Shown here: one piece after another, positions 1-64,000 of the stretch
Layout of the letters: each line of letters begins with the position of its first letter
Position numbering within the stretch: the stretch's first letter is position 1
IMG/VR virus record: IMGVR_UViG_3300020352_000786
Coordinates: 1 to 64,000 of that record
DNA length: 64,000 bases
Origin: a virus
Taxonomy: Duplodnaviria; Caudoviricetes
Direction: 5' to 3' (one strand)
Made by a program: the position numbers and the translations under genes
The notes under the pieces: generated by a model
Database searches by the model: none
What the model was told of the DNA's origin: nothing
What the model saw: only the letters and a program-made list of their open reading frames with translations

Positions 1-71
1 TATCTAGAACATATAAATTCTTCAGAGAACATAAACACTTACAATAGATGGTACTTTTTTAATATTTAATT

Positions 72-1106
72 ATGAAAATATCTGAAGACACAAAATTAGA
101 TTTTAGCGATGTTTTAATTAGACCCAAAAGATCTAATATTTGCAGTAGGTCACAGGTAGACATTAACAGAATTTTTAAATTCCCTCACTCACCGAGAGAA
201 TTAAACTGTGTCCCTATTATGGCGGCAAATATGGATACTACAGGTTCTATTGCTATGAATAAAATACTTTCAGGCTTTGACTGCATAACATGTTTACACA
301 AGCATTATAGTGCTGATAAACTACGAGATCATTTTGCTTTTCCTAGACAATATGCTTTTTATTCTACAGGGATATCCGAATTTGATATGGAAAAGTTGGG
401 ATATGTATATGATAAATTACAAAAAAAACCAAACTTATGTATTGACGTCGCTAATGGATATAATGAAAAATTTGTAGATACAATTAAGAAAATTAGAGAT
501 TGGTATCCTGATATTGTTATTATGGCAGGAAACGTGGTGACTCCAGAAATGACAGAAGAACTAATATTTCATGGAGGTGTTGATATAGTTAAGATCGGTA
601 TAGGGTCGGGTAGCGTGTGTACCACTAGACTAAAGACAGGTATTGGCTATCCCCAACTATCTGCTGTAATAGAGTGTGCTGATGCTGCTCACAGCGTAGG
701 AGGTCATGTATGTAGTGATGGTGGGTGTACTACTCCAGCAGATGTGTGCAAAGCGTTCTGTGCCAATACTGACTTTGTAATGTTAGGAGGCATGTTAGCA
801 GGTACCGACTGCTGTGATGGAGAATGGATTTGTAACAATAACAAAGAAAAAGAATCCCTAAAATTTTACGGCATGAGCAGTAAACAGGCTATGGAAAAAC
901 ACAGCGGGGGCGTAGCAAACTATAGAACCAGCGAAGGTAAGTGTGTCACCATACCATATAAAGGCAAAACGTCAGATGCAATTCAAGATATTCTAGGTGG
1001 ATTAAGAAGCTGTTGCACATATATTGGAGCAAAAACTCTAAAGGATATGGGCAAAAATACTACATTTATAAAAGTAAACAATACTCACAATAAGGTTTTT
1101 TCATGA
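72..1106 (+). CDS. guaC: GMP reductase
   Basis: LDFSDVLIRPKRS, PIMAANMDT, CIDVANGY, GNVVTPE, KIGIGSGSVCTTR (catalytic Cys), FVMLGGMLAG, FYGMSS, SEGK, GGLRSCCTYIGA. Confidence 0.93.
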   Translation: MKISEDTKLDFSDVLIRPKRSNICSRSQVDINRIFKFPHSPRELNCVPIMAANMDTTGSIAMNKILSGFDCITCLHKHYSADKLRDHFAFPRQYAFYSTGISEFDMEKLGYVYDKLQKKPNLCIDVANGYNEKFVDTIKKIRDWYPDIVIMAGNVVTPEMTEELIFHGGVDIVKIGIGSGSVCTTRLKTGIGYPQLSAVIECADAAHSVGGHVCSDGGCTTPADVCKAFCANTDFVMLGGMLAGTDCCDGEWICNNNKEKESLKFYGMSSKQAMEKHSGGVANYRTSEGKCVTIPYKGKTSDAIQDILGGLRSCCTYIGAKTLKDMGKNTTFIKVNNTHNKVFS

Positions 1107-2161
1107 ATATGCATGTTATGGCTCCGATTGCACAAACAGGTTATGGCTATGTTAGTATGAATATTATCAAGTCTTTAGTCAAACACAATCATAATGTCTC
1201 TTTAACTCCTATCGGAGGGTCTATAGGAGCTGAGTCTCAAGAAGAGTTTGAATTATACAAAAGCTGCTATGAAAAATTGCCAGACTATAATGAGTCAGTA
1301 CTCAAGATATGGCATCAATTTGATCTAATGCAAACAGTGGGACGAGGTAAATATTTTGCATTACCTTTTTTTGAGGTAGACACTTTTAATAAAAGAGAAC
1401 AATATCACTTAAATTTTCCTGACGAACTTATTGTGTCCTGTCAGTGGGCTAAAGACGTTATACAGAACAACAACGTAACCAAACCAATACATGTCGTACC
1501 TATGGGAGTAGACACAACTGTGTTTAGGCCGATGCCTAAACAAGACTCATCAGACAAATATGTATTTGCTACAGTAGGTAAATGGGAAAAAAGAAAATGT
1601 CACGATACTATTATTGATTGTTTTAGTAAGGCGTTTTCGTCAGAAGACAATGTCGAACTATGGCTATTAACCCAGAACCCGTTCCTCTCTCCAGAAGCAG
1701 AAAAGTTTTGGTTGGACAAGGTCACAGAGAGTCCTTTAAGAGATAAAATACAAGTGTATAAAAAATTAGAAACGCACGAAGCTGTTGCTCGTTTTATGTC
1801 CCAAACAGATTGTGGGATATATTTGTCTCGCGGAGAAGGTTGGAATATGGAATTGTTAGAAGCAATGGCGGTAGATAAGCCTGTTATTGCTACCAATTTT
1901 TCTGCTCATACAGAATATTGCAATAGCGATAATTCTATGCTTGTGGAAATAGACGAGTTAGAAGAAGCTACTGATGGTAAATGGTTTTTTGGAGGATCTA
2001 AATGGGCCAATATAGGACAAAACCAAATAGATCAAACTGTTGATCACATGAGAAGGTGCTATAAAGAACGCATTAAAACAAATAAATCTGGCTTAAATAC
2101 AGCTAGATCATTAACGTGGTCAAATACTTCAGAGCAAATTGCTAAAATCATGCAAGCCTAA
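1103..2161 (+). CDS. GT-B fold glycosyltransferase, family 4-like
   Basis: HVVPMGVD, FATVGKWEKRK, SRGEGWNMELLEAMA (E-x7-E motif), PVIATNFSAHTEY. Confidence 0.85.
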   Translation: MNMHVMAPIAQTGYGYVSMNIIKSLVKHNHNVSLTPIGGSIGAESQEEFELYKSCYEKLPDYNESVLKIWHQFDLMQTVGRGKYFALPFFEVDTFNKREQYHLNFPDELIVSCQWAKDVIQNNNVTKPIHVVPMGVDTTVFRPMPKQDSSDKYVFATVGKWEKRKCHDTIIDCFSKAFSSEDNVELWLLTQNPFLSPEAEKFWLDKVTESPLRDKIQVYKKLETHEAVARFMSQTDCGIYLSRGEGWNMELLEAMAVDKPVIATNFSAHTEYCNSDNSMLVEIDELEEATDGKWFFGGSKWANIGQNQIDQTVDHMRRCYKERIKTNKSGLNTARSLTWSNTSEQIAKIMQA

Positions 2162-2170
2162 AGTTCGCTA

Positions 2171-2190
2171 GGTGTATATTATAATATAAA
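2171..2190 (+). promoter_or_regulatory. GGTGTA + AT-rich putative phage promoter motif (copy 1)
   Basis: GGTGTATATTATAATATAAA in the gap before ORF 2215, which has an AGGAG RBS; same hexamer in four other gaps. Confidence 0.55.
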
Positions 2191-2214
2191 GCTTACCAAA
2201 ATTTAGGAGATATT

Positions 2215-2733
2215 ATGCCTCTGCCATCTAGAAAAGATTCGCAAAACAAAAAGGACTTTATGCAACAATGCATGGGCGATCCGAAGATGAAGAAAGAATT
2301 TACAGAAACCAAACAAAGGTTGGCTGTTTGTGTTAGGCAATCTCAAGCTTCTGATGATATGTTGGTTGAGAGGGTATGCGATCAACTGTATTATATGAGC
2401 GCCTGCTGGGATGAAGAATGGAATGAATTTACACAAGACGTTATCTTAGCTGGAGTAGAAGTTATTGATGAAGAAGGAAAGAGTCTAGGAGCAGAATATC
2501 AAGGTCGCAAAGTAACTCTTAACAAGCCTTTTTTAACCCCCAAAGGCCCAAAAAAAAGAAGTGTTTATGTAAAGAATGAAAAGGGTAATGTGGTTAAAGT
2601 AAACTTTGGTGATCCAAATATGAGGATCAAGAAGTCAGATCCTGCAAGGCGTAAGAGTTTTAGAGCAAGACATAATTGCGATAACCCCGGACCAAAATGG
2701 AAAGCCAGATATTGGTCTTGCAAAGCATGGTAA
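2215..2733 (+). CDS. Phage hypothetical protein built from two short recurrent phage motifs
   Basis: N-terminal MPLP..KDFMQQCMGD..QRLAVC and C-terminal KVNFGDPNMRIKKSDPARRKSFRARHNCD..ARYWSCKAW; AGGAG RBS. Confidence 0.7.
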   Translation: MPLPSRKDSQNKKDFMQQCMGDPKMKKEFTETKQRLAVCVRQSQASDDMLVERVCDQLYYMSACWDEEWNEFTQDVILAGVEVIDEEGKSLGAEYQGRKVTLNKPFLTPKGPKKRSVYVKNEKGNVVKVNFGDPNMRIKKSDPARRKSFRARHNCDNPGPKWKARYWSCKAW

Positions 2734-2737
2734 TATA

Positions 2738-3406
2738 ATGTCAGATATTCTTAAGCAAACTTTAAATTTATTTGAACTTGATTCTATACAATATGCTCAA
2801 GGCTTTGAGTATCATAATTCTGTATATAAGGTTGTAGATTTTTTTGAGTTAGGCGACCTAGATTTGTTTTCTGTAGTGCAGTCGCCACCAAAAAATTCTA
2901 GCAACATAACTAAACAAGAATTAGAAGAAATATCTAGGTTAACAAAAAACAGAACAAAAGAAGAAGAGAGGTTGGTTTATTCTATAGACTCAGACTCTAT
3001 AGCTTTGCATTTAGAAGCTGTTGAGGAGTTGGGAATCAAGTTTGACTATAAAACATACAATACTTTCTACCCTGCAGTTTCTGAAATGATAGATCATCTA
3101 AAATATTTTTATAATAGAGCAAGACCTTTTCAGATAGCTGATAAATTATCTATTAACATCAATAGGATTATTACTAAAACTCATCACACACCATCATACC
3201 CCAGTGGTCACACAATGTCTGCCGTACTAGCTTCTAAAATTTTAACAGACAAATATCCTGAACACGAATCTAAATTTAACGAAATAGCCAAAACATGCGG
3301 ACATGCAAGAGTTTTGCAAGGGGTTCATTACCCTTCGGACAATACAGCTAGTATTAAAATTATTAATAAAATATACCCTATAATTAAAAAGTATTTTACG
3401 GAGTAA
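2738..3406 (+). CDS. PAP2-superfamily phosphatase (acid phosphatase/haloperoxidase fold)
   Basis: K..YNRARP, PSYPSGH and ARVLQGVHYPSD, the three PAP2 motifs. Confidence 0.85.
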   Translation: MSDILKQTLNLFELDSIQYAQGFEYHNSVYKVVDFFELGDLDLFSVVQSPPKNSSNITKQELEEISRLTKNRTKEEERLVYSIDSDSIALHLEAVEELGIKFDYKTYNTFYPAVSEMIDHLKYFYNRARPFQIADKLSININRIITKTHHTPSYPSGHTMSAVLASKILTDKYPEHESKFNEIAKTCGHARVLQGVHYPSDNTASIKIINKIYPIIKKYFTE

Positions 3407-3412
3407 TATTCA

Positions 3413-3862
3413 ATGAATTATAAAGAAATCTTAAACAATATTCAGAATCAAATATCTGAGAATAATACAGAAGAAAATGTCAAAGATTCCAAATTACAGG
3501 AGTATAAAAAAGATTTTTTAGACATGAACGTAGGTTCTTTAAATGCCATAATGAATCACGCTAAATCTATTTTAGAGTCTTTAGATAACGAATCCATAAA
3601 AGAAAACTTGACAGAGAGCTGGCTACAGGGTAAAATTGCAGTAACGGAGGATTACATGCGAACAATTCATGATTTTGTAAAGTATGTTCCTGCAAATGAC
3701 GATGATACTAAAGCGACCAATCGACCTGGATTATGGGAAAACATTAGAAGAAAGAAACAAAGGGAAGGAGACAACTATAAACCAGCCAAACCCGGCGATC
3801 CAGACAGACCAACGCCAGAGCAACTTAAAAGAGCTCAAAAGAAAAAGAAAAAGAAAAAATAA
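3413..3862 (+). CDS. Phage hypothetical protein with basic C-terminal tail
   Basis: Continuous ORF; ESWLQGKIAVTEDYM and RPGLWENIRRKK motifs; ends in poly-Lys. Confidence 0.65.
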   Translation: MNYKEILNNIQNQISENNTEENVKDSKLQEYKKDFLDMNVGSLNAIMNHAKSILESLDNESIKENLTESWLQGKIAVTEDYMRTIHDFVKYVPANDDDTKATNRPGLWENIRRKKQREGDNYKPAKPGDPDRPTPEQLKRAQKKKKKKK

Positions 3863-3888
3863 CTTATAATAAAAAGGATTTAAAAAGG

Positions 3889-4479
3889 ATGGATAAACAA
3901 TTTGACTCTTTGGACACCTATATACAATTAGCCAAAAAAACTATTTCCAAGTTTGCTCCCAAATTTTATAATGGACTAGCTGCTGAAATGCTTTCTAATG
4001 AAGATGCTATTTCTGACATAGCTACAGCTATTATGTCTGCTGATTGGAAATTTGATTCAAATAGGGTTGGCCCGACAGGACTAAAGAAAACCCAATATTC
4101 TTATAGAAACCAGTGCGTTATTTGGGCTATGAAGACTTATGTAACACATAAATATAAACAAAAAACACATTCTAGTTTGGATTTTGATATTGGAGATAAA
4201 GATAGTCTTTCCAAAACAATCGCTGACGATAAAAGTTCTAATCCTTTAGATATTATCATGGAGCAAGAAGAAAAAGATAATCTAAAACAAAATTTAAAAG
4301 ATATCCTAGAGTCTGATATTTTAAACGACAAGCAAAGAAATCAGATTAAAATGTATTATTATGAAAATAAAACACTTTCTCAAATCGGTAAAGTATTTGG
4401 TGTCTCCAGAGAAGCTGTGCGTCAAAACATTAAACGTGGCTTACAAAATATTAGAAAATTAGAAAAATGTTATTGCTAA
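3889..4479 (+). CDS. Phage-encoded sigma-70-family RNA polymerase sigma factor (regions 2 and 4)
   Basis: Region 2-like ADWKFDSNR..TQYSYRNQCVIWAMKTY; region 4 HTH KTLSQIGKVFGVSREAVRQNIKRGL. Confidence 0.85.
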   Translation: MDKQFDSLDTYIQLAKKTISKFAPKFYNGLAAEMLSNEDAISDIATAIMSADWKFDSNRVGPTGLKKTQYSYRNQCVIWAMKTYVTHKYKQKTHSSLDFDIGDKDSLSKTIADDKSSNPLDIIMEQEEKDNLKQNLKDILESDILNDKQRNQIKMYYYENKTLSQIGKVFGVSREAVRQNIKRGLQNIRKLEKCYC

Positions 4480-4889
4480 TAAAAAGTATATTTAATTATA
4501 TTAAGAGTATATTTGGTTCTAAAAATATATCTATCAATAATAATCATTCAAATGGCGTTTCTTTTTATATAGACTCCAAAAACCATATTATGATGAATGT
4601 AGATATAGATGATCCAGATACACTATCTTTAGATGAATTAACTGACAATGCAGAAAAAACAGCAATAATAATTACTTCGATTATCAACGGAGACATTAAT
4701 GATCAAATATTAACATTCATTAAAAAGTCGTCTAAAACAATAGAGACTAGCGCTAATACAAATCTATTCTTCCAGAATGTTTTATCTTACCATGAGATGC
4801 AACAAAAAGAAAAGGTTGATAATATCAAAACCAATCTCTATGATAAAGTTGTAATTAGACCATCGGAAGCTTTTAATAGATATGTTTAA
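4467..4889 (+). CDS. Hypothetical protein
   Basis: 140-aa ORF overlapping both neighbours in an operon-like run. Confidence 0.65.
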   Translation: MLLLIKSIFNYIKSIFGSKNISINNNHSNGVSFYIDSKNHIMMNVDIDDPDTLSLDELTDNAEKTAIIITSIINGDINDQILTFIKKSSKTIETSANTNLFFQNVLSYHEMQQKEKVDNIKTNLYDKVVIRPSEAFNRYV

Positions 4890-5328
4890 TACAGAAGAAC
4901 TAGATGAGAGAGAAAATATAATTGTTTGGGAAAAGTGGGTAGATCCCTATTTGCAGACTATACAAGATTCTGTGCCTACAGGAGACGAAGAGGATGAAGA
5001 TTTAGAAGAAGAATATTTAGAAGATGAAGAAGATATAGAAGAATACGGATCTGTAGATAAATTAGGTAAGTTCAGAGCTATTGCAACACCTATGGGTATT
5101 ATCCCGATTAATGAATCTACCGCAAGCGGCAAGATATTTAATTTTTGGGTTGGACATACTAATTTTGATATCACAAATGCTTTAGCTTTAATAATTGAAG
5201 AAACAGCAGGCGTAGAAACTTTAGATATCTTTACAAGATATAGGTTTCGTATTGGAATAGGTAAAGCTTTCCATGACTCAAAAGTTATGAGAGACATTAA
5301 TTCAAGGGTATATGACTACTTAATATGA
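4882..5328 (+). CDS. Hypothetical protein with acidic tract
   Basis: 148 aa; DEEDEDLEEEYLEDEEDIEEY tract; coupled to the downstream ClpP-like gene by ATGA overlap. Confidence 0.7.
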   Translation: MFNTEELDERENIIVWEKWVDPYLQTIQDSVPTGDEEDEDLEEEYLEDEEDIEEYGSVDKLGKFRAIATPMGIIPINESTASGKIFNFWVGHTNFDITNALALIIEETAGVETLDIFTRYRFRIGIGKAFHDSKVMRDINSRVYDYLI

Positions 5329-5990
5329 CACAGATAAATAATGATTCAGATTTATACAATATACATAATTTGTGTATAGACTCAAAAAGCAGGGAGCTAT
5401 TCTTGCACTCTAGTTTTGATTCAGAAGAAGAATCAGGTGTGGAGTTTAGATCTGCTATAATGTTTGAAAAAAATGTACGATATCTTAATCAAATTTCTCA
5501 TGAACCTATTTTAGTACATATGCATTTACCCGGAGGTGATTGGCAAGATTGCATGGGTATAGTAGATACAATATCTACCTCTGCTTCTAAAATATTTATC
5601 CTAGCATATGGAAAAGTCGAATCTGCTAGTAGCATACTTTTTCAAGCTGCCGATCTAAGGGTGTTAATGCCGAATACTCACATGCTGATTCATTATGGTT
5701 CTTTAAGCATAGAGGATGAACATCGTGCTGCAAAGAGTAGTTTTGAGTGGAGTGAAAAAGAATCTCTAAAAATGATTAACATGTTTACTAGTAGATGTAT
5801 TGACAGTCCAATAGCTAAAGAAAGAAATTGGAAAAAACATATTATTAAAAAACACATCATGACACAATTAGACAATAAAAGCGATTGGATACTAGATGCT
5901 GAAGAATCTGTATATTACGGTTTTGCTGACGGTGTATTAGGAGATAGAAAGTTTACTACGATAGAAAAACTAAAAAGCAGAAAAAGGTAA
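5325..5990 (+). CDS. ClpP-like serine protease (S14 family)
   Basis: HMHLPGG, GKVESASSIL (nucleophile Ser), LIHYG (His), SDWILDAEESVYYGFADGV (Asp). Confidence 0.82.
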   Translation: MTQINNDSDLYNIHNLCIDSKSRELFLHSSFDSEEESGVEFRSAIMFEKNVRYLNQISHEPILVHMHLPGGDWQDCMGIVDTISTSASKIFILAYGKVESASSILFQAADLRVLMPNTHMLIHYGSLSIEDEHRAAKSSFEWSEKESLKMINMFTSRCIDSPIAKERNWKKHIIKKHIMTQLDNKSDWILDAEESVYYGFADGVLGDRKFTTIEKLKSRKR

Positions 5991-5991
5991 T

Positions 5992-6636
5992 ATGTATATA
6001 GAGTATTGTCTATATGACAGAACACTCAGCGAAAAAGACATATCTAAAGAAATAGAAAAAGCCCTAGACGTAGGCGTAAAAAATTTCTGTTTACTTCCCT
6101 ATTCTTTAGCCTCTTTAAAAAATAGTGGTCTATTAAAAGAGATCAATGTCTCTGTACCTCTTGATTATCCTTTTGGAATTATGGATATTGATGCAAGAAA
6201 AGCTGTTCTTTCTAATTTATTAAATAAATACAAGATACAAGCCTTAGATGTTATTGCTCCTTCCAAAACACTTTCCAATAACAAATACTCTAAATTTAGA
6301 GAAGATGTTGATAATGTAAACTCAGTGTCTGAAAATTACGGATTAGATATTAGATATATATTAGAATATAGGATATTTAACTATGGAGTCCTGGCTCGAT
6401 GTTGCCAAATTCTTACAGATAAAGGAATAGAAACCATTATTCCTTCTACGGGCAATATGATAGATGATATTCATGACAATATTATTGCTTGTAAATACCT
6501 AGAAAGCAAATCCAAAATTAAAACTATTTGCAGCGGTAATGTCTATCACAATAAACACCTGTCTTTATTAAAAACTCATAATATAGATAAAATCAGAGCT
6601 TTTAATATAAATACGGTCAATATGTTACAAAATTGA
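5992..6636 (+). CDS. Deoxyribose-phosphate aldolase (DeoC)-fold protein, catalytic lysines absent
   Basis: Colinear DeoC motifs IEYCLYD, VSVPLDYPFG, ALDVIAP, RYILEY, TIIPSTGN, TICSGNV; Lys of KTSTG and of KxxGG replaced by Ile. Confidence 0.7.
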   Translation: MYIEYCLYDRTLSEKDISKEIEKALDVGVKNFCLLPYSLASLKNSGLLKEINVSVPLDYPFGIMDIDARKAVLSNLLNKYKIQALDVIAPSKTLSNNKYSKFREDVDNVNSVSENYGLDIRYILEYRIFNYGVLARCCQILTDKGIETIIPSTGNMIDDIHDNIIACKYLESKSKIKTICSGNVYHNKHLSLLKTHNIDKIRAFNINTVNMLQN

Positions 6637-6666
6637 TATTTTCAATTTTATTTATCTATTAATTAT

Positions 6667-6685
6667 GGTGTAACTTACTTATAAG
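6667..6685 (+). promoter_or_regulatory. GGTGTA putative phage promoter motif (copy 2)
   Basis: GGTGTAACTTACTTATAAG in the gap before ORF 6724, followed by palindrome AATAGGCCTATT (6687-6698) and a GGAG RBS. Confidence 0.5.
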
Positions 6686-6723
6686 CAATAGGCCTATTTG
6701 CACCAACAAACCGGAGATATAAA

Positions 6724-7317
6724 ATGAATTTAGAAGATAATGTGAAACAAAATGACGGATCAGCGTGGGAAGCGGACGGCAGCACTACCGTAAACAATGC
6801 TGGCACATTCATGGCTTTTGATAGCACAAATACCAAAATGGATGCAGTTAGCCCAGCGTACGCAGGCTATCTTGGAGGTTCAGTTCCAGCTGATACCAAC
6901 AATCCAAATACAGATCAAGCTTTATCAGATGGTAATTTTGCACACAATAACCAACGTCCAATAGCCAAGGGTTTAACTACAGTTCTTGGTGGAGGCGCAG
7001 TAGACAGCAGATTGTTGGCTGGAGCTATGCTATCCTACGACGATACTAATTCCATACATGCTGTTGAAAATATTACCACAACTAGAACTGCTACAGCTAT
7101 CAGAGGTGGTCAGTTCTTCATTGCAGGTAGAGATAACGACAGATATAATTTTAATCCAGATCCTACCACAGCTACAGACGCTTTTGGCAACGATAATGCT
7201 GCTAGAGTATCTAGAGCAACTCCTGGTAATCTAGTCTTCAAACTTGGTGGACCTTCAAGTGGTTCAAACCCTGTTGTAGACAGTTACTATTCAACTGTTG
7301 ATAAAAAGACTGGCTAA
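6724..7317 (+). CDS. Hypothetical Gly/Ala/Asn/Thr-rich protein, candidate abundant virion protein
   Basis: Own promoter motif, GGAG RBS and terminator; no Cys; composition unlike neighbours. Confidence 0.7.
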   Translation: MNLEDNVKQNDGSAWEADGSTTVNNAGTFMAFDSTNTKMDAVSPAYAGYLGGSVPADTNNPNTDQALSDGNFAHNNQRPIAKGLTTVLGGGAVDSRLLAGAMLSYDDTNSIHAVENITTTRTATAIRGGQFFIAGRDNDRYNFNPDPTTATDAFGNDNAARVSRATPGNLVFKLGGPSSGSNPVVDSYYSTVDKKTG

Positions 7318-7343
7318 TTTTTAAACTTCATAACTTAATAATC

Positions 7344-7378
7344 AAGGACGGTGTATAGTTTATATACCGTCCTTTTTT
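7344..7378 (+). terminator. Intrinsic terminator hairpin that also contains GGTGTA motif copy 3
   Basis: AAGGACGGTGTATA-GTT-TATATACCGTCCTT (14-bp stem, one G-U pair) running into TTTTTT. Confidence 0.8.
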
Positions 7379-7394
7379 ATTGGAGATACATAAT

Positions 7395-7721
7395 ATGGCA
7401 GATCCTAATACTTTAGGTCATTTTTTTGAAAACTTTACTACACACATGGCTAGTGTTGTAATCGCACTTATTGGTTTCTGGACTGGTTTCGTTCGAAATC
7501 TAGTTAGCAGAAAAGAAGTGGAAGAAATGATAAATCATCAAAGTCAATACATGAAAGATAGAGAATTTATTATGGCTAGGTTAGAGGATCATAAAGCAGA
7601 TAGTGCTACATTATTTAGAGCCCTTAATAAAAACACAGAGGTAATGAGTGAACTTAAAGTTCAAATAGCAATGCTAAGTAAAACACTAGAAGCATTGGAA
7701 AACAGAATAGAAAGAACATAA
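7395..7721 (+). CDS. Single-TM protein with C-terminal coiled coil
   Basis: Start moved to ATG 7395 (GGAG at 7382-7385); hydrophobic MASVVIALIGFWTGFV; heptad-like VMSELKVQIAMLSKTLEALENRIE. Confidence 0.7.
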   Translation: MADPNTLGHFFENFTTHMASVVIALIGFWTGFVRNLVSRKEVEEMINHQSQYMKDREFIMARLEDHKADSATLFRALNKNTEVMSELKVQIAMLSKTLEALENRIERT

Positions 7722-7752
7722 TTTATAAAACTTTTAGATGGAGATAGAATAA

Positions 7753-7956
7753 ATGGCTACTACAGATGTTGCTTTTTCTAGTGATAATGTTTTTCCTTCA
7801 GGTATGCCTAAAAATGGTAGTATGATTTTGCATGCTGGAATTAGAACAGGTAATTATGATGTAGATAATACTTATGCTACATCTGGTATTACTGATGATC
7901 AGATAGAGGTTAAATATTCTGGTCGATTTGACGATTATGACTATTATTTACAATAG
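7753..7956 (+). CDS. Small hypothetical protein
   Basis: 67-aa ORF with GGAG RBS, fills the gap between neighbours. Confidence 0.65.
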   Translation: MATTDVAFSSDNVFPSGMPKNGSMILHAGIRTGNYDVDNTYATSGITDDQIEVKYSGRFDDYDYYLQ

Positions 7957-7974
7957 TATTTAAGGTTAGTTATT

Positions 7975-8460
7975 ATGAAAAAATCATATCAAACAAGCGA
8001 ATTTTGGTTTACCATAGTTAGCTTTGTGATAAGCGGTTTATTTATAATAGGAGTTATATCTGAACCAGATACCAAAGACGATCTAATTAGTGTTGGCACT
8101 CATGTTGTTGAGAGTATTATTTTATTGGGTGGTCAGTTTATGGTATTTTCTAGATACTTAAACAAAAGGAAAATAGAGAAAATAGAATATGAAAAAACAA
8201 AACAAAAAGAGCAAGATAATCTAAGAAAAGAACTTGAAGATTATGTGGGTGTAGGTAAAAAACATGATGTTGTAAATATTAATACGGCAGACTTAGGAGA
8301 ACTAATACAGTTACCACACATAGGCCCGCAACTTGCTCAAAAGATTATTGATTTTAGAAGTAGTGCAGAAGATGGTTTTAATAATCCCAGTGAATTAGTT
8401 CAAATTAAAGGGATTGGATATAGTGTGTTTTCCAATATTCGTCAATACGTCACCGTATGA
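7975..8460 (+). CDS. Membrane protein with C-terminal ComEA-type helix-hairpin-helix domain
   Basis: N-terminal SYQTSEFW plus two hydrophobic segments; VNINTADLGELIQLPHIGPQLAQKIIDFR..ELVQIKGIG. Confidence 0.8.
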   Translation: MKKSYQTSEFWFTIVSFVISGLFIIGVISEPDTKDDLISVGTHVVESIILLGGQFMVFSRYLNKRKIEKIEYEKTKQKEQDNLRKELEDYVGVGKKHDVVNINTADLGELIQLPHIGPQLAQKIIDFRSSAEDGFNNPSELVQIKGIGYSVFSNIRQYVTV

Positions 8461-8468
8461 GGTAAAAT

Positions 8469-8897
8469 ATGAGTAGTAAAGAATTAATTATTAAAGAATT
8501 TGATGCCCTTATCGAAAACGTCAAGACTAGCTTAGAAGACGTTAAGAGATTTGCTGTAGGAGAAGCGTGGAAAATACTACAAGTAGCTACAGCCAGTTTA
8601 ATACAAACAATCGAAAAATTCGGATCAGATCTAGAAGGGCCAGAAAAAAAGACCATAGCTATGGAATTATTATCTAATTTTTATGATAAAATATTTTTAG
8701 CTGTTGATATTCCCGTTGTGCCTAATATTTTAGAGCCTATTATACATAAGACTGTCAAGGCATTTTTAATGGTTCTGGTAAGCGCAACAATTGATGCGTT
8801 AGTCACAACATTTAGAGAAGCAGGTATTTTTCTAAAGAAAAGGTTAGATGAAAATCCTTATAGTAAAGAAGTTGTAAAAGTTTCCTATGTTCCATGA
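8469..8897 (+). CDS. Hypothetical helical, membrane-associated protein (holin-like?)
   Basis: GPEKKTIA motif and hydrophobic C-terminal half (AFLMVLVSATIDALV). Confidence 0.6.
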   Translation: MSSKELIIKEFDALIENVKTSLEDVKRFAVGEAWKILQVATASLIQTIEKFGSDLEGPEKKTIAMELLSNFYDKIFLAVDIPVVPNILEPIIHKTVKAFLMVLVSATIDALVTTFREAGIFLKKRLDENPYSKEVVKVSYVP

Positions 8898-8909
8898 AAG
8901 GGATAGATT

Positions 8910-9293
8910 ATGAATTTTAGCCAAAGTTTTGAGGAATTTAGTAGCAGTTTAGGCCCGATGGATTTGGCTTTATATGCTGGCGTAGGCATAGTTTTATGGG
9001 TCTTGTTTAAGGATAAATTAAGTCCAGTTCAAAAAATTGTGCTAGATCTAGTTAATAAGGCAAAGTCTTCTTTAGGTAAGGATGGACAACCCAAAGTATC
9101 CGTACCTTTGCCTGATAGTATGAAAAATGCTCCAGCTAAAACCCAGAATGTATTTTTTGATTTGGTAGTATCCTGGAAACAAACACGAGATTTAGCAGAA
9201 CTTAGCGGCTGTAAAAAAGCTGTTGAAGTAGCTGATCAAATGTTTCCTTACTTAAGTCCAACAATATGTTCGGAGGATAAAGATGCAGAATAA
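8910..9293 (+). CDS. Single-TM hypothetical protein
   Basis: LALYAGVGIVLWVLF hydrophobic segment. Confidence 0.65.
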   Translation: MNFSQSFEEFSSSLGPMDLALYAGVGIVLWVLFKDKLSPVQKIVLDLVNKAKSSLGKDGQPKVSVPLPDSMKNAPAKTQNVFFDLVVSWKQTRDLAELSGCKKAVEVADQMFPYLSPTICSEDKDAE

Positions 9294-9789
9294 ATTATTA
9301 TTATTTGTAGGTGTTGTATTAGTATTTTTTGGCGTATTCAAGCCAGATTTATCTAATTTTTCCTTGCCTGTAGGTGGTAATACCGTATGTGTGACATCTA
9401 ATCATGTTGCAGATGCTCCTGCTAATGAAGCGCTACTAAATAAAGCAAGGGCTATTACAGAAGTATTACTTGCTTCTGATGATTCCACAAGAAAAAGTGA
9501 TTGCATAAAATTATCTTCTTTATACTGCGATATTGCAACATTAATAGAATTAGATAAAACAGATTTAGTAATTGCTGACACATCAACAATCAGAGAAGTA
9601 AATAGTGTTGCTGGTAAGATGTTAAGATTAGATATCAAAGATAAATATCCTAATCTTGCTGAGTTAGCTAAAGATCTTGTTGTAACCAATATCGGTGACG
9701 ACGATGTGATTTTAGACGAAGAACTTAGACTTAAAGCTGTAGAGGCTTTTCGAGCATTAAGCTGGGCATTTTGGGAGGGTAGTAAATAA
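9283..9789 (+). CDS. N-terminally anchored or secreted hypothetical protein
   Basis: MQNKLLLFVGVVLVFFGVF signal/anchor followed by a helical domain. Confidence 0.65.
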   Translation: MQNKLLLFVGVVLVFFGVFKPDLSNFSLPVGGNTVCVTSNHVADAPANEALLNKARAITEVLLASDDSTRKSDCIKLSSLYCDIATLIELDKTDLVIADTSTIREVNSVAGKMLRLDIKDKYPNLAELAKDLVVTNIGDDDVILDEELRLKAVEAFRALSWAFWEGSK

Positions 9790-10715
9790 TGCCAAGAATG
9801 ACTCCAAAAAATTTATATGATGCTTACAGACAAGGATATAATGGATGTCTGTGGGAAGAGCACGTTTTTGTAGAACTAATAGATAGTTCAAAATATGGTT
9901 ATTTTAAAGACGGAGCTAAAAAAATTAAAAATAGTGGAAAAGGGAAACTATCAACTCCTTTTATGTCTGTGTTAAAATTTGATAAAAATGCATATATAGA
10001 GAGACAAACTACAGGAGATTGTGTGTCTCACGCAACTCGGAACGCATGTGACATAACCAGAGCAGTAGAAATTGACATTAAGGGAGACAAAGAAAGTTGG
10101 ATTGCTAGAGGTGCTACTGAAGCTATATATGGATGTAGAGGTCATGGTGGACAAGGAATGAGTTGTAGTCGAGCAGCTACTTTTGTTAGTCAAGCAGGTG
10201 GAATACTGGTTAGAAAAAATTATCCTGGTGTCGCTAACTTTTCTAAATACAATGGTTCTATGGGCGCCAAATGGGGGTCTAGAGGCTTGCCAGATAAAGT
10301 TATAGATAAGGCAGATGATCATCAAGTAAAAACAGTTTCCCTAATCAGAACTGTTGAAGAAGCTAGAGATGCTTTGGCTAATGGGTATGGATTAAGTGTT
10401 TGTAGTAATTATGGATTTTCCAGCAAAAGAGATAGCAAGGGATTCGCTAGAAAAAGTGGGTCCTGGAATCACGCAATGTCCTGGACGGCCTGTGATGATA
10501 CTGGTAAAGAACCTGCTTTTCTTATACAAAACAGCTGGGGCAAATTTAATAGCGGAGGGCATCCAGAATGGGGTCCAATTCCTGATGGTTCTTTTTTAAT
10601 ACATGCTGATGTTGCAGAAGGGATGCTTCGACAAAATGGGGCTTATGCCTTTAGTGATTTTAATGGATTTCCTCCACAGAAACTTCCTGATTATGGCTTC
10701 GGAGATTATTTATGA
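9789..10715 (+). CDS. Papain-like (C1-type) cysteine peptidase
   Basis: Q-x-x-G-D-C-V-S-H (oxyanion Gln and catalytic Cys), WNHAM (His), IQNSWG (Asn). Confidence 0.85.
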   Translation: MPRMTPKNLYDAYRQGYNGCLWEEHVFVELIDSSKYGYFKDGAKKIKNSGKGKLSTPFMSVLKFDKNAYIERQTTGDCVSHATRNACDITRAVEIDIKGDKESWIARGATEAIYGCRGHGGQGMSCSRAATFVSQAGGILVRKNYPGVANFSKYNGSMGAKWGSRGLPDKVIDKADDHQVKTVSLIRTVEEARDALANGYGLSVCSNYGFSSKRDSKGFARKSGSWNHAMSWTACDDTGKEPAFLIQNSWGKFNSGGHPEWGPIPDGSFLIHADVAEGMLRQNGAYAFSDFNGFPPQKLPDYGFGDYL

Positions 10716-10873
10716 GACTACTAGACAAGATTGCACTTAACAGTTTAATTAAAACCATTACTAGTTTTATACTAGCTATATTAAAAATGTTTGCCCCAAG
10801 CAAATCTGACAGCATAACTCCCAGAGAGAGAAAACGTCCTGTACTTGACTTTCTTAAAAAATGGATGAAATAA
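10712..10873 (+). CDS. Small amphipathic 53-aa protein (not in the ORF track)
   Basis: ATGA overlap with the protease stop; MRLLDKIALNSLIKTITSFILAILKMFAPSKSDSITPRERKRPVLDFLKKWMK; ends 4 nt before the next ATG. Confidence 0.65.
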   Translation: MRLLDKIALNSLIKTITSFILAILKMFAPSKSDSITPRERKRPVLDFLKKWMK

Positions 10874-10877
10874 AATT

Positions 10878-11126
10878 ATGAGCAAAATCTTATTTAGTGC
10901 AATTATTAGTTTACCCTTAATGTTTGGTCAGTTTTTATTTACTAATGTATCGGACGCTCCTTCTTATAGTACAACAGCTGTTGTTACCTTGGTTGGGGCA
11001 AAAATAGCTGCACAAAAAGATGTTGTAAAGAAATACAAAAGAAAAGATTGCCCTGTTTGCAAAGGAAAAGGCTGGTACATTAGTGGTGACGGAATAGCTA
11101 AAATAAGCTGTCAATACTGCGAATAA
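10878..11126 (+). CDS. Small exported protein with C-terminal zinc finger
   Basis: Hydrophobic N-terminus; CPVCKGKG..CQYC (DnaJ-type CxxCxGxG half repeat). Confidence 0.65.
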   Translation: MSKILFSAIISLPLMFGQFLFTNVSDAPSYSTTAVVTLVGAKIAAQKDVVKKYKRKDCPVCKGKGWYISGDGIAKISCQYCE

Positions 11127-11129
11127 TAC

Positions 11130-11144
11130 GGTGTATTTAAATTT
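11130..11144 (+). promoter_or_regulatory. GGTGTA putative phage promoter motif (copy 4)
   Basis: GGTGTATTTAAATTT in the gap before the Ig/adhesin cluster. Confidence 0.5.
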
Positions 11145-11183
11145 TGTAAAGCCACATAACCCACATAAAGGACGATCTCTATA

Positions 11184-12227
11184 ATGTCAGATATACAAAA
11201 AATTAATACTGACAAGTCTATAGATAATGGTGGTATTACGGTTAGATATCCATTCGGAGAAGGAGAAGGTCGTGATGCTAAGATATCTAGTCAAAATATC
11301 AAGACTCAAGCAAGTAATTTATTAAATAAGTTTAAACCATTAAGAAGCTTTGAAGCAAAGACATTCTCATCCCTCTATTCTATGTTAACAGACAAAACTT
11401 TGGGAATATATCAATCTGACTTACCGTACCCTAGCACATCTAACTTTACATTAAAATCACAATTAGACTTGGGAATAGGTGTTTTTTCTGTATTTAACGA
11501 GCATTATATTTTTAATTATAACAATTATATATACGTGTGTTGTAATAATAATAATATTAAATATATAGATGCTGATTTTAATATATCTGAAATTGATATT
11601 GGTTACAGGTGGGACCAAATCTTTTTTAAAGACAATGATACTATTTTTACCTTATTAGATAATAAGATTTATCAAATTGATTTAACAAATAATACAAGCT
11701 CTGTTTATGGAACATTAGACAGCGCAATACCATATCCTGTAGACGATATTAAATATGACAACATCAATAACAAATTTATATGTGGGTCAAGCGAAAAAAT
11801 ATTTATTAGCAACAATAGCTTGACCTTGCTCGCTACCTTGAACAATACAGTGCAAACTTTATTCAATAACAAAAACGGCACTTTTATAGCATCTAGACCT
11901 TTAGACGGAAATCATGATGCTCAAGACAATTTTCAAATAGACTTATCAGATAATTCTATCACAACATTAACAGATAACAAAAACTATCATGAATATATAG
12001 ATTTATTTTGTAATAACTACATAAAGTCTACCGACATAACAGATGAATTATATAGCGGTTCTACTTTATTGGGCAGTCTAACTCTGTTTGGAGATGCGTC
12101 TAATGATGTGTTGTCCATAAATCAGGCTACAGACACTATTGTTGTAAGAGAAGCAGACAAAAGAAATGTCTATTCTTTAACAAATGCTCTTAATGGTAAA
12201 CTTTCTAAACTTGTGGAGTTAGATTAA
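11184..12227 (+). CDS. Hypothetical protein, probable beta-rich virion component
   Basis: 347 aa; repeated short hydrophobic strands separated by D/N turns (propeller-like); first gene of the adhesin cluster. Confidence 0.6.
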   Translation: MSDIQKINTDKSIDNGGITVRYPFGEGEGRDAKISSQNIKTQASNLLNKFKPLRSFEAKTFSSLYSMLTDKTLGIYQSDLPYPSTSNFTLKSQLDLGIGVFSVFNEHYIFNYNNYIYVCCNNNNIKYIDADFNISEIDIGYRWDQIFFKDNDTIFTLLDNKIYQIDLTNNTSSVYGTLDSAIPYPVDDIKYDNINNKFICGSSEKIFISNNSLTLLATLNNTVQTLFNNKNGTFIASRPLDGNHDAQDNFQIDLSDNSITTLTDNKNYHEYIDLFCNNYIKSTDITDELYSGSTLLGSLTLFGDASNDVLSINQATDTIVVREADKRNVYSLTNALNGKLSKLVELD

Positions 12228-12820
12228 TGGGTGTACTTGTTGTAGCACAAAGCGGCGTGTCGATCACCCCAACACCAACACCCAACAGGTCTGCAACCCC
12301 TACACCAACACCAAGTGTTACATCTACTCCAATAGTAGTCACTGTCACCCCAACTGCTACTTCTACAGTAACGCCCACTCCTACTATTACCAAAACACCA
12401 ACCCCCACACCAACAACATCTCCTAGACCAATATCTATACTGACCCATCCTGAGTCCCAAACAATAGATATAGAACAAACACAAAGTGTAATGTTGCGTA
12501 CAAGTACAGATAATAATTCTACTCATTATTATTCTTGGCAATACTCTGACAATGGAGGTTCTGACTGGAATTTTATTACAATAAGTGGTTTATCTGTGCC
12601 GTCTAAGAAATCTAATCCAACATCCTACTTATTCTTAAATAATCTCACACCCGCTCAACACAATAATCAATACAGATGTCAAATCACCAATGAAGTATTT
12701 ACTACAGAAACAAACGTGGCAACACTTACCATACTGACAGATATCAATATTACAACACAGCCCACAGGCACTACTATTTCAGGTAGTGGAACAGCAACAT
12801 TTTCTATAGGTGCAGAATAA
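12227..12820 (+). CDS. Pro/Thr-linker plus Ig-like domain protein
   Basis: TPTPTP linker; Ig motifs ILTHPESQT, YSWQYSDNGG, QYRCQITN, VATLTI; ends with the start of a second Ig (ITTQPT..TATFSIGAE). Confidence 0.8.
   Translation: MGVLVVAQSGVSITPTPTPNRSATPTPTPSVTSTPIVVTVTPTATSTVTPTPTITKTPTPTPTTSPRPISILTHPESQTIDIEQTQSVMLRTSTDNNSTHYYSWQYSDNGGSDWNFITISGLSVPSKKSNPTSYLFLNNLTPAQHNNQYRCQITNEVFTTETNVATLTILTDINITTQPTGTTISGSGTATFSIGAE
12266..12424 (+). repeat. Low-complexity Thr/Pro (TP)n linker
   Basis: TPTPTPNRSATPTPTPSVTSTP..TPTPTITKTPTPTPTTSP, encoded by ACN CCN repeats. Confidence 0.85.
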
Positions 12821-15800
12821 TGTCAATTAATTATCAATGGCAAGTATCTAAAGATGGAGGAGATAACTACTCCAATATTAATTATACAGGAACTATTTTA
12901 AACTTAAATAGAATCAAAAGACATCAAGACAATAATCTTTATAGATGTAGAGTCAACAGAGATGGTAGCGCCAAATATAGGTACAGTAATTCCGCTAAAC
13001 TTACAGTCTTTCCAGATATATCTCTTGGCAAATTACCCAGTAACATTTCTATAGACGACGGAAATCTTTCGCTAAGTCCGACAGTTTCTGTAGACAATAG
13101 TGCTACAACTTCTTTTCAATGGCAGTATTCAGATAACGACGGTGATAAGTACTATAACTTACCATCGCAAACAGGATCAGGATTAACTCTTACAGGACTA
13201 TCTTCCGCCAATAAAAATTGGCTATATAAATTAAAAGCAGATAGTTACTATTATTCAGGTATTGTCAACACAGTATTTTCAAACGCTGTCAAGACGAATA
13301 TTGAAACAGATGTTCCAATTATACAAATATGGAGACAACCACAGCATTACTATATAGACACTCAATCTCAAGAAGCGAGAGCAGAATTTGATGTAACTGT
13401 ATCAAGCACAGGATTAGATGCAAATGGTATTCCGACTACTTTTTTCGAGTCAAGCGGAATTAGCTACGCTTGGGAACGAACAATAGATAATATTAATTGG
13501 GAACCTGTTGCTACCCATCCTAGTGGACAAAACAAATTATCTATTTATGATCTAATAAAAGACGAAGAAGCTAGCAGTAAAACAAGTTGGCAGAATTACT
13601 ATCAGACTATTGGAGCTAAATATAGAGTAAACGTATCTAAAGATGGGCATACTGTTATGTCAGAAAGCGCTTCATCATTAGACGGCATTAATCTTCCAGA
13701 AACTACTAATTCTGACTATAGTTCCAAAATATATAGTATGAATCACTTTCATATTAGAACCTGCAAAGGTTTGACCTTGGGTCTTTTTAGTAATTGTCCT
13801 CAAATTCTAGAAAATAAAAATAGAAGAATTAATCTTAAACTTTTAAGCTTAGAATCTAATGGAGACAAATATGACTTAGTTCTAAATATGATCAGAGCCC
13901 CAGAAAATAATGAGACCAAACCTTACAGTATTGCTATAGAAAACGTTTCTTTATTTAAAAACAACATTTTACAACAAAATGCTGTAACAAATTTTAATTC
14001 ATCGGAAAACAAAAAAACACCATTTACTATAAACGAATCCGCCGGAGTGCAATCCTTATCAAATAATATTTCTGCTGCTGGAGCAGGCATAGTTTATGGA
14101 CAAGGCTATTGCATCAATCTGTGCAATCCTTTACACGGCAATAATTTATTGAATGCTAATTATAAAAACTTTATTAGCAATTGTATAGCTAAGTCTAGCA
14201 ATAAACAATATGGTGCTATTAAAGTAGGTTTTACAACTACAGGTAGTTCGTCTGCAGATACTGATTTATTATCTAAACTTCCAACTAAAATAAAAATTCA
14301 AAACGGCAATGACGTCAGTGTAGATCTGAAAATTAGTTATGAAATTATAGGTAGTGCTAGTCCAATATCAAAACTTACATTATCCGATATAGATGTCGTA
14401 ATATTAAATCAAGGATATAATTGGTCTTCTAGACAATTCACCGAAGCAGAGCAGTTAGCTTTAAAATACTATGTAAATGATGGTGGAGGATTAATTACAT
14501 CAGAATGGGTTTTATGGAATGCTTATTACGGGAAATTCAATCATTTAAAAGAAGTATTTGCTGCAGAACCTAATAGATATTACAAGACAGAGAAAGAGGT
14601 TCGATATTATCAATATATTCAAGATAGTATTATCAATAATAACGTTGAAAAAGATTTTAAGTTTGGTCCTGCCAATGTTGCTGGAGGAACAGAAACTACT
14701 CTAGATTCTTTTAAATCTAAAGCACAGATTTTTTATATTAAAGATCCTTTACCTATGGAAATAGGTTTAAGGGAATCAACATTTAATATTTTAGATTTAT
14801 TCTCCTTTACAGCAAAAGAAACCGAAAATACAACATCAGTTTCTTTAGATGGACTTTCAACATTCTTTGAAGGGTCTTTTCATTGGTTAGGAAAAGTAGA
14901 TACAGATATAAAAATTGGAGGTGCTTTATATTGGATTTATAAATCTTTAATAGAGCATTATAGGAAAGCAGAACCTGGTACTACTAAGCCTAATTCAGTT
15001 TGGTCTTTAGGAAGACTGTTAGTTGGAGGCACAACAGATGGTATCAATCCTATATTGAAAGAGTATGATTACGACATATCCGATTTCTTATTTAGTGAAA
15101 GTCAGCTTCCTTCAGCTCAAATTTCTCCAGAACAAGAACTTACTCCTAATGATAATTTTTGGAAAGATTTATCCAAACTTTTAGGAGGCCTCAGACCCGT
15201 TAATAGCTATTATAGAGATCACAGAGAAATTGTTAAAGATAGTATTGCTATAACAAAGCCATTAATAGGAGGAACTACAGCGGTTAAACCTGTATCGGGA
15301 GAATTATCAATGCCTATTTCTGTTGTTAGTTCATCAGATTTGCCTATATCTTTTACTTTGCAAAAAGCTAGCGGAGAATCTTTTGAAGATGCTTTTTCTG
15401 GTACTTTTAATGGTCATTCTATCTATATATCAGGTATTGAATCTTCTGATATTGATGATTTGCTTGATAGAAGAGTTGTATTTAAAACACCATTAAACGA
15501 TGAGGGTGTATCAACTCAATTATTTAGGTTCCAATCTCAGGGGCACGCAGGAATATTACGTCGTCCTCCGTTAAACAACCAAGCATACGTTCAAAAATTA
15601 AATCATAATGGGTCAGGACTGTTTAAAAAAACAATCACTCATACCGGAGTAAATGGTATCACATCAGAAGGACCTTCTATTTCATTAGGGTCTTCTGGTA
15701 ATTTAATTAGTTGGCAATATTCTTATGATGATAAAAATTATTATAATATTCAAAGCGGAGGATCAATATCTGGTACAGATTGCATCTTAACTCTTAATAG

Positions 15801-16194
15801 TGGAGAATATAATAAATTTATTAGATATAAAGCCTACCCTCTTCGTAATAATATAACTTCGGACAATGTAACACCAACCATTAATTCTATTGCATATAGT
15901 TCTTCCAATCTTTATGATCCACAAAATGATATATTTTTAGATAGACAATACAATAATTATTATACAAGTGGAGGTGTATACTATTGCGATCTATATGTGT
16001 CTGTAGAAAATACTAATGATACTTTTACTTTAGAAGATATTACTTGGGAACAGTATAGTTCTACTACAAATACATATAGCAGTGTCCCTAACACTTCAGG
16101 TCATAATGTATTAGTGGCCAGTGGAGTAAAAGTTGCTTTATTGGATAATTATAAGTTTAGAGCTAAAATAAACAACAGGATTTTTTACACATGA
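12820..16194 (+). CDS. Large multi-Ig-like-domain virion/adhesin protein
   Basis: Repeated Ig motifs YQWQVSKDGG..YRCRV, FQWQYSDNDG..YKLKA, SYAWERT..YRVNV, SWQYSYD; central DVVILNQG..ALKYYVNDGGGLIT segment. Confidence 0.75.
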   Translation: MSINYQWQVSKDGGDNYSNINYTGTILNLNRIKRHQDNNLYRCRVNRDGSAKYRYSNSAKLTVFPDISLGKLPSNISIDDGNLSLSPTVSVDNSATTSFQWQYSDNDGDKYYNLPSQTGSGLTLTGLSSANKNWLYKLKADSYYYSGIVNTVFSNAVKTNIETDVPIIQIWRQPQHYYIDTQSQEARAEFDVTVSSTGLDANGIPTTFFESSGISYAWERTIDNINWEPVATHPSGQNKLSIYDLIKDEEASSKTSWQNYYQTIGAKYRVNVSKDGHTVMSESASSLDGINLPETTNSDYSSKIYSMNHFHIRTCKGLTLGLFSNCPQILENKNRRINLKLLSLESNGDKYDLVLNMIRAPENNETKPYSIAIENVSLFKNNILQQNAVTNFNSSENKKTPFTINESAGVQSLSNNISAAGAGIVYGQGYCINLCNPLHGNNLLNANYKNFISNCIAKSSNKQYGAIKVGFTTTGSSSADTDLLSKLPTKIKIQNGNDVSVDLKISYEIIGSASPISKLTLSDIDVVILNQGYNWSSRQFTEAEQLALKYYVNDGGGLITSEWVLWNAYYGKFNHLKEVFAAEPNRYYKTEKEVRYYQYIQDSIINNNVEKDFKFGPANVAGGTETTLDSFKSKAQIFYIKDPLPMEIGLRESTFNILDLFSFTAKETENTTSVSLDGLSTFFEGSFHWLGKVDTDIKIGGALYWIYKSLIEHYRKAEPGTTKPNSVWSLGRLLVGGTTDGINPILKEYDYDISDFLFSESQLPSAQISPEQELTPNDNFWKDLSKLLGGLRPVNSYYRDHREIVKDSIAITKPLIGGTTAVKPVSGELSMPISVVSSSDLPISFTLQKASGESFEDAFSGTFNGHSIYISGIESSDIDDLLDRRVVFKTPLNDEGVSTQLFRFQSQGHAGILRRPPLNNQAYVQKLNHNGSGLFKKTITHTGVNGITSEGPSISLGSSGNLISWQYSYDDKNYYNIQSGGSISGTDCILTLNSGEYNKFIRYKAYPLRNNITSDNVTPTINSIAYSSSNLYDPQNDIFLDRQYNNYYTSGGVYYCDLYVSVENTNDTFTLEDITWEQYSSTTNTYSSVPNTSGHNVLVASGVKVALLDNYKFRAKINNRIFYT

Positions 16195-19100
16195 GTTCTT
16201 ATAATACTTTATACATAGATATAAAACAATCTCCTAGCCTTTTAGCTTCTGTAGAGAACGTTAAGCTTTCATCTGATATATATTATTTAAATGCTGATCG
16301 TCAACAGTTTTTATTAAATACTGCTGATGGAACGGTTAGCTACTCTTGGCTTTATTCTGCTGATGGTGGACAAACATTTAAAACTTTAAATCAAAATAGT
16401 CCTAGTTTGTCACTAGACGTAAACACATTAAATATTCAATACATATATAAATTAAAAGTATCCATAGACAGAAATCCTTCTTCTTTGCTAAGTAATAGCT
16501 CTGATATTAAAAATATTATTTCTAATACTAGCAACAATATTATTTTAACTAATCAAACCGATGATGATTCTGAAGTATTGTATAGCGAAGCAATAACTAT
16601 TAATCATAATCTAGATTTAGAAGATATTATTGTAGATATGGCTTTAAACGATATTATAGAACAACTTGGCAACGAAATTAATTTTAATAATCAAGTAGAC
16701 AACCTAGAGCTAAATGTAGAATATGAAGAATCTATAGAAGATACAGAAACTATAGAATCTGTTACTATCGGAGCAGATAGCCCTACAGGTGGTGCTGGTT
16801 TTCTGACAACTACATGCTATGAGCGACGAGTGAACTATTTTTGCGGTGTCAAGATTGATTACTGTGTTAAATCAGAAGAATTTATTTTCCCCGGCAGTAA
16901 CTTTGTTTGTGATGGAGCAGAAATTTGTGTAGGAAAGTGTGTCGTAGAAGATCAAGCTCTACTTAAAATTAACACGCCCGTTGGAGAATGGTATAATACC
17001 AAAATAGGAAATGGTCAATTTAGATGGTGTGTAGGAGGTGTTCAAACTGTACCCCCTATTGATTCGGTAAGTAGATCAACTGACTACGCTAATTGCGCAG
17101 ACCCTATAGATCACCCTGAGAGAGGTAAGGCACTGAAGTGCTATGATCCTGAAAGTAAAACCGATTGGTACACGTGGTTCTTTGACTTACATTGGAAAGA
17201 TTGCGCCCCAGTGAGACCCAGCAAGAGGGGAGCAAAAGGTGCTGATGGGGGAGGTTGTCCTGGAAGAACCTATAATATAATTAAGAAATGGTGCAATCCA
17301 TCGAGTTGTCCAGGAGAGCACGAGTACCAATATAAATACAATCCATTCCTTAACCCCTCAGCAACTGAAAAACAATTTAGATGTAAGCCAAATAAATACG
17401 TGTACCAAGGAGGCTGCTCCTGTGAAGATAAAAATGGGAACACATCTGTTGAGTACGGAGGAGGTTGTGCTGGTCCGGCTTGTACGTCTGTAGCTGGTCC
17501 GACAAATATACAATATGTTGGAGCGATTACCGTTAACGTTTTCGCAGATCCAGATGGCACGCTACGCGCTGAATTTTCCGGCAGACCTAAATTAGAATCA
17601 AACAAGAAATACACACTACACCTTCGTGATGGTTCAGCAGGTAATCATAATCTAGATAATATATTCAAATTCACAACACCATATCTTGACCCAGATTCAG
17701 ACCTTTGTGATATACACGATTTAAATATAGGAAGCGACCTTTGGGGTCCTTGTATAAATCAAGCATTATGTTATCAAGAAGAAGATATTGACCCTAGCTT
17801 CAAATGTTTTTCTGGTGACGCCATATACAAAGTCAAAACAGCTGGAAACAAAAGCTACAGTTGCGCAGAGCATTGTGAAAACGACGACATTCCTAGGATT
17901 GATGCTCCTATATATTCAATTTATATCCCTACAACTAGACCAAGTTCTTCAGAAGGTCTGATGACACTAAGCAAGGCACAAAAATATGTAAAAGATGCTG
18001 CTGGTCCTAATGATCCGTATTGGATTAGACAAGACGGGATCAGACCTGCTGGAGGAAGATCAAAATGTGAATATTATTGTCAAGCAACTCGTAAGAAAAA
18101 AAGCTATAGCATCGCTACTACAGCAGGGACTACTATAGGAAAGCCAAGTCTCAATCAGCCTTGTAAAGCCTGTGACTGTGAAACAAATGCTGATTGTGGG
18201 GGCTGCGGGGTCTGTTCTAATGGTCGATGCATAGATTATCCGAGTACACACAAACTTGCTGGCCGTCATCCTTGTGCTTCAATCCCAGGATCTGTTTGTT
18301 GTACAAGTGTTACTCGTGATATAGGAGAAAAAACAGGATATAAAAAAACTGTGACATGCGCCGATCCCTACTTTTGTCAAGAGTGTATAGCTGTTGAAAG
18401 CGATAACTCTGGCGATCCTAGTGGGACTACTGCTGGACTTCCTTATAATTCTAATGATCCTACTGTAGCGTGTTGTGCTGGAGTTAAATATGATCCTAGA
18501 TGTAAACAATGTGAAGAAGGTACGATAACCGACACATGCATACCTCCAAAAGTATGTACTAAGTCAGGAACAGATACTTGGGACGACGGCTCTGATCCAT
18601 TTTCTCCAAATCTAATTGAATACGACACGTTTTCATGTATAATACCTCCTTGTCCTCATTGTTCATTTGAAGCTGATGATTATGAGCAGACAGGTAATTG
18701 TATCCCTTATAACGGAAGTGTCAATGCAATATTGTCATGCCAGGAGTGTGAAGTTATATCTAATCCTTTTTATCCTGCTTTGAGTGACGAACCATATATG
18801 CCATTTTTTACCTCTACTTTAGATGAGGGAGAAGAATGTTGTCAAACTGGTGAAACCACAGCGGCTCCGTCAAAAAAATGTTGTAGTGATGGACCTGGAG
18901 ATTACTCCTATAGTTGCGGAGAAGATCAAAAGTGTTGTAATGGAACCTGTTTAAATGAAGGGGAGTGCTGTGGAGAATCTGGGGCAGAACCTGCTCCAGT
19001 ATGTCAGAACTGTGAAGGTGAACCCGCATGTCCTGCAGGAACAACATGCTGCACAGGAACAGATCAAAACCCTCCATATGGCGTAATATTTCTTGGATGC

Positions 19101-19286
19101 GCAGACCCTACACAATGCCAAGAGTGTGGTAGCGGATGGGGTAATAATCGTCAAGGCGTCCGACCAACATACGATACAAGCGACCCATGTTTAGTATGTA
19201 ACGAAGGTAGTGTTGATACCATTACTTCAGACGACCCAGAAGATCCTTGTTATTCAGCCCCGCAATCTATTTTCTATGAACCTTAA
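16191..19286 (+). CDS. Ig-like N-terminus plus very Cys-rich C-terminal region, putative fibre/adhesin
   Basis: SYSWLYSADGG..YKLKV Ig motif; about 70 Cys counted by hand after residue ~210, with CC and CxxC clusters. Confidence 0.75.
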   Translation: MSSYNTLYIDIKQSPSLLASVENVKLSSDIYYLNADRQQFLLNTADGTVSYSWLYSADGGQTFKTLNQNSPSLSLDVNTLNIQYIYKLKVSIDRNPSSLLSNSSDIKNIISNTSNNIILTNQTDDDSEVLYSEAITINHNLDLEDIIVDMALNDIIEQLGNEINFNNQVDNLELNVEYEESIEDTETIESVTIGADSPTGGAGFLTTTCYERRVNYFCGVKIDYCVKSEEFIFPGSNFVCDGAEICVGKCVVEDQALLKINTPVGEWYNTKIGNGQFRWCVGGVQTVPPIDSVSRSTDYANCADPIDHPERGKALKCYDPESKTDWYTWFFDLHWKDCAPVRPSKRGAKGADGGGCPGRTYNIIKKWCNPSSCPGEHEYQYKYNPFLNPSATEKQFRCKPNKYVYQGGCSCEDKNGNTSVEYGGGCAGPACTSVAGPTNIQYVGAITVNVFADPDGTLRAEFSGRPKLESNKKYTLHLRDGSAGNHNLDNIFKFTTPYLDPDSDLCDIHDLNIGSDLWGPCINQALCYQEEDIDPSFKCFSGDAIYKVKTAGNKSYSCAEHCENDDIPRIDAPIYSIYIPTTRPSSSEGLMTLSKAQKYVKDAAGPNDPYWIRQDGIRPAGGRSKCEYYCQATRKKKSYSIATTAGTTIGKPSLNQPCKACDCETNADCGGCGVCSNGRCIDYPSTHKLAGRHPCASIPGSVCCTSVTRDIGEKTGYKKTVTCADPYFCQECIAVESDNSGDPSGTTAGLPYNSNDPTVACCAGVKYDPRCKQCEEGTITDTCIPPKVCTKSGTDTWDDGSDPFSPNLIEYDTFSCIIPPCPHCSFEADDYEQTGNCIPYNGSVNAILSCQECEVISNPFYPALSDEPYMPFFTSTLDEGEECCQTGETTAAPSKKCCSDGPGDYSYSCGEDQKCCNGTCLNEGECCGESGAEPAPVCQNCEGEPACPAGTTCCTGTDQNPPYGVIFLGCADPTQCQECGSGWGNNRQGVRPTYDTSDPCLVCNEGSVDTITSDDPEDPCYSAPQSIFYEP

Positions 19287-19300
19287 TCGGAGATAACTAA

Positions 19301-19768
19301 ATGAGTAGTATAAGAGTAAAAAATTTACCTGTTTCTACAGGAGTTTTAAACACAGATAATCTAATTGTTAGCTCTGATGATTTAACATATAAGCTTCCTG
19401 TTTCTGATCTAAAAAAACAGTTGGTAAAACAGACGGCTAATTCACGAACAATCGCTACTGAGTTAAATTACGACACTACAGCTGATGACCTTAACAATAT
19501 CATTAATGTCAACAAAAGTGTGCCGTCTACAGTAACTATAACATCTGCCGCATCAACTAGCGCAAATATAGGTGACCATATAGATGTATTTAATACTAGT
19601 TCTACTTCAGATGTAAGAATTTTATCACCTTCTGGGGTATATATAAGAAGCATGAATAATCATGTAGATTTAACGAGACAATATAGCGTAGGTAAAATTA
19701 CTAAATTTTCCAGTAATGAATGGATGCTTACTGGAGATTTTTTCACTTCTCCTAGTGGTACATTCTAA
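19301..19768 (+). CDS. Putative tail-fibre-associated protein
   Basis: N-terminal IRVKNLPVSTGV..DNLIV and C-terminal LTRQYSVGKITKFSSNEWMLTGDF, motifs I associate with phage tail proteins; GGAG RBS. Confidence 0.55.
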   Translation: MSSIRVKNLPVSTGVLNTDNLIVSSDDLTYKLPVSDLKKQLVKQTANSRTIATELNYDTTADDLNNIINVNKSVPSTVTITSAASTSANIGDHIDVFNTSSTSDVRILSPSGVYIRSMNNHVDLTRQYSVGKITKFSSNEWMLTGDFFTSPSGTF

Positions 19769-20160
19769 TGAAAAACAACAAACAATTGGAAAGCCTATCT
19801 AACAAGATAGCAAATGATTCAGGTCTAAATGACTGTGAAGAATATGGTAGCATTCTTTTAACGATTATGATAATTGGAATAATTTTAAATTCAATTAGAG
19901 TAATTCAAGAATGCAATAGTAGTAAATTAAACAAAATGTCTGATGAAGAAAAACATTCTTTTCTAAAAGATCAGATTAAAACTTTATCTAGTAAACGTGG
20001 ATGGTTTACTAAAATGCGTATTCGCAAAGTTATGAGAAGAGAACTTAAAAAAGATACATACAAACAGTATGGTGCAAATATCGTAGACAGTATTTTAAAT
20101 AGTGGAGAGAATATCACGGATGATGAACTTTCATCAATTCTGGAGGCTTTAAATGTTTAG
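19768..20160 (+). CDS. Single-TM hypothetical protein
   Basis: ILLTIMIIGIILNSIRVI hydrophobic segment. Confidence 0.6.
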   Translation: MKNNKQLESLSNKIANDSGLNDCEEYGSILLTIMIIGIILNSIRVIQECNSSKLNKMSDEEKHSFLKDQIKTLSSKRGWFTKMRIRKVMRRELKKDTYKQYGANIVDSILNSGENITDDELSSILEALNV

Positions 20161-20404
20161 TATAATTATATGGTGCGTATATGGTATATTCGTCGGAGCT
20201 ATTGCTAAGAGCATTGTTCCTGGAGAAGAAAATTTTGGCTTTTTTAAGACAATAGCATTAGGAGTAGCTGGCTCATACATGGGCGGCGCTGTATTATATC
20301 TACTGGGGCAGTATAATGCACTAGAGCCTTCGGGCATATTCATGGGAATAGCTGGTGCTGTTTTAGCTTTAGTATTATATAATAAATTAGTAAATGAAAA
20401 ATAG
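20153..20404 (+). CDS. GlsB/YeaQ/YmgE-family (transglycosylase-associated) small membrane protein
   Basis: IIWCVYGIFVGAIAKSIVPG..TIALGVAGSYMGG..GIAGAVLALVLY three-helix pattern; GGAGG RBS. Confidence 0.8.
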   Translation: MFSIIIWCVYGIFVGAIAKSIVPGEENFGFFKTIALGVAGSYMGGAVLYLLGQYNALEPSGIFMGIAGAVLALVLYNKLVNEK

Positions 20405-21347
20405 AGTTCCAGTATTATTGTGGTTATATCATGTCGATTTATGGCCAGAAATACTGTCTCTATTAATACCAATACAAGATCTTATTGAATTGCATATAGG
20501 TCTGTATAAAAACAATGAACAAAATTTTATAGTTGAAGATAGTATACCAACTATTTTCGATGTATATAATATTACATATCATGACAATATGGGAGGAGAT
20601 GTCCTTCCTTTTCTTGAACAGTTAAATAGTCTAGACTCTTCTAGATTTGAGCATGATATATTTTTGAAGATACATACTAAAAAAAGTTTATTTGCAGGAA
20701 AGATTAATTGGAGAATTATACTTTTACATAATCTTATAGGTAGTAGGTCTATTTTTCTAAAAAATTTAGACAAACTTAAAGACAATAAGTGTGGTGCTCT
20801 TACATGCTCTAATTTAATTCTGAGTGATATGGAACACACAAACAAAAGTATTATAGAAGACATATCAGAAAATATACTATCTATTCCATATGAGAAAGTA
20901 AAGAATAAAAAATTCTGTGGAGGTAATATGTTTTTTGGTAAAATCTCTACTTTTCATTCTTATTTTAATAGTGATACATTATCCTTAATTAGGCCAAAAT
21001 TAAAAAAAGAAAAAGGGAAAATTAGTGATGTTAAAAAAGGAACATATGCACACAGTCTAGAAAGACTATTCGGGTATATTGTATTAGATAATAATCAAAA
21101 AATAATTCCTTCAGCACTAGAAGCGACCAAGATACTCAATCCACTTGCGCAAAACAATAAACTTCATATAATACTATTGTACGATGAGATTTCTTGCTAC
21201 ATTCACGAAGATATCAATGTTTGTGGTAAAATTCTATCTCGTTCTGATAAAGCCATAGAGATAGAGTGGTTTCATTTAACCAATCCGGTAATTAAAAAAT
21301 ACAAATATATTTCAAATAATACGCTAGTAGCTGATGCACAAAAATAG
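20394..21347 (+). CDS. RgpF/rhamnan-synthesis-like glycosyltransferase
   Basis: LYHVDLWPE, NMGGDVLPFL, FLKIHTKKS, FCGGNMFFG, YAHSLERLFG. Confidence 0.7.
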   Translation: MKNRVPVLLWLYHVDLWPEILSLLIPIQDLIELHIGLYKNNEQNFIVEDSIPTIFDVYNITYHDNMGGDVLPFLEQLNSLDSSRFEHDIFLKIHTKKSLFAGKINWRIILLHNLIGSRSIFLKNLDKLKDNKCGALTCSNLILSDMEHTNKSIIEDISENILSIPYEKVKNKKFCGGNMFFGKISTFHSYFNSDTLSLIRPKLKKEKGKISDVKKGTYAHSLERLFGYIVLDNNQKIIPSALEATKILNPLAQNNKLHIILLYDEISCYIHEDINVCGKILSRSDKAIEIEWFHLTNPVIKKYKYISNNTLVADAQK

Positions 21348-22260
21348 GATATTATTAACAGGTGGCTCAGGCTTTTTGGGTAAACATGTATATAAAAATT
21401 TATTAGAGAATAATTACAAAGATATTTATATCCCCAGAAAAGTAGATTACGACCTAAGAAACTTGTCAAAATGCAATGATTTATTTAGGTCTGTTAACCC
21501 AGATACTGTTATCCACTTAGCCGCAACATGTGGTGGTATAGGCGCTAATATGCGATCTCCCGGTAGGTATTTTTATGATAATATGTCTATGGGTCTAAAT
21601 ATAATAGAGCAAGCTAGATTGAATAATGTTAAAAAATTCATACTGATTGGTACTGTCTGTGCCTATCCAAAATTGTGCAATATTCCTTTTCAAGAAAAAG
21701 ATATATGGAAAGGATATCCAGAAGAAACTAATGCTCCATACGGAGTAGCGAAAAAATCTTTATTCGTTATGTTAGACGCATATAATAAAGAGTATGGTTT
21801 TAATAGTACGATTTTAGTGCCATCAAATCTATATGGTCCCTATGATAATTTTGAAGATCATTCAAGTCACGTTATACCTGCCCTAATTAAAAAAATTGAT
21901 TATGCAAATAAAAATGGGGAAGACACGGTTGTTATATGGGGAGATGGTTCTGCAAGTAGAGAATTTCTATATGCAGATCAAGCAGCTAAGGCAATTGTTA
22001 AAAGCATAAACGTAAATACAGGACCTAGCCCAATTAATCTTGGTTCTGGAGAAGAAATAACCATAAAAAATCTTGTCAATAAACTTGTACATAAAATGAA
22101 CTTTAATGGCTCAATATCTTGGGATACATCCAAACCAAACGGACAACCTAGAAGATGTATAAATGCTAATAAGGCTATGTCTTATTTAGGCTGGCAAAAT
22201 CAAGTAAATATAGACAAAGGACTAGATATGACTCTGGAGTGGTATAATAATGACGTATAA
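21334..22260 (+). CDS. fcl: GDP-L-fucose synthase (GDP-4-keto-6-deoxymannose epimerase/reductase)
   Basis: TGGSGFLG, HLAATCGGIGAN, IGTVCAYP, YPEETNAPYGVAKK (YxxxK), PSNLYGPYDNF, SSHVIPALI, WGDGSASREFLY, KPNGQPRR. Confidence 0.92.
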   Translation: MHKNRILLTGGSGFLGKHVYKNLLENNYKDIYIPRKVDYDLRNLSKCNDLFRSVNPDTVIHLAATCGGIGANMRSPGRYFYDNMSMGLNIIEQARLNNVKKFILIGTVCAYPKLCNIPFQEKDIWKGYPEETNAPYGVAKKSLFVMLDAYNKEYGFNSTILVPSNLYGPYDNFEDHSSHVIPALIKKIDYANKNGEDTVVIWGDGSASREFLYADQAAKAIVKSINVNTGPSPINLGSGEEITIKNLVNKLVHKMNFNGSISWDTSKPNGQPRRCINANKAMSYLGWQNQVNIDKGLDMTLEWYNNDV

Positions 22261-24805
22261 TATTCCAGAAGATTTTGATTGGGAGTTTTATCTATCTTCT
22301 CATCCAGATCTTGTCAAAGCGGGAATCAACACAGAAAAACTAGCTAAATATCACTATGTTACTTATGGTAAAAAAGAAAATAGAATTTATAAAAAGTCTC
22401 AAGATGAGGTCTTGGGATACTTTGATAAACAAAGTGACTCTAACGATAATATAGTTTTATTTGTACAATGGTATGACGATCCGAATACTTTTATAAATAG
22501 AACTAAATGTTTACATAGGAATATCAGCAATCCATATATAGATATTATTAATATATTCTATGAAGCTGGCTCAGAGCATAAATTACATCAGTCTATTATT
22601 GAAAATGAAAAAGTTAAATTAGTTCCTCTTAATCAAAGAATGAACTACGGTTTATGGATGCGGTTTGCAGACATGAACTATTCAGACAGTATAAAGATTT
22701 TATGTAATTCTGATATCTATCTTGATGAAACAGTAGTGTCATTGAAACAAGCATCGTTTAATAGTAATAGAATACTAGCAGTCACAAGGAAAGACGAAGA
22801 TGTAAATGGTAATATAGTTACCAGTAAAGAAAGGTTTTCGGATGACGCAATAGACATCAATCCTCTCTATTCTCATGATTGCTGGATATATAAAGATAAA
22901 ATTGATGCCATAGAATACAGTAATATAAACTTAAATTTAGGATATGAAAATTGCGACAGATTATTTAAGAAGTATTGTCAACAACATAATATTGAATTTG
23001 TAAATTTGTTTCCTAATATCAACTGTATTCATTTAGATCACAGATCTCAAAAAACAAGACCCGCTTACGATTTAAACGTTGAGGCTGATAAAAAAAAACT
23101 AATTTTATATACAACATATTATAAATCTAGTAATATACAAAGACAGCATGAGATCGACATTGCGTTAACAAAAAATGTAAACAGCTCTTACTTTGCAAAA
23201 GTTTATATATTTGTAGATACAGACACAGAACTACCCAAATCTATTCGTAATAAAAACTATGAGATTATTCACAACAGCGACAAACCTTTTTATTTTGATT
23301 GGATATCTCACTCACAAAAGCATTTGAACGATACAGATATTTCATTGTTTGGTAATGCAGATATTGTGTTTGATGACACAATAAATATTTTATCTGATTA
23401 TTTTACAGAAGAGCCAACGTTAATTTGCTTGAGCAGATATGAGAAAAATCAACTCTGTTCTAAGCCTCATTGGTCTCAGGACACTTGGGCTTTTCAAGTT
23501 AAAGACATTAGAAATATTAAGTTTATTGATGATACAAAAATTAAAACAGGACATGCTAGATGCGATAACAAAATAGCTTTTGTTTTTGCTGTAAATGGTT
23601 GGATTATGAAAAATCCTTGTTTTAACATTATAACAGAACATTTACATTATAGTCAACATAGGTCATATAAAATTAACGATGATGAAGTAATCGGAGGTAT
23701 GTGTTATATATATCCTTCTCGTGATTACAGCTCTTCTAAAATAGATTATGCTATAGTTAATAAAAATCATAATCAAACAGATAATGAAGATATTCCTATT
23801 TGGTCCTTAGAAATGCTAGAAAAAACAAATAGCTCTGATGTCGTCAAAAACTTTAAGACAATAGGAAGTATGTACAACAAAAACCATTTAATGGGAGGTT
23901 GGTCTACGGTTAATGACTTACTAGATAATTACCAAGAATCTGAGACTGCTAATATAAACTTAATAACATTTACTTGGGAAACTTTTTTATCTGAACAATA
24001 CAAAGTATTTGAAAAACCCTGGATAGGAATAGATCATTTAGTAAATTTTATTCCACAATATTATCGTAAAATTTCAAAAAATATATTACCTGAAAGCAAT
24101 TTTTTCAATCGTATTCTACATAAAAGTAATGTATTAGAAAATTGCAAAGGTATAATCTATACTTCAGATAGTACAAGATTGAATAGCCTTAATTGTAAAT
24201 ACACAAAACATATACCCAAATGTACCGTTCATCATCCTGTTATATCAGACCCGGAATCTGTACAATTCAATCTGGATGCATACCTAAATAATAAAAATAA
24301 AAAACTTATTAATTTGGGCTGGTTCAATAGAAACTTTGGTTTTTTTGAAAGGCTTAATATCCCTGACTTTGAAAAACTTTTTGTTTTTGGTGGCCTGTCT
24401 GGATACAAAGGTTATGTGTTTACAGAAGATCTATATTATCATGGTATTGATATGATTAACACAGAAGTATCTCCTAGACTTTCTGATAAAGAGCTGAACA
24501 ATGTTTTAAGCCAGAATGTGATATTCGTTAATTTATATGATTCTTCAGCTAATAACGCTATTATTAATTCTATTCAAAGAAATTGTCCAATAGTCATTAA
24601 TAGATTAGATGCTTGTATAGAATACTTAGGTTCTGATTATCCGTTATATTATGACTATCCAGACGAAATACAAGACTTGTTGTCAGAAAGCTCTATAGCT
24701 TCTGCTCATGAATATTTAAAACAATTAGATATTAATAGTTTTAGCATGGACTCCTTTGTTGCAAAAATCAACCATTTCGTCAAACAGGTCGCAAGTCATG
24801 CCTAA
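22250..24805 (+). CDS. Multi-domain glycan-biosynthesis protein (two tandem GT-A-like units plus a C-terminal GT-like domain)
   Basis: N-terminal FDWEFYLSSHPDL..HYVTYGKKENR repeat; duplicated unit (CNSDIYLD..SHDCWIY..GYENCD / GNADIVFD..SQDTWAF..GHARCD); C-terminal KPWIGIDH..NLYDSSANNAI..EYLGSDYPLYY. Confidence 0.65.
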   Translation: MTYNIPEDFDWEFYLSSHPDLVKAGINTEKLAKYHYVTYGKKENRIYKKSQDEVLGYFDKQSDSNDNIVLFVQWYDDPNTFINRTKCLHRNISNPYIDIINIFYEAGSEHKLHQSIIENEKVKLVPLNQRMNYGLWMRFADMNYSDSIKILCNSDIYLDETVVSLKQASFNSNRILAVTRKDEDVNGNIVTSKERFSDDAIDINPLYSHDCWIYKDKIDAIEYSNINLNLGYENCDRLFKKYCQQHNIEFVNLFPNINCIHLDHRSQKTRPAYDLNVEADKKKLILYTTYYKSSNIQRQHEIDIALTKNVNSSYFAKVYIFVDTDTELPKSIRNKNYEIIHNSDKPFYFDWISHSQKHLNDTDISLFGNADIVFDDTINILSDYFTEEPTLICLSRYEKNQLCSKPHWSQDTWAFQVKDIRNIKFIDDTKIKTGHARCDNKIAFVFAVNGWIMKNPCFNIITEHLHYSQHRSYKINDDEVIGGMCYIYPSRDYSSSKIDYAIVNKNHNQTDNEDIPIWSLEMLEKTNSSDVVKNFKTIGSMYNKNHLMGGWSTVNDLLDNYQESETANINLITFTWETFLSEQYKVFEKPWIGIDHLVNFIPQYYRKISKNILPESNFFNRILHKSNVLENCKGIIYTSDSTRLNSLNCKYTKHIPKCTVHHPVISDPESVQFNLDAYLNNKNKKLINLGWFNRNFGFFERLNIPDFEKLFVFGGLSGYKGYVFTEDLYYHGIDMINTEVSPRLSDKELNNVLSQNVIFVNLYDSSANNAIINSIQRNCPIVINRLDACIEYLGSDYPLYYDYPDEIQDLLSESSIASAHEYLKQLDINSFSMDSFVAKINHFVKQVASHA

Positions 24806-26435
24806 AAAAATACTACTTTTAAGCAACCCCCGTCACGGCACAACATTTCTATTAAACTGCCTTAATGCGAATCCTGATATAAAAATGTGCTATGAGTTAA
24901 TGAGTCTTAACAATATTCAAGGCCCCAATCAATACTGTGATTGTTTTTCTGTAATAATGAAAGATGATTTCTCAACAAAAGAAGAATTAGAAAAAGAATT
25001 TTCTAATAGATTTTTAAACGAATATTTATATATAAACAATCTAATAGATAAGCTAGACTCAATTAAAAATGTCCGTTACGTTGGCTTTAAAATTTTTGCT
25101 CAGCAATTATTTTTTAACCAAGTTTCAAACCACACCAGCCTCGAAAACTTACTGGATAAATTTGACAAAGTAATATTTTTAGACAGAGATACGACATCAA
25201 TTGCTTTTTCTTGGCTTAACGCAAAACAATATGGCTATTCTTTGTCAGATAGAAAAAACAAAAATCCAGATATTGTTGCAAATAAGCAAGACATAATAGA
25301 TATAGTTAGAGAAACAATTAAAAAACATAAAATTTTTAATACCGCTCATGAATATTTAGAGCAAAACAATACTCCTTACTTAGATTTAACATATGATAAA
25401 CTTGGTGAATCTTCAGTATGTTTATCTAAGTTTTTAGATACAGATATAAATATTCACAGTAATTTTAATCCAGTAGAAAACAACTACAATAAATTCTTAT
25501 CCAACAACATACAGCTATCTAAAAACATTTCAAATATTGATAAGTTAAAAAAAATCAATGACAGCCCTAAACCTTGTAAGTTACAGCATTCTAACATCAG
25601 ACAAAATAATAAATTAGAAGCTATTAATATATTACACACAGGACGAGAGACACAATTAGAAACACAACATCTATGCGATCAAATTAGTAATAGTTTAAAA
25701 GCTTCGGATAGCGACAAAAAACTCGCTCAAACCATAGATATTAATATCATATTATCGTCTAATAGTTTATGTTCTTTTCTTGATAGTCAGATAGTTTTAC
25801 TAAAAAAATATTTTACTAATGTTAATTTTATATCCTTACAAATTCCTAAAAATCAAGATTTCTACTACAACGATATTTCTGACGCAGAACTACCTAATAT
25901 TAATCTAAACTATGGATTGAAATCAGGACCTAATTATGTTTTCTTCCATGTCTTACCAGAAATGAAGAAGTATAATACTTGTTTGTTTTTAGAGTTAGAC
26001 TGCTACTTAAAACAAGGATGGCTTACTTCTATAACAAATTACACAAAACATTGTGGCAATTTCTGGATAAGCGGGGCAGCATATCACGGAAGCCAAACTT
26101 TTTCCGATCCCGACTTGTTACTAAATCACCATATCAATGGAGGAACATGTCTATATAATACAGGAGATACTAATTTTCAAATTTTTATTGAATGGTCTAA
26201 GAATATATTTCATATTTTAGTTGAAGAAAATTTAACACTACCATATGATTATTTAATACCATACCTATATCTCATTTATGCTCAATACCCTAGTGGCGAT
26301 CAATGGCAAATCGTTAAAGAAGCAAAACAAAATTATCTTTACAATAACCTAATATCTGATTTGAGCTTACCAAATGACATTAATACAGATTTATATTCCG
26401 TTCCTGGCTGCATAATACACAAAAAGATAAAATAA
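24798..26435 (+). CDS. Sulfotransferase (Stf0-like) fused to a C-terminal GT-like domain
   Basis: SNPRHGTTFL (5'-PSB-like loop), YELM, VGFKIF, IFLDRD..AFSW; C-terminal LFLELDCY..FWISG..HING; start set at ATG 24798. Confidence 0.7.
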   Translation: MPKKILLLSNPRHGTTFLLNCLNANPDIKMCYELMSLNNIQGPNQYCDCFSVIMKDDFSTKEELEKEFSNRFLNEYLYINNLIDKLDSIKNVRYVGFKIFAQQLFFNQVSNHTSLENLLDKFDKVIFLDRDTTSIAFSWLNAKQYGYSLSDRKNKNPDIVANKQDIIDIVRETIKKHKIFNTAHEYLEQNNTPYLDLTYDKLGESSVCLSKFLDTDINIHSNFNPVENNYNKFLSNNIQLSKNISNIDKLKKINDSPKPCKLQHSNIRQNNKLEAINILHTGRETQLETQHLCDQISNSLKASDSDKKLAQTIDINIILSSNSLCSFLDSQIVLLKKYFTNVNFISLQIPKNQDFYYNDISDAELPNINLNYGLKSGPNYVFFHVLPEMKKYNTCLFLELDCYLKQGWLTSITNYTKHCGNFWISGAAYHGSQTFSDPDLLLNHHINGGTCLYNTGDTNFQIFIEWSKNIFHILVEENLTLPYDYLIPYLYLIYAQYPSGDQWQIVKEAKQNYLYNNLISDLSLPNDINTDLYSVPGCIIHKKIK

Positions 26436-26441
26436 ACTTAC

Positions 26442-26470
26442 TTGACTCATATAATCATTAAGTATACAAT
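26442..26470 (+). promoter_or_regulatory. Sigma-70-type promoter
   Basis: TTGACT-17 nt-TACAAT; expected +1 falls on the ATG at 26477. Confidence 0.75.
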
Positions 26471-26476
26471 AACAAC

Positions 26477-26938
26477 ATGAGACCAGACTGGACAGATTAT
26501 TTTTTAGGATTGGCTAAAATCGTTTCTCAACGTAGTCACGATATACATACACAGCACGGCTGTATTATAACTGATAGGAATAATCTTATTTTAGGTACTG
26601 GCTATAACGGTTTTCCTAGAAATGTAGACGACTCCCTACTTCCATTATCTCGTCCAGACAAATACGCATGGATGATTCATGCCGAACGCAATGCTTTATC
26701 TAGTTGCACTCACAAACCAACTAATGGAATAGCTTATGTTACAGGACAATGTTGTAATGATTGTATCATGTCCTTATGGCAAGCTGGTGTCACGACTGTC
26801 GTTATGGCCAATAGTCATGGAACTAAATTGTTTGATGAAACAGCCAAAAAGAGATTTGATTTGTTCGTAGAATTAACTGGTATAAAAATCGTAAGACATA
26901 CACCAAATTTTTCATGGATTCAAGAAATAGATTTTTAA
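26477..26938 (+). CDS. dCMP deaminase (ComEB-like)
   Basis: MRPDWTDYFL, TGYNGFP, HAERNAL, YVTGQCCNDC zinc ligands. Confidence 0.9.
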   Translation: MRPDWTDYFLGLAKIVSQRSHDIHTQHGCIITDRNNLILGTGYNGFPRNVDDSLLPLSRPDKYAWMIHAERNALSSCTHKPTNGIAYVTGQCCNDCIMSLWQAGVTTVVMANSHGTKLFDETAKKRFDLFVELTGIKIVRHTPNFSWIQEIDF

Positions 26939-26964
26939 AATCAAAATCAAGAGTAAAAATTTGT

Positions 26965-26980
26965 GGTGTATTATAAAAAT
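26965..26980 (+). promoter_or_regulatory. GGTGTA putative phage promoter motif (copy 5)
   Basis: GGTGTATTATAAAAAT in the gap before nrdJ. Confidence 0.5.
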
Positions 26981-27090
26981 AACAACGTAATCAAATGGCC
27001 TTGCATACTCTAACCAATGATTTATCATAAATTATGAACGAATCAATTCTTTCCATACAGGCCAATTCTTTTTAATTTATAGGAGCTAGG

Positions 27091-29289
27091 ATGTCGGCAT
27101 TAAATGAACTTCAGAATTATACCTTTGTTAGTAAATACGCCCGTTGGATTGAATCAGAGAATAGAAGAGAAACTTGGAAAGAAGCAGTAGATCGTGTTAG
27201 AAATATGATGCATACATATTATGCTGATAAAAACATGTCAGAAGATATCGATTGGGCATACGATATCATGTTTAAAAAGAAAGTTTTAGGAAGTCAAAGA
27301 GCTTTGCAATTTGGCGGAGAGCCGATCTTAAAAAGACATGCTAAAATTTATAACTGTACTAGTTCTTATTGTGACAGACTAAGATTCTTTCAAGAATGTT
27401 TCTGGTTACTATTGTGTGGTAGTGGTACAGGATTTAGTGTACAGAAACATCACATAGCTAAATTACCTAATTTGTCTCATAATAAAAAAGACAAAAAGAA
27501 AGGTGTAAAATATAAAATAGAAGATAGTATTGAGGGATGGTCGGATGCTTTGGGTGTTCTACTAAGTTCCTATTTTACTAAGGCTGCTGAAGATAAGTTT
27601 AAACAATATAAAGATCAGTATATTGTTTTTGACTATAGCAATATTAGAGAAAAGGGATCACAACTATCTTCTGGTGTGGGCAAGGCGCCTGGTTTTGAGC
27701 CCTTGCAAAACGGTTTGGAAAAAATTAGAGAAGTATTGGAGACATGTATTGAAAACAAACAGAAAAAACTCAGACCAATTGATGCTTATGATATTATTAT
27801 GCACTCAAGCGATGCTGTATTATCTGGTGGTGTTCGCAGAAGTGCGTCGTTAGCATTATTTAGTGCAGACGATGCGGAGATGGCTAAAGCTAAAACCGGT
27901 AATTGGTATGTAGATAATCCTCAAAGAGCCAGAAGCAATAATTCTGCATTACTCTTAAAAGACGATACATCTTATGAGCAGTTTGCTTTATTGATGGAAT
28001 CTGTTAAAGAGTTTGGTGAACCTGGATTCATTTGGAGTGATTCCACAGAAATGACATTTAATCCTTGTGTTGAAGTAGGTATGTGGCCTGTTGATGAAAA
28101 AACAGGAAAGTCTGGTTGGCAAGGATGTAATCTCTCTACAATCAATTGCTCTTCTGTTGTTGATGAAGAAGATTTCTATGAAAGATGTAAAGCTGCTGCT
28201 ATCATTGGTAGTTTACAAGCTGGTTTTACTGGTTTGGATTATTTAGGAGAGACTAGTAAGGCAATATTTGATAGAGAGGCTTTGCTTGGAGTTTCTTTAA
28301 CTGGTATCATGGAGAAGCATGAATTAGTACTTACAGAGAAGGTCTTAAAGAAAGGCGCAAAAATTGCTGTAGACACCAACAAAGAAATCGCCAAAAAGAT
28401 TTCTATTAATCAGGCAGCCAGAGTAACTTGCTTAAAACCAGAAGGTACTTCAAGTTCCATGCTAGGTACATCATCTGGCATCCATCCACATCATGCTAAA
28501 AGATATATTAGACATGTTCAAGCAAACATCTTAGAGCCGCCTTACCAATATTTTAAAAGCTATAATCCTCAAGCGTGTGAAAAGTCTTCTTGGTCTGCCA
28601 ATGATACAGACGAAGTTGTTAAATTCCCTATTGAGGTTCCCGATGGATCTAAACTTAAAAACCAACTACCCGCTATAGAAATGCTTGGCGTAGTAAAAGA
28701 TGCTCAAAAAAACTGGGTTCATTCTGGGAAAAACAGATCATTATGTACTCAAGATTTTCTTAGTCATAATGTTAGCAATACTGTAACTGTACAGCCAGAT
28801 GAATGGGAAAGTGTCACAAAATTTATATATAATAATAGAAAGTTTTTTGCCGGGATTAGTCTAATCCCACAGAGCGGAGACAAAGACTATCCTCAGGCTC
28901 CTTTTACTACAGTATATACTAGTAGAGAAATTGTCAAAGAATATGGAGATGCTGGGTTGTGGTGTTCAGGTTTGATTGAGTTGGGACTAAATGCTTTTAA
29001 TAATAATTTATGGGCAGCATGTGATTATATTACATTAAACCAATTAACCGACAAAGACGCTGAAGATAAAAAATTATTTGCAATCAAAATGCATAGATTC
29101 GCTAAAAAATATTTTGAAGGAGACTTTAAGAGACTAACATATTGTATGAAAGATGTATATAATTGGAAAATTTATACTGATTTATACCAGAGTTTTAGTA
29201 AAGTGGATTATACACAACTATTAGAAACAGAGGATAATACCGTAGGAATAGAGGAAATCAGTTGTGCAGGTGGTGCATGTCTTATTTGA
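27091..29289 (+). CDS. nrdJ: Class II (adenosylcobalamin-dependent) ribonucleotide reductase, monomeric RTPR type
   Basis: IYNC, LLCGSGTGFSV, GGVRRSA, NPCVE (thiyl Cys), CNLS, TCLKPEGTSS, C-terminal SCAGGAC; no nrdB nearby; AGGAG RBS. Confidence 0.9.
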   Translation: MSALNELQNYTFVSKYARWIESENRRETWKEAVDRVRNMMHTYYADKNMSEDIDWAYDIMFKKKVLGSQRALQFGGEPILKRHAKIYNCTSSYCDRLRFFQECFWLLLCGSGTGFSVQKHHIAKLPNLSHNKKDKKKGVKYKIEDSIEGWSDALGVLLSSYFTKAAEDKFKQYKDQYIVFDYSNIREKGSQLSSGVGKAPGFEPLQNGLEKIREVLETCIENKQKKLRPIDAYDIIMHSSDAVLSGGVRRSASLALFSADDAEMAKAKTGNWYVDNPQRARSNNSALLLKDDTSYEQFALLMESVKEFGEPGFIWSDSTEMTFNPCVEVGMWPVDEKTGKSGWQGCNLSTINCSSVVDEEDFYERCKAAAIIGSLQAGFTGLDYLGETSKAIFDREALLGVSLTGIMEKHELVLTEKVLKKGAKIAVDTNKEIAKKISINQAARVTCLKPEGTSSSMLGTSSGIHPHHAKRYIRHVQANILEPPYQYFKSYNPQACEKSSWSANDTDEVVKFPIEVPDGSKLKNQLPAIEMLGVVKDAQKNWVHSGKNRSLCTQDFLSHNVSNTVTVQPDEWESVTKFIYNNRKFFAGISLIPQSGDKDYPQAPFTTVYTSREIVKEYGDAGLWCSGLIELGLNAFNNNLWAACDYITLNQLTDKDAEDKKLFAIKMHRFAKKYFEGDFKRLTYCMKDVYNWKIYTDLYQSFSKVDYTQLLETEDNTVGIEEISCAGGACLI

Positions 29290-29313
29290 TTTCATTCCTA
29301 GAAGGGTACAACT

Positions 29314-30045
29314 TTGAGAAAAAAACAAAAGAATGGAACTCGTAAAGGGTCCATAAAGCTAGATAGCAATAAAATTAATCCAGAAGAAATTGTTGTAGGA
29401 TTTAAGAATAGATTAAAACCTAGAACGATTAATCAAAAAAACTACATTAGAACCGTAGCAGAAAATACTATTACTTTCTGTCAAGGTGTTCCGGGTAGTG
29501 GTAAAACCCATATAGCTATAGGTATGGCTCTAGAATATCTCATAGATGATAAGGTCGAAAAGATTGTAATCACAAGACCTGTTGTAGAAGCTGGAGAAAG
29601 ACTAGGGTTTTTACCTGGATCAGCAGAGGATAAGTTACATCCGTATCTTTTACCTCTGTTCGATGAAATCAATTACTTTTTACACATGCAACATTATGCC
29701 AAACTAAAAGTAGGTAAAAGAATAGAAGTAGTTCCTTTGGGGCTAATGAGAGGTAGAAGTTTCCATAATGCCTTTATAGTTGCTGATGAGTGTCAGAATG
29801 CCTCATATGATCAACTAAAAATGTTATTGACTAGAATAGGTATGGACAGCAAGATGATCCTAACAGGAGATGTCGCGCAATCAGATTTACAATTTGACAG
29901 ACAGGGAGGCTTTCTGAGATTAATGCAGGTATTAGATGGAGTTGATGGTCTTGGTGTGGCTGAGTTAAAATCTACAGACATCGTAAGAAACGAAATCATA
30001 TCTCGCGTTATATGTCGCTTAGATGAATATGAGAATAGATCATAA
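29314..30045 (+). CDS. phoH: PhoH-family ATPase
   Basis: GVPGSGKT, ITRPVVEAGERLGFLPG, MRGRSF, ADECQN, RIGMDSKMILTGDVAQSD, DIVRN. Confidence 0.93.
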   Translation: MRKKQKNGTRKGSIKLDSNKINPEEIVVGFKNRLKPRTINQKNYIRTVAENTITFCQGVPGSGKTHIAIGMALEYLIDDKVEKIVITRPVVEAGERLGFLPGSAEDKLHPYLLPLFDEINYFLHMQHYAKLKVGKRIEVVPLGLMRGRSFHNAFIVADECQNASYDQLKMLLTRIGMDSKMILTGDVAQSDLQFDRQGGFLRLMQVLDGVDGLGVAELKSTDIVRNEIISRVICRLDEYENRS

Positions 30046-30598
30046 ACCGTGTTTGGTTCTTAACGCAGATTACAGTCCTGTCGCTATAGTAGAATGGCAA
30101 AGAGCTATAATTTGGTCTTATAGATTGAATCATAGTACAGGAGGTTTGTCTATGGATATAATAGAATATTATAAAACAGATTTTATTAAAGGATCCAGTA
30201 ATCAAACACCCCTACCTGCTGTAATCAAAATTAGAAATTATTTAAAGCTCCATAAACATTCTGTAAATTTTTCTAGAAAAAATTTATTTATTAGAGATAA
30301 TTATACTTGTCAGTATTGTAATAAAAGATGTTCTCAGCAAGAATTAACATATGATCATGTAATTCCAAAATCTCAATGGCCTTTTAGGGACAAATCTCCT
30401 ACTACTTGGACGAATATAGTTACGGCTTGTACTAAGTGTAATCTTAAAAAAAGCAATAAAACACCGCAACAAGCTCAAATGCAATTACAAAACAAACCGA
30501 TTAGACCATTTAGTAATCATAAATACTTGCACGTAACGTCTAGACTATCTATTATGAAAGACAAGATACCAGAAGAATGGAAAATTTATACAGGATAA
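30023..30598 (+). CDS. HNH endonuclease (McrA-like, zinc-binding)
   Basis: CLVLNADYSP, RDNYTCQYC, TYDHVIPKS, WTNIVTACTKCNLKK. Confidence 0.88.
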   Translation: MNMRIDHKPCLVLNADYSPVAIVEWQRAIIWSYRLNHSTGGLSMDIIEYYKTDFIKGSSNQTPLPAVIKIRNYLKLHKHSVNFSRKNLFIRDNYTCQYCNKRCSQQELTYDHVIPKSQWPFRDKSPTTWTNIVTACTKCNLKKSNKTPQQAQMQLQNKPIRPFSNHKYLHVTSRLSIMKDKIPEEWKIYTG

Positions 30599-30601
30599 CA
30601 A

Positions 30602-31024
30602 ATGAGAGTTGACCCAAATGAATTCGTTTCTGACAATACAAATCGGATAGCTAAAGAACAAAAATTGTATTGCGTATTAGGTTCTGAAGATTTTACTGAT
30701 GATAAAGGATATCCTAGATGTGAATCTGATGAGTCTAAAGTATGCGCTAAAGCAACACCAGATAAACCTACTAAGCATTTCGGTGATCAAAGAGGTAATG
30801 ACTATAGATACTACATTAGGATGGATGCTGATCAGGAGTTGTTTAATCCAGTAAATCTACTATCTTCTGTTAAAGACAAGAAAAATAATCATTTTATAAA
30901 TTCAGTATGTAAAAGCACCAACTCTTTTAAAGAGGTTGCTCCTTCTGTATTTAACAAGTATATTGAATATTTAAAATCTAAAGATATCAGATGGCTTAAG
31001 GAAGCACAGAGAGAATTAGTATAA
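30602..31024 (+). CDS. Hypothetical protein, paralog of 31720..32067
   Basis: C-terminal FNKYIEYLKSKDIRWLKEAQRE matches FDYYLSFLKTKNLAWLTNAERE. Confidence 0.7.
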   Translation: MRVDPNEFVSDNTNRIAKEQKLYCVLGSEDFTDDKGYPRCESDESKVCAKATPDKPTKHFGDQRGNDYRYYIRMDADQELFNPVNLLSSVKDKKNNHFINSVCKSTNSFKEVAPSVFNKYIEYLKSKDIRWLKEAQRELV

Positions 31025-31368
31025 TGCCAGAATATACTTTTATTTGTGAAGATTGTGGGGAGATATTTAGTATAGTATCTTCTATTTCTGAATATACAGA
31101 TAAACAATTATGCACACTGTGTCAGTCAGAAAATACTAATAGGTACTATCAACATGACTTAGCTAATATGACAGGTTCTGTAGTGAAAGCAGATTCTGAA
31201 CTTAAAACAATAGGAGACTTAGCTAACAGAAATCGAGATAAGATGACAGAAGACCATAAGCAGGCATTGTTTAAGAAACATAATGCTTACAGAGAGAGTC
31301 CTCCAGAGATGCCACTGCCTAAAGATATGAAAAGAATTAAAAAGACAAAAGGAATAAAATGGACATAG
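31024..31368 (+). CDS. FmdB-family zinc-ribbon protein
   Basis: MPEYTFICEDCGEIF..CTLCQS. Confidence 0.8.
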   Translation: MPEYTFICEDCGEIFSIVSSISEYTDKQLCTLCQSENTNRYYQHDLANMTGSVVKADSELKTIGDLANRNRDKMTEDHKQALFKKHNAYRESPPEMPLPKDMKRIKKTKGIKWT

Positions 31369-31727
31369 ATAAAAACAAAACAAGTCCAGAGTCTATTAAA
31401 GAAGCGTTAGAACAAGCAGGCTTATCTCAAGACATAGCCGATACTATCGGAACTGTTTATGCTCAAAATGGCTTTTCTGATGTAGCAGATACTTCTGCTG
31501 ACAAATTAATAGATTGTCCTAGAGAAATAGTTTTTAAGATAGAAGGAACTGTTTTAAATCAAAATGATCAGGGAGAAATTACAGGCTCTGAATTTATATT
31601 TGATCAGTCTTATCATATACCTGTGCCTACTGGTATAAATTATAAAGATTCTATGAATTCATTTTTAAATCATTTTATGGGTTGTCTGGAAAAAACATCC
31701 AAAGAATTATGGAAAGATCATGTCTGA
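31359..31727 (+). CDS. Hypothetical protein
   Basis: 122-aa ORF overlapping both neighbours. Confidence 0.6.
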   Translation: MDIDKNKTSPESIKEALEQAGLSQDIADTIGTVYAQNGFSDVADTSADKLIDCPREIVFKIEGTVLNQNDQGEITGSEFIFDQSYHIPVPTGINYKDSMNSFLNHFMGCLEKTSKELWKDHV

Positions 31728-32067
31728 CACTATTTATTATACTCAACTGAATATTGGTGAAGAAGATAATCAGGGTAATTTTACCATCCCAGATGATGGT
31801 CCTAATACCTACGCCAAAATTATCAAGACGCAAGGTTCTGTTAAATATATGGTTAGGATTGATCCTTCTCATAAGCTAATGAATCCTTTTGGCTACGATA
31901 ATCAAACAGAATTTAGTGGGCATAAAAATTTTGTAGACCATACTTGTAAATCTTCCAAATACAATAAATATACCAGAGTAAGTAACAAGTGTTTTGATTA
32001 CTATTTATCTTTTTTAAAGACAAAAAATTTGGCATGGCTGACCAATGCTGAAAGGGAAAACAACTAA
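31720..32067 (+). CDS. Hypothetical protein, paralog of 30602..31024
   Basis: Shared AK..Y.[IV]R.D....L.NP and C-terminal YL..K...WL..A.RE. Confidence 0.7.
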   Translation: MSDTIYYTQLNIGEEDNQGNFTIPDDGPNTYAKIIKTQGSVKYMVRIDPSHKLMNPFGYDNQTEFSGHKNFVDHTCKSSKYNKYTRVSNKCFDYYLSFLKTKNLAWLTNAERENN

Positions 32068-32429
32068 TGAATAATAACCTAATTAAGAGATATGCTGTTT
32101 TGTGGTTAAATTCTCAAGGTGATGATATGGATACAATTTCAGAATCTTTAGATATACCCAAAGCTAGTATTAAAAGAATTGTAAAGCTGTATGCTGATAC
32201 CACACCAGAAAAACAAGAAGAAAAACAAGAAGAAAAATCTAGCAGTACAGCATCCACTAGACAAACAGCCAAAGACTTTATGATAAATCAAACGTCGGGT
32301 AAAGGATCTTCTGGAGTTACTATTATGACTAAAACGGCTTCAGAGAGGAATGATGCCTCTAAGAAAAACTCACAGAATAAAGATCAAAAATTTTCTAATT
32401 GTATATATAAGTTGGACGAAAATAAATAG
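32067..32429 (+). CDS. Hypothetical protein with N-terminal HTH-like segment
   Basis: SQGDDMDTISESLDIPKASIKRIVK resembles a helix-turn-helix. Confidence 0.55.
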   Translation: MNNNLIKRYAVLWLNSQGDDMDTISESLDIPKASIKRIVKLYADTTPEKQEEKQEEKSSSTASTRQTAKDFMINQTSGKGSSGVTIMTKTASERNDASKKNSQNKDQKFSNCIYKLDENK

Positions 32430-32438
32430 TACTATAGT

Positions 32439-32873
32439 ATGGAATATATCTCTAAATACTCTAATGATAAAAGGGTATCTGCTGCTCAGTATATCACGGA
32501 GATTATATGTGAACACAAAGCCAAAAAAGAAAAGAAAGATTTACATTTTCGATTTTGGCAAACTAGCAAGTACTGGGAAAAGTATTATAGAAGTCAAATA
32601 GCTACGGCGAATAAATTATTAAAGACATATAGTCCTCAAGCAATTATATCTGCATTAAATGACAGGAAGGCTGTAAGAATTTTTTCATTGAGGGCTCCCC
32701 ATCTAGAACCTATTATAGAACATCATCAGCATTTGTTTGACAACAATAATTCCAAACCACAAACAGAAATAGAAAGAGTTGATGCCAGTAAACTGAAGTC
32801 AAGAAAACAATATAAAACTTACAAAAAAAGCATAATGGATATTTTAGATGATCAAGGAAAAGAAAATGGCTAA
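32439..32873 (+). CDS. Hypothetical protein
   Basis: 144-aa basic ORF directly upstream of recA. Confidence 0.65.
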   Translation: MEYISKYSNDKRVSAAQYITEIICEHKAKKEKKDLHFRFWQTSKYWEKYYRSQIATANKLLKTYSPQAIISALNDRKAVRIFSLRAPHLEPIIEHHQHLFDNNNSKPQTEIERVDASKLKSRKQYKTYKKSIMDILDDQGKENG

Positions 32874-33885
32874 ATTAAAAGAAGAAGTAACTAAAGCTTT
32901 TGGTAAAAATATTATTTTATCAGCTAATTCGATTATAGATAAACCATCGACAGTAATTCCTATTGGCCCCTCATTGGATATTATTTTAAATGGAGGTGTT
33001 CCTGAAGGTAGTTTTATTGTATTAACAGGACAGCCCAAATGTGGCAAAACTACAACATCTCTATCCTTTGCTGCTACTGCTCTTAAACCTGAATATCAAG
33101 GAGATTTGCCTTCTCCTAGAAAAGCGTATTACCTAAACATCGAAGGTAGACTGAAAAAGAGAGACTTAGAAGGAATACCAGAATTAGACTTGGATAGATT
33201 TGACGTAATAGGTTCTCAACAGGGTAAAATTTTACACGCAGAAGAGTACCTACAAATTGCAGAAAAAATAATTAATCAAGAACCAGGTAGTATTTTAATT
33301 ATTGACTCTTATTCAGCATTATGTACAGAAGCTGAAATCACATCGGATATGAATAAGATGCAAAGAGCAGATGGGGCTAAACTCTTGGCTAAGTTTTGCA
33401 GAAAAGTAGCTAATGTTATTCCTGTTAATAAAAATTTAGTAATTGGTATTACCCATCTTATGGGGAATCCCACTGGTTATGGAGCAGAATTTAAGGAGAA
33501 GAGTGGTCAGGCCGTAGCGTATCAAACGGATATTAAACTAAGAGCGAAAACTTTCTCACCTTGGTTGCTAAACAAAGATACCAATTCTCAAATAGGACAA
33601 GAAGTAACATGGCAAGTTGTCACCTCTGCTCTAGGCCCTCCGGGAGGATCTATAACAAGCTATTTAAGATATGGACAAGGCATAGATAAAGAAATGGAAG
33701 TTGTTAATCTAGCTATAGATTTAGGTCTTATCCAAAAAGCCGGAGCATGGTATACTCTAAGTTTTGTAGAGGAAAAAGAAAAACCTAAAGCTCAAGGAGC
33801 AGAAAAAGTTAGACAATATATAGTAGATAATCCCGGATGTTACGATAAACTTTATGCTGAGATTAAAGAGACTATGGGTATTTAG
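32866..33885 (+). CDS. recA: RecA/UvsX-like recombinase
   Basis: Walker A GQPKCGKTT, YLNIEGR, Walker B IIDSYSAL, GIDKEMEV..GLIQKAGAWY; start set at ATG 32866. Confidence 0.9.
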   Translation: MAKLKEEVTKAFGKNIILSANSIIDKPSTVIPIGPSLDIILNGGVPEGSFIVLTGQPKCGKTTTSLSFAATALKPEYQGDLPSPRKAYYLNIEGRLKKRDLEGIPELDLDRFDVIGSQQGKILHAEEYLQIAEKIINQEPGSILIIDSYSALCTEAEITSDMNKMQRADGAKLLAKFCRKVANVIPVNKNLVIGITHLMGNPTGYGAEFKEKSGQAVAYQTDIKLRAKTFSPWLLNKDTNSQIGQEVTWQVVTSALGPPGGSITSYLRYGQGIDKEMEVVNLAIDLGLIQKAGAWYTLSFVEEKEKPKAQGAEKVRQYIVDNPGCYDKLYAEIKETMGI

Positions 33886-34292
33886 TGATGATAGTCATAG
33901 ATTTAGAAGGTAATTCTACAAATTGGCTATTGACAGGCAACAGTTCTCATGCTAGAATGCTTAATAAGTCAAAACTACATTTAAGAGCAAGAAAGCTACT
34001 TAAAGATATCCATCCAACACTACAAATACTAGAAGAAATACCAATTCATGTTAGAAAAAAAGAACTTTTATATTTAGATTTTTACATACCGTTAATAAAA
34101 GCTTGTATAGAAGTTCATGGAGAGCAGCATTATAAGTTTATTGGACACTATCATGGAAATAGATTTAATTTCATTAAAGCCAAACAAAGAGATATGTCGA
34201 AAAGAGAATGGTGTGAGTTAAACAACATTACGCATGTAGAACTAAAGTTTGATCAAACAGATGAACAGTGGAAAGAAATAATAGAGAACTAA
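33885..34292 (+). CDS. Vsr/DUF559-like PD-(D/E)XK endonuclease
   Basis: LEEIP..LYLDFYIP..CIEVHGEQHY..RD..KREWC. Confidence 0.7.
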   Translation: MMIVIDLEGNSTNWLLTGNSSHARMLNKSKLHLRARKLLKDIHPTLQILEEIPIHVRKKELLYLDFYIPLIKACIEVHGEQHYKFIGHYHGNRFNFIKAKQRDMSKREWCELNNITHVELKFDQTDEQWKEIIEN

Positions 34293-34293
34293 A

Positions 34294-34779
34294 ATGAATA
34301 CAAAAGAGAAAGTCAAAGAATGGGATGAGATTTTAGACTCCTATGAAAACAGTATTGGCTTCCCTAAATACAATGAGTGTCTTATCAACGAGAAAGAACT
34401 CAATGAATACTTTTCGATGGACAGAAATGTTATCGAAAAATTATCCCCAGAAGACACAGCTCAAATTTCATATAGGCTATCACAATTTGCTTTTCATATA
34501 CAAAGAACTTTAAATAGAGAAATAGCTAGACATAATTGGGCTGAAGAAACTATAAAGGAAACCATAGCAGACGAATTGAACAGCTATAAAGGTTACGGTT
34601 ATGTAGAAAAATATTATCAAGCAATTAAACATAATGAAGCAGCGCAATCTTTGAATAAAATTAAAAAATACGCTAAACAGAGAATGGATAGACTCTCTTA
34701 TACTGCAAACTCTATTAAAAATCTATCAGACATCCTTATGGCTATTAATAGGAATAAAAATAAAAATGGACATCAATAA
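34294..34779 (+). CDS. All-helical hypothetical protein (possible UvsY-like recombination mediator)
   Basis: Coiled-coil character and position between recA and the helicase; function is inference only. Confidence 0.5.
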   Translation: MNTKEKVKEWDEILDSYENSIGFPKYNECLINEKELNEYFSMDRNVIEKLSPEDTAQISYRLSQFAFHIQRTLNREIARHNWAEETIKETIADELNSYKGYGYVEKYYQAIKHNEAAQSLNKIKKYAKQRMDRLSYTANSIKNLSDILMAINRNKNKNGHQ

Positions 34780-35173
34780 ACTCAAACAAGACCCGGAAAA
34801 AATTCAACAGCTTATAGACCTATTGGGCTCTTTATTGCCTGAAGAAGATGATCAACCTAAGACAACCAAGAAAAAAACAGCCAAGAAAAAAACAGCCAAG
34901 AAAAAAACAGCTACAAGAAGAAATAGCAAAACGAAAAAACAAGAGACTGTAAATAAGTTTCTAGATATGCCAGAAATGAATATGCATAAAGAAGACGGAG
35001 AAATAGATAAACAATTGCAAAAATTTCCTCCAACACCTAGAACAAGACCCATATCAGAGAATATATCTGTGCGATGTAGGATTTGTGGTAAAGAAGAAAC
35101 CATAAGTCAGGGCCTATTATTTGAAGGCTCAAATAGATACAAATGCAATAAATGTTCTACACAGTCAGGCTAA
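34766..35173 (+). CDS. Hypothetical protein with Lys-rich repeats and a C-terminal zinc ribbon
   Basis: (KKKTA)3 and CRIC..CNKC. Confidence 0.7.
   Translation: MDINKLKQDPEKIQQLIDLLGSLLPEEDDQPKTTKKKTAKKKTAKKKTATRRNSKTKKQETVNKFLDMPEMNMHKEDGEIDKQLQKFPPTPRTRPISENISVRCRICGKEETISQGLLFEGSNRYKCNKCSTQSG
34866..34911 (+). repeat. Perfect 15-bp tandem repeat x3
   Basis: CCAAGAAAAAAACAG three times, encoding KKKTA units. Confidence 0.95.
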
Positions 35174-35174
35174 A

Positions 35175-36638
35175 ATGATACTATCCAACCCATCTGCTGA
35201 AAGAGCTGTATTATCAGCTATTATTAAATATGGCTCAGATATATTTTATGATGTATCTGATATATTAACAGATAAATGTTTTACTATAGACAGTAATTCA
35301 AATATATTTCAGTGCATAAAAAAATCTATAGAGAAAAACAATCAAAATCAAATAGATTTAGCTTCTATCTATAGTAGCGCACAAGAACTTGGTATGTCCA
35401 AAGTATTTTCTACCAAAGAAGAAAATCAACACTTAAAAGCAGTTATAGATTTTCCAGTAGAAAAAGAAAATGCCAGAAAATTTGCTACACAAATTAGAAA
35501 GTTGGAGATAACAAGAGAACTAAGAGAAAAACTACAGTCCGCCCAAAACGACCTCCTTGATGTTACAGGTACAGAAAATGTATCTTCTATCCTGTCTATA
35601 GCTGAAGATAGTGTACTTAATTTTTCAGAAAGTTTAACAGATACGGATAATCATCCAGCTCCTATGAGTGATGATATAGACGAATATATCCAACATCTTA
35701 TAGATAACAAAACCGAGCAAGTAGGTATCCCAACAGGGTTTCCTGTATATGACGCCTCTATTGGTGGAGGTTTAAGAAAAGGTACTGTTAATGTTATAGC
35801 GGCTCGACCAAAAACTGGTAAAACTTTATTGTCTGATAACATGGGCTTTTTTATTGCTAGCGAAATGGGTATACCTGTTTTAAATCTAGACACAGAAATG
35901 AACAAAGAAGACCATATCAATCGCATTTTGGCTATGATTACAGAAGTCTCCATCAACAAAATAGAAACAGGTAGATTCGTAGATTCAGCTAGTCATAAAA
36001 CCAAAATAGAAAAGGGAATACAAAAAATTAAAGACTCGAAACTGTATTACAAATCTATTGCAGGTAAGGGTTTTGATGAACAAATATCTTTGATGAGGCG
36101 TTGGATAATGACTGAAGTAGGAATGAACAGCGACGGAACAGCAAAGGATTGCGTTATATTTTATGATTATTTAAAGCTAATGGACACTCAAGGAATGTCT
36201 CAGGACATGAAAGAATATCAGGTTCTTGGCTTCATGATGACAGCATTGCATAACTTTGCCGTAAAATACAAAATACCTATTGTTTCCTTTATACAATTAA
36301 ACCGAGATGGTATTACTAAGGAAACCACTGATGCTGCCAGTGGTTCTGACAGAATCGTATGGCTCTGTAGTAATTTTAGTATTTTTAAAAGAAAAACAGA
36401 TGAAGAAATAGCAGAAGACGGACCAGATAATGGTAACAGAAAATTAGTGCCTATTATTAGTAGGCATGGCGGAGGATTGGATGACAACGACTATATTAAT
36501 TGTCATATGAAAGGCTGGTGTGCCAAAATTACAGAAGGTAAAACTCGACAAGAAGTAGTAAATAATACAGGAGATGATAAGGATGGCTTTGTTATTGGAG
36601 AAGAAGGTGAAGAACCAGAAACATTCACGTTTAATTAG
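35175..36638 (+). CDS. dnaB: Replicative DnaB-family helicase
   Basis: SAERAVLSAI, GIPTGF, IAARPKTGKT, LNLDTEM, FYDYLKL, FIQLNR, SGSDRI; start set at ATG 35175. Confidence 0.9.
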   Translation: MILSNPSAERAVLSAIIKYGSDIFYDVSDILTDKCFTIDSNSNIFQCIKKSIEKNNQNQIDLASIYSSAQELGMSKVFSTKEENQHLKAVIDFPVEKENARKFATQIRKLEITRELREKLQSAQNDLLDVTGTENVSSILSIAEDSVLNFSESLTDTDNHPAPMSDDIDEYIQHLIDNKTEQVGIPTGFPVYDASIGGGLRKGTVNVIAARPKTGKTLLSDNMGFFIASEMGIPVLNLDTEMNKEDHINRILAMITEVSINKIETGRFVDSASHKTKIEKGIQKIKDSKLYYKSIAGKGFDEQISLMRRWIMTEVGMNSDGTAKDCVIFYDYLKLMDTQGMSQDMKEYQVLGFMMTALHNFAVKYKIPIVSFIQLNRDGITKETTDAASGSDRIVWLCSNFSIFKRKTDEEIAEDGPDNGNRKLVPIISRHGGGLDDNDYINCHMKGWCAKITEGKTRQEVVNNTGDDKDGFVIGEEGEEPETFTFN

Positions 36639-37752
36639 TCAAGATAAACTAAAAGTAGTTTGTGACGGATTATGTGATAATATTGAGGAATTGCTTGAAC
36701 GATTTGATATTGAATATTCTTGCAATGGTAAACTATTAAGTATGGCCTGCCCTATACACGGAGGAGATAACGCTACTGCCCTGAATATATATCCAGAGGG
36801 AGACACTTATAGAGGAAACTGGAAATGCAGAACACATGGATGTGAGGAAGTTTTTAAGGGTTCTGTCATAGGATTTATTAGAGGCATACTTTCTAGACAT
36901 AAACACAACTGGGAAAAATCAGGAGATAAAACGGTATCTTTTCAAGAAACTTTAAATTTTTGTTTGGCTTTTATAAATCAGGATCTTGACAAGATATCTA
37001 TTGATCATACACATAGAGATAAAAGTAAATTTGTAGCAGCAATAAAGAATACTAGCCATACTTCTGAAAAAGTAGAAAATGGAGTAGCCAGAAATGTTGT
37101 TAGGAAACATTTAGACCTAAAACATCCGTATTATATAGATAGAGGATTCTCAGCAGAGATTTTAGATAAATATGATGTTGGTTATTGTTCTTCTAAAGGT
37201 AAGGAAATGTCTAGTCGTATTGTAGTGCCAGTATATGATCATGATTATCATTATATGATAGGCTGTACAGGTAGAAGTATATTTGACGTTTGTAACAAAT
37301 GCAAACACTATCATGAGACAGATACTAAATGTCCTGATAAGAATGTTTTGTTTCTATATAGCAAATGGAGACACAGTAAAGGTCTGAAAACACAGAATTA
37401 TTTATATAATATATGGTTTGCTAAAAAATTTATTAAGACTACATATACTGCTGTAGTAGTAGAAAGTCCAGGTAATGTATGGAGACTTGAAGAAGCGGGC
37501 ATACATAATAGCGTTGCTATATTTGGTTCTTCTATGAGCGATAGACAAAAAATGATACTTGATGCTTCAGGAGCTATGAATATAATAACAATTATGGATA
37601 ATGATGAAGCTGGACAAAAAGCAGCAGATAAAATAAAGACAAAGTGTTGTAAGACTTATAATATTAAAAACATAAAAATAAAAGCATCAGATATCGCAGA
37701 CATGTCCATACAAGAAATTGATGAAGAAGTGAAACCTTTACTTAATATGTGA
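36574..37752 (+). CDS. dnaG: DnaG-type primase (exact start uncertain; GTG 36607 with GGAG is an alternative)
   Basis: Zn-binding CPIH..WKCRTHGC, RIVVPVYD, GCTGR, YLYN, Toprim VVVESPGN and MDNDEAG. Confidence 0.85.
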   Translation: MIRMALLLEKKVKNQKHSRLISQDKLKVVCDGLCDNIEELLERFDIEYSCNGKLLSMACPIHGGDNATALNIYPEGDTYRGNWKCRTHGCEEVFKGSVIGFIRGILSRHKHNWEKSGDKTVSFQETLNFCLAFINQDLDKISIDHTHRDKSKFVAAIKNTSHTSEKVENGVARNVVRKHLDLKHPYYIDRGFSAEILDKYDVGYCSSKGKEMSSRIVVPVYDHDYHYMIGCTGRSIFDVCNKCKHYHETDTKCPDKNVLFLYSKWRHSKGLKTQNYLYNIWFAKKFIKTTYTAVVVESPGNVWRLEEAGIHNSVAIFGSSMSDRQKMILDASGAMNIITIMDNDEAGQKAADKIKTKCCKTYNIKNIKIKASDIADMSIQEIDEEVKPLLNM

Positions 37753-37759
37753 GTTTATA

Positions 37760-38515
37760 ATGAGTACAATAATAGCGCTTTCAGGAAGAAAACAATCTGG
37801 TAAAACCACTATTGGTAATTTTTTTATTAGTTTGTTTCTCTCCAATATGGGAGTTTCGAAAGAAATAAAAATAGAAGATGATGGAGATATTACTCTTTCT
37901 GATATTTATGGTAATGATCTATACAAGAAAATAACACCTAGATATGAATTAGAAAAAGATTTTGTTGTATCAAATTTCTATAAAGAGCTAGATCAACACA
38001 TAAAAATATATAATTTTGCTGATATCTTGAAACAAAATGTCTGCATGGAAGTTCTTGGCTTATCCTACCAACAGTGTTATGGTACAGACGACAATAAAAA
38101 TGAACTTGTCGATTGTTTTTGGCCGTCTGCTACATCCTCTGACGAGACACAAATTGACAAGCAAATGACAGCTAGAGAAGTAATGCAGTATGTGGGTACT
38201 GATATTTTTAGAAAAATCAAAAAAACAGTATGGATAGACAGTACAATGTATAATATATCTAGAGATAAACCGAAGATGGCAATTATTACTGATTGCAGAT
38301 TCCCAGACGAGGTTGACGCCGTTAAAAACGCAGGAGGTTATGTAATTAGACTGACCAGAGATTTACATAATTCATCACATATTAGTGAAACTGCTTTGGA
38401 TAAAGATAACTATGATTGGAATAATTTTGATTATGTGTTAGATAATCAGAATTTAACGATATATGAACAATCTTTACAAATCCAGGAATGGTTAGAAACA
38501 TTACCAGCTACATAA
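37760..38515 (+). CDS. Deoxynucleoside monophosphate kinase (T4 gp1-like)
   Basis: ALSGRKQSGKTT, NFADILK, TAREVMQYVGTD, ITDCRFPDE, SHISE. Confidence 0.85.
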   Translation: MSTIIALSGRKQSGKTTIGNFFISLFLSNMGVSKEIKIEDDGDITLSDIYGNDLYKKITPRYELEKDFVVSNFYKELDQHIKIYNFADILKQNVCMEVLGLSYQQCYGTDDNKNELVDCFWPSATSSDETQIDKQMTAREVMQYVGTDIFRKIKKTVWIDSTMYNISRDKPKMAIITDCRFPDEVDAVKNAGGYVIRLTRDLHNSSHISETALDKDNYDWNNFDYVLDNQNLTIYEQSLQIQEWLETLPAT

Positions 38516-38516
38516 T

Positions 38517-39560
38517 ATGATTATAACTTACTTCCGTTCTTCCAGCTATAACACGCATAATATGTGCCCTCAGCAATATTATTTTGAATATGTTCTTGGG
38601 TGGAAAGGTAGTTCTGGACTAAAAGCTGACAAAGGAACTATTGTACATAAAGTGTTAGAAATCCTAGCCGTTATAAAACAAGGTTTACAAAATGATAAAA
38701 AAGAAATTATAGATGATATACTAGGAAATATTAGTACTACAAAATATGATTTAGAAGATATTATTAAAAGAGTTTATGATCATTACTCTTCACACAATAG
38801 TCATCATAACTGGAAGCCAAGAGATAGTAAAGATTGCAGAGATTGGGTATATAAAGCATTAGAATTTAATGACGGTATGTTTGATCCTAGAAAAAGAGAT
38901 ATTCTAGAACCAGAACAACATTTCGATTTTGAAATAGATAAAACTTGGGCAGATTATGATTATGAAACATCTGAAGGTAGGCTATCTGGGAAACTAGCCT
39001 TAAAAGGAACAATAGATTTAATTACATTAGTTAATGACGAAACTATAGAAATTATAGATTGGAAAACAGGTAAAAGAAGAGATTGGGCCACAGGAAAAGA
39101 GAAAACGCAAGAAAAACTTGAAGTAGATCCTCAATTAAGAATATATTACTACGCTATTAAAAATTTATATCCAAACATTAAATATATTATTTTTTCTATC
39201 TATTTTATAAATGATGGAGGACCTTTCTCTGTCTGTTTTGGCGATGAGGACATGGAAGCAACTGAACATTTATTAAGACAAAAATTTGAGCATATCAAGC
39301 ATACTCGCAAGCCAAATCTGAAAAAGAGTTGGATGTGTACCAAGTTGTGTCATTTTGGCAAAACCACCTTTGAGGGTACGCATATTGAACCAATGGAAGA
39401 ATATAGAGACAATCAAAGAACAACCCCAGGATATACTATGACGAAGTGTGAACAAGTTAAGCATGACTTAGACTTGTATGGTATAGACGTCGCTACTAAT
39501 ATATATAAACACCCTAACCATAAATTTGGAAAATATCAAGCTCCCGGATCAACAGAATGA
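38517..39560 (+). CDS. Cas4/AddB-like PD-(D/E)XK exonuclease
   Basis: CPQQY, GTIVHKVLE, KGTIDLI, IIDWKTG, QLRIY, C-terminal C-x3-C..C (likely Fe-S ligands). Confidence 0.8.
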   Translation: MIITYFRSSSYNTHNMCPQQYYFEYVLGWKGSSGLKADKGTIVHKVLEILAVIKQGLQNDKKEIIDDILGNISTTKYDLEDIIKRVYDHYSSHNSHHNWKPRDSKDCRDWVYKALEFNDGMFDPRKRDILEPEQHFDFEIDKTWADYDYETSEGRLSGKLALKGTIDLITLVNDETIEIIDWKTGKRRDWATGKEKTQEKLEVDPQLRIYYYAIKNLYPNIKYIIFSIYFINDGGPFSVCFGDEDMEATEHLLRQKFEHIKHTRKPNLKKSWMCTKLCHFGKTTFEGTHIEPMEEYRDNQRTTPGYTMTKCEQVKHDLDLYGIDVATNIYKHPNHKFGKYQAPGSTE

Positions 39561-41437
39561 ATCAGTATATACCTTTGCATGTGCATTCGCACTATTCTTT
39601 ATTGGACGGATTATCTAAGCCTGCACAGATAGCTGACAGGTGTTTAGAAATAGGCGTTAAATCTTGCGCCATCACAGATCATGGTACAATATCTGGATGT
39701 GTCCAGTTTTATGAAACCATGAAGAAAAAAAACATTAAGCCGATATTGGGTTGTGAGATATATGTTTGTTCTCAAGATTCTCAAATTAAAAAACCAGAAA
39801 ATGCCAAATTGAGTCATTTCCTTCTTCTGGCTAAAAACAAGGCAGGCTGGGATTCTCTTATAAAACTAGTTTCTTACACCAATATGGAGTCTAGATATTA
39901 TCATAAGCCGAGAGTTTCCTTGGATGACTTGCAACAATTTATAGACGGTAATACCATAGGTTTTTGTGGACATCTTGGTTCTACCTTAGCTAATCTTATA
40001 CAAAACAACAAAGATAATTCTGCAATTACAGAAGGTTGTGAATTTGTAGCTAGGATGCAAAGTATGTTTGGTAAAGACAATTTTTTCTTAGAAGCTCAAC
40101 TTATGGATAGAGAAAATAATCCAGAGCAACAAGAAATGACTGACATAGTTAGGAACATAGCAGAAAAGAGTAATTGTAAAATGCTGTGTACCCCAGACGC
40201 ACATTATTGTAGACAAGAGGATTCAATAGATCAGAGAATATTGCTATGTAACAATCTTAAAACGACATTGATTGATATAAATAAAAAATGTTTAAATAAT
40301 GAAAAGGTTCCAATGGGAGCTTTTTTTACTTCTGACAATTATCACATATTATCACAAGAAGAAATACAAGACCTGCATACTCCAGAAGAAATTGAGACTA
40401 CAAATCTTATTGATAGTATGTGCGAAGAGTATGATATTCTGAGTGCTCCAATATTACCTCCGTATGATTGTCCAAATAATGCTGATCCAGCTGAATATTT
40501 ACGAGAATTGTGTAGACAAGGATGGAAGAAGAAAATAGCTAATGATATTCCTAAAGAACAACATCAAACATATGTAGATAGAATTAAAAGAGAGCTTGAT
40601 GTTTTACAAGGAGCTGGACTGTCTAGTTATTTCTTAACTGTTGTTGATATAGTAGATTATGTCAGGAATAAAAATTGGCTACCCGGCCCCGGAAGAGGTT
40701 CTGCTGCAGGATGTTTGGTTTCATATCTAATTGGTATTACATCTATAGATCCGATTAAATATAATCTTATTTTTGAAAGATTTTATAATTCTGGTAGAAA
40801 TACTAAAGACAGGGTCTCTATGCCAGATATTGATGTGGACGTACCGATTAATAAAAGAGAAGATGTTATATCTTACATTAAAAATAAATATGGTAGTGAT
40901 AAAGTTTCTCAGATGATTACATACAATACTATGAAAGGAAGGGGAGCCTTAAAAGAAGTTTTAAGAGTTTATGGTAATATTAATTTCGAAGAGATGAATA
41001 GAATTACTAAAAATATCCCCGATGAAGCTAAAATAGCAGACGAATTGCAAGAAATGAAAGAAGTTACTGGAGAATCTTCTATTATTAGATGGGCATTAGA
41101 AAATAATGTTGACAGACTCAAAGAATGGTGTTATATTGATGAGAGTGGAGAATTGGCCGGTCCGTTATCTAAGAGGTTTGAGCAGGCTATGCGTTTGGAA
41201 GGAACAAAGTCTAATCAATCAAAGCATGCAGCTGGTGTAGTTATTAGTAGCAGTCCTTTGCGGGATATTTGTCCTATGGTTTTAGATACAAAAAACAAGC
41301 AACAAATAGCCGGAATGGAAATGCAAGACTTAGAAGCTCTTGGCATGATTAAGTTTGATATTTTAGGTATTGCTATGTTAGACAAAATCATGTCTATATC
41401 AGAACATTTATCCAAAGGAGACACCAATGATAAATAA
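39557..41437 (+). CDS. dnaE: DNA polymerase III alpha subunit, N-terminal part (PHP and palm)
   Basis: LHVHSHYSLLDG, TDHG, GCEIY, PDAHY, GPGRGSAAG, PDIDVD, SKHAAGVVI, KFDILG then stop. Confidence 0.92.
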   Translation: MNQYIPLHVHSHYSLLDGLSKPAQIADRCLEIGVKSCAITDHGTISGCVQFYETMKKKNIKPILGCEIYVCSQDSQIKKPENAKLSHFLLLAKNKAGWDSLIKLVSYTNMESRYYHKPRVSLDDLQQFIDGNTIGFCGHLGSTLANLIQNNKDNSAITEGCEFVARMQSMFGKDNFFLEAQLMDRENNPEQQEMTDIVRNIAEKSNCKMLCTPDAHYCRQEDSIDQRILLCNNLKTTLIDINKKCLNNEKVPMGAFFTSDNYHILSQEEIQDLHTPEEIETTNLIDSMCEEYDILSAPILPPYDCPNNADPAEYLRELCRQGWKKKIANDIPKEQHQTYVDRIKRELDVLQGAGLSSYFLTVVDIVDYVRNKNWLPGPGRGSAAGCLVSYLIGITSIDPIKYNLIFERFYNSGRNTKDRVSMPDIDVDVPINKREDVISYIKNKYGSDKVSQMITYNTMKGRGALKEVLRVYGNINFEEMNRITKNIPDEAKIADELQEMKEVTGESSIIRWALENNVDRLKEWCYIDESGELAGPLSKRFEQAMRLEGTKSNQSKHAAGVVISSSPLRDICPMVLDTKNKQQIAGMEMQDLEALGMIKFDILGIAMLDKIMSISEHLSKGDTNDK

Positions 41438-41609
41438 AAAATTTGCAGACTTATCAATAAACTCGAAATTTATACATAATAATATTGAGTATCAAAAATT
41501 GCAACCAATCAAAATATCTTGTTGTAAATCAGTTAATGCTTGCGTGGCATCTCAACCCGCCAATAAAGTATTTATAAACCCTAACCAGGAAGTTAAAGTA
41601 AATGGCTAA
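41427..41609 (+). CDS. Small Cys-containing protein between the DnaE halves
   Basis: 60 aa, overlaps both neighbours, AGGAG RBS at about 41415-41420, SCCKSVNAC. Confidence 0.6.
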   Translation: MINKKFADLSINSKFIHNNIEYQKLQPIKISCCKSVNACVASQPANKVFINPNQEVKVNG

Positions 41610-42300
41610 TTTTCATAAAATTTGTGTATTTGATTTAGAAACAGATGGTACAGACCCAAACAGTTGCAGTCCTGTTCAGATTGCGGCTGTTATGGTTGAT
41701 CCATTCAAATTGGAAATGATACCTGATTCTAAATTTAATATTAGTCTAAAACCAGAAAAATTAGAAGAGAATCAAGATTATGCTTACGAAGATAGTGATG
41801 TTCTAGATTTTCATGCGAAAGTTAAAGGAGTTACTAGTGCTCAGGTGTTAGATGAGTGGCAAAATTATCATTCTCAGAAACAGGGTTGGACTTCTTTCGT
41901 AAGTTATCTAGATATGTATCATCTAGGTAATAGAAAAAAGAAATCTCAATTCACAGCTCCAATTGCAGCTGGTTATAATATTTTTAGGTTTGATTTGAAA
42001 ATTATTGATAGACTAAGTAAAAAATATGGAAATACAAATGCAGAAAAGGGTAGCTGTTTGTTTTTCCCTAGAGATACTGTAGACTTAATTAATACGGTAT
42101 TTTGTTGGTTTGAAGGAAATGATGAATTGAAAAACTATACTTTAGACCATTTAAGAGACTATTTTGGTATGGTAAAAGAAGGCGCTCATGACGCACTGAA
42201 GGACGTAGAGGATACTGCAGAATTAGCTATTCGTTTTCTAAGACTACATAGAAAACTTTCGGCTAAAATTAGATTTAAGGACTCTTTTGTAGCAAACTAG
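41602..42300 (+). CDS. DEDDh 3'-5' exonuclease (DnaQ/epsilon-like)
   Basis: FDLETDG (ExoI), YNIFRFD (ExoII), GAHDALKD (ExoIII). Confidence 0.88.
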   Translation: MANFHKICVFDLETDGTDPNSCSPVQIAAVMVDPFKLEMIPDSKFNISLKPEKLEENQDYAYEDSDVLDFHAKVKGVTSAQVLDEWQNYHSQKQGWTSFVSYLDMYHLGNRKKKSQFTAPIAAGYNIFRFDLKIIDRLSKKYGNTNAEKGSCLFFPRDTVDLINTVFCWFEGNDELKNYTLDHLRDYFGMVKEGAHDALKDVEDTAELAIRFLRLHRKLSAKIRFKDSFVAN

Positions 42301-42307
42301 TGAATAA

Positions 42308-43924
42308 ATGAAAAATAAATATTTGACCTTTTCTTGTGGATGTAAGTTTCCATTAGGAGAAAACAATTCTGTAAAATTTGATACAGATGTGTCTTCTTTG
42401 AATATGGAATGTTCTAAAACATGGGACTTAATATCTGAAGGCAATACTAAAGGATGTTTTCAGTTAGAATCAAGACTTGGACAATCTATGTCCAAAAAAT
42501 TAAAGCCATCTAATATAGAACAATTATCTGGTTTGATTAGTATTTTAAGGCCAGGATGTCTAGAAGCATATAGAGACGGCAAAAGTGTGTCCAATCATTA
42601 TATAGACAAGAAAAATAATTTAGAAGGTATAGACTATTTCCATCCTAGCTTAGAAGATATACTACAGCCTACATATGGAGAAATGATATATCAAGAACAA
42701 GCTATGAGGATTACACAAAAAATAGCTGGATTTGACCTAAAAGAAGCAGATATGCTCAGAAAAGCTATTGGAAAGAAAAAGCCTGAAGAGATGGCAAAAG
42801 TTAAAAAAAGATTCATAACAGGATGTAAGAAACAGAATACCGTTTCTAAAGAAGAAGCAGAAGAAATATTTGGCTGGATTGAAAAAAGTCAAAGATATTC
42901 TTTTAATAAAAGTCATGCTATATCTTATGCAATGAACGCCTATTTATCCGCTTATGCTAAAGCTCACTTCCCTAAAATCTTTTTTGCTTCATATTTAAAA
43001 TTCGCTAAAGATAAGATAGACCCCCAACAAGAGATTAAAGAACTTATCAGAAATGCTAGTGAAATGGATGTTTCTGTGAGTACCCCAGACTTAAGAAACC
43101 TAAATAGGTTATTCGTGGTGGGTTCTGATGACTATATATTTTTTGGGCTAACCGATATTAAAGGGGTTGGAAATTCTGTATTCGACAAAATAATCCAAAT
43201 TACCGAGGATGGCTTTGACGCAAGTAAAACTTCTTGGTGTTATATACTCTTTAGATTGTTGTTAAAAATTAATTCTACCGCAGTTAAAGCTCTGATAAGT
43301 TGTGGGGCGTTAGATTATCTTAAAATAAATAGAACCAAAATGCTATTTGAGTATGATGTAGCTTCCTCTCTAACAAAAAAGGAAGCAGCTTTTTGTGAAA
43401 CACAAGCTATGGAAATAGACAAGTTGAAAAACTTATTAGAGAGTTTATTAGATGCTCCAAGAGTAAATAAAAATAGGAAGATTAAGATAAATGATGCTAT
43501 TAGTATGCTTAAAAATCCCCCGTACTCTCTACAAGATCGTATAGAATGGCTATCAGACAGCGAAAGTTCTTTGTTGGGTGCTGCTATATCTTGTTGTAAA
43601 TTAGATTCTTATGATATCAGTATGACAAATACAGATTGTAAGACATTTAAAAAGAGTCATAATAAAAAGAATATTATTATTGCTGGAGAAATAAGCGGAG
43701 TAAATGTAGTTAAGACTAAAAAGGGTAAAAATCCTGGTCAAGATATGGCTTTTGTAACCATAGAAGATAGTACTGGTATATTAGACTCCGTGATAATGTT
43801 TCCAGAAACTTGGTTTCAATACAAGCACCATATATTTGATAGTAACGTACTTGTTTTCGTAGGAAATAAAACTAAGCAGTCAGATGGCTTTATAGTCGAA
43901 AAATGTTTCGACGCACACACTTGA
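42308..43924 (+). CDS. dnaE: DNA polymerase III alpha subunit, C-terminal part (fingers, HhH, OB fold)
   Basis: TKGCFQLES, RPG, TYGEMIYQEQ, ADMLRKAIGKK, YSFNKSHA, FGLTDIKGVG, MAFVTIEDSTG. Confidence 0.92.
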   Translation: MKNKYLTFSCGCKFPLGENNSVKFDTDVSSLNMECSKTWDLISEGNTKGCFQLESRLGQSMSKKLKPSNIEQLSGLISILRPGCLEAYRDGKSVSNHYIDKKNNLEGIDYFHPSLEDILQPTYGEMIYQEQAMRITQKIAGFDLKEADMLRKAIGKKKPEEMAKVKKRFITGCKKQNTVSKEEAEEIFGWIEKSQRYSFNKSHAISYAMNAYLSAYAKAHFPKIFFASYLKFAKDKIDPQQEIKELIRNASEMDVSVSTPDLRNLNRLFVVGSDDYIFFGLTDIKGVGNSVFDKIIQITEDGFDASKTSWCYILFRLLLKINSTAVKALISCGALDYLKINRTKMLFEYDVASSLTKKEAAFCETQAMEIDKLKNLLESLLDAPRVNKNRKIKINDAISMLKNPPYSLQDRIEWLSDSESSLLGAAISCCKLDSYDISMTNTDCKTFKKSHNKKNIIIAGEISGVNVVKTKKGKNPGQDMAFVTIEDSTGILDSVIMFPETWFQYKHHIFDSNVLVFVGNKTKQSDGFIVEKCFDAHT

Positions 43925-43948
43925 CTTATGTTTCGCTTAGGCTATAAT
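43921..43948 (+). promoter_or_regulatory. Sigma-70-type promoter for ssb
   Basis: TTGACT-16 nt-TATAAT; the -35 box overlaps the dnaE-C stop codon; AGGAG RBS downstream. Confidence 0.7.
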
Positions 43949-43988
43949 ACACTATTGTTGTGTCACTTTTTAAATTTTTAGGAGTTAA

Positions 43989-44387
43989 TTGAAACTTATG
44001 AATATTACGATTTTAAGAGGAAACCTTGCTAGAGATCCAGAATACAGAACCGTCAATACTAACGGCAAACAAACAGGTGTGGTGAATTTCACCGTTGCTG
44101 TATCAAGAGAATATACAAAAGCAAATGGAGAGAGAGATAAAATTGCTTCGTTTATTAATTGCGAAGCTTGGGATACTGGTGCAGAAATTATTAGCAATTC
44201 TTTCAAGAAGGGTGACCTAGTTCTTGTGGAAGGTTCTCTCAGGAATGATAGTTGGGAGAAGGACGGAGTTAAGCATAGTACTCTTAAAGTTAGGGTGAAT
44301 AACTTCTCAAAGATTACAAAGCTTAGCCGACAACAGAAGAAAGAGAAAGTTTCTTCGGGACAAGAGACTGAACCTGTCAGCTTCTAA
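43989..44387 (+). CDS. ssb: Single-stranded DNA-binding protein
   Basis: ILRGNLARDPE, NFTVAVSR, FINCEAW, KGDLVLVEGSLRNDSWEKDG, C-terminal F; start TTG 43989 or ATG 43998. Confidence 0.92.
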   Translation: MKLMNITILRGNLARDPEYRTVNTNGKQTGVVNFTVAVSREYTKANGERDKIASFINCEAWDTGAEIISNSFKKGDLVLVEGSLRNDSWEKDGVKHSTLKVRVNNFSKITKLSRQQKKEKVSSGQETEPVSF

Positions 44388-44406
44388 GTAAAGAATGCTT
44401 TTCAAG

Positions 44407-44448
44407 TGGTGTCTGCATCATCATGTAGTGGTGCAGGCACCATATTTT
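44407..44448 (+). terminator. Putative intrinsic terminator after ssb
   Basis: TGGTGTCTGCA / TGCAGGCACCA 11-bp stem followed by TATTTT. Confidence 0.65.
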
Positions 44449-44469
44449 ATATAAGAAGTAATTGTACAT

Positions 44470-46143
44470 ATGGCAAAAAAACTAAAGATATTAATGGCAA
44501 CGGAGGCTAGTTTTCTTAGTACAGGCTTTGCTAACTATACTAGAGAGCTGCTAACAAGATTACACGCTACGAATAAATATGACATAGCAGAATTTGCTGC
44601 GTATGGACACGTTAATGACCCTAAAGATATAAGTATTCCTTGGAAATACTATCCTAACGCTGTTAGACCTAATGATAGTAGGCATAAAGAGTACATGTCT
44701 AGTGCAGATAATCAGTTTGGAAGATGGAGGTTTGATCCTGTTGTATTAGATTTTAAGCCTGATGTCGTTATTGATATTAGAGACTATTGGATGAGTAATT
44801 ACGAGCAATATTCTTCTTTTAGAGATTTTTTCCATTGGATATTGATGCCTACAGTTGATTCAGCACCTCAGCAGCAAACATGGTTAGACACTTATGAAGC
44901 AGCGGATGCCATATTTACATATTCAGATTTTGGAGCTAGAACACTAAAGCAACAAACTAATAATAGTATTAATTATATAGACACTGTTTCTCCGGGAATA
45001 GATTTAGAAGCATTTTTCCCAAATACAAACGAAGACAGACGTAAATTGAAGCAGAACATCGGGTTGCCCAAAGACGCCATAATTGTAGGATCAGTTATGC
45101 GTAATCAAAAAAGAAAACTGATACCAGAATTGGTCAAGTCGTTTAGAATTACGCTGGATCACTACAGAAAAACAAATCCAGAATTAGCCAAAAATCTATA
45201 TTTATATTTGCATACTAGTTTTCCTGATGCCGGATGGGATTTACCAGAAATACTGAAAGATGAACAAGTATTAAATAGAACTATTATAACATACAGCTGC
45301 CAACAATGCAATAACATATCACCCGCAAATTTTTGTGGACCGCGATCAAGATGTCCGTACTGCCACAATTCTACCAGACTCATACCTTCTGTAGCACAGG
45401 GAGTTAGTGTAGAAACATTACGCCAGATCTATTCGCTTATGGATATATATGTACAATATGCTATATGTGAAGGTTTTGGAATGCCTCAAGTGGAAGCAGC
45501 TGCGTGTGGGGTGCCTGTTGCTACTGTGAATTACAGCGCTATGGAAGATATTGTTGATAAGCTGGATGCATATTCTATAGACGTAGGTTCATATTTTAAA
45601 GAATTAGAAACAAAAGCCGTTAGAGTATATCCCAATAACGAAAGCTTGAAGAGTATTCTAATAAAATTCATTGATCAATCACACGAACAAAGAGAACAAC
45701 TTAGAGTTAAAACAAGAAGCTTAATAGAAAAACACTATAACTGGAAAGACATAGCAAAGAAATGGGAAAAATATTTAGATACTATTCCCAGTAAGCAATC
45801 TGAATGGAATAGGCCCGCTAAATTTCTTACTCCAATAGACCCATCCATACTTAATGAAAATCTAGAGAACGTAAATTATATGGCATTAATGACTAATATT
45901 TGTACTAGTAATCTTAAAAATATAAATTTAATATCTAGTAAAAGAATACTAAATATTTTACAGCACCTAGAATATGGATATGTACAACAGGGACCATCCG
46001 TTAGAAACTATTCTTTAAAAGAAGCCGTGCAAGAACTTAATATGTATATACAGAACATAAATAATGCAGAAAAAGCGAGAACTTCTAACTACAAATCAGA
46101 AGAAGATTATATCAAGTACTCAAAAATAAAGGCTTCTACATGA
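44470..46143 (+). CDS. GT4-like glycosyltransferase with inserted zinc ribbon
   Basis: TGFANYTRE, GSVMRNQKRK, CEGFGMPQVEAAACG; insertion CQQC..CPYC. Confidence 0.85.
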   Translation: MAKKLKILMATEASFLSTGFANYTRELLTRLHATNKYDIAEFAAYGHVNDPKDISIPWKYYPNAVRPNDSRHKEYMSSADNQFGRWRFDPVVLDFKPDVVIDIRDYWMSNYEQYSSFRDFFHWILMPTVDSAPQQQTWLDTYEAADAIFTYSDFGARTLKQQTNNSINYIDTVSPGIDLEAFFPNTNEDRRKLKQNIGLPKDAIIVGSVMRNQKRKLIPELVKSFRITLDHYRKTNPELAKNLYLYLHTSFPDAGWDLPEILKDEQVLNRTIITYSCQQCNNISPANFCGPRSRCPYCHNSTRLIPSVAQGVSVETLRQIYSLMDIYVQYAICEGFGMPQVEAAACGVPVATVNYSAMEDIVDKLDAYSIDVGSYFKELETKAVRVYPNNESLKSILIKFIDQSHEQREQLRVKTRSLIEKHYNWKDIAKKWEKYLDTIPSKQSEWNRPAKFLTPIDPSILNENLENVNYMALMTNICTSNLKNINLISSKRILNILQHLEYGYVQQGPSVRNYSLKEAVQELNMYIQNINNAEKARTSNYKSEEDYIKYSKIKAST

Positions 46144-47117
46144 ATGTTCTAGTATTTAGCCCGTATCGACATACCGATAATTTAGGTGTGTACTCAACAT
46201 TGCTAATGAAACACTGCTTTAGTAATCATCAAAATATTACATATAAACATATAAACATAAATACTTCTTCAGTAAGCCCCAATAAAGAACTAGAAAATAC
46301 GAAGTTTGATAAATACGATGTCGTTATACAACACTGCCCCTATAATTACGTGAATTATATTCCGGGTATTAAAAACATTTGGATACCAATTATAAATAAT
46401 ATCTGTCATATACAAGACCCATACATAGATGATATTATTAAAGACATAGATCTAGTATGCATAGAAAACTCTTTTACGGAAATGGTTATAGCTAAATCTA
46501 TTCAAGAATCTAAAAAAATTAGACTATTTGACTTTAAGTTAGACAAGCAGGATATACAAGACTGTAATAAAATCGATTTGGGTATACTTAATTCATCTCA
46601 TAAGTATTATGCGATACTAGATTACAATGCTGACGAAATGACTTTATTTAATTTAATAAAAAACTTTATAGCTGTATATAGAAATAACAACGATTTTGCT
46701 TTAGTTATTCTGTTAGCTTGTTCTCCAGAACAATATGAACATACCAGTAATTCGATATCTCAGATAGCAGGCAGTCTATCTATTTCAGGAAATATATCTA
46801 ACATAAAAATATATGCTACTGCTAATATATCAATCAACGATACGTTCCCACTGCATAAAACATGTGACACATATTTAAATGTTGAATTTACCGCAGAAAG
46901 TATCCATAAGCTTTTCGCTTATCTTTATGATTCTTCTGTTACAGAAAGAATTGATGTTGACTACTCTGAATCTTACGGACATAAAAATAGTTCTTGTTTT
47001 GGATACAAAAATAAAACATACTCCTTAGTTTCCGATAGTTTTGATAGAATATACAAACCATCTAATACAGAACAGACACAGAGAAAACCATTAATGGAGA
47101 TTTTAAGTGAACAATAA
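46140..47117 (+). CDS. Degenerate GT4-fold protein
   Basis: MNVLVFSPYR, YDVVIQHC, LHKTCDTY follow the GT4 layout, but the RK and E-x7-E motifs are missing. Confidence 0.55.
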   Translation: MNVLVFSPYRHTDNLGVYSTLLMKHCFSNHQNITYKHININTSSVSPNKELENTKFDKYDVVIQHCPYNYVNYIPGIKNIWIPIINNICHIQDPYIDDIIKDIDLVCIENSFTEMVIAKSIQESKKIRLFDFKLDKQDIQDCNKIDLGILNSSHKYYAILDYNADEMTLFNLIKNFIAVYRNNNDFALVILLACSPEQYEHTSNSISQIAGSLSISGNISNIKIYATANISINDTFPLHKTCDTYLNVEFTAESIHKLFAYLYDSSVTERIDVDYSESYGHKNSSCFGYKNKTYSLVSDSFDRIYKPSNTEQTQRKPLMEILSEQ

Positions 47118-47904
47118 TATTAGTAATATTTTTAGTATCTTGTCTAATAATATAAATATAACATATGCTACAGACACACTAAATAACAATGCTATTATAA
47201 ATGAAATATCCAACTCATATAATGTTTTTTCTTTAGAGACTGCTATAGGTTACGGAATTAGATCTAGCTACTGTCTATTTTTTGATGCAATTAATCAGAA
47301 AGAAGTAATAGACTTAGCTCAATCACAAAACATAGAACCTATTTTAGTATTGAATCATATACCTCAACAGCTGCAAAAAAAAGAAGACTTCTATTTATTT
47401 AATGAACAGCACAAAGATTTTAATAAAATTACTTTTTATAATAACATGCTTGATGTTTTTCCTTCTGGAGTAACACTAATAGACAGACCTCAAATAACTA
47501 AAGAGAATATAGAATCCCTCAAAAACAAAACTAAATATGATGTTCTAATTCTTTGTCCGAATAAAGCTCTTGGTCAATCTATTCACAATACAATAAAATC
47601 TATTAATCCTGATTATAATATATCTTTCTTAGAAACATATGGAAATATTAAGCGTCTAGAAAATATATATCAACAGGTATCAGAGTATGGATGCGTAATA
47701 ACAATAAATGATGCATTACTTGCACATATAGCTTTAGATCTTAATATAAAAACTATTAGCAATCTAAATATAGATGGAGTAGAATTATGCAATAATACCT
47801 CAAATATAGCAGATTTCGTTAAAAACAAACATACAAATAGTATAGAATTTGTAGAATATGATTTTCACAATAGTTTTAAAACATATATAAAAAATTTAAC
47901 TTGA
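47107..47904 (+). CDS. Hypothetical protein, weak GT-B-like C-terminus
   Basis: GTG start after GGAG; VITINDALLAHIALDLNIKTIS resembles the GT9-type D-x-x-x-x-H-I-A segment. Confidence 0.5.
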   Translation: MNNNISNIFSILSNNINITYATDTLNNNAIINEISNSYNVFSLETAIGYGIRSSYCLFFDAINQKEVIDLAQSQNIEPILVLNHIPQQLQKKEDFYLFNEQHKDFNKITFYNNMLDVFPSGVTLIDRPQITKENIESLKNKTKYDVLILCPNKALGQSIHNTIKSINPDYNISFLETYGNIKRLENIYQQVSEYGCVITINDALLAHIALDLNIKTISNLNIDGVELCNNTSNIADFVKNKHTNSIEFVEYDFHNSFKTYIKNLT

Positions 47905-47916
47905 TAGGATAGTTTT

Positions 47917-48339
47917 ATGAGCAAAAATATATTTATATTAAACAATCCAAATGATGTCAATCCTTTTAAAGAACAGGCTAATTTTGATCCGGTTTCTGTA
48001 TCCAACTTAGATCAGTTAACTAATAACTATTACAATGTTATTTGTGTAACATGCTTGGAAGAAGTTGATTTAGAAACAAGAGAAAATATATTTAAAACTC
48101 TAATTAACAAAACCAGACCTGGTGGAGAAATTCTGATAATCATCAATGACAAGAAAAATTTATGTAGATTATATCTTGATAGCGTTATAGATGACACTAC
48201 TTTTATAAGCAACATAAGCCAATCTCGATATCCTATCAGCGAAACAGACATCTTAGATCAACTACAGTCTAGTTTCAGCGTTATTAATGTAAATAAAAAT
48301 AATGGTAAAATCATTTTTCATTTAGGAAAAACCCAATGA
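47917..48339 (+). CDS. Short class I methyltransferase-like protein lacking the SAM-binding glycine loop
   Basis: YNVICVTCLEEV..LINKTRPGGEILII; no GxGxG. Confidence 0.55.
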   Translation: MSKNIFILNNPNDVNPFKEQANFDPVSVSNLDQLTNNYYNVICVTCLEEVDLETRENIFKTLINKTRPGGEILIIINDKKNLCRLYLDSVIDDTTFISNISQSRYPISETDILDQLQSSFSVINVNKNNGKIIFHLGKTQ

Positions 48340-49127
48340 GAACCAAATGTAAATCATGTCTTTACTACTCAAAAGATAAAAAATGCGATCATGATATACT
48401 GACAACTATAAATAAAAAAATAGATTACGATCAAGAAGGCTATCCAGAAATATACGACTATAAATGTCTATATGCTTTTCCTAAAACATTTAAATTAGAA
48501 GATGAAGACACAAGTGTAACAGCAGAAGATTTAGAGAAATTTAGAATAGACAAATTACCTAGAATTAAAGCTTCTATAGTAATTGACGGCTTTCGAAAAT
48601 CTTATGATGACATAAAAAATACAATAGCTTATCTTGAAAAGAATCTTATAAAATCTCCTAATTTTAAAATTATCAACATGACCATCTTGCTGTGTAGTGA
48701 ACAAGAAAATAAACTAGAACTTGTAAAGCATATTGCAGATAGTGATATAAATATTAAATGGAAATTTTGTGCTTTAAAAATTTGCCTAAATAATACACAT
48801 AAGTTTCTGTTTTCTTTGCAGCACATAGACCCCACATCTCATATGGTAATCTATGTTAAAGCAGATAATGATGAACTAAATACTAAATCTGTAATAAACG
48901 CAACAGCAGAAACTTCCCTAATACTACAGACACCTTTTGTGTTTTTGCATAATAATAGTTTAGATATTTCTGAATCTTTCGACTGCTTATCTTGCAATAT
49001 TGTAAATTTAAACACACTAAAAAGACACAATATGTCAGAAAACGACGACTACGGCAATCAAAAACTAATTTATGAGTGGATATCAAGAGAGAATAAACCA
49101 GAATTAATAATTAATGTTAATGAATAA
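48336..49127 (+). CDS. Hypothetical protein (N-terminal Cys cluster, weak GT-A-like core)
   Basis: CKSC..C..C; IKASIVID..DIKNTIAYL. Confidence 0.5.
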   Translation: MRTKCKSCLYYSKDKKCDHDILTTINKKIDYDQEGYPEIYDYKCLYAFPKTFKLEDEDTSVTAEDLEKFRIDKLPRIKASIVIDGFRKSYDDIKNTIAYLEKNLIKSPNFKIINMTILLCSEQENKLELVKHIADSDINIKWKFCALKICLNNTHKFLFSLQHIDPTSHMVIYVKADNDELNTKSVINATAETSLILQTPFVFLHNNSLDISESFDCLSCNIVNLNTLKRHNMSENDDYGNQKLIYEWISRENKPELIINVNE

Positions 49128-49815
49128 ACTCACAGCAATTCTTTTATATACAGATTTGATCAAAGGATCTAAAACCAAACAGTGTAAATCTATATGCAAT
49201 ATCAATCAGAAGACAACTGTAATACAAGAACAAATTGCTTCATTAAAAAAAATGAATAGAAGAATAGAAATTATCATTCTAGCAGGCAAGGGTTATAAGG
49301 ATATCCATAAAGTTTTAAAAGAAACAAAGAACACCAATAAAGTACAATTAGTTTATATCGACAATTATACGCAAGTTAATCAGGGACAGATACTATACGA
49401 CATAGTAAAAAAATTAGATATTCAAAATAACTTATTGGTTATAATAGGAGAGATATTATTTAAAAATATATCTTGCAAAAAATTACAAAATAATACTACT
49501 TGGATCATAGACAAAAAAAGAGACGACTTTAATATAAATTGTAGAACCAAAGAAACTTTGGCTCAATATTTTTTCTATGACTTACCCAATGAAAAACAAT
49601 GGTCAGAAATAGTATTCCTAGAGAAAGATACTGTTCGACAAATAAAGAAATCGGATGTTGTAAACAATACTATAAAACAAATATTTATGTTCGAACTTTT
49701 AAATAAACTTATTGATAATTCTATAGTTATTAATACACAACCAATAAAATATAAAGATATTATTAAGGTTAGAAATAATAAAAATATAAACAAAGCAAAG
49801 GCATTCATCAGATGA
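49114..49815 (+). CDS. Nucleotidyltransferase-fold protein (LicC/GlmU-like), signature motif degenerate
   Basis: KLTAILL..KSICNIN..TVIQEQI..EIIILAGKG..LLVIIGEILF; lacks the AAGxGxR motif and the GD Asp. Confidence 0.6.
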   Translation: MLMNKLTAILLYTDLIKGSKTKQCKSICNINQKTTVIQEQIASLKKMNRRIEIIILAGKGYKDIHKVLKETKNTNKVQLVYIDNYTQVNQGQILYDIVKKLDIQNNLLVIIGEILFKNISCKKLQNNTTWIIDKKRDDFNINCRTKETLAQYFFYDLPNEKQWSEIVFLEKDTVRQIKKSDVVNNTIKQIFMFELLNKLIDNSIVINTQPIKYKDIIKVRNNKNINKAKAFIR

Positions 49816-50513
49816 CAACCCTTATCCAATATAATACAGATAAATTTATTCAATCTTTACATGGAGCTTTGGGGAATAGTGTTTTGTCTAATATAGACGG
49901 CATTCTTTATGGTTTGCATTTTCAAAATGATTTTGATAATATCTTATTTGTTGTTACTGATAAAATATCTACAGAAATAAATAATTTTATTATAGAATTT
50001 CAAGAGAAAAAAAACATTGTGTTATATTACGCAAACACATCTGAAGATTATAGCGAAGTGTTTAAATATGTCAAACACGTTACTAAGAATGGTGATAAAT
50101 TAAAAGATAGTCACATAGAATTACCAAACAATATAGTAGATACACAAACTTTCGTCAACAACCAGAACCAAGACAGAAAAGATAAATATGGCGTGTTATT
50201 AAATAACACTAAAACCTTACCAGATAATATTTCTTGTTTACTATATCCTGGCAGTAGTTTACCTATCAATATGTTTGGCTCACCATACGTATCTCATGCT
50301 CAAAATCTAGGAATGTTAACTTCTGAGTCAGAAAAAGCTAAAATCTTGAACACATATAAATATTTTATAAATACATCCAATGAATATAATTATGAAGCGC
50401 ACCTGTGTGGATGTCTTGTAGTAGATATAGACTGTAATACTAAGGTGACGAATGTATCACTAGACACAAGTAAAATCACACCGATAAGTGAAGTAATTAA
50501 GGAGCTTTTATGA
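49812..50513 (+). CDS. Hypothetical protein, weak GT-B C-terminal motif
   Basis: KILNTYKYFINTSNEYNYEAHLCGCLVV resembles the EA..CG..V segment of GT-B enzymes. Confidence 0.5.
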   Translation: MTTLIQYNTDKFIQSLHGALGNSVLSNIDGILYGLHFQNDFDNILFVVTDKISTEINNFIIEFQEKKNIVLYYANTSEDYSEVFKYVKHVTKNGDKLKDSHIELPNNIVDTQTFVNNQNQDRKDKYGVLLNNTKTLPDNISCLLYPGSSLPINMFGSPYVSHAQNLGMLTSESEKAKILNTYKYFINTSNEYNYEAHLCGCLVVDIDCNTKVTNVSLDTSKITPISEVIKELL

Positions 50514-50971
50514 TGGATAATATTGGTTTTTTTCTTCCTAAATTACAAGGAGAAAAACATAGCGCAATTATAGAACATATATCTACTTACATATCTAATA
50601 ATACAGACAAGCAAATAATTGTATTTTGTAGTAATACAGATATTATTTTCCCTTGGAATGTTCCAGTTCTTCATGTTAATGAAGCTAAGTATTTTGATGG
50701 CTCTATTGTAGTATTCGATATATTATCAGCATTGATTATAAAAAACTTTAAAACGCAGAAGAACAAATATTTCTGGGTTGGAAGTGCAATACCTTGGTCA
50801 AACAATCCTTCTGAAAGTTATCGAACTTTTCAAGATATTTTTGATGATAAAGATATAACATTTGTTGTTGCTGATCAAACAATACAAGATATATATGAAA
50901 TATGCTACGATAAACCACAACACGTATTTAAAGAGTTTAATCATGAAAATTTACAAAAACTTATCAGATAA
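50510..50971 (+). CDS. Hypothetical protein
   Basis: 153-aa alpha/beta ORF coupled by ATGA overlap. Confidence 0.6.
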   Translation: MMDNIGFFLPKLQGEKHSAIIEHISTYISNNTDKQIIVFCSNTDIIFPWNVPVLHVNEAKYFDGSIVVFDILSALIIKNFKTQKNKYFWVGSAIPWSNNPSESYRTFQDIFDDKDITFVVADQTIQDIYEICYDKPQHVFKEFNHENLQKLIR

Positions 50972-51731
50972 AGAAAAACAGCAAATAATAAAAAAGCTGT
51001 ATGAAAAAGAGAACAAAAGTTTTGCAGATATAGCAAATGAATATGAGACTTATGCTAATAAGATAAGAAGAGATGCTATAAAGTACGACATAAAAATCAA
51101 AAATAAAAGCGAAGCTCAAAAATCTGCACTAGCAACAGGTAAAACCAAACATCCCACCAAGGGTAAAAAAAGAACAGATGCAGAGAAAAACAATATCGGT
51201 ATGGGTGTTTATAATGCTTGGAAGAATACCGATGAAGAAACTTTAGAAAAAAGAAAACAAAAAAGTGTTGAGAACTGGCAAAAAATAGATAAAAATAAAA
51301 AAGACAATATGTTAACTCAAGCTAATAGGGCCGTTAGACTAGCTAGTAAAACAGGCTCTAAATTGGAAAAATTCTTTTTAACAGAACTAATAGACAACGG
51401 TTATAGGGTTGAATTACACAAACAACAAGTTTTAGGAAACACAAAACTTGAAATTGACCTTTTTCTTCCTACTATGAATATAGCAATAGAGGTTGATGGC
51501 CCTTCACATTTTGAAGAAATATGGGGTGCTGAAAACCTGAAAAAAAATCAGAGTTACGACAGAAAGAAAACGGGGCTAATCTTAGGAAGAGGCTGGCACT
51601 TGATAAGAGTCAAACAGCATAAAGATTTTTCTAAATCCTATGCAAATATTTTACTCAATAAATTATTGCAAAAAATATCAGATATTAAGTCTAATAAAAG
51701 TAATACTAAAGAAATTTTCATAGAGGAATAA
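50943..51731 (+). CDS. HTH/NUMOD-like N-terminus plus Vsr/DUF559-type endonuclease (homing-endonuclease-like)
   Basis: KSFADIANEYETY HTH, HPTKGKKRT basic motif, GSKLE, EIDLFLP..IAIEVDGPSHF, YDRKK..LIRV; start set at ATG 50943. Confidence 0.75.
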   Translation: MKIYKNLSDKEKQQIIKKLYEKENKSFADIANEYETYANKIRRDAIKYDIKIKNKSEAQKSALATGKTKHPTKGKKRTDAEKNNIGMGVYNAWKNTDEETLEKRKQKSVENWQKIDKNKKDNMLTQANRAVRLASKTGSKLEKFFLTELIDNGYRVELHKQQVLGNTKLEIDLFLPTMNIAIEVDGPSHFEEIWGAENLKKNQSYDRKKTGLILGRGWHLIRVKQHKDFSKSYANILLNKLLQKISDIKSNKSNTKEIFIEE

Positions 51732-51732
51732 A

Positions 51733-52461
51733 ATGGCTAAAAAGCAAACTAAAGCACAGAAAGCAGAAGATCAAGTGGAACAAACAGATCAGGAAATCAC
51801 AAAGCCTGATATTAATTCATTAGAGTGGAATGATTATGTTCTGGGCTTATTGTCTGAAGAAGAAAAGATTTCTGGTAATCCCACAACAGATGGATTAAGG
51901 AGAATATTCGAAATAGCCTTAGATTGCACAATTATTGATTCAACCTCTGAAGTGGTACAATCTCCTAGTCCAGATAACGAAAAAAGGGCCACTGTGGTTC
52001 ATTCTCTGAACTATATTTTAAATAATGAGTCATTGCCAGCAGAACTTAGAGCAAGGGCTGTAAACGGCGCTGCGGACGTATATTGGGGCAACTGTGATAA
52101 GGTATATAGAAATCATCCTGTGGCTGTAGCAGAAACAAGGGCAGAAGGCAGGGCTTTAAGAAGAGGTCTTAAATTAAGAAAAGTTATAGCAGCCGAAGAG
52201 GTGGCCAATGAAATTGAAGATGATCCAGATGGTATCAATGTTTCTAAAATTACAAATAATCAAATTAATTTCATTGACGTTCTGTCTAAAAGACTTAATA
52301 TAAATGTAAATAATATGTTAACAATTAAAAATATTACAGAATCTATATACAATGTATCTCATAAAGATGCTGTAATTTTAATTAGAGACTTATCAAAATA
52401 TCAGCAAAATTTATCAGATGTACCAGATAACATTATAGGGTATGACTCTTCATGGAAATAG
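51733..52461 (+). CDS. Putative Rad52/Sak-like single-strand annealing protein
   Basis: GLRRI..RATVV..GAAD..AVAETRAEGRALRRGL core plus C-terminal ITNNQINFI helical module; GAGG RBS. Confidence 0.45.
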   Translation: MAKKQTKAQKAEDQVEQTDQEITKPDINSLEWNDYVLGLLSEEEKISGNPTTDGLRRIFEIALDCTIIDSTSEVVQSPSPDNEKRATVVHSLNYILNNESLPAELRARAVNGAADVYWGNCDKVYRNHPVAVAETRAEGRALRRGLKLRKVIAAEEVANEIEDDPDGINVSKITNNQINFIDVLSKRLNINVNNMLTIKNITESIYNVSHKDAVILIRDLSKYQQNLSDVPDNIIGYDSSWK

Positions 52462-52473
52462 AGGTAAAATATT

Positions 52474-52794
52474 ATGAAAGCCAAATATAAAGTAGGCGAT
52501 AAACTTGAGTTCGAATTAGATGGCGCTGGCCAGAAAGAACTTTTTAAAGAAATCGCAAGTATCCAAGAAATTTTTGGAGAAACTAAATGTGGTGTATGTG
52601 GATCTGAAAATATTAAGTTTGTAGTAAGAGTTGTAGAAGACAACGAATATTATGAATTACGCTGCATGGATTGTGGAGCAATTCTTTCTTATGGACAGCA
52701 TAAGAAGGGTGGAACTCTGTTTCCGAAAAGAAAAGACTCTGATGGAAATTGGATGAAAAGTAATGGCTGGTACAAATATGATCCTAAAAGCTAA
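52474..52794 (+). CDS. Small zinc-binding hypothetical protein
   Basis: CGVC..CMDC; GAGG RBS. Confidence 0.7.
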   Translation: MKAKYKVGDKLEFELDGAGQKELFKEIASIQEIFGETKCGVCGSENIKFVVRVVEDNEYYELRCMDCGAILSYGQHKKGGTLFPKRKDSDGNWMKSNGWYKYDPKS

Positions 52795-52803
52795 CAGTAA
52801 GTA

Positions 52804-52837
52804 ATTATTGAGTGTCTATTATAGATACTAAAATAAT
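52804..52837. terminator. Putative bidirectional terminator between convergent transcription units
   Basis: ATTATT-G-AGTGTCTA-TTA-TAGATACT-AA-AATAAT hairpin in the 47-nt gap between the stops at 52794 and 52842. Confidence 0.5.
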
Positions 52838-52841
52838 ACCA

Positions 52842-55800
52842 CTATTTATAGTCATAAGGTATCCAGCTCCAAGCTTCTTGACACTCTAATACTGTTTGAT
52901 TAGTTTGTTCAACACCGTCAGTACTACCAAAAAATCCTCTAAAAATCATTTCATTCAGCATCTTCAGGAAAGCAGGAGTTTCCGTATACTGACTGTCTTG
53001 ATCGACACATCTCCAACAATAAAAATCATTATAAACACGACTGCCCTCAGCGGTGTAAATATTCTTCTTTATATTCAGTTGTAGTTCTCCTTCTTCGTTT
53101 GCTTGATATGATGAATAATTTTGATCATGATATCTTATCTTTCTAGGAGGCATTATTCTAAATTTCATATACACAGGCTGGCTAAAATCTATGACATCTT
53201 TAAGTTTAGAGTATTGGCCTTGGCCTGCCATGTTCGTAGGTCTTTCATAGAAGTCACGAAAACAAAACAACACTCCGTCTCGCTTGTTTCCATAATTTAT
53301 CACCATTTTATTTTGATCAAAGCCATCAAATTCTTTAGTTCCAAGAACAATTTCATTCATATCGCTAAAATCTAAATTAGGATCAACTTGCAACCAAGCG
53401 TCTTTAATTTGTTGTTGTTTGATCTCTGTGTAGTCTACCCTAAAATTTCCTCCAAGCTCGTCAGTACTATGTATAAAACCACCCTCTGCCGCAGGAGCGA
53501 CAAAATCTTGACCAATGACTCCCTCAATACCGAGATTTTTTTTGGCAGGAGTGATCTGACTATATGTGGAAAGCATTGTGTTAAAAGGGGGGGCGGCCTC
53601 TTCGTTAAGCGCAAATAACTCACTAGCTGTTGGTATTTTCACACTGACTTCATCGGCAATACGACAGCCATTTTCAGGATCTATATGAATCCAATAGTAA
53701 TCAGTTTCACCATAAGATATAGAACTATCATTAGTTTCATTAACGTCAAACACACCAGTAATGTGAGGAGTTATTAGTCCTCCCGTATATGCTATGTCCA
53801 TAGCGTGGAAAATATCATTTGCTTCATTTTCTTTATTGTGTATTCTTTGTTGAATATAGACTTTAGGGCAATTGTCTGAGCTGTAATATTCGGGCGTCTG
53901 ACACTCTATATCGTCTTGTGGCAAAGTGTCAAGATAATTTCTTAAAGCTGTTAAATTATTTGATAATTTAGCTTCTTCAAAAGTTGTGACAACCCCTTCT
54001 GTATTACTTATAATGTCCTCATAATGTTCTTTCATGTTGTTATATACTGTTTCAGTAAATGCCACAACCTTATTATTGTAGTTTAGATCTTTGTAAATAT
54101 TCAATATTCCGCTATCTGAAAGACTAAAAGACCCTGGTGATTCACTATTAGTAAAAGTTTCCTGATTAATATTCATAATTTTATCTGTTGCAATTTCAAT
54201 AAAATCTTCTCCATATAAATCTTGTACAACAAAATAGCTAGACTTATAATCGTCGTCTAATGTTTTTGCTGTTATCGTGTCGACACCATCTGCAGAATCT
54301 AGCAAATCTAATTGTTGGGATTGACCATGACCACTATATATTCCTAAGTCTTTAATACTATATCTATATGCCCTCATTTTGTCACCAACTGAATCATCAG
54401 GCGAAAAAGTTAAATCAGAAGTTTTCTCTTCTAGCACATAGCCTCCGTCTTCATATGTCGCTATGTTTCCTGTTTCCTCTTCAATGGAAGGGGCTTTATG
54501 TTTTAAAGAAAAATTAAAATACTTATAATCATCATTATTTTTATTATTGGCTTGATCATGTATATTAAAAGATTTGTTAATTTTTTGTTCTGTATGTAAA
54601 ATACCGTGTCTAATAACATCTGTTCCGTACCCAATATTACCCTCTGGTGTGGCAGTATTAACAGCATCATGTGTGTGTGTATTTAATCCTTTCTTGTGTT
54701 CTTCCATAGGCCATTTATAAATAAAGTTAAAATCTTCTACCCAGCTGTTAGTTTTAGAGCTAAGATCTTGTTTGGATGTTTGATACTTAGGATTAAAAAC
54801 TAAAATTCTATTACTAGAATCTGCAGAATATCCCATTTCTCCTTCACCTACAACCGGATTAGAAAATCCCAGTATTGTCTTATATCCAGAATTTGTACTA
54901 ATTAAATTTGAGGATGTAATTGTATTAGAAATGTCTTTAGCAAGCAAAACTGTTTTTCCTACATCAAAGTGATAATATGCTCTAGAACCATCCATAATAA
55001 TAAATTTACCATTATACCAATCAGTGTCTGAGGACACATCAATCTTATGATTTTGCATAAATACATAATTCATCGAAGGAAAACTGATCCAATTATCATG
55101 CTGTACTAACCAATAACCATCATTTTCTAAAATAGGCTGATTGTTTAATTTAACTATATCTCCAACAAAAAGATTTATTTTCTTTTCGTGGGTGCTTCCA
55201 TCAAGAGTGCTAGCATAAACATAATTATAGTCTAATTTTTCTCCAATTAAATATCCATCATTGTCTGACATATCTGTTTCTAATACATATTTACAGTTAA
55301 TTAAATCTAATTGTCTATAATTATTTAAGATAGAATAACTAAATCGACCAATACCTGCGAATCTGTTGGCCTTGTGAGACAAAACATATATAAGCTCTTG
55401 GGGATAAGCCTCAGTGGTATTTTGATATTTAAAAATAGGAACTTCTGTAGCATACCAAGACGATTTATTATTACTTAAACACACAACAGCTCTATCTGAT
55501 TTACCAAAGCCTTGGTACGTATAGGCAGGAGTAAAATATGACCTATTTATTGCTGATCGCCGGTCGAGTAATGGGACAGCGTAAAAGTATCCAATAATAT
55601 GAGCATACCCTAATGCTGCCATACCAAAAATCCCCAACCCTCCCCAAGAAGCATTCCTGACCAGATTAGTGCTAAGAAGACTAGGAAATTCGGGCATGAT
55701 GGAATAATTTGGTTTCATAGTTTCGGCTATCTCTTCAAGATATCTGCAGTCTGTTACTCCTTGTATATATTGATAGGGGGCATTTATGTTTATGTTAGGA

Positions 55801-58800
55801 ATCATGGCTTTTTCTGGTCCTGCATCAAAAATATAGTTAAAAGGACCTTGATCATTTTCAACAGATGTTCTCTTGTCGTAAGCTATCTGACCTAAAGTAT
55901 CTTTTCTGTGATATCCTGGAATATCATCTTTATGTAAAATTAATTCCCAAGTACACAAGCTATTATTTATATTATTTGATGTAGTTCTGTTCTGTAAAGT
56001 TTCTAGATTTGCAAGCATATTATTAGACAATAGATTATCCATAATATCTATTCTATAATCAAAATCATTCACCACACATACTGCAAGTTTAGCAGTTATT
56101 CCTCCAATCTTTTCTTTTGCAAACTTATCTAAATGAGTAAAAAACCCTCCTATATTATTGTTTTTTGTAGCATTAACCATATGCACATCACCCAAAGATT
56201 CAGTTTCTGCGCCTGAAGAATCAACAAATGCTGTTGGGTTCATTCTTTCTTCATTATTATAATCTGATAAATTTAGATGTGTGCGTTGCATTCCTGAACC
56301 ACTAAATGTTTCTCTAGTACTACCTACAACATTTTTATCATAAAAGTCAGAAAATCTGAAAATATAATTGGGATGATAGTTTTTTACATGTTCTTGATTA
56401 AGTAAACACACTTCTCCTGTAGTATGTAAATCTCTTAATGCATTGTAATAATCTTGTATTTTAGCATCAACATCGTCAGACGGAGCAGTAGACATAGTAT
56501 CAAAGGAATGTTCGTATTTGTCTCCATTCGCGTCATACATTTCTAGCGTAAAAATTAAATTTTGAGGATTTTGATAGTTTAGATGATTTAAATTTACTTC
56601 TACATGTTTAATCTCAGAATTTAAAGAGTCGTCTTCATAAAATTCATAACTTTCTAGCAGATCTCCGGTTTCAAAATCTTCGTCGTAACCAGAATAAGTA
56701 CTCTCTCCTATCAGATACATAGAAGGTCTGCCAGGTTCTACTCCATTATCTGTAGTGTTGTTTCCTTTATATCCGAGAGAACTTGTTTCGCGTCTCAGAT
56801 CAGTACTCTTATATGAATTGATATAGATACAGCTTCTATGAGAATGAAGATTGTCGCTGTTTGTAATATTATAAGGACGAAGATCAAAAAATCCTTTACC
56901 TTCTAATAAATGAGTCGAATATTTTTCTGTTCTATCTTCTAAAACATATGATTTATTATCTACAAAACTATCATCATCTGGATATACAAAGCCCTTAGCG
57001 GGATCAAACAACCCTTTACTTAGAGTAATTTCATTACCAGTGATAGGTAAAATCTCTCTATAACAAAAAATTCCTGTAGGATCAAATACGTTGTTTCTAG
57101 CCTCTAAAGATTCAAGTTTATCATGAGTATGATCTGGAATTCTTGTTGACCCTAAAATTTGTGTTAGTTGCTCTTCACTAAAACCTCCGTAACCGCTAAC
57201 TGGAACGACTGTACCTTCTTTATTTCCAAAGTAGTCTCTTTCATGACGAAATACATCATAAATCTCTCCGGGAATAGAGCTATAGTACGGATCTCCCTTA
57301 TCCCAATAAAATTCTGTATAATCAACACCCTCTTCTCCAAAAGGAGCACCTGCATAGTTTGGATTATTTGCTTGAGTTTTATAGGTTCTTATTTGCCCTT
57401 CCTCATAATATTTGTTGGCGCAATTGTAATATTCACCATATCTGATTTGGCGAATACCATCAATAATCTCATCGCTAGTTATGTCTCGACAATAAGCTGA
57501 GGTATATCTGTTATCATTTCTATAGAAATTAACTGTTCCGCCGAAGCTGAGCCCTCTTTTTTGATAAATTTGATCATTATAACTAGAAGTACAATAAGGA
57601 TTAGTCTCATCTCTTAAGTAAGATATATTTAAAGCAAATATTGATATGGTGGTATTCCCTGGCTTATAAGTTAGATCTAAATAAGTATTTTCTACAGATG
57701 TTTGCTGACTATTGTCAAAAACTTTTTTTTCTGTATCATTGTCTCTGATAAATAATCTAATATCTTTAGCTCTTAAACATTCGTCATTATCCCCTTCTAT
57801 AACACGAAAATCCTTAACTCTGATAAAATTTGAAGTATCTACTAGCCATACTAATCCAGATTTATCGAAAGCGAGGGTATTAGCAAAACCACAGTTCATT
57901 CTACGAAAATTAATAGGATTTGAAGAAACGTTTGCTGCAGGAAGCAAATGACTAGATGATTCTGAACTAATTATAGTTCGATCTACTTGAGAAAATAGAC
58001 CTATAGTTCTAGTTAGTTCTATCTCCCAGGTGCCCGTAGCTCTTATGCCCAAAGATGGGTCTGCTGCAGTGCTCGTTGCATAAGTGTTATGAGGATAAGA
58101 AAAATCAGCAAATGATAACCCTCCTGGACCTTTTCTCACTCTCCAATTATATCTAGTGTCTCTGTGGTCAAATCCAAAAACATCATTCTCCAACCAAACG
58201 TCGGGAAATATTACATTACGACTGCCAAGAGCTCGACCAAATGTAACAGCTATATTTGGAGTATAATATCCTCCGCCCAAATATAAAGTTTCTTCTGACA
58301 ATGCAGGCAGTTCATAATCAGCATAAAATAAAGTATGTTGAGCTACTTTATCTACTGATCCTGCTTGAAAAGCATTAATATAAGCCTGACTTTGAGTTGG
58401 ACTAAAATCTGTCTGATAACGCATATATTGCTCTGTATCATTGCCTAAATATATGCCGTAATTATTAAATAATAGCATCGATGCCTCAAGATCTGATGCT
58501 AGTTGGTCTTTCTTATCAGTGAGTGAGTTTTTTTGAGTATACATAGACGCAGGTACTCCTGCATCAGCTGCCAATAGACTCTCTATCTCAGCACTTATGC
58601 TGTCTAATGCCGACGTTGTTCCGTCTAAATTTTGTTGAATTTGGTTAGAATTCGTTTCGTCATAATATGTGGTAGCTATATTATTAAACATAAGATGTAT
58701 ACCATTAGAACCATCTACAGATGTTGATCTAGGATTCTGAGCTCCTTCTGGATCTACATAACGTAAAACAGTGTCCTCTCCAGGAACAAGTGTTAATTCT

Positions 58801-60086
58801 GGGGTGTACTTACTTATTATCTTATTAAATAAACCTTTTTTATTGGTAATATTATTTTCTAGAGCTATGTTCCCCGGAACTTGATCGTACACACTATCGT
58901 TAGTAATATTCATAATATTATAGATACATTTAAATACTTGTAGTTTTTCTTGTTCTGCGTCTCCACCTTGCAGATTATCTAGAAAATCTAAAACGGTAGT
59001 TTTAATACGACCATCACTAAGACTATTAACTGTAACTCTGTCTATTTGTGGTGCAGTGCTCATAAAATTGCACAACAGATTAAAAGCTCTAGCTTTATTC
59101 TCTGTCATAGTATGTCCTCTAGCGTAAGGATAAAGAGCATTAAAAATCTCTCTATATGTACCATGTAACGCAGGAGAAACATAGGAATAGCTAAATAAAC
59201 TAGAAGCCTGCGCTCTAGCCGCATCTACTGCATTATCATAAAAAGCAAAGCTTTCTCCATCAGATATATGGATAGCGTCTATAATTCCTTCACTCCCTAA
59301 GTCTACGTTAGGAGCAAAACCAGGACCAGCTCTAAATATTTGATAACTAATATCCCCAGAAGGACCCATATTATACAATTCCTCATCATCTGTAAAATTA
59401 AATTCTGGAGGATTATTTACGTCAAGACTTGAACCCAAAACAGATCTGTCTACAGATGTGTTTTTAGCGGTAAAAGTATCGGTTTTTACATATATCTCTT
59501 CTTCATTTTCAGAACCTATTGGACTGAATGTTGTTCCAACTGGCAGATATCTAAATTTAGCAATATATGTGCCTAAATTTTTGCGATACCAGCATAACGT
59601 ACCATATAGAGGAGAAAAATTATTATATTTATTAGTTAATTTCCAATCACTCACCATCAATCTGTCTACCTCAGATTCTCCATTAACATCAAATGTTTTC
59701 CAAAAATTAAATTTACCTACAAAAGTTATAAAATTATTTATGCCTAAAGAATCTTCTTTAAAATCTATTTGTTCGTGTATTGCTTTTTTACTTTGGTCAC
59801 TTTCTGATGTTGTAATAAAAGCAGGATACCAAACATTGTTTAGGATATCTATATCCTCACCCAGAGCTGTCGCAACATTAGTCTCTATAATGTCATTAAG
59901 TTTATCTATCCTTAAAGTAACATCATAACTAGTCTCTTCAGTAGATGGGCCTTCTCTAACAGGCTGATATATAATAGTTCCATTATTATCAGTAGTAGAC
60001 TCAGATTCAAAAGAATACTCTCGTAAATCATTAAATAATGAACTATTATACACACTGCAATCAGGATTTTGACTATATGTATACAT
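52842..60086 (-). CDS. Very large (2414 aa) acidic virion-type protein with PKD-like and proprotein-convertase P-domain-like segments
   Basis: YNWRVRKGPG..GTWEIELTRT (PKD-like); IKHVEVNLNHLN..LIFTL..VCLLN..FRFSD..TWELIL (P-domain-like); GDIVKLNNQ..ENDGYWLV tail-fibre-type motif. Confidence 0.7.
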   Translation of the reverse strand: MYTYSQNPDCSVYNSSLFNDLREYSFESESTTDNNGTIIYQPVREGPSTEETSYDVTLRIDKLNDIIETNVATALGEDIDILNNVWYPAFITTSESDQSKKAIHEQIDFKEDSLGINNFITFVGKFNFWKTFDVNGESEVDRLMVSDWKLTNKYNNFSPLYGTLCWYRKNLGTYIAKFRYLPVGTTFSPIGSENEEEIYVKTDTFTAKNTSVDRSVLGSSLDVNNPPEFNFTDDEELYNMGPSGDISYQIFRAGPGFAPNVDLGSEGIIDAIHISDGESFAFYDNAVDAARAQASSLFSYSYVSPALHGTYREIFNALYPYARGHTMTENKARAFNLLCNFMSTAPQIDRVTVNSLSDGRIKTTVLDFLDNLQGGDAEQEKLQVFKCIYNIMNITNDSVYDQVPGNIALENNITNKKGLFNKIISKYTPELTLVPGEDTVLRYVDPEGAQNPRSTSVDGSNGIHLMFNNIATTYYDETNSNQIQQNLDGTTSALDSISAEIESLLAADAGVPASMYTQKNSLTDKKDQLASDLEASMLLFNNYGIYLGNDTEQYMRYQTDFSPTQSQAYINAFQAGSVDKVAQHTLFYADYELPALSEETLYLGGGYYTPNIAVTFGRALGSRNVIFPDVWLENDVFGFDHRDTRYNWRVRKGPGGLSFADFSYPHNTYATSTAADPSLGIRATGTWEIELTRTIGLFSQVDRTIISSESSSHLLPAANVSSNPINFRRMNCGFANTLAFDKSGLVWLVDTSNFIRVKDFRVIEGDNDECLRAKDIRLFIRDNDTEKKVFDNSQQTSVENTYLDLTYKPGNTTISIFALNISYLRDETNPYCTSSYNDQIYQKRGLSFGGTVNFYRNDNRYTSAYCRDITSDEIIDGIRQIRYGEYYNCANKYYEEGQIRTYKTQANNPNYAGAPFGEEGVDYTEFYWDKGDPYYSSIPGEIYDVFRHERDYFGNKEGTVVPVSGYGGFSEEQLTQILGSTRIPDHTHDKLESLEARNNVFDPTGIFCYREILPITGNEITLSKGLFDPAKGFVYPDDDSFVDNKSYVLEDRTEKYSTHLLEGKGFFDLRPYNITNSDNLHSHRSCIYINSYKSTDLRRETSSLGYKGNNTTDNGVEPGRPSMYLIGESTYSGYDEDFETGDLLESYEFYEDDSLNSEIKHVEVNLNHLNYQNPQNLIFTLEMYDANGDKYEHSFDTMSTAPSDDVDAKIQDYYNALRDLHTTGEVCLLNQEHVKNYHPNYIFRFSDFYDKNVVGSTRETFSGSGMQRTHLNLSDYNNEERMNPTAFVDSSGAETESLGDVHMVNATKNNNIGGFFTHLDKFAKEKIGGITAKLAVCVVNDFDYRIDIMDNLLSNNMLANLETLQNRTTSNNINNSLCTWELILHKDDIPGYHRKDTLGQIAYDKRTSVENDQGPFNYIFDAGPEKAMIPNININAPYQYIQGVTDCRYLEEIAETMKPNYSIMPEFPSLLSTNLVRNASWGGLGIFGMAALGYAHIIGYFYAVPLLDRRSAINRSYFTPAYTYQGFGKSDRAVVCLSNNKSSWYATEVPIFKYQNTTEAYPQELIYVLSHKANRFAGIGRFSYSILNNYRQLDLINCKYVLETDMSDNDGYLIGEKLDYNYVYASTLDGSTHEKKINLFVGDIVKLNNQPILENDGYWLVQHDNWISFPSMNYVFMQNHKIDVSSDTDWYNGKFIIMDGSRAYYHFDVGKTVLLAKDISNTITSSNLISTNSGYKTILGFSNPVVGEGEMGYSADSSNRILVFNPKYQTSKQDLSSKTNSWVEDFNFIYKWPMEEHKKGLNTHTHDAVNTATPEGNIGYGTDVIRHGILHTEQKINKSFNIHDQANNKNNDDYKYFNFSLKHKAPSIEEETGNIATYEDGGYVLEEKTSDLTFSPDDSVGDKMRAYRYSIKDLGIYSGHGQSQQLDLLDSADGVDTITAKTLDDDYKSSYFVVQDLYGEDFIEIATDKIMNINQETFTNSESPGSFSLSDSGILNIYKDLNYNNKVVAFTETVYNNMKEHYEDIISNTEGVVTTFEEAKLSNNLTALRNYLDTLPQDDIECQTPEYYSSDNCPKVYIQQRIHNKENEANDIFHAMDIAYTGGLITPHITGVFDVNETNDSSISYGETDYYWIHIDPENGCRIADEVSVKIPTASELFALNEEAAPPFNTMLSTYSQITPAKKNLGIEGVIGQDFVAPAAEGGFIHSTDELGGNFRVDYTEIKQQQIKDAWLQVDPNLDFSDMNEIVLGTKEFDGFDQNKMVINYGNKRDGVLFCFRDFYERPTNMAGQGQYSKLKDVIDFSQPVYMKFRIMPPRKIRYHDQNYSSYQANEEGELQLNIKKNIYTAEGSRVYNDFYCWRCVDQDSQYTETPAFLKMLNEMIFRGFFGSTDGVEQTNQTVLECQEAWSWIPYDYK

Positions 60087-60093
60087 ATTAAAA

Positions 60094-63000
60094 TTATTCC
60101 TTGGTAGAAATTAAGGTCCACGATCCTACTGTATAAGTAAACATACCCACTCCTTGTACTGTGGATAGGCCTAATGGGTTGTCAAATATAACTGCCATCT
60201 TAGGAGCGCCATCTCCTTTTCTTTTTCCTTGTACATAACTCATAGTAATAGTCGCTGTATTACTACCTGGAGATATTGTTCCATAAACAATAAACTGCTG
60301 CTTGCTAATTGGCTCATAATATCCTGTATCTACATCGTATCTACAATATAATCTGGCTCCTCTTGGAGCCGTATAACCAGACCTGTCTCTGACGTAAACC
60401 AATTTCCTTTCATTATCTCCCAGTACCTGAGTAGAATAAGATACATCATCAAAAAATCCGCGAACAGGAAAAGTGTCGTCTAAATCAGGGTCTTTAATCA
60501 TATCTTCTTCTAGAGTAATATAAACATCTTTATAAGTCTTAGGAGTGGTCATACCCCAAACTTTTCTATTCTCATCCCATCTTAGATCAACTGGTCCAAC
60601 AGGCCATATGTCAGGACGTTCTGCCCAATTGAGATAGAATTGTTTTAATTTAACTTTATTAGTCCAACCATTATCTCCAAACGATTGTGTTTTACTGATT
60701 ATAGAACCTTGAAACTGATCTGGGGGAAAACCTCCGTTTACACTCATATCATCTTGATAATGCACTCTGAATACTTTTGTAGTTAAAGTTATATCTGATT
60801 GACCAGCACCTCCTTTGGACCAATCTGTATCGTTTTGTAGCGTTAAGTTTGCTAATTTTACCGTTTCTGTATTCTCATCACCAGCTTCATCATCATCAGA
60901 CTCTCCATTACTCCTAAGAAATGCTGTCCCCACAGCTAAAGAACTATACTCAACACTATCTGTACTAGGCAACCTTTCCCTTACAAATCTCATAGGTCTA
61001 CCAAGACTATCAATATCATAAGGCTCATCACATGCGTTTGGTACAGGATATCCTTCTGTATCATAACCCCATCCGTGTATCATTAAGGGTCCTCTCAAGC
61101 CTACAAATCTCATATTATGTTCTGGCTCTAACCCACTAATAGCAGAGTAGTCTGTCCCAGAAAATCTATCTATAAATCTACTATCTAAATAATCATAATC
61201 GTAGTTTCTAACTGTGGACTGACTAACACTTCCAGGCTGAGATAAGTGTGTCTTGCTTTGTAATCCTGCCCCCATAATATCTTTATATATTGAACCTTTA
61301 CCTACTATAGAAATACTATTTCTGCCCTTATCTACAAAACTTCTATTAATGTTACCCAGCTGCATCTGTCCATGCACTTCATCAGGATGCGATCCCTCAT
61401 AACTTTGAGCGTTTCCGTTCCTAAATTCATGTTGTGGCATTACTATAGGCTGTAATGTGCTAATATTAATAGGTATATTTAAAGACAATCCTAATCTTGC
61501 GGTTTTATCTTTAATCTGAGATTGATAAACCAGAGCATTATATTTTTTTAACTCTTCTAAAGAATTACCGGTAGCAGTAATAAAAGGAGGAAATAGCTGT
61601 CCTTGAGGAGTAGTTGTTGTCGTTAAACTGTAAGCAGAAGCATGTAATTTTTCATAAGGTTTGACACAACTATCACAATAATAGCTATCTACACCTTGTT
61701 CAGCATTTGCGTTTTCAGATTTATATCTCTTATATGAACGTGCAACTTTTTTATTACCTCTACAGATTGGGCATGAGCTTTGATCATATTTAGAGATGCT
61801 ATATGTGCTTTTTGCAAGAGTTGGGTAAAAAGATATAGGAGAAAATATACCATCTAAACTCATCACAGAAGAATTAGACCAACTGTCTCTCAGAGAGTCT
61901 CCCATTTCACTATCAGAATATATCTTAGTGTCAGTATTAACTCTATGTTCTAAATATAAAAACGGCATCTGAGATTCATCTGTCTGAGCGCTGAATCCAC
62001 CATCTAAATGCCCGCTACCTCCGGGGTCATTTGAATGTTTATATCGAACTTCAGTATCTTCCTGATCCAAACCTCCCAAAAGTCCTGGAGCAGAAAAACT
62101 TGAAAACATAGTGTTCTCATCTAGTCCACTAAACTTAGGTAAAAATTTATTTGCTGTACACACTATAGTTGTTACCGGACTTGTGCCAAAAGTCATATTG
62201 TTCTCAGGAACATTTCCTGCTGCTATCTGTCCTCTTCTGATTGCCTGATCATCTGTAAATCGATTATTTGATATAGCTCTTGAAAGATTAGAAATTTCTT
62301 TTTTTCTCAACATGTTTTGTTGAGACATCTTCTTGAATCTTTCTATGTCTTGTCTATCAAATAAACTTAATTTTCTGGTATATGTTCTAAAAGAATATTT
62401 TGTACTAATTCCGTTTTGACCCATACTCGTCATAATATTCGTTAGTATAGGAGCTTGAGTATAAGAATCGTGACGTATTCTATTTTTATTTTGGTCCATA
62501 ATAGATACATCTGCAACTGAATAGCTTATAGTTCCTTGTATATAATTAGGACTTTCTAACTCCATATACTGTTGTATTTTTGTTAAGGTAGGAGGTATAA
62601 AAGAAAAATTACTCTTAACTTCTGTGAAAATATATGTTTCTTTTCCTCCAACTGTTTTAATATATCCGTTTGTAGCATCTCTATCAAAAGAACCTCCCAA
62701 ATTAAATATAGGTGTGCCTGCGATATCTAGACTTCCAACTTCTATGTTGGTTTGATAGTTTGCGTTTCCGCTAACGTACTTTACTGCATTATCGTCTAAT
62801 CCTCTCATTCCTCCAAATTCCCACGGAGCAAAATCTGGAACTATTTCAAATTTAGTGTCTCCAATCCAGTTATCTATTAATTTATGTTTTTGATCATCTA
62901 AAGGTAAAGATAAAGGGAGCTGGCTACAGCTGCTATGATCTATATTGCTATTTGAGATATAAGTCTCTGTTCCTGTAGCAAATACGTCTCTAGTAGGAGA

Positions 63001-64000
63001 TAAAGCCGGATAATTAGTCCAAGGCCCATAGGAATAAATATTTGATTTAATTGGAATTCCAGCAAATAATGGATGTGCGCACTTAGGTGCTATCCTAATA
63101 TTTCCTGCTGTAGCATTAGTCGCAAGATTGGAATTGTGTTGTAGCTTGCCAAAGTGTTCAACGAAAGGCTGGAAAAATTCTTTTAACATTCTAATTCTAT
63201 CTGCACGACGACCACCAGCTCTAGTATATATAGCAAGATCTTCCATACCTACAGTTGCAAAAACCGTATTAGAAGGATCTGTTTGAAATTGTTCGCTACT
63301 ATTATTAAGTCTTAAAGCAACAGTTTCTACAATCATTTTAGGATCTAGCATCTTTTCTGGATCTAGAAAACTAAATTTAGGATTTACACTGCAGTTTATA
63401 TAAAGTTTTCTTTTTATTGATCCATGATTTATTCCGAAAGCATCAAATCCATCAACTTTAGGAGGAGGAGTAAATGGATTTGCAGCATCGATACTATTCT
63501 GCAAAGAGCTATTGGCCATACAGTCTACTATCACAAAACTACCAGCATTGCTAGATAAATCGCTCAATAATAAGTTCTCAAAATAAAATTTAATTGGTTC
63601 AAGACCTTCTCCTCTTTTAAGAGCCTGAGCATCATCCCAGGCGCTATAACTAAAATAAGGATGCAAATCATGAGCATCAGTAGTGCTGTCAGAGTTTGCA
63701 ACATTAGCAGCATTAAGAGCAGTAGCGTTTGCTAAAGCATATCTTTGATAATCAAAAGACTCTGTAGCATTGTATCCCAAAATAGGATTAATTTGACCTT
63801 TACTATTAGAAAGAACAGACCAATTTTCATCTCCGCATATAATATTATCATCAATTTGATTACCGTACTCTTCCCAAGCTCCATTGTCATTGCCACAAGG
63901 TTCATAGCTATGTCTAATTTCTCCACCACCTTTAAAAACATTAATAGTCCCAAGATCACTAGTTAAACTAAAGTCGTAAGGTGTTGTTTCTGTTCTGCTT
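60094..64000 (-). CDS. Large putative virion structural protein, 5' end outside the window
   Basis: The track start at 63780 is a TTG; the frame stays open to 64000 (..TETTPYDFSLTSDLGTINVFKGGGEIRHSYEPCGNDNGAWEEYGNQIDDNIICGDENWSVLSNSKGQINPILGYNAT..); C-terminal GLRGPLMIHGWGYD and WPVGPVDLRWDE motifs; CPIC..YYCDSC. Confidence 0.75.
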   Translation of the reverse strand, partial: SRTETTPYDFSLTSDLGTINVFKGGGEIRHSYEPCGNDNGAWEEYGNQIDDNIICGDENWSVLSNSKGQINPILGYNATESFDYQRYALANATALNAANVANSDSTTDAHDLHPYFSYSAWDDAQALKRGEGLEPIKFYFENLLLSDLSSNAGSFVIVDCMANSSLQNSIDAANPFTPPPKVDGFDAFGINHGSIKRKLYINCSVNPKFSFLDPEKMLDPKMIVETVALRLNNSSEQFQTDPSNTVFATVGMEDLAIYTRAGGRRADRIRMLKEFFQPFVEHFGKLQHNSNLATNATAGNIRIAPKCAHPLFAGIPIKSNIYSYGPWTNYPALSPTRDVFATGTETYISNSNIDHSSCSQLPLSLPLDDQKHKLIDNWIGDTKFEIVPDFAPWEFGGMRGLDDNAVKYVSGNANYQTNIEVGSLDIAGTPIFNLGGSFDRDATNGYIKTVGGKETYIFTEVKSNFSFIPPTLTKIQQYMELESPNYIQGTISYSVADVSIMDQNKNRIRHDSYTQAPILTNIMTSMGQNGISTKYSFRTYTRKLSLFDRQDIERFKKMSQQNMLRKKEISNLSRAISNNRFTDDQAIRRGQIAAGNVPENNMTFGTSPVTTIVCTANKFLPKFSGLDENTMFSSFSAPGLLGGLDQEDTEVRYKHSNDPGGSGHLDGGFSAQTDESQMPFLYLEHRVNTDTKIYSDSEMGDSLRDSWSNSSVMSLDGIFSPISFYPTLAKSTYSISKYDQSSCPICRGNKKVARSYKRYKSENANAEQGVDSYYCDSCVKPYEKLHASAYSLTTTTTPQGQLFPPFITATGNSLEELKKYNALVYQSQIKDKTARLGLSLNIPINISTLQPIVMPQHEFRNGNAQSYEGSHPDEVHGQMQLGNINRSFVDKGRNSISIVGKGSIYKDIMGAGLQSKTHLSQPGSVSQSTVRNYDYDYLDSRFIDRFSGTDYSAISGLEPEHNMRFVGLRGPLMIHGWGYDTEGYPVPNACDEPYDIDSLGRPMRFVRERLPSTDSVEYSSLAVGTAFLRSNGESDDDEAGDENTETVKLANLTLQNDTDWSKGGAGQSDITLTTKVFRVHYQDDMSVNGGFPPDQFQGSIISKTQSFGDNGWTNKVKLKQFYLNWAERPDIWPVGPVDLRWDENRKVWGMTTPKTYKDVYITLEEDMIKDPDLDDTFPVRGFFDDVSYSTQVLGDNERKLVYVRDRSGYTAPRGARLYCRYDVDTGYYEPISKQQFIVYGTISPGSNTATITMSYVQGKRKGDGAPKMAVIFDNPLGLSTVQGVGMFTYTVGSWTLISTKE

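Follow-up and report, generated by a model that had tools for sequence, protein, structure and literature searches.

The boundary between two adjacent genes, ORF1 and ORF2, falls inside a single Ig-like unit in the window, that is, the whole stretch of 64,000 nucleotides that was analysed (positions 1 to 64,000 of the virus record IMGVR_UViG_3300020352_000786, an uncultured marine phage; Duplodnaviria, Caudoviricetes). The initial annotation had described the reading frame starting at 12227 as ending with the first strands of an Ig domain, and that starting at 12820 as opening with the remainder through a TAATG overlap in the -1 frame; both the coordinates (Table 1) and the profile matches given below agreed with this description. 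Judging from sequence comparison, ORF1 and ORF2 are separate, translationally coupled proteins that are probably joined by completing the Ig fold in trans.

Table 1. Features of ORF1, ORF2 and their junction, with positions in the window
Feature	Position	Strand	Description or evidence
ORF1	12227..12820	+	197 aa; ends ...TATFSIGAE; stop TAA 12818-12820; domain order: 12-aa N-terminus, Thr/Pro-rich linker, intact Ig unit, first two strands of another Ig unit
Thr/Pro-rich flexible linker, ORF1 residues 13-66	12263..12424	+	T/P columns invariant; pLDDT 39-65, no secondary structure
Intact Ig-like (I-set type) unit, ORF1 residues 67-170	12425..12736	+	HMM; Foldseek; Pfam I-set
Putative donor half-domain, strands A and B, ORF1 residues 171-197 (...INITTQP...TATFSIGAE)	12737..12817	+	HMM positions 2-24; homologue ends; 9c2d_S alignment
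AGGTG, Shine-Dalgarno-like, inside the last ORF1 codons	12808..12812	+	7 nt 5′ of the ORF2 ATG
TAATG stop-start overlap (TAA of ORF1, ATG of ORF2)	12818..12822	+	translational-coupling junction
ORF2	12820..16194	+	1124 aa; starts MSINYQWQ; ATG 12820-12822; -1 frame relative to ORF1; domain order: half Ig unit, more Ig units, central region with no assigned fold, C-terminal Ig-like units
Putative acceptor half-domain, strands C to G, ORF2 residues 1-63 (MSINYQWQ...YRCRV...AKLTV)	12820..13008	+	HMM positions 31-94; orthologue starts
Next intact Ig unit of ORF2, residues 64-165	13009..13314	+	HMM positions 8-91, 24 bits; AF2 model

The split was examined with an Ig HMM of 95 positions made from 50 Ig units of unrelated proteins (P0012-P0021). 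Residues 70-169 of ORF1 matched positions 2-94 of this profile, which corresponds to a whole unit, with 40.7 bits, and residues 174-196 matched positions 2-24 (iE 6e-4), while residues 2-63 of ORF2 matched positions 31-94 with 42.3 bits (iE 2e-14). When the two chains were joined in silico, the composite unit covered positions 2-94 with 62.2 bits (iE 1e-20) and was the best unit of the locus. The Ig unit is split far beyond chance. Since ORF1 supplies positions 2-24 and ORF2 positions 31-94, the cut lies in the B-C loop. The core motifs of the fold are present in the split unit, namely YQWQ with the Trp of strand C and YRCRV with the Tyr-x-Cys of strand F, and W7, Y41, R42 and C43 were invariant in the alignment of the ORF2 side (A2). 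The donor hairpin by itself is weak on the Ig profile: it scored 8.7 bits in ORF1, and its scores in distant lineages, where it was identified by motif and position, were 0.8-4.4 bits. A second junction, at 16191, scored 1.2 bits and has no support from the profile alone. As for Pfam, the I-set family (PF07679) matched ORF1 residues 78-169 with an E-value of 0.034 and 14.7 bits, below the curated cut-off of 23.7, and no I-set match was listed for ORF2.

The closest solved sequence relative of the Ig units was chain 9c2d_S of a phage tail protein structure (9c2d_S/9c3a), whose repeat type is like that of ORF1. The ORF1 family profile matched it with a full-chain E-value of 6e-9, and the stretch 120-195 of the profile, which comprises the end of the intact unit and the A-B half, aligned with residues 242-315 of 9c2d_S (21.4 bits, independent E 0.0013). 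The donor stretch is thereby placed on the A-B strands of the intact tandem Ig units of that chain. Unlike in ORF1 and ORF2, the A-B strands of 9c2d_S run on into the remainder of the unit within one chain, unsplit.

In the AF2 model of ORF1, residues 1-65 were disordered, residues 70-170 formed a beta-sandwich with a pLDDT of 80-91, and residues 171-197 had a pLDDT of 56-60 and contained two short strands (182-184 and 190-192). A Foldseek search with the model of residues 70-170 retrieved Ig I-set and V-type domains (for example 3so5_A, TM 0.70), with at least 500 matches of E < 1e-3, and as modelled the intact unit of ORF1 is a seven-to-nine-strand beta-sandwich of the Ig I-set fold. The half-domain of ORF2 was modelled alone with a moderate pLDDT of 72-81, and because of this value it might be stable without a partner. 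The equivalent of strand E was not beta in this model and was beta in the next, intact unit. On these models, neither ORF1 nor ORF2 is predicted to complete the split fold alone. The whole ORF2 model gave tandem-Ig matches only in Foldseek, and its central region was modelled too poorly to name a fold, the pLDDT being below 50 over approximately half of the chain.

The following course of events would account for such an arrangement. An ancestral tandem Ig unit would have been cut in the B-C loop. The plug, a C-terminal hairpin of 27 residues with strands A-B, would have stayed with ORF1, and ORF2 would open with strands C-G, a five-strand half sandwich that would serve as the socket. One mRNA would yield both proteins by coupled termination and re-initiation at UAAUG, with AGGUG 7 nt upstream. 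The plug would most likely insert beside strand E of ORF2, so that one Ig-like domain is formed from two chains, and the resulting non-covalent joint would tether ORF1, consisting of a flexible Thr/Pro linker and one Ig unit, to the large multi-Ig ORF2.

Comparison of the junction with those of related phages revealed that the cut recurs in all six lineages for which DNA was available, and no fused relative was found in two large database searches. Homologues of ORF2 with 57% down to 38% identity all begin with M[SAT]INYQWQ, and the true ORF2 orthologues (31-57% identity; 1.84 billion representatives searched) all have strand C as their first strand behind a leader of 0-32 residues, which in some of them is 11-32 residues long. 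None of the ORF2 orthologues, down to 26-31% identity, had strands A-B in cis. On the other side, homologues of ORF1 down to 35% identity all end directly after strand B, and the cut point was kept down to 26% identity. Among these relatives, homologues P0008-P0010 came from Logan only.

Both orphan halves were retained in adjacent genes in each of the six lineages, and the junctions between them varied. The clade of the window has the TAATG overlap, L022/L021 a 57-nt gap with two in-frame stops, L064 a 3-nt gap and L070/L076 a 46-nt gap. The upstream proteins of L059 and L068 contain the donor half at an internal position, with a long linker and another domain after it; a Thr/Pro tail comes after the donor half in L022, L064, L070 and L076. 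Therefore, the plug need not be terminal. The mean pairwise identity of ORF2 residues 1-63 was 0.66 compared with 0.48 for the whole protein (11th of 1062 windows), and that of ORF1 residues 171-197 was 0.63 compared with 0.48 for the intact unit. By this measure of identity, the half-domains are under stronger constraint than their surroundings.

These comparative data also bear on the possibility that the halves of the two separate proteins do not pair and that the cut is a tolerated, frozen gene fission. In that case the ORF2 half would be stabilised by self-association, by the next Ig unit or by some other partner, and the tail of ORF1 would be disordered or otherwise used. The quality with which the ORF2 half was modelled without a partner, the further protein after the donor half in L059 and L068, and the 11-32-residue leaders before strand C are all compatible with this alternative. 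We nevertheless consider it less likely than pairing, because both halves are co-retained in adjacent genes in 6 of 6 lineages, down to 26% identity and despite rearranged junctions, and because the halves are more conserved than the adjoining intact Ig units. In addition, a vestigial tail of 27 residues would be expected to have been lost in some lineages, and it was never lost.

Completion of the fold in trans, which the initial annotation had put forward with the chaperone-usher pilins as a parallel, is supported by the comparative evidence, that is, the conservation of the cut, the co-retention and the constraint on the half-domains; the parallel holds for the principle and not for the strands, the polarity or the machinery. 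In chaperone-usher pili (Fim, Pap), an incomplete Ig-like fold is completed by a strand of the neighbouring subunit, which gives a very stable non-covalent joint. In the pilins it is the last (G) strand that is absent, and one N-terminal strand of the subunit that follows takes its place; assembly depends on a periplasmic chaperone and an usher, and the product is a polymer. As in the pili, the Ig-like fold of one chain would be completed here by a neighbouring chain. In contrast to the pilins, ORF2 is without strands A-B, the candidate donor is the C-terminal hairpin of the preceding gene product, and the joint would be single and heterotypic. No chaperone or usher was named by Pfam among ORF0-ORF3 or by PHROGs, which holds virus proteins only, among 19 proteins of the window.

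A likeness is found in the baseplate of the lactococcal phage Tuc2009, where a 25-residue C-terminal hairpin of BppU completes the sheet of a 56-residue half sandwich of BppA, the composite being titin-like according to the crystal structure (PMC4742702). A hairpin of about 25 residues and an incomplete sandwich of about 60 make one Ig-like domain there, as compared with the 27-residue tail and the 63-residue half here. Binding was demonstrated for BppU and BppA, whereas for ORF1 and ORF2 we infer the pairing in trans, as well as a role in a fibre or adhesin. Also unlike ORF1 and ORF2, the Tuc2009 pair was not described as a tandem repeat cut at a gene boundary. In PDB sequence searches that used ORF2 residues 1-165 and the ORF1 family profile as queries, BppU and BppA were not among the matches, the presence of these chains in the searched copy being unconfirmed. 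The two pairs would be alike in how the chains are joined, and these searches gave no sign of a common family. In the literature examined, BppU-BppA was the one solved phage case, and it was not recognised there as a recurrent gene-boundary pattern.

If the halves pair, the naturally split Ig domain is a heterodimerisation joint, and the position of such a joint can be read off the sequence without other data, since a recognisable repeat is interrupted by the gene boundary. This would predict the attachments of fibre proteins and their order in uncultured phages, would explain the exchange of distal modules between phages, and would provide a small natural plug-and-socket pair (27 and 63 residues) for protein engineering.

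Phage Ig-like domains can be appended by programmed frameshifting, and the initial annotation had accordingly named a -1 recoding event as the other way of joining the two proteins. Such recoding at the TAATG would fuse ORF1 to ORF2 and give a one-chain Ig domain in at least a fraction of the products. The known frameshifted domains, which belong to phage structural proteins, are likewise Ig-like with the downstream frame likewise at -1, ORF2 lies in the -1 frame with a single-base overlap, and positions 12806-12824 are invariant among close relatives and in fact in all relatives with DNA. This invariance is explained by the Shine-Dalgarno (SD) motif and the start codon. We rejected recoding as very improbable because, in contrast to the known cases, neither a slippery site nor a stimulatory structure is present. 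The initial annotation had seen no canonical X XXY YYZ site, and direct reading of 12784-12820, from the stop of the -1 frame (approximately 12784) to the start of ORF2, confirmed that such a heptamer is absent. There is no homopolymer run for transcriptional slippage, and the T-run at 12800-12803 was missing in L005 and L016. The downstream RNA, where a stimulatory structure would be expected at 5-9 nt, was no more stable than its shuffles (minimum free energy -9.6 kcal/mol, mean of the shuffles -9.3, z = -0.12). Furthermore, ORF2 has its own conserved ATG with a correctly spaced SD motif; a motif similar to AGGTG was found at -10 to -14 in about half of the genes of the window. The orthologous pairs of distant relatives do not overlap but are set apart by non-coding spacers of 3, 46 or 57 nt with extra in-frame stops, and no fused ORF1-ORF2 protein was found in two large database searches.

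The probability that the split stems from an indel introduced in assembly or sequencing, or from a mutation that recently inactivated the gene in one metagenomic contig, is negligible: the source contig is a metagenome assembly and one missing base would restore a single frame, but no indel was present across 12803-12833 in contigs from four independent studies, among them strain variants that carry 10-37 differences, the junction was identical in 11 further loci from different samples (with the window, three lineages of the clade), and dozens of database proteins share the start and end points. A contig from an RNA library was also colinear across the ORF1/ORF2 junction. For RNA runs X21-X24, the sampled words were next to none, and these runs were uninformative on expression.

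The neighbourhood was searched as well. No named tail or head gene was found near ORF1 and ORF2 by PHROGs among the 19 proteins of the window, the matches of ORF0, ORF2 and ORF3 in Pfam and PHROGs were limited to weak Ig or head-decoration-type ones and named no function, and megablast against GenBank phages gave no match. The ORF0/ORF1 boundary was likewise tested for splitting a domain that the long L022-type proteins have in one piece; no homology was detected (BLASTP E > 5; hhalign probability 0.2), and the idea was dropped. Two candidate relatives were discarded, L034 being an unrelated Ig/RCC1 protein and L020 a GC-rich tandem-Ig gene of the ordinary kind. No viral loci came from the scans with P0033 and P0059, and the scan with P0054 yielded mostly Thr/Pro low-complexity matches.

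More tentatively, the half-Ig plug and socket may serve a large clade of big marine phages, with contigs of 130-240 kb, as a docking module that is general and can be exchanged. An ORF2-like scaffold that stays constant and has the socket at its N-terminus would then receive very different partners, in the window a stalk of 197 aa, with an A-B plug common to all of them that follows a Thr/Pro linker and one Ig unit, and fold complementation would be a general, hitherto undescribed principle of fibre assembly in phages. If so, gene exchange could replace receptor-binding or accessory modules and leave the interface unchanged. In other lineages, the A-B plug is found on larger carriers, proteins of 650-1240 aa with beta-propeller and carbohydrate-binding-like domains, and since these carriers are much larger and multi-domain, the joint is probably a docking module for exchangeable fibre or adhesin parts. 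Long plug-bearing proteins are represented by P0045-P0060.

The window comes from a 75.6-kb IMG/VR viral contig (G+C 33%; CheckV completeness 54%), of which it is the first 64 kb. ORF1 and ORF2 are neighbouring genes, the second read in the -1 frame relative to the first, and their ends, their TAATG overlap and this frame match the initial annotation exactly. The boundary between ORF1 and the preceding gene, ORF0, is also a TAATG overlap. Opposite the Thr/Pro linker, two minus-strand ORFs give a GVGVGV-type translation; these were rejected as genes, being by-products of repetitive ACN/CCN codons.

Coordinates of the features at the ORF1/ORF2 locus and list of the plug-bearing long proteins
Feature	Position	Length	Details
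ORF0/ORF1 boundary	12224-12229		TAATG overlap
ORF1	12227..12820	197 aa	C-terminus ...TATFSIGAE; TAA at 12818-12820
ORF2	12820..16194	1124 aa	N-terminus MSINYQWQ; ATG at 12820-12822
AGGTG motif	12808-12812		7 nt upstream of ORF2 ATG
Minus-strand ORFs	12205-12541	67 and 105 aa	rejected as genes
ORF2 residues 694-805	14899-15234		around IKIGGALYWIYKSLIEHYRK
Junction 2 (ORF2/ORF3)	16191-16194		ORF2 stop and ORF3 start in ATGA overlap
Plug-bearing long proteins			P0045, P0047, P0049, P0053-P0057, P0059, P0060, P0068; protein at L022:917-4627

An Ig profile of 95 positions, for which unrelated long proteins (P0012-P0021) supplied 50 Ig units, was used to scan the locus. ORF1 contains a whole unit (residues 70-169, profile positions 2-94, 40.7 bits), after which residues 174-196 match positions 2-24 only (8.7 bits, iE 6e-4), and residues 2-63 of ORF2 match positions 31-94 (42.3 bits, iE 2e-14). 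When the two chains were joined in a script, positions 2-94 were recovered with 62.2 bits (iE 1e-20), which beats every intact unit nearby. These complementary halves bear out the claim of the initial annotation that a single Ig domain is split over the gene boundary. Positions 25-30, absent from both halves, are the variable B-C loop, and therefore the cut sits in this loop; by profile assignment, strands A-B are retained by ORF1 (the plug) and strands C-G by ORF2 (the socket). In the AF2 model of ORF1, residues 1-65 are a disordered Thr/Pro linker, residues 70-170 a confident sandwich (pLDDT 80-91), and the tail at 171-197 is poorly placed (pLDDT 56-60). Foldseek placed the sandwich among Ig domains of I-set or V type, and the Pfam I-set model scored under its cut-off. 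In the ORF2 model, built from a shallow alignment, the strand-E equivalent (residues ~24-31) lacks a beta prediction, unlike strand E in the intact unit that follows; this pattern agrees weakly with completion in trans.

The cut point is conserved. An exhaustive search covered 1.84 billion representatives. Every true ORF2 orthologue in it (31-57% identity, with the central region shared) started at strand C, with a leader of 0-32 residues, and none carried strands A-B in cis. M[SAT]INYQWQ is the N-terminus of every ORF2 homologue between 57% and 38% identity, and all ORF1 homologues, down to 35%, end directly after strand B. Mean pairwise identity is 0.66 for ORF2 1-63 versus 0.48 overall (rank 11 of 1062 windows), and 0.63 for ORF1 171-197 versus 0.48 for the intact unit; the half-domains are more conserved than their surroundings. 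Elsewhere in ORF2, residues 694-805 are the sole non-Ig part still recognisable in the very distant locus L064 (residues 696-805), and in L070/L076 the match is limited to the first 23-63 residues of this stretch. Residues 500-618 gave weak Pfam matches (E about 0.05) to GIFT/LBP_M-type domains.

Both orphan halves were found in adjacent genes in all six lineages with DNA. On a 238-kb contig (L022/L021), the ORF2 orthologue begins MINYKWQ and aligns colinearly from residue 2 onwards, with 26% identity over 821 residues (E 2e-40); in the upstream protein the Ig series ends ...TATFSIG, a 37-residue Thr/Pro tail follows, and 57 non-coding bases, with a second in-frame stop inside, separate the genes. 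L064 and L070/L076 have the same arrangement with gaps of 3 and 46 nt, respectively. In L059 and L068, the upstream protein carries its orphan A-B half internally and continues with a long linker and further sequence; the downstream gene again begins at strand C. At L022 4480-4700, the two genes are by chance in the same frame, with two in-frame TAA stops between them.

These comparisons best support a reading in which ORF1 and ORF2 are separate proteins, produced by coupled translation, that complete one Ig fold in trans. The A-B hairpin of ORF1 (27 residues) would insert into the half sandwich of ORF2, filling its open sheet. The main rival, that fission was tolerated and the halves do not pair, seems less likely to us, as both halves are co-retained in all lineages. 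The initial annotation had also considered -1 recoding joining the two ORFs, which we reject. The stretch from the -1 frame stop (~12784) to 12820 has no homopolymer run and, as that annotation had observed, no X XXY YYZ heptamer; shuffled sequences fold just as well as the 80 nt downstream (z = -0.12). ORF2 has its own AGGTG motif and ATG, and these account for the invariance of 12806-12824 amid variable neighbouring synonymous sites; a similar motif lies at -10 to -14 in about half of the window's genes. We take the separated genes of distant relatives (57-, 3- and 46-nt gaps) as the deciding evidence against recoding. An assembly or sequencing artefact, including the indel that the initial annotation wished to exclude, is ruled out by 11 further loci with an identical junction (with the window, three lineages of the clade) and by contigs from 4 runs of 4 studies, aligned to 12400-13300, which cover 12803-12833 with no inserted or missing letter; strain variants carrying 10 and 37 differences are among them.

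Two contigs of a marine metatranscriptome library (run X19) span the junction and the ORF2 start (12726-13016) colinearly with the DNA; they are compatible with a single mRNA over both genes, or with DNA carry-over in the library. The junction itself is bridged colinearly by one metatranscriptome contig of 164 nt.

Among solved structures, the nearest relative by sequence is the phage tail protein 9c2d_S, in which the equivalent A-B strands continue into the rest of the unit in a single chain, whereas in the window the unit is split over two. A precedent has been solved in phage Tuc2009: domain 2 of BppA (56 residues) has a sheet that is completed by the 25-residue C-terminal hairpin of BppU, giving a composite similar to an Ig domain of titin (PMC4742702). 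Except for this joint, our literature searches turned up no account of a phage gene boundary that cuts an Ig domain, and a search for beta-strand augmentation in the tail fibres of phages listed nothing relevant. The present case differs from the known joint in its cut (two plus five strands, in the B-C loop), the visible origin from a tandem repeat, the conservation over deep divergence and the diverse carriers of the plug. The analogy drawn earlier to chaperone-usher pilins holds for the principle, but the missing strands, polarity and machinery differ. The multiple Ig units, Thr/Pro linkers and solved tail-protein relative suggest a fibre or adhesin role; no named tail or head functions occur among the neighbouring genes.

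A search among longer proteins found the plug on a further set of 649-1211 residues; over all the long carriers noted, lengths span 649-1240 aa. Several are YVTN beta-propeller proteins by annotation, and some have PF04862/PF23098 matches. Each ends with an orphan A-B half-Ig, preceded by a single intact Ig unit and, before that, a Thr/Pro linker; the same plug is therefore carried by very different proteins. Judging from its sequence, ORF1 resembles a shortened form of these proteins, whereas ORF0 lacks detectable homology to the propeller part. The ORF1 start MGVLVVAQSGVSITPTPTP (12227-12265) resembles ...NKILLLNSINVTPTPTP, the last pre-linker strand of the long proteins.

At junction 2, ORF2 ends ...YKFRAKINNRIFYT and ORF3 begins MSSYNTLYIDI, apparently supplying the last strand of an otherwise incomplete Ig-like unit; that unit scored just 1.2 bits with the generic Ig profile. 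The ends at this junction are conserved in all ORF2 homologues and in L022.

Follow-up and report, generated by a model that had tools for sequence, protein, structure and literature searches.

A conserved ATGA boundary between two Ig-rich phage proteins and a possible shared Ig-like domain

When one phage gene stops within the last strand of an Ig-like domain and the next gene starts at the same nucleotides, are the two products fused by frameshifting, joined by a shared domain, or simply neighbors? The question is raised by a stretch of DNA of 64,000 nucleotides (the window) from an uncultured marine phage, in which three genes on the + strand overlap end to end. Protein A (197 aa, 12227..12820) consists of a Pro/Thr-rich linker, one whole Ig unit, and strands A and B of a second unit, and its C-terminus reads TATFSIGAE. 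Protein B (1124 aa, 12820..16194) starts partway through an Ig unit, at its strand C (MSINYQWQ), and its last residues before the TGA stop codon are DNYKFRAKINNRIFYT. Protein C (1031 aa, 16191..19286) has a short N-terminal overhang, an Ig unit that scores 24 bits against the cluster's unit HMM, and a long Cys-rich region. A phage DNA search and searches of PDB sequences with proteins B and C returned no matches.

Two gene boundaries and their conservation

The A/B boundary (junction 1) is a TAATG stop/start overlap (12818..12822, + strand), and the same DNA is found in three lineages. Here the Ig unit is cut between strands B and C. Protein B alone aligns to the unit HMM from position 34, and A and B together align from position 2 with 47 bits. 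By this profile comparison, junction 1 is a clear and robust case of a split Ig domain. No slip site is present at junction 1.

The B/C boundary (junction 2) is an ATGA stop/start overlap (16191..16194, + strand). It is present in the window and in all related loci for which junction-2 DNA was read (L002, L004, L006, L007, and L009), which represent three lineages. As the sequence-only reading had noted, protein C begins with MSSYNTLYIDI at this overlap, in the frame one base back from that of protein B. ATGA is the commonest overlap type in this phage, and both ATGA and TAATG overlaps are normal in it. The −1 frame at both junctions is imposed automatically by these overlaps. AGGA (16177..16180, + strand), 10 nt upstream of the ATG, is a possible Shine-Dalgarno sequence for the protein C gene and falls within AGG, the conserved codon for Arg1120. 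AGG is kept at Arg1120 in all three lineages, though it accounts for only 15% of Arg codons. AGGA is only a possible Shine-Dalgarno sequence, because the spacing in L002 is 13 nt; the window has many similar words at −9 to −16.

All 12 homologues of protein B (34–96% identity) end one or two residues after RI(F/I)Y, and the full-length ones all begin at the C strand YQWQ, 4 to 14 residues from the start. Among 1.84 billion protein representatives searched, there is no fused B–C form; the six matches are all of the B family and all end at the C-terminus. The boundary is ancient: it recurs across 12 protein clusters, with identities as low as 34%, and across nine independent assemblies. A locus scan found two loci in viral contigs, six in metagenome contigs, and none in genome contigs, covering three lineages; the DNA neighborhoods represent B homologues other than the most divergent ones (P0008–P0014, P0015, and P0020). 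Protein C shows homology along its entire length in each of the three accessible lineages, and homologues of its N-terminus occur in the same three lineages only. Swapping of the downstream gene as an exchangeable tip, which the sequence-only reading had envisaged, is accordingly not seen.

The last Ig-like domain of protein B and the start of protein C

The last domain of protein B comprises residues 1034–1124 (15919..16191, + strand). In an AlphaFold2 (AF2) model covering residues 940–1124 of protein B (P0001), this domain is predicted with pLDDT 72–93 as a seven-strand, two-sheet sandwich (A, B, C, C', E, F, and G), bearing out its earlier assignment as Ig-like. Strand F is FRAKI, and strand G is RIFY only. 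The protein had been thought to stop right after the F strand; the stop lies five residues past the F–G turn, and a first half of G of four to five residues (RIFYT) is present. The G strand of the neighboring domain is longer, at eight residues. Because strand F is only five residues long, RIFY pairs with the whole of it. The long A strand is paired with B in the model, and therefore no unpaired A' strand is evident. The domain folds confidently without the protein C peptide, which neither proves nor refutes strand sharing.

Structure comparison by VIA-align agrees with the predicted fold. The best 50 matches are all Ig or FN3 sandwiches, with middling Z scores of 6.0–7.6 and 68–83 residues aligned. 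Alignments to single-domain templates reach nearly to the template ends, so the short G is perhaps sufficient. Foldseek on the PDB gave weak tandem-Ig rows only, with none at E ≤ 1e-3, and P0001 has no Pfam Ig match (I-set, Ig_3, or fn3) at E up to 0.1. Against the cluster's own Ig-unit HMM the domain scores only 3 bits, with or without the protein C peptide. Among its profile alignments, only the match of the C-to-F core to the junction-1 unit is significant (hhalign, P = 1.1e-4). Greedy profile alignments to three sibling units stop 12 positions before the unit end (78/90, 92/104, and 89/101), and when the N-terminus of protein C is added, the 12 missing positions are filled nearly gap-free. 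The model and the profile alignments describe an Ig-like domain short of a full G strand.

How much of protein C could be donated is limited by its own first Ig unit. Residues 9–15 (IDIKQSP; 16215..16235, + strand) contain I-x-I-x-x-x-P, a motif with which Ig units of the cluster begin. These residues and their counterparts in relatives, IQITQKP and INVTQQP, fit I-x-[ILV]-x-x-x-P. In the two upstream proteins this motif stands at the start of the four N-terminal Ig units, and elsewhere it is rare (5.5e-4 per position). In greedy hhalign alignments, residues 9–15 fall on the A strand. IDIKQSP is thus the predicted A strand of protein C's own first Ig domain, and therefore at most residues 2–8 (SSYNTLY; 16194..16214, + strand) would be free to serve as a donated second half of G. 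The counterparts of these residues are TSYNSLN in L007 and TALL, only four residues, in L002. Judged from these sequences, the donatable piece can be only four to seven residues, not 11.

The identification of MSSYNTLYIDI as a G strand therefore survives only in part, as a possible donated strand in residues 2–8. A G-strand matrix gives the N-terminus of protein C p values of 0.08–0.4 against proteome 12-mers, and the matrix has no discriminating power, because known G strands score no better. An h-x-h-x-h pattern is shared by 22% of ORF N-termini, and the likeness of residues 2–8 to other G strands does not exceed chance. Among close relatives, residues 1–11 of protein C are invariant, and residues 12–30 differ at seven sites. 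With B and C joined, the F-strand Tyr and the next unit-start motif are separated by 19–21 residues, compared with 24–32 at within-chain junctions and 14–15 for B alone; the joined spacing is still three to five residues below that of any cis junction. The AF2 model of protein C residues 1–130 is unusable (pLDDT 40). The flanks were placed inconsistently by hmmalign.

Competing readings of junction 2

The sequence-only reading had pointed to a T6 run (ATT TTT TAC; 16181..16186, + strand) at which a single-tRNA −1 slip could produce a recoded giant adhesin. The run is present and lies within a stretch of eight codons in which the −1 frame is open; programmed −1 frameshifting or transcriptional slippage on it would yield a B–C protein of about 2150 aa. 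In addition, phage structural proteins often gain Ig-like domains by frameshifting (PMC9022992). However, no slippery heptamer (X XXY YYZ) is present. The zero-frame ATT TTT TAC reads as T TTT TAC and permits a single P-site slip only; a tandem slip does not occur, because the A-site Tyr tRNA is unable to re-pair on TTA. The run is not conserved: it shrinks to T4 in the L002/L009 lineage, and the RIIY of P0013, P0014, and P0020 cannot encode it. No stimulatory RNA structure is found downstream of the run (MFE −10 kcal/mol, z 0.45), as 134 of 200 shuffled sequences give an equally or more stable fold. In dnaX, an SD-like element at a spacing of roughly 10 nt stimulates −1 shifts, whereas AGGA here sits 0–2 nt from the T run. 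The run itself is a trivial outcome of encoding Ile-Phe-Tyr in a genome of 33% GC, where ATT accounts for 44% of the Ile codons and TTT for 83% of the Phe codons; runs of T6 or longer number 53 in the window. The lack of fused homologues among the proteins searched and the lack of a slip site at junction 1 also argue against recoding. The frameshift reading, to which we would give only a slim chance, is largely refuted, and B and C are very unlikely to be anything other than separate proteins. Accidental slippage may occur at T6 at a low level.

If an assembly error or a frameshift mutation of recent date had interrupted a single long gene, such a boundary would also result, and loss of one base from an ancestral TAC ACA ATG AGT could have produced the present ATGA overlap. 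We consider a recent break extremely improbable: the recurrence of the same boundary in the independent assemblies and protein clusters described above refutes it, and any fission is an ancient, retained one.

Two readings in which B and C are made as separate chains carry most of the weight. In one, junction 2 is an ordinary boundary between adjacent structural genes: the last domain of B is complete as it stands, a small sandwich whose G is short, the start of C is a tail before its own A strand, any association occurs via ordinary domain surfaces, and the appearance of a cut strand is left over from an origin in a tandem Ig array. This account, which we rate as a serious contender at somewhat less than an even chance, is favored by the confident fold without the peptide, the pairing of RIFY along all of the five-residue F, the nearly end-to-end coverage of single-domain templates, and the assignment of IDIKQSP to protein C's own unit start. 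The terminal G of eight residues in the distant homologue P0015 points the same way. It does not explain why the domain is 12 profile positions shorter than every sibling unit, why its G is shorter than that of the neighboring domain, or why the end position varies by only one or two residues across the homologues, and junction 1 indicates that split domains are in use in the cluster. The fixed stop could have another cause, namely a need to keep the Shine-Dalgarno sequence, the ATG, and the stop together.

In the other reading, B and C are separate, translationally coupled subunits of one Ig-rich appendage, and C completes the last Ig domain of B in trans. This is the best but unproven reading, because the domain is 12 positions short and junction 1 is a clear split Ig domain; we put it a little under an even chance. 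The overhang measures four to seven residues only and has no significant likeness to G strands, and the AF2 model folds the last domain of B confidently on its own; both observations count against strand sharing.

A proposed joint and known split-domain systems

If C completes B in trans, B and C would be subunits of one Ig-rich virion appendage, probably a fiber or adhesin, and the B/C boundary would mark where a tandem Ig array was split long ago. In its last Ig-like domain, protein B would retain strands A through F, together with G as far as its fifth residue, and protein C would open with the overhang of four to seven residues and continue into strand A of the first Ig unit it carries. 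We propose that this overhang extends B's G strand as its second half, and the two domains would therefore abut without a linker. Owing to the ATGA overlap, both chains would be made at the same ribosome and in equal amounts. Junction 1 would join A to B likewise, and more securely, via a two-strand insert. The donor-strand-linked modular fiber suggested earlier is plausible in this form, given the conserved boundary, the short G, and junction 1, with a donated piece shorter than the 11 residues first supposed.

More broadly, and more tentatively, this phage family may link at least three proteins (A–B–C) head to tail in a fixed chain, in which split Ig domains are rebuilt at both boundaries. 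Junction 2 would then use a minimal N-terminal half-strand of four to seven residues, delivered co-translationally by termination-reinitiation at ATGA, a joint type distinct from the Tuc2009 hairpin and from pilus donor strands. If real, the joint would be a second, minimal form of split-Ig connector for phage fibers made from separately encoded parts, and it would bear on how receptor-binding tips attach and exchange. It would also bear on annotation, because genes of this kind resemble ORFs that are broken or frameshifted. The negative result also has its use: an ATGA overlap beside a T run in an AT-rich phage is no evidence of recoding.

Our literature search found nothing direct on donor-strand joints in phage fibers; three known systems offer comparisons. 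In SPP1 gp17.1*, an Ig-like domain is appended to a structural protein by programmed frameshifting (PMC9022992). As at junction 2, systems of this type combine an Ig-like domain with a structural gene of a phage, and the frame changes at the boundary. In them, a conserved slip site precedes an entire added domain, whereas the boundary here lies inside a domain and frameshift signals are absent.

In chaperone-usher pili (Fim, Pap, and Caf1), the C-terminal G strand is missing from an Ig-like subunit and comes instead from the N-terminal extension of the next subunit. These extensions are about 10–15 residues long and replace the whole G strand with the help of a chaperone and an usher. By contrast, only the second half of G is missing here. 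Pili are polymeric, whereas the chain proposed here is a fixed hetero-oligomer whose assembly would be cytoplasmic, and no chaperone or usher would be expected.

The third comparison is the baseplate tripod of Lactococcus phage Tuc2009, for which a crystal structure shows that the C-terminal β-hairpin of BppU completes a sheet of BppA domain 2, forming a composite that resembles a titin Ig domain (PMC4742702). As proposed here, two separately encoded proteins of an adhesion device share one sandwich domain. The two systems have no sequence relationship, and the joint described here is known from prediction only. In Tuc2009, the C-terminus of the upstream protein gives the hairpin, as at junction 1; at junction 2, in contrast, the N-terminus of the downstream protein would give a half strand of four to seven residues. 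The BppU–BppA pair is thus a solved precedent, from the adhesion device of a phage, for an Ig-like domain built from two chains (PMC4742702).

Genomic setting and conservation of the B/C boundary

The parent IMG/VR record is linear, 75.6 kb long, and an estimated ~54% complete. The window has a GC content of 33%, and its genes lie nearly all on the + strand, with many overlaps of 1, 4, 8, 11, or 14 bases. Genes for a sigma factor, a ClpP-like head protease, ribonucleotide reductase, and sugar enzymes lie near a cluster of four coupled + strand genes: a first gene at 11184-12227, A at 12227-12820, B at 12820-16194, and C at 16191-19286. A 155-aa ORF (19301-19768) matches the C-terminal 95 residues of phrog_8780 (PHROG 'minor tail protein') with an E value of 1e-6, which supports a tail or fibre setting of the cluster. 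The junction of the first gene with A (12224-12300) is a third TAATG-type overlap. The N-terminus of A is MGVLVVAQSGVSI, a strand-like peptide followed by a ~55-residue Pro/Thr-rich linker, and this peptide might form another joint, with the 347-aa protein encoded upstream (11184-12227). In B, residues ~500-620 (14300-14700) match the Pfam LBP_M and IFT52 GIFT domains weakly, with scores that fall short of the curated cut-offs. These matches flank the invariant block GGGL.T.EW..WN and hint that the central domain between the Ig flanks may be of glutamine-amidotransferase-like or GldG-like type.

At junction 2, the boundary between B and C, B ends with ..DNYKFRAKINNRIFYT before TGA, and C begins with MSSYNTLYIDI from a start codon within the ATGA overlap (16191-16194); upstream of that ATG, C's frame stays open for 8 codons only. 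In all 10 B homologues (34-96% identity), RI(F/I)Y and one or two further residues form the C-terminus. The full-length homologues, unlike P0008 with its truncated N-terminus, all begin with M-x-I-(N/H)-YQWQ, corresponding to strand C of an Ig unit. P0020 and the more distant P0015 share the architecture of the other homologues. A filter-only HMMER search of the last 185 residues of B against 1.84 billion representatives returned six proteins, all of the same family and all matching through to the C-terminus. The ATGA overlap is present in each of the six loci in which junction-2 DNA was read (three lineages), and the boundary recurs in nine independent assemblies of these lineages. This conservation excludes sequencing error and recent pseudogenisation. 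Across the sequences compared, the split at this boundary is ancient and without exception. P0015, from a Logan assembly, has 1125 aa with 13 residues ahead of YQWQ; its terminal G strand (SIESVIVY) is 8 residues long, indicating that terminal-strand length is not constant in the wider family.

The last domain of B and the first residues of C

An AlphaFold2 run covering residues 940-1124 of B, with an alignment of 11 homologues, gives the last domain (residues 1034-1124) a pLDDT of 72-93 and a strand order of A, B, C, C', E, short helix, F (FRAKI), and G, with G comprising four residues only (RIFY). In a VIA-align search against 48,161 chains, the top 50 matches are all Ig/FN3 sandwiches, with middling Z scores (6.0-7.6). 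Therefore, the C-terminal segment of B is Ig-like and the chain ends just past the F-G turn, as the sequence-only reading had proposed. The HMM built from the cluster's own Ig units barely detects this domain (3 bits), and the C-F core of its 12-sequence profile aligns to the junction-1 unit (P 1.1e-4). Extended alignments stop at 78/90, 92/104, and 89/101 of three sibling Ig units, a shortfall of 12 positions each, comprising ten strand-G positions and two from the linker. Where successive units lie in a single chain, the F-strand Tyr is 24-32 residues from the next unit-start motif; the spacing falls to 14-15 residues in B by itself and to 19-21 once B is joined to C minus Met. From shortfall and spacing, joined B and C would be almost a continuous tandem Ig array with the stop and start falling inside strand G, 3-5 residues below the within-chain spacing and with no linker.

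The sequence-only reading set the LYIDI of MSSYNTLYIDI against the ..LTV/I ending of other G strands, but the analysis points to a unit-start motif here. In A and B, every one of the four N-terminal Ig units starts with I-x-[ILV]-x-x-x-P (ISILTHP, INITTQP, ISLGKLP, and IQIWRQP), a pattern rare elsewhere (7 matches in 12,697 residues). C residues 9-15 are IDIKQSP, with counterparts IQITQKP and INVTQQP in the related loci L007 and L002. With greedy hhalign, C residue 9 falls on position 1 of three unit profiles out of four, and the confident core of the alignment has a P value of 3e-7. Motif and placement indicate that residues 9-15 most likely form the A strand with which the first Ig unit of C itself opens. 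All that remains ahead of this strand is SSYNTLY (TSYNSLN in L007, TALL in L002), and its likeness to G strands is not above chance.

Coupled translation, and the proposed recoding and strand donation

Junction 1, the A/B boundary (12740-13008, with TAATG at 12818-12822), is a much clearer split Ig domain than junction 2, and the one clear case in the cluster. Strands A-B (..TATFSIGAE) close protein A, and B opens with strand C. The unit HMM aligns to B alone from position 34 and to joined A and B from position 2, with 47 bits. Three lineages share exactly the same DNA here (ATA GGT GCA GAA TAATG), and the cut between strands B and C is kept in all full-length B homologues. This raises the prior for a split at junction 2.

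Programmed recoding, a −1 slip on the T6 run at 16181-16186 fusing B and C, is very improbable. The zero frame, ATT TTT TAC, contains no X XXY YYZ heptamer; the 57%-identity lineage has four T (ATA TTT TAT), RIIY in three family members cannot encode a T run, and the 94 nt starting at the site show no more folding than their shuffled versions (z 0.45). T6 arises from the Ile-Phe-Tyr codon usage of this genome (ATT, 44% of Ile; TTT, 83% of Phe), and T runs of six or longer occur 53 times in the window. The −1 relation is given by any ATGA or TAATG overlap, and junction 1 likewise has no slip site. The Arg codon ahead of the T run is AGG in all three lineages, a minority Arg codon (15%), and forms AGGA 10-13 nt 5' of C's ATG, a possible Shine-Dalgarno candidate, though 13 nt spacing is long. 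That B and C are made separately by coupled translation is well supported.

C residues 2-8 would lie in as the completion of strand G of B's last domain, in trans, a tentative reading to which we assign slightly less than an even chance. An ordinary gene boundary, which we rate as almost equally likely, is favoured by the AlphaFold2 model, in which the domain folds with confidence by itself, with a short F and no evident unpaired A' strand, but it leaves the domain 12 positions short of its siblings. The original observation is partly confirmed: the Ig-like segment stopping past the F-G turn stands, and the G-strand likeness is not supported.

Divergence of C and comparison with known joints

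Across the three lineages, C shows homology along its whole length, and no swap of this downstream gene, the suggested exchangeable tip, was seen among them. The middle of C diverges faster than B (45-57% vs ~90% identity in L003). Among close relatives, it is the Cys-rich part of C (16800-19286 and its equivalents in L003, L007, and L002) that has diverged much faster than B, with these identities, as expected of a receptor-binding tip.

Ig domains appended by frameshifting are known (PMC9022992), but they are unlike junction 2 in every signal tested. Pilus donor-strand complementation is a functional analogue for an N-terminal donor, as proposed for C. In a phage adhesion device, Tuc2009 BppU-BppA provides a solved two-chain Ig-like joint, in which the C-terminal hairpin of BppU completes a sheet in domain 2 of BppA, giving a composite similar to a titin Ig domain (PMC4742702).
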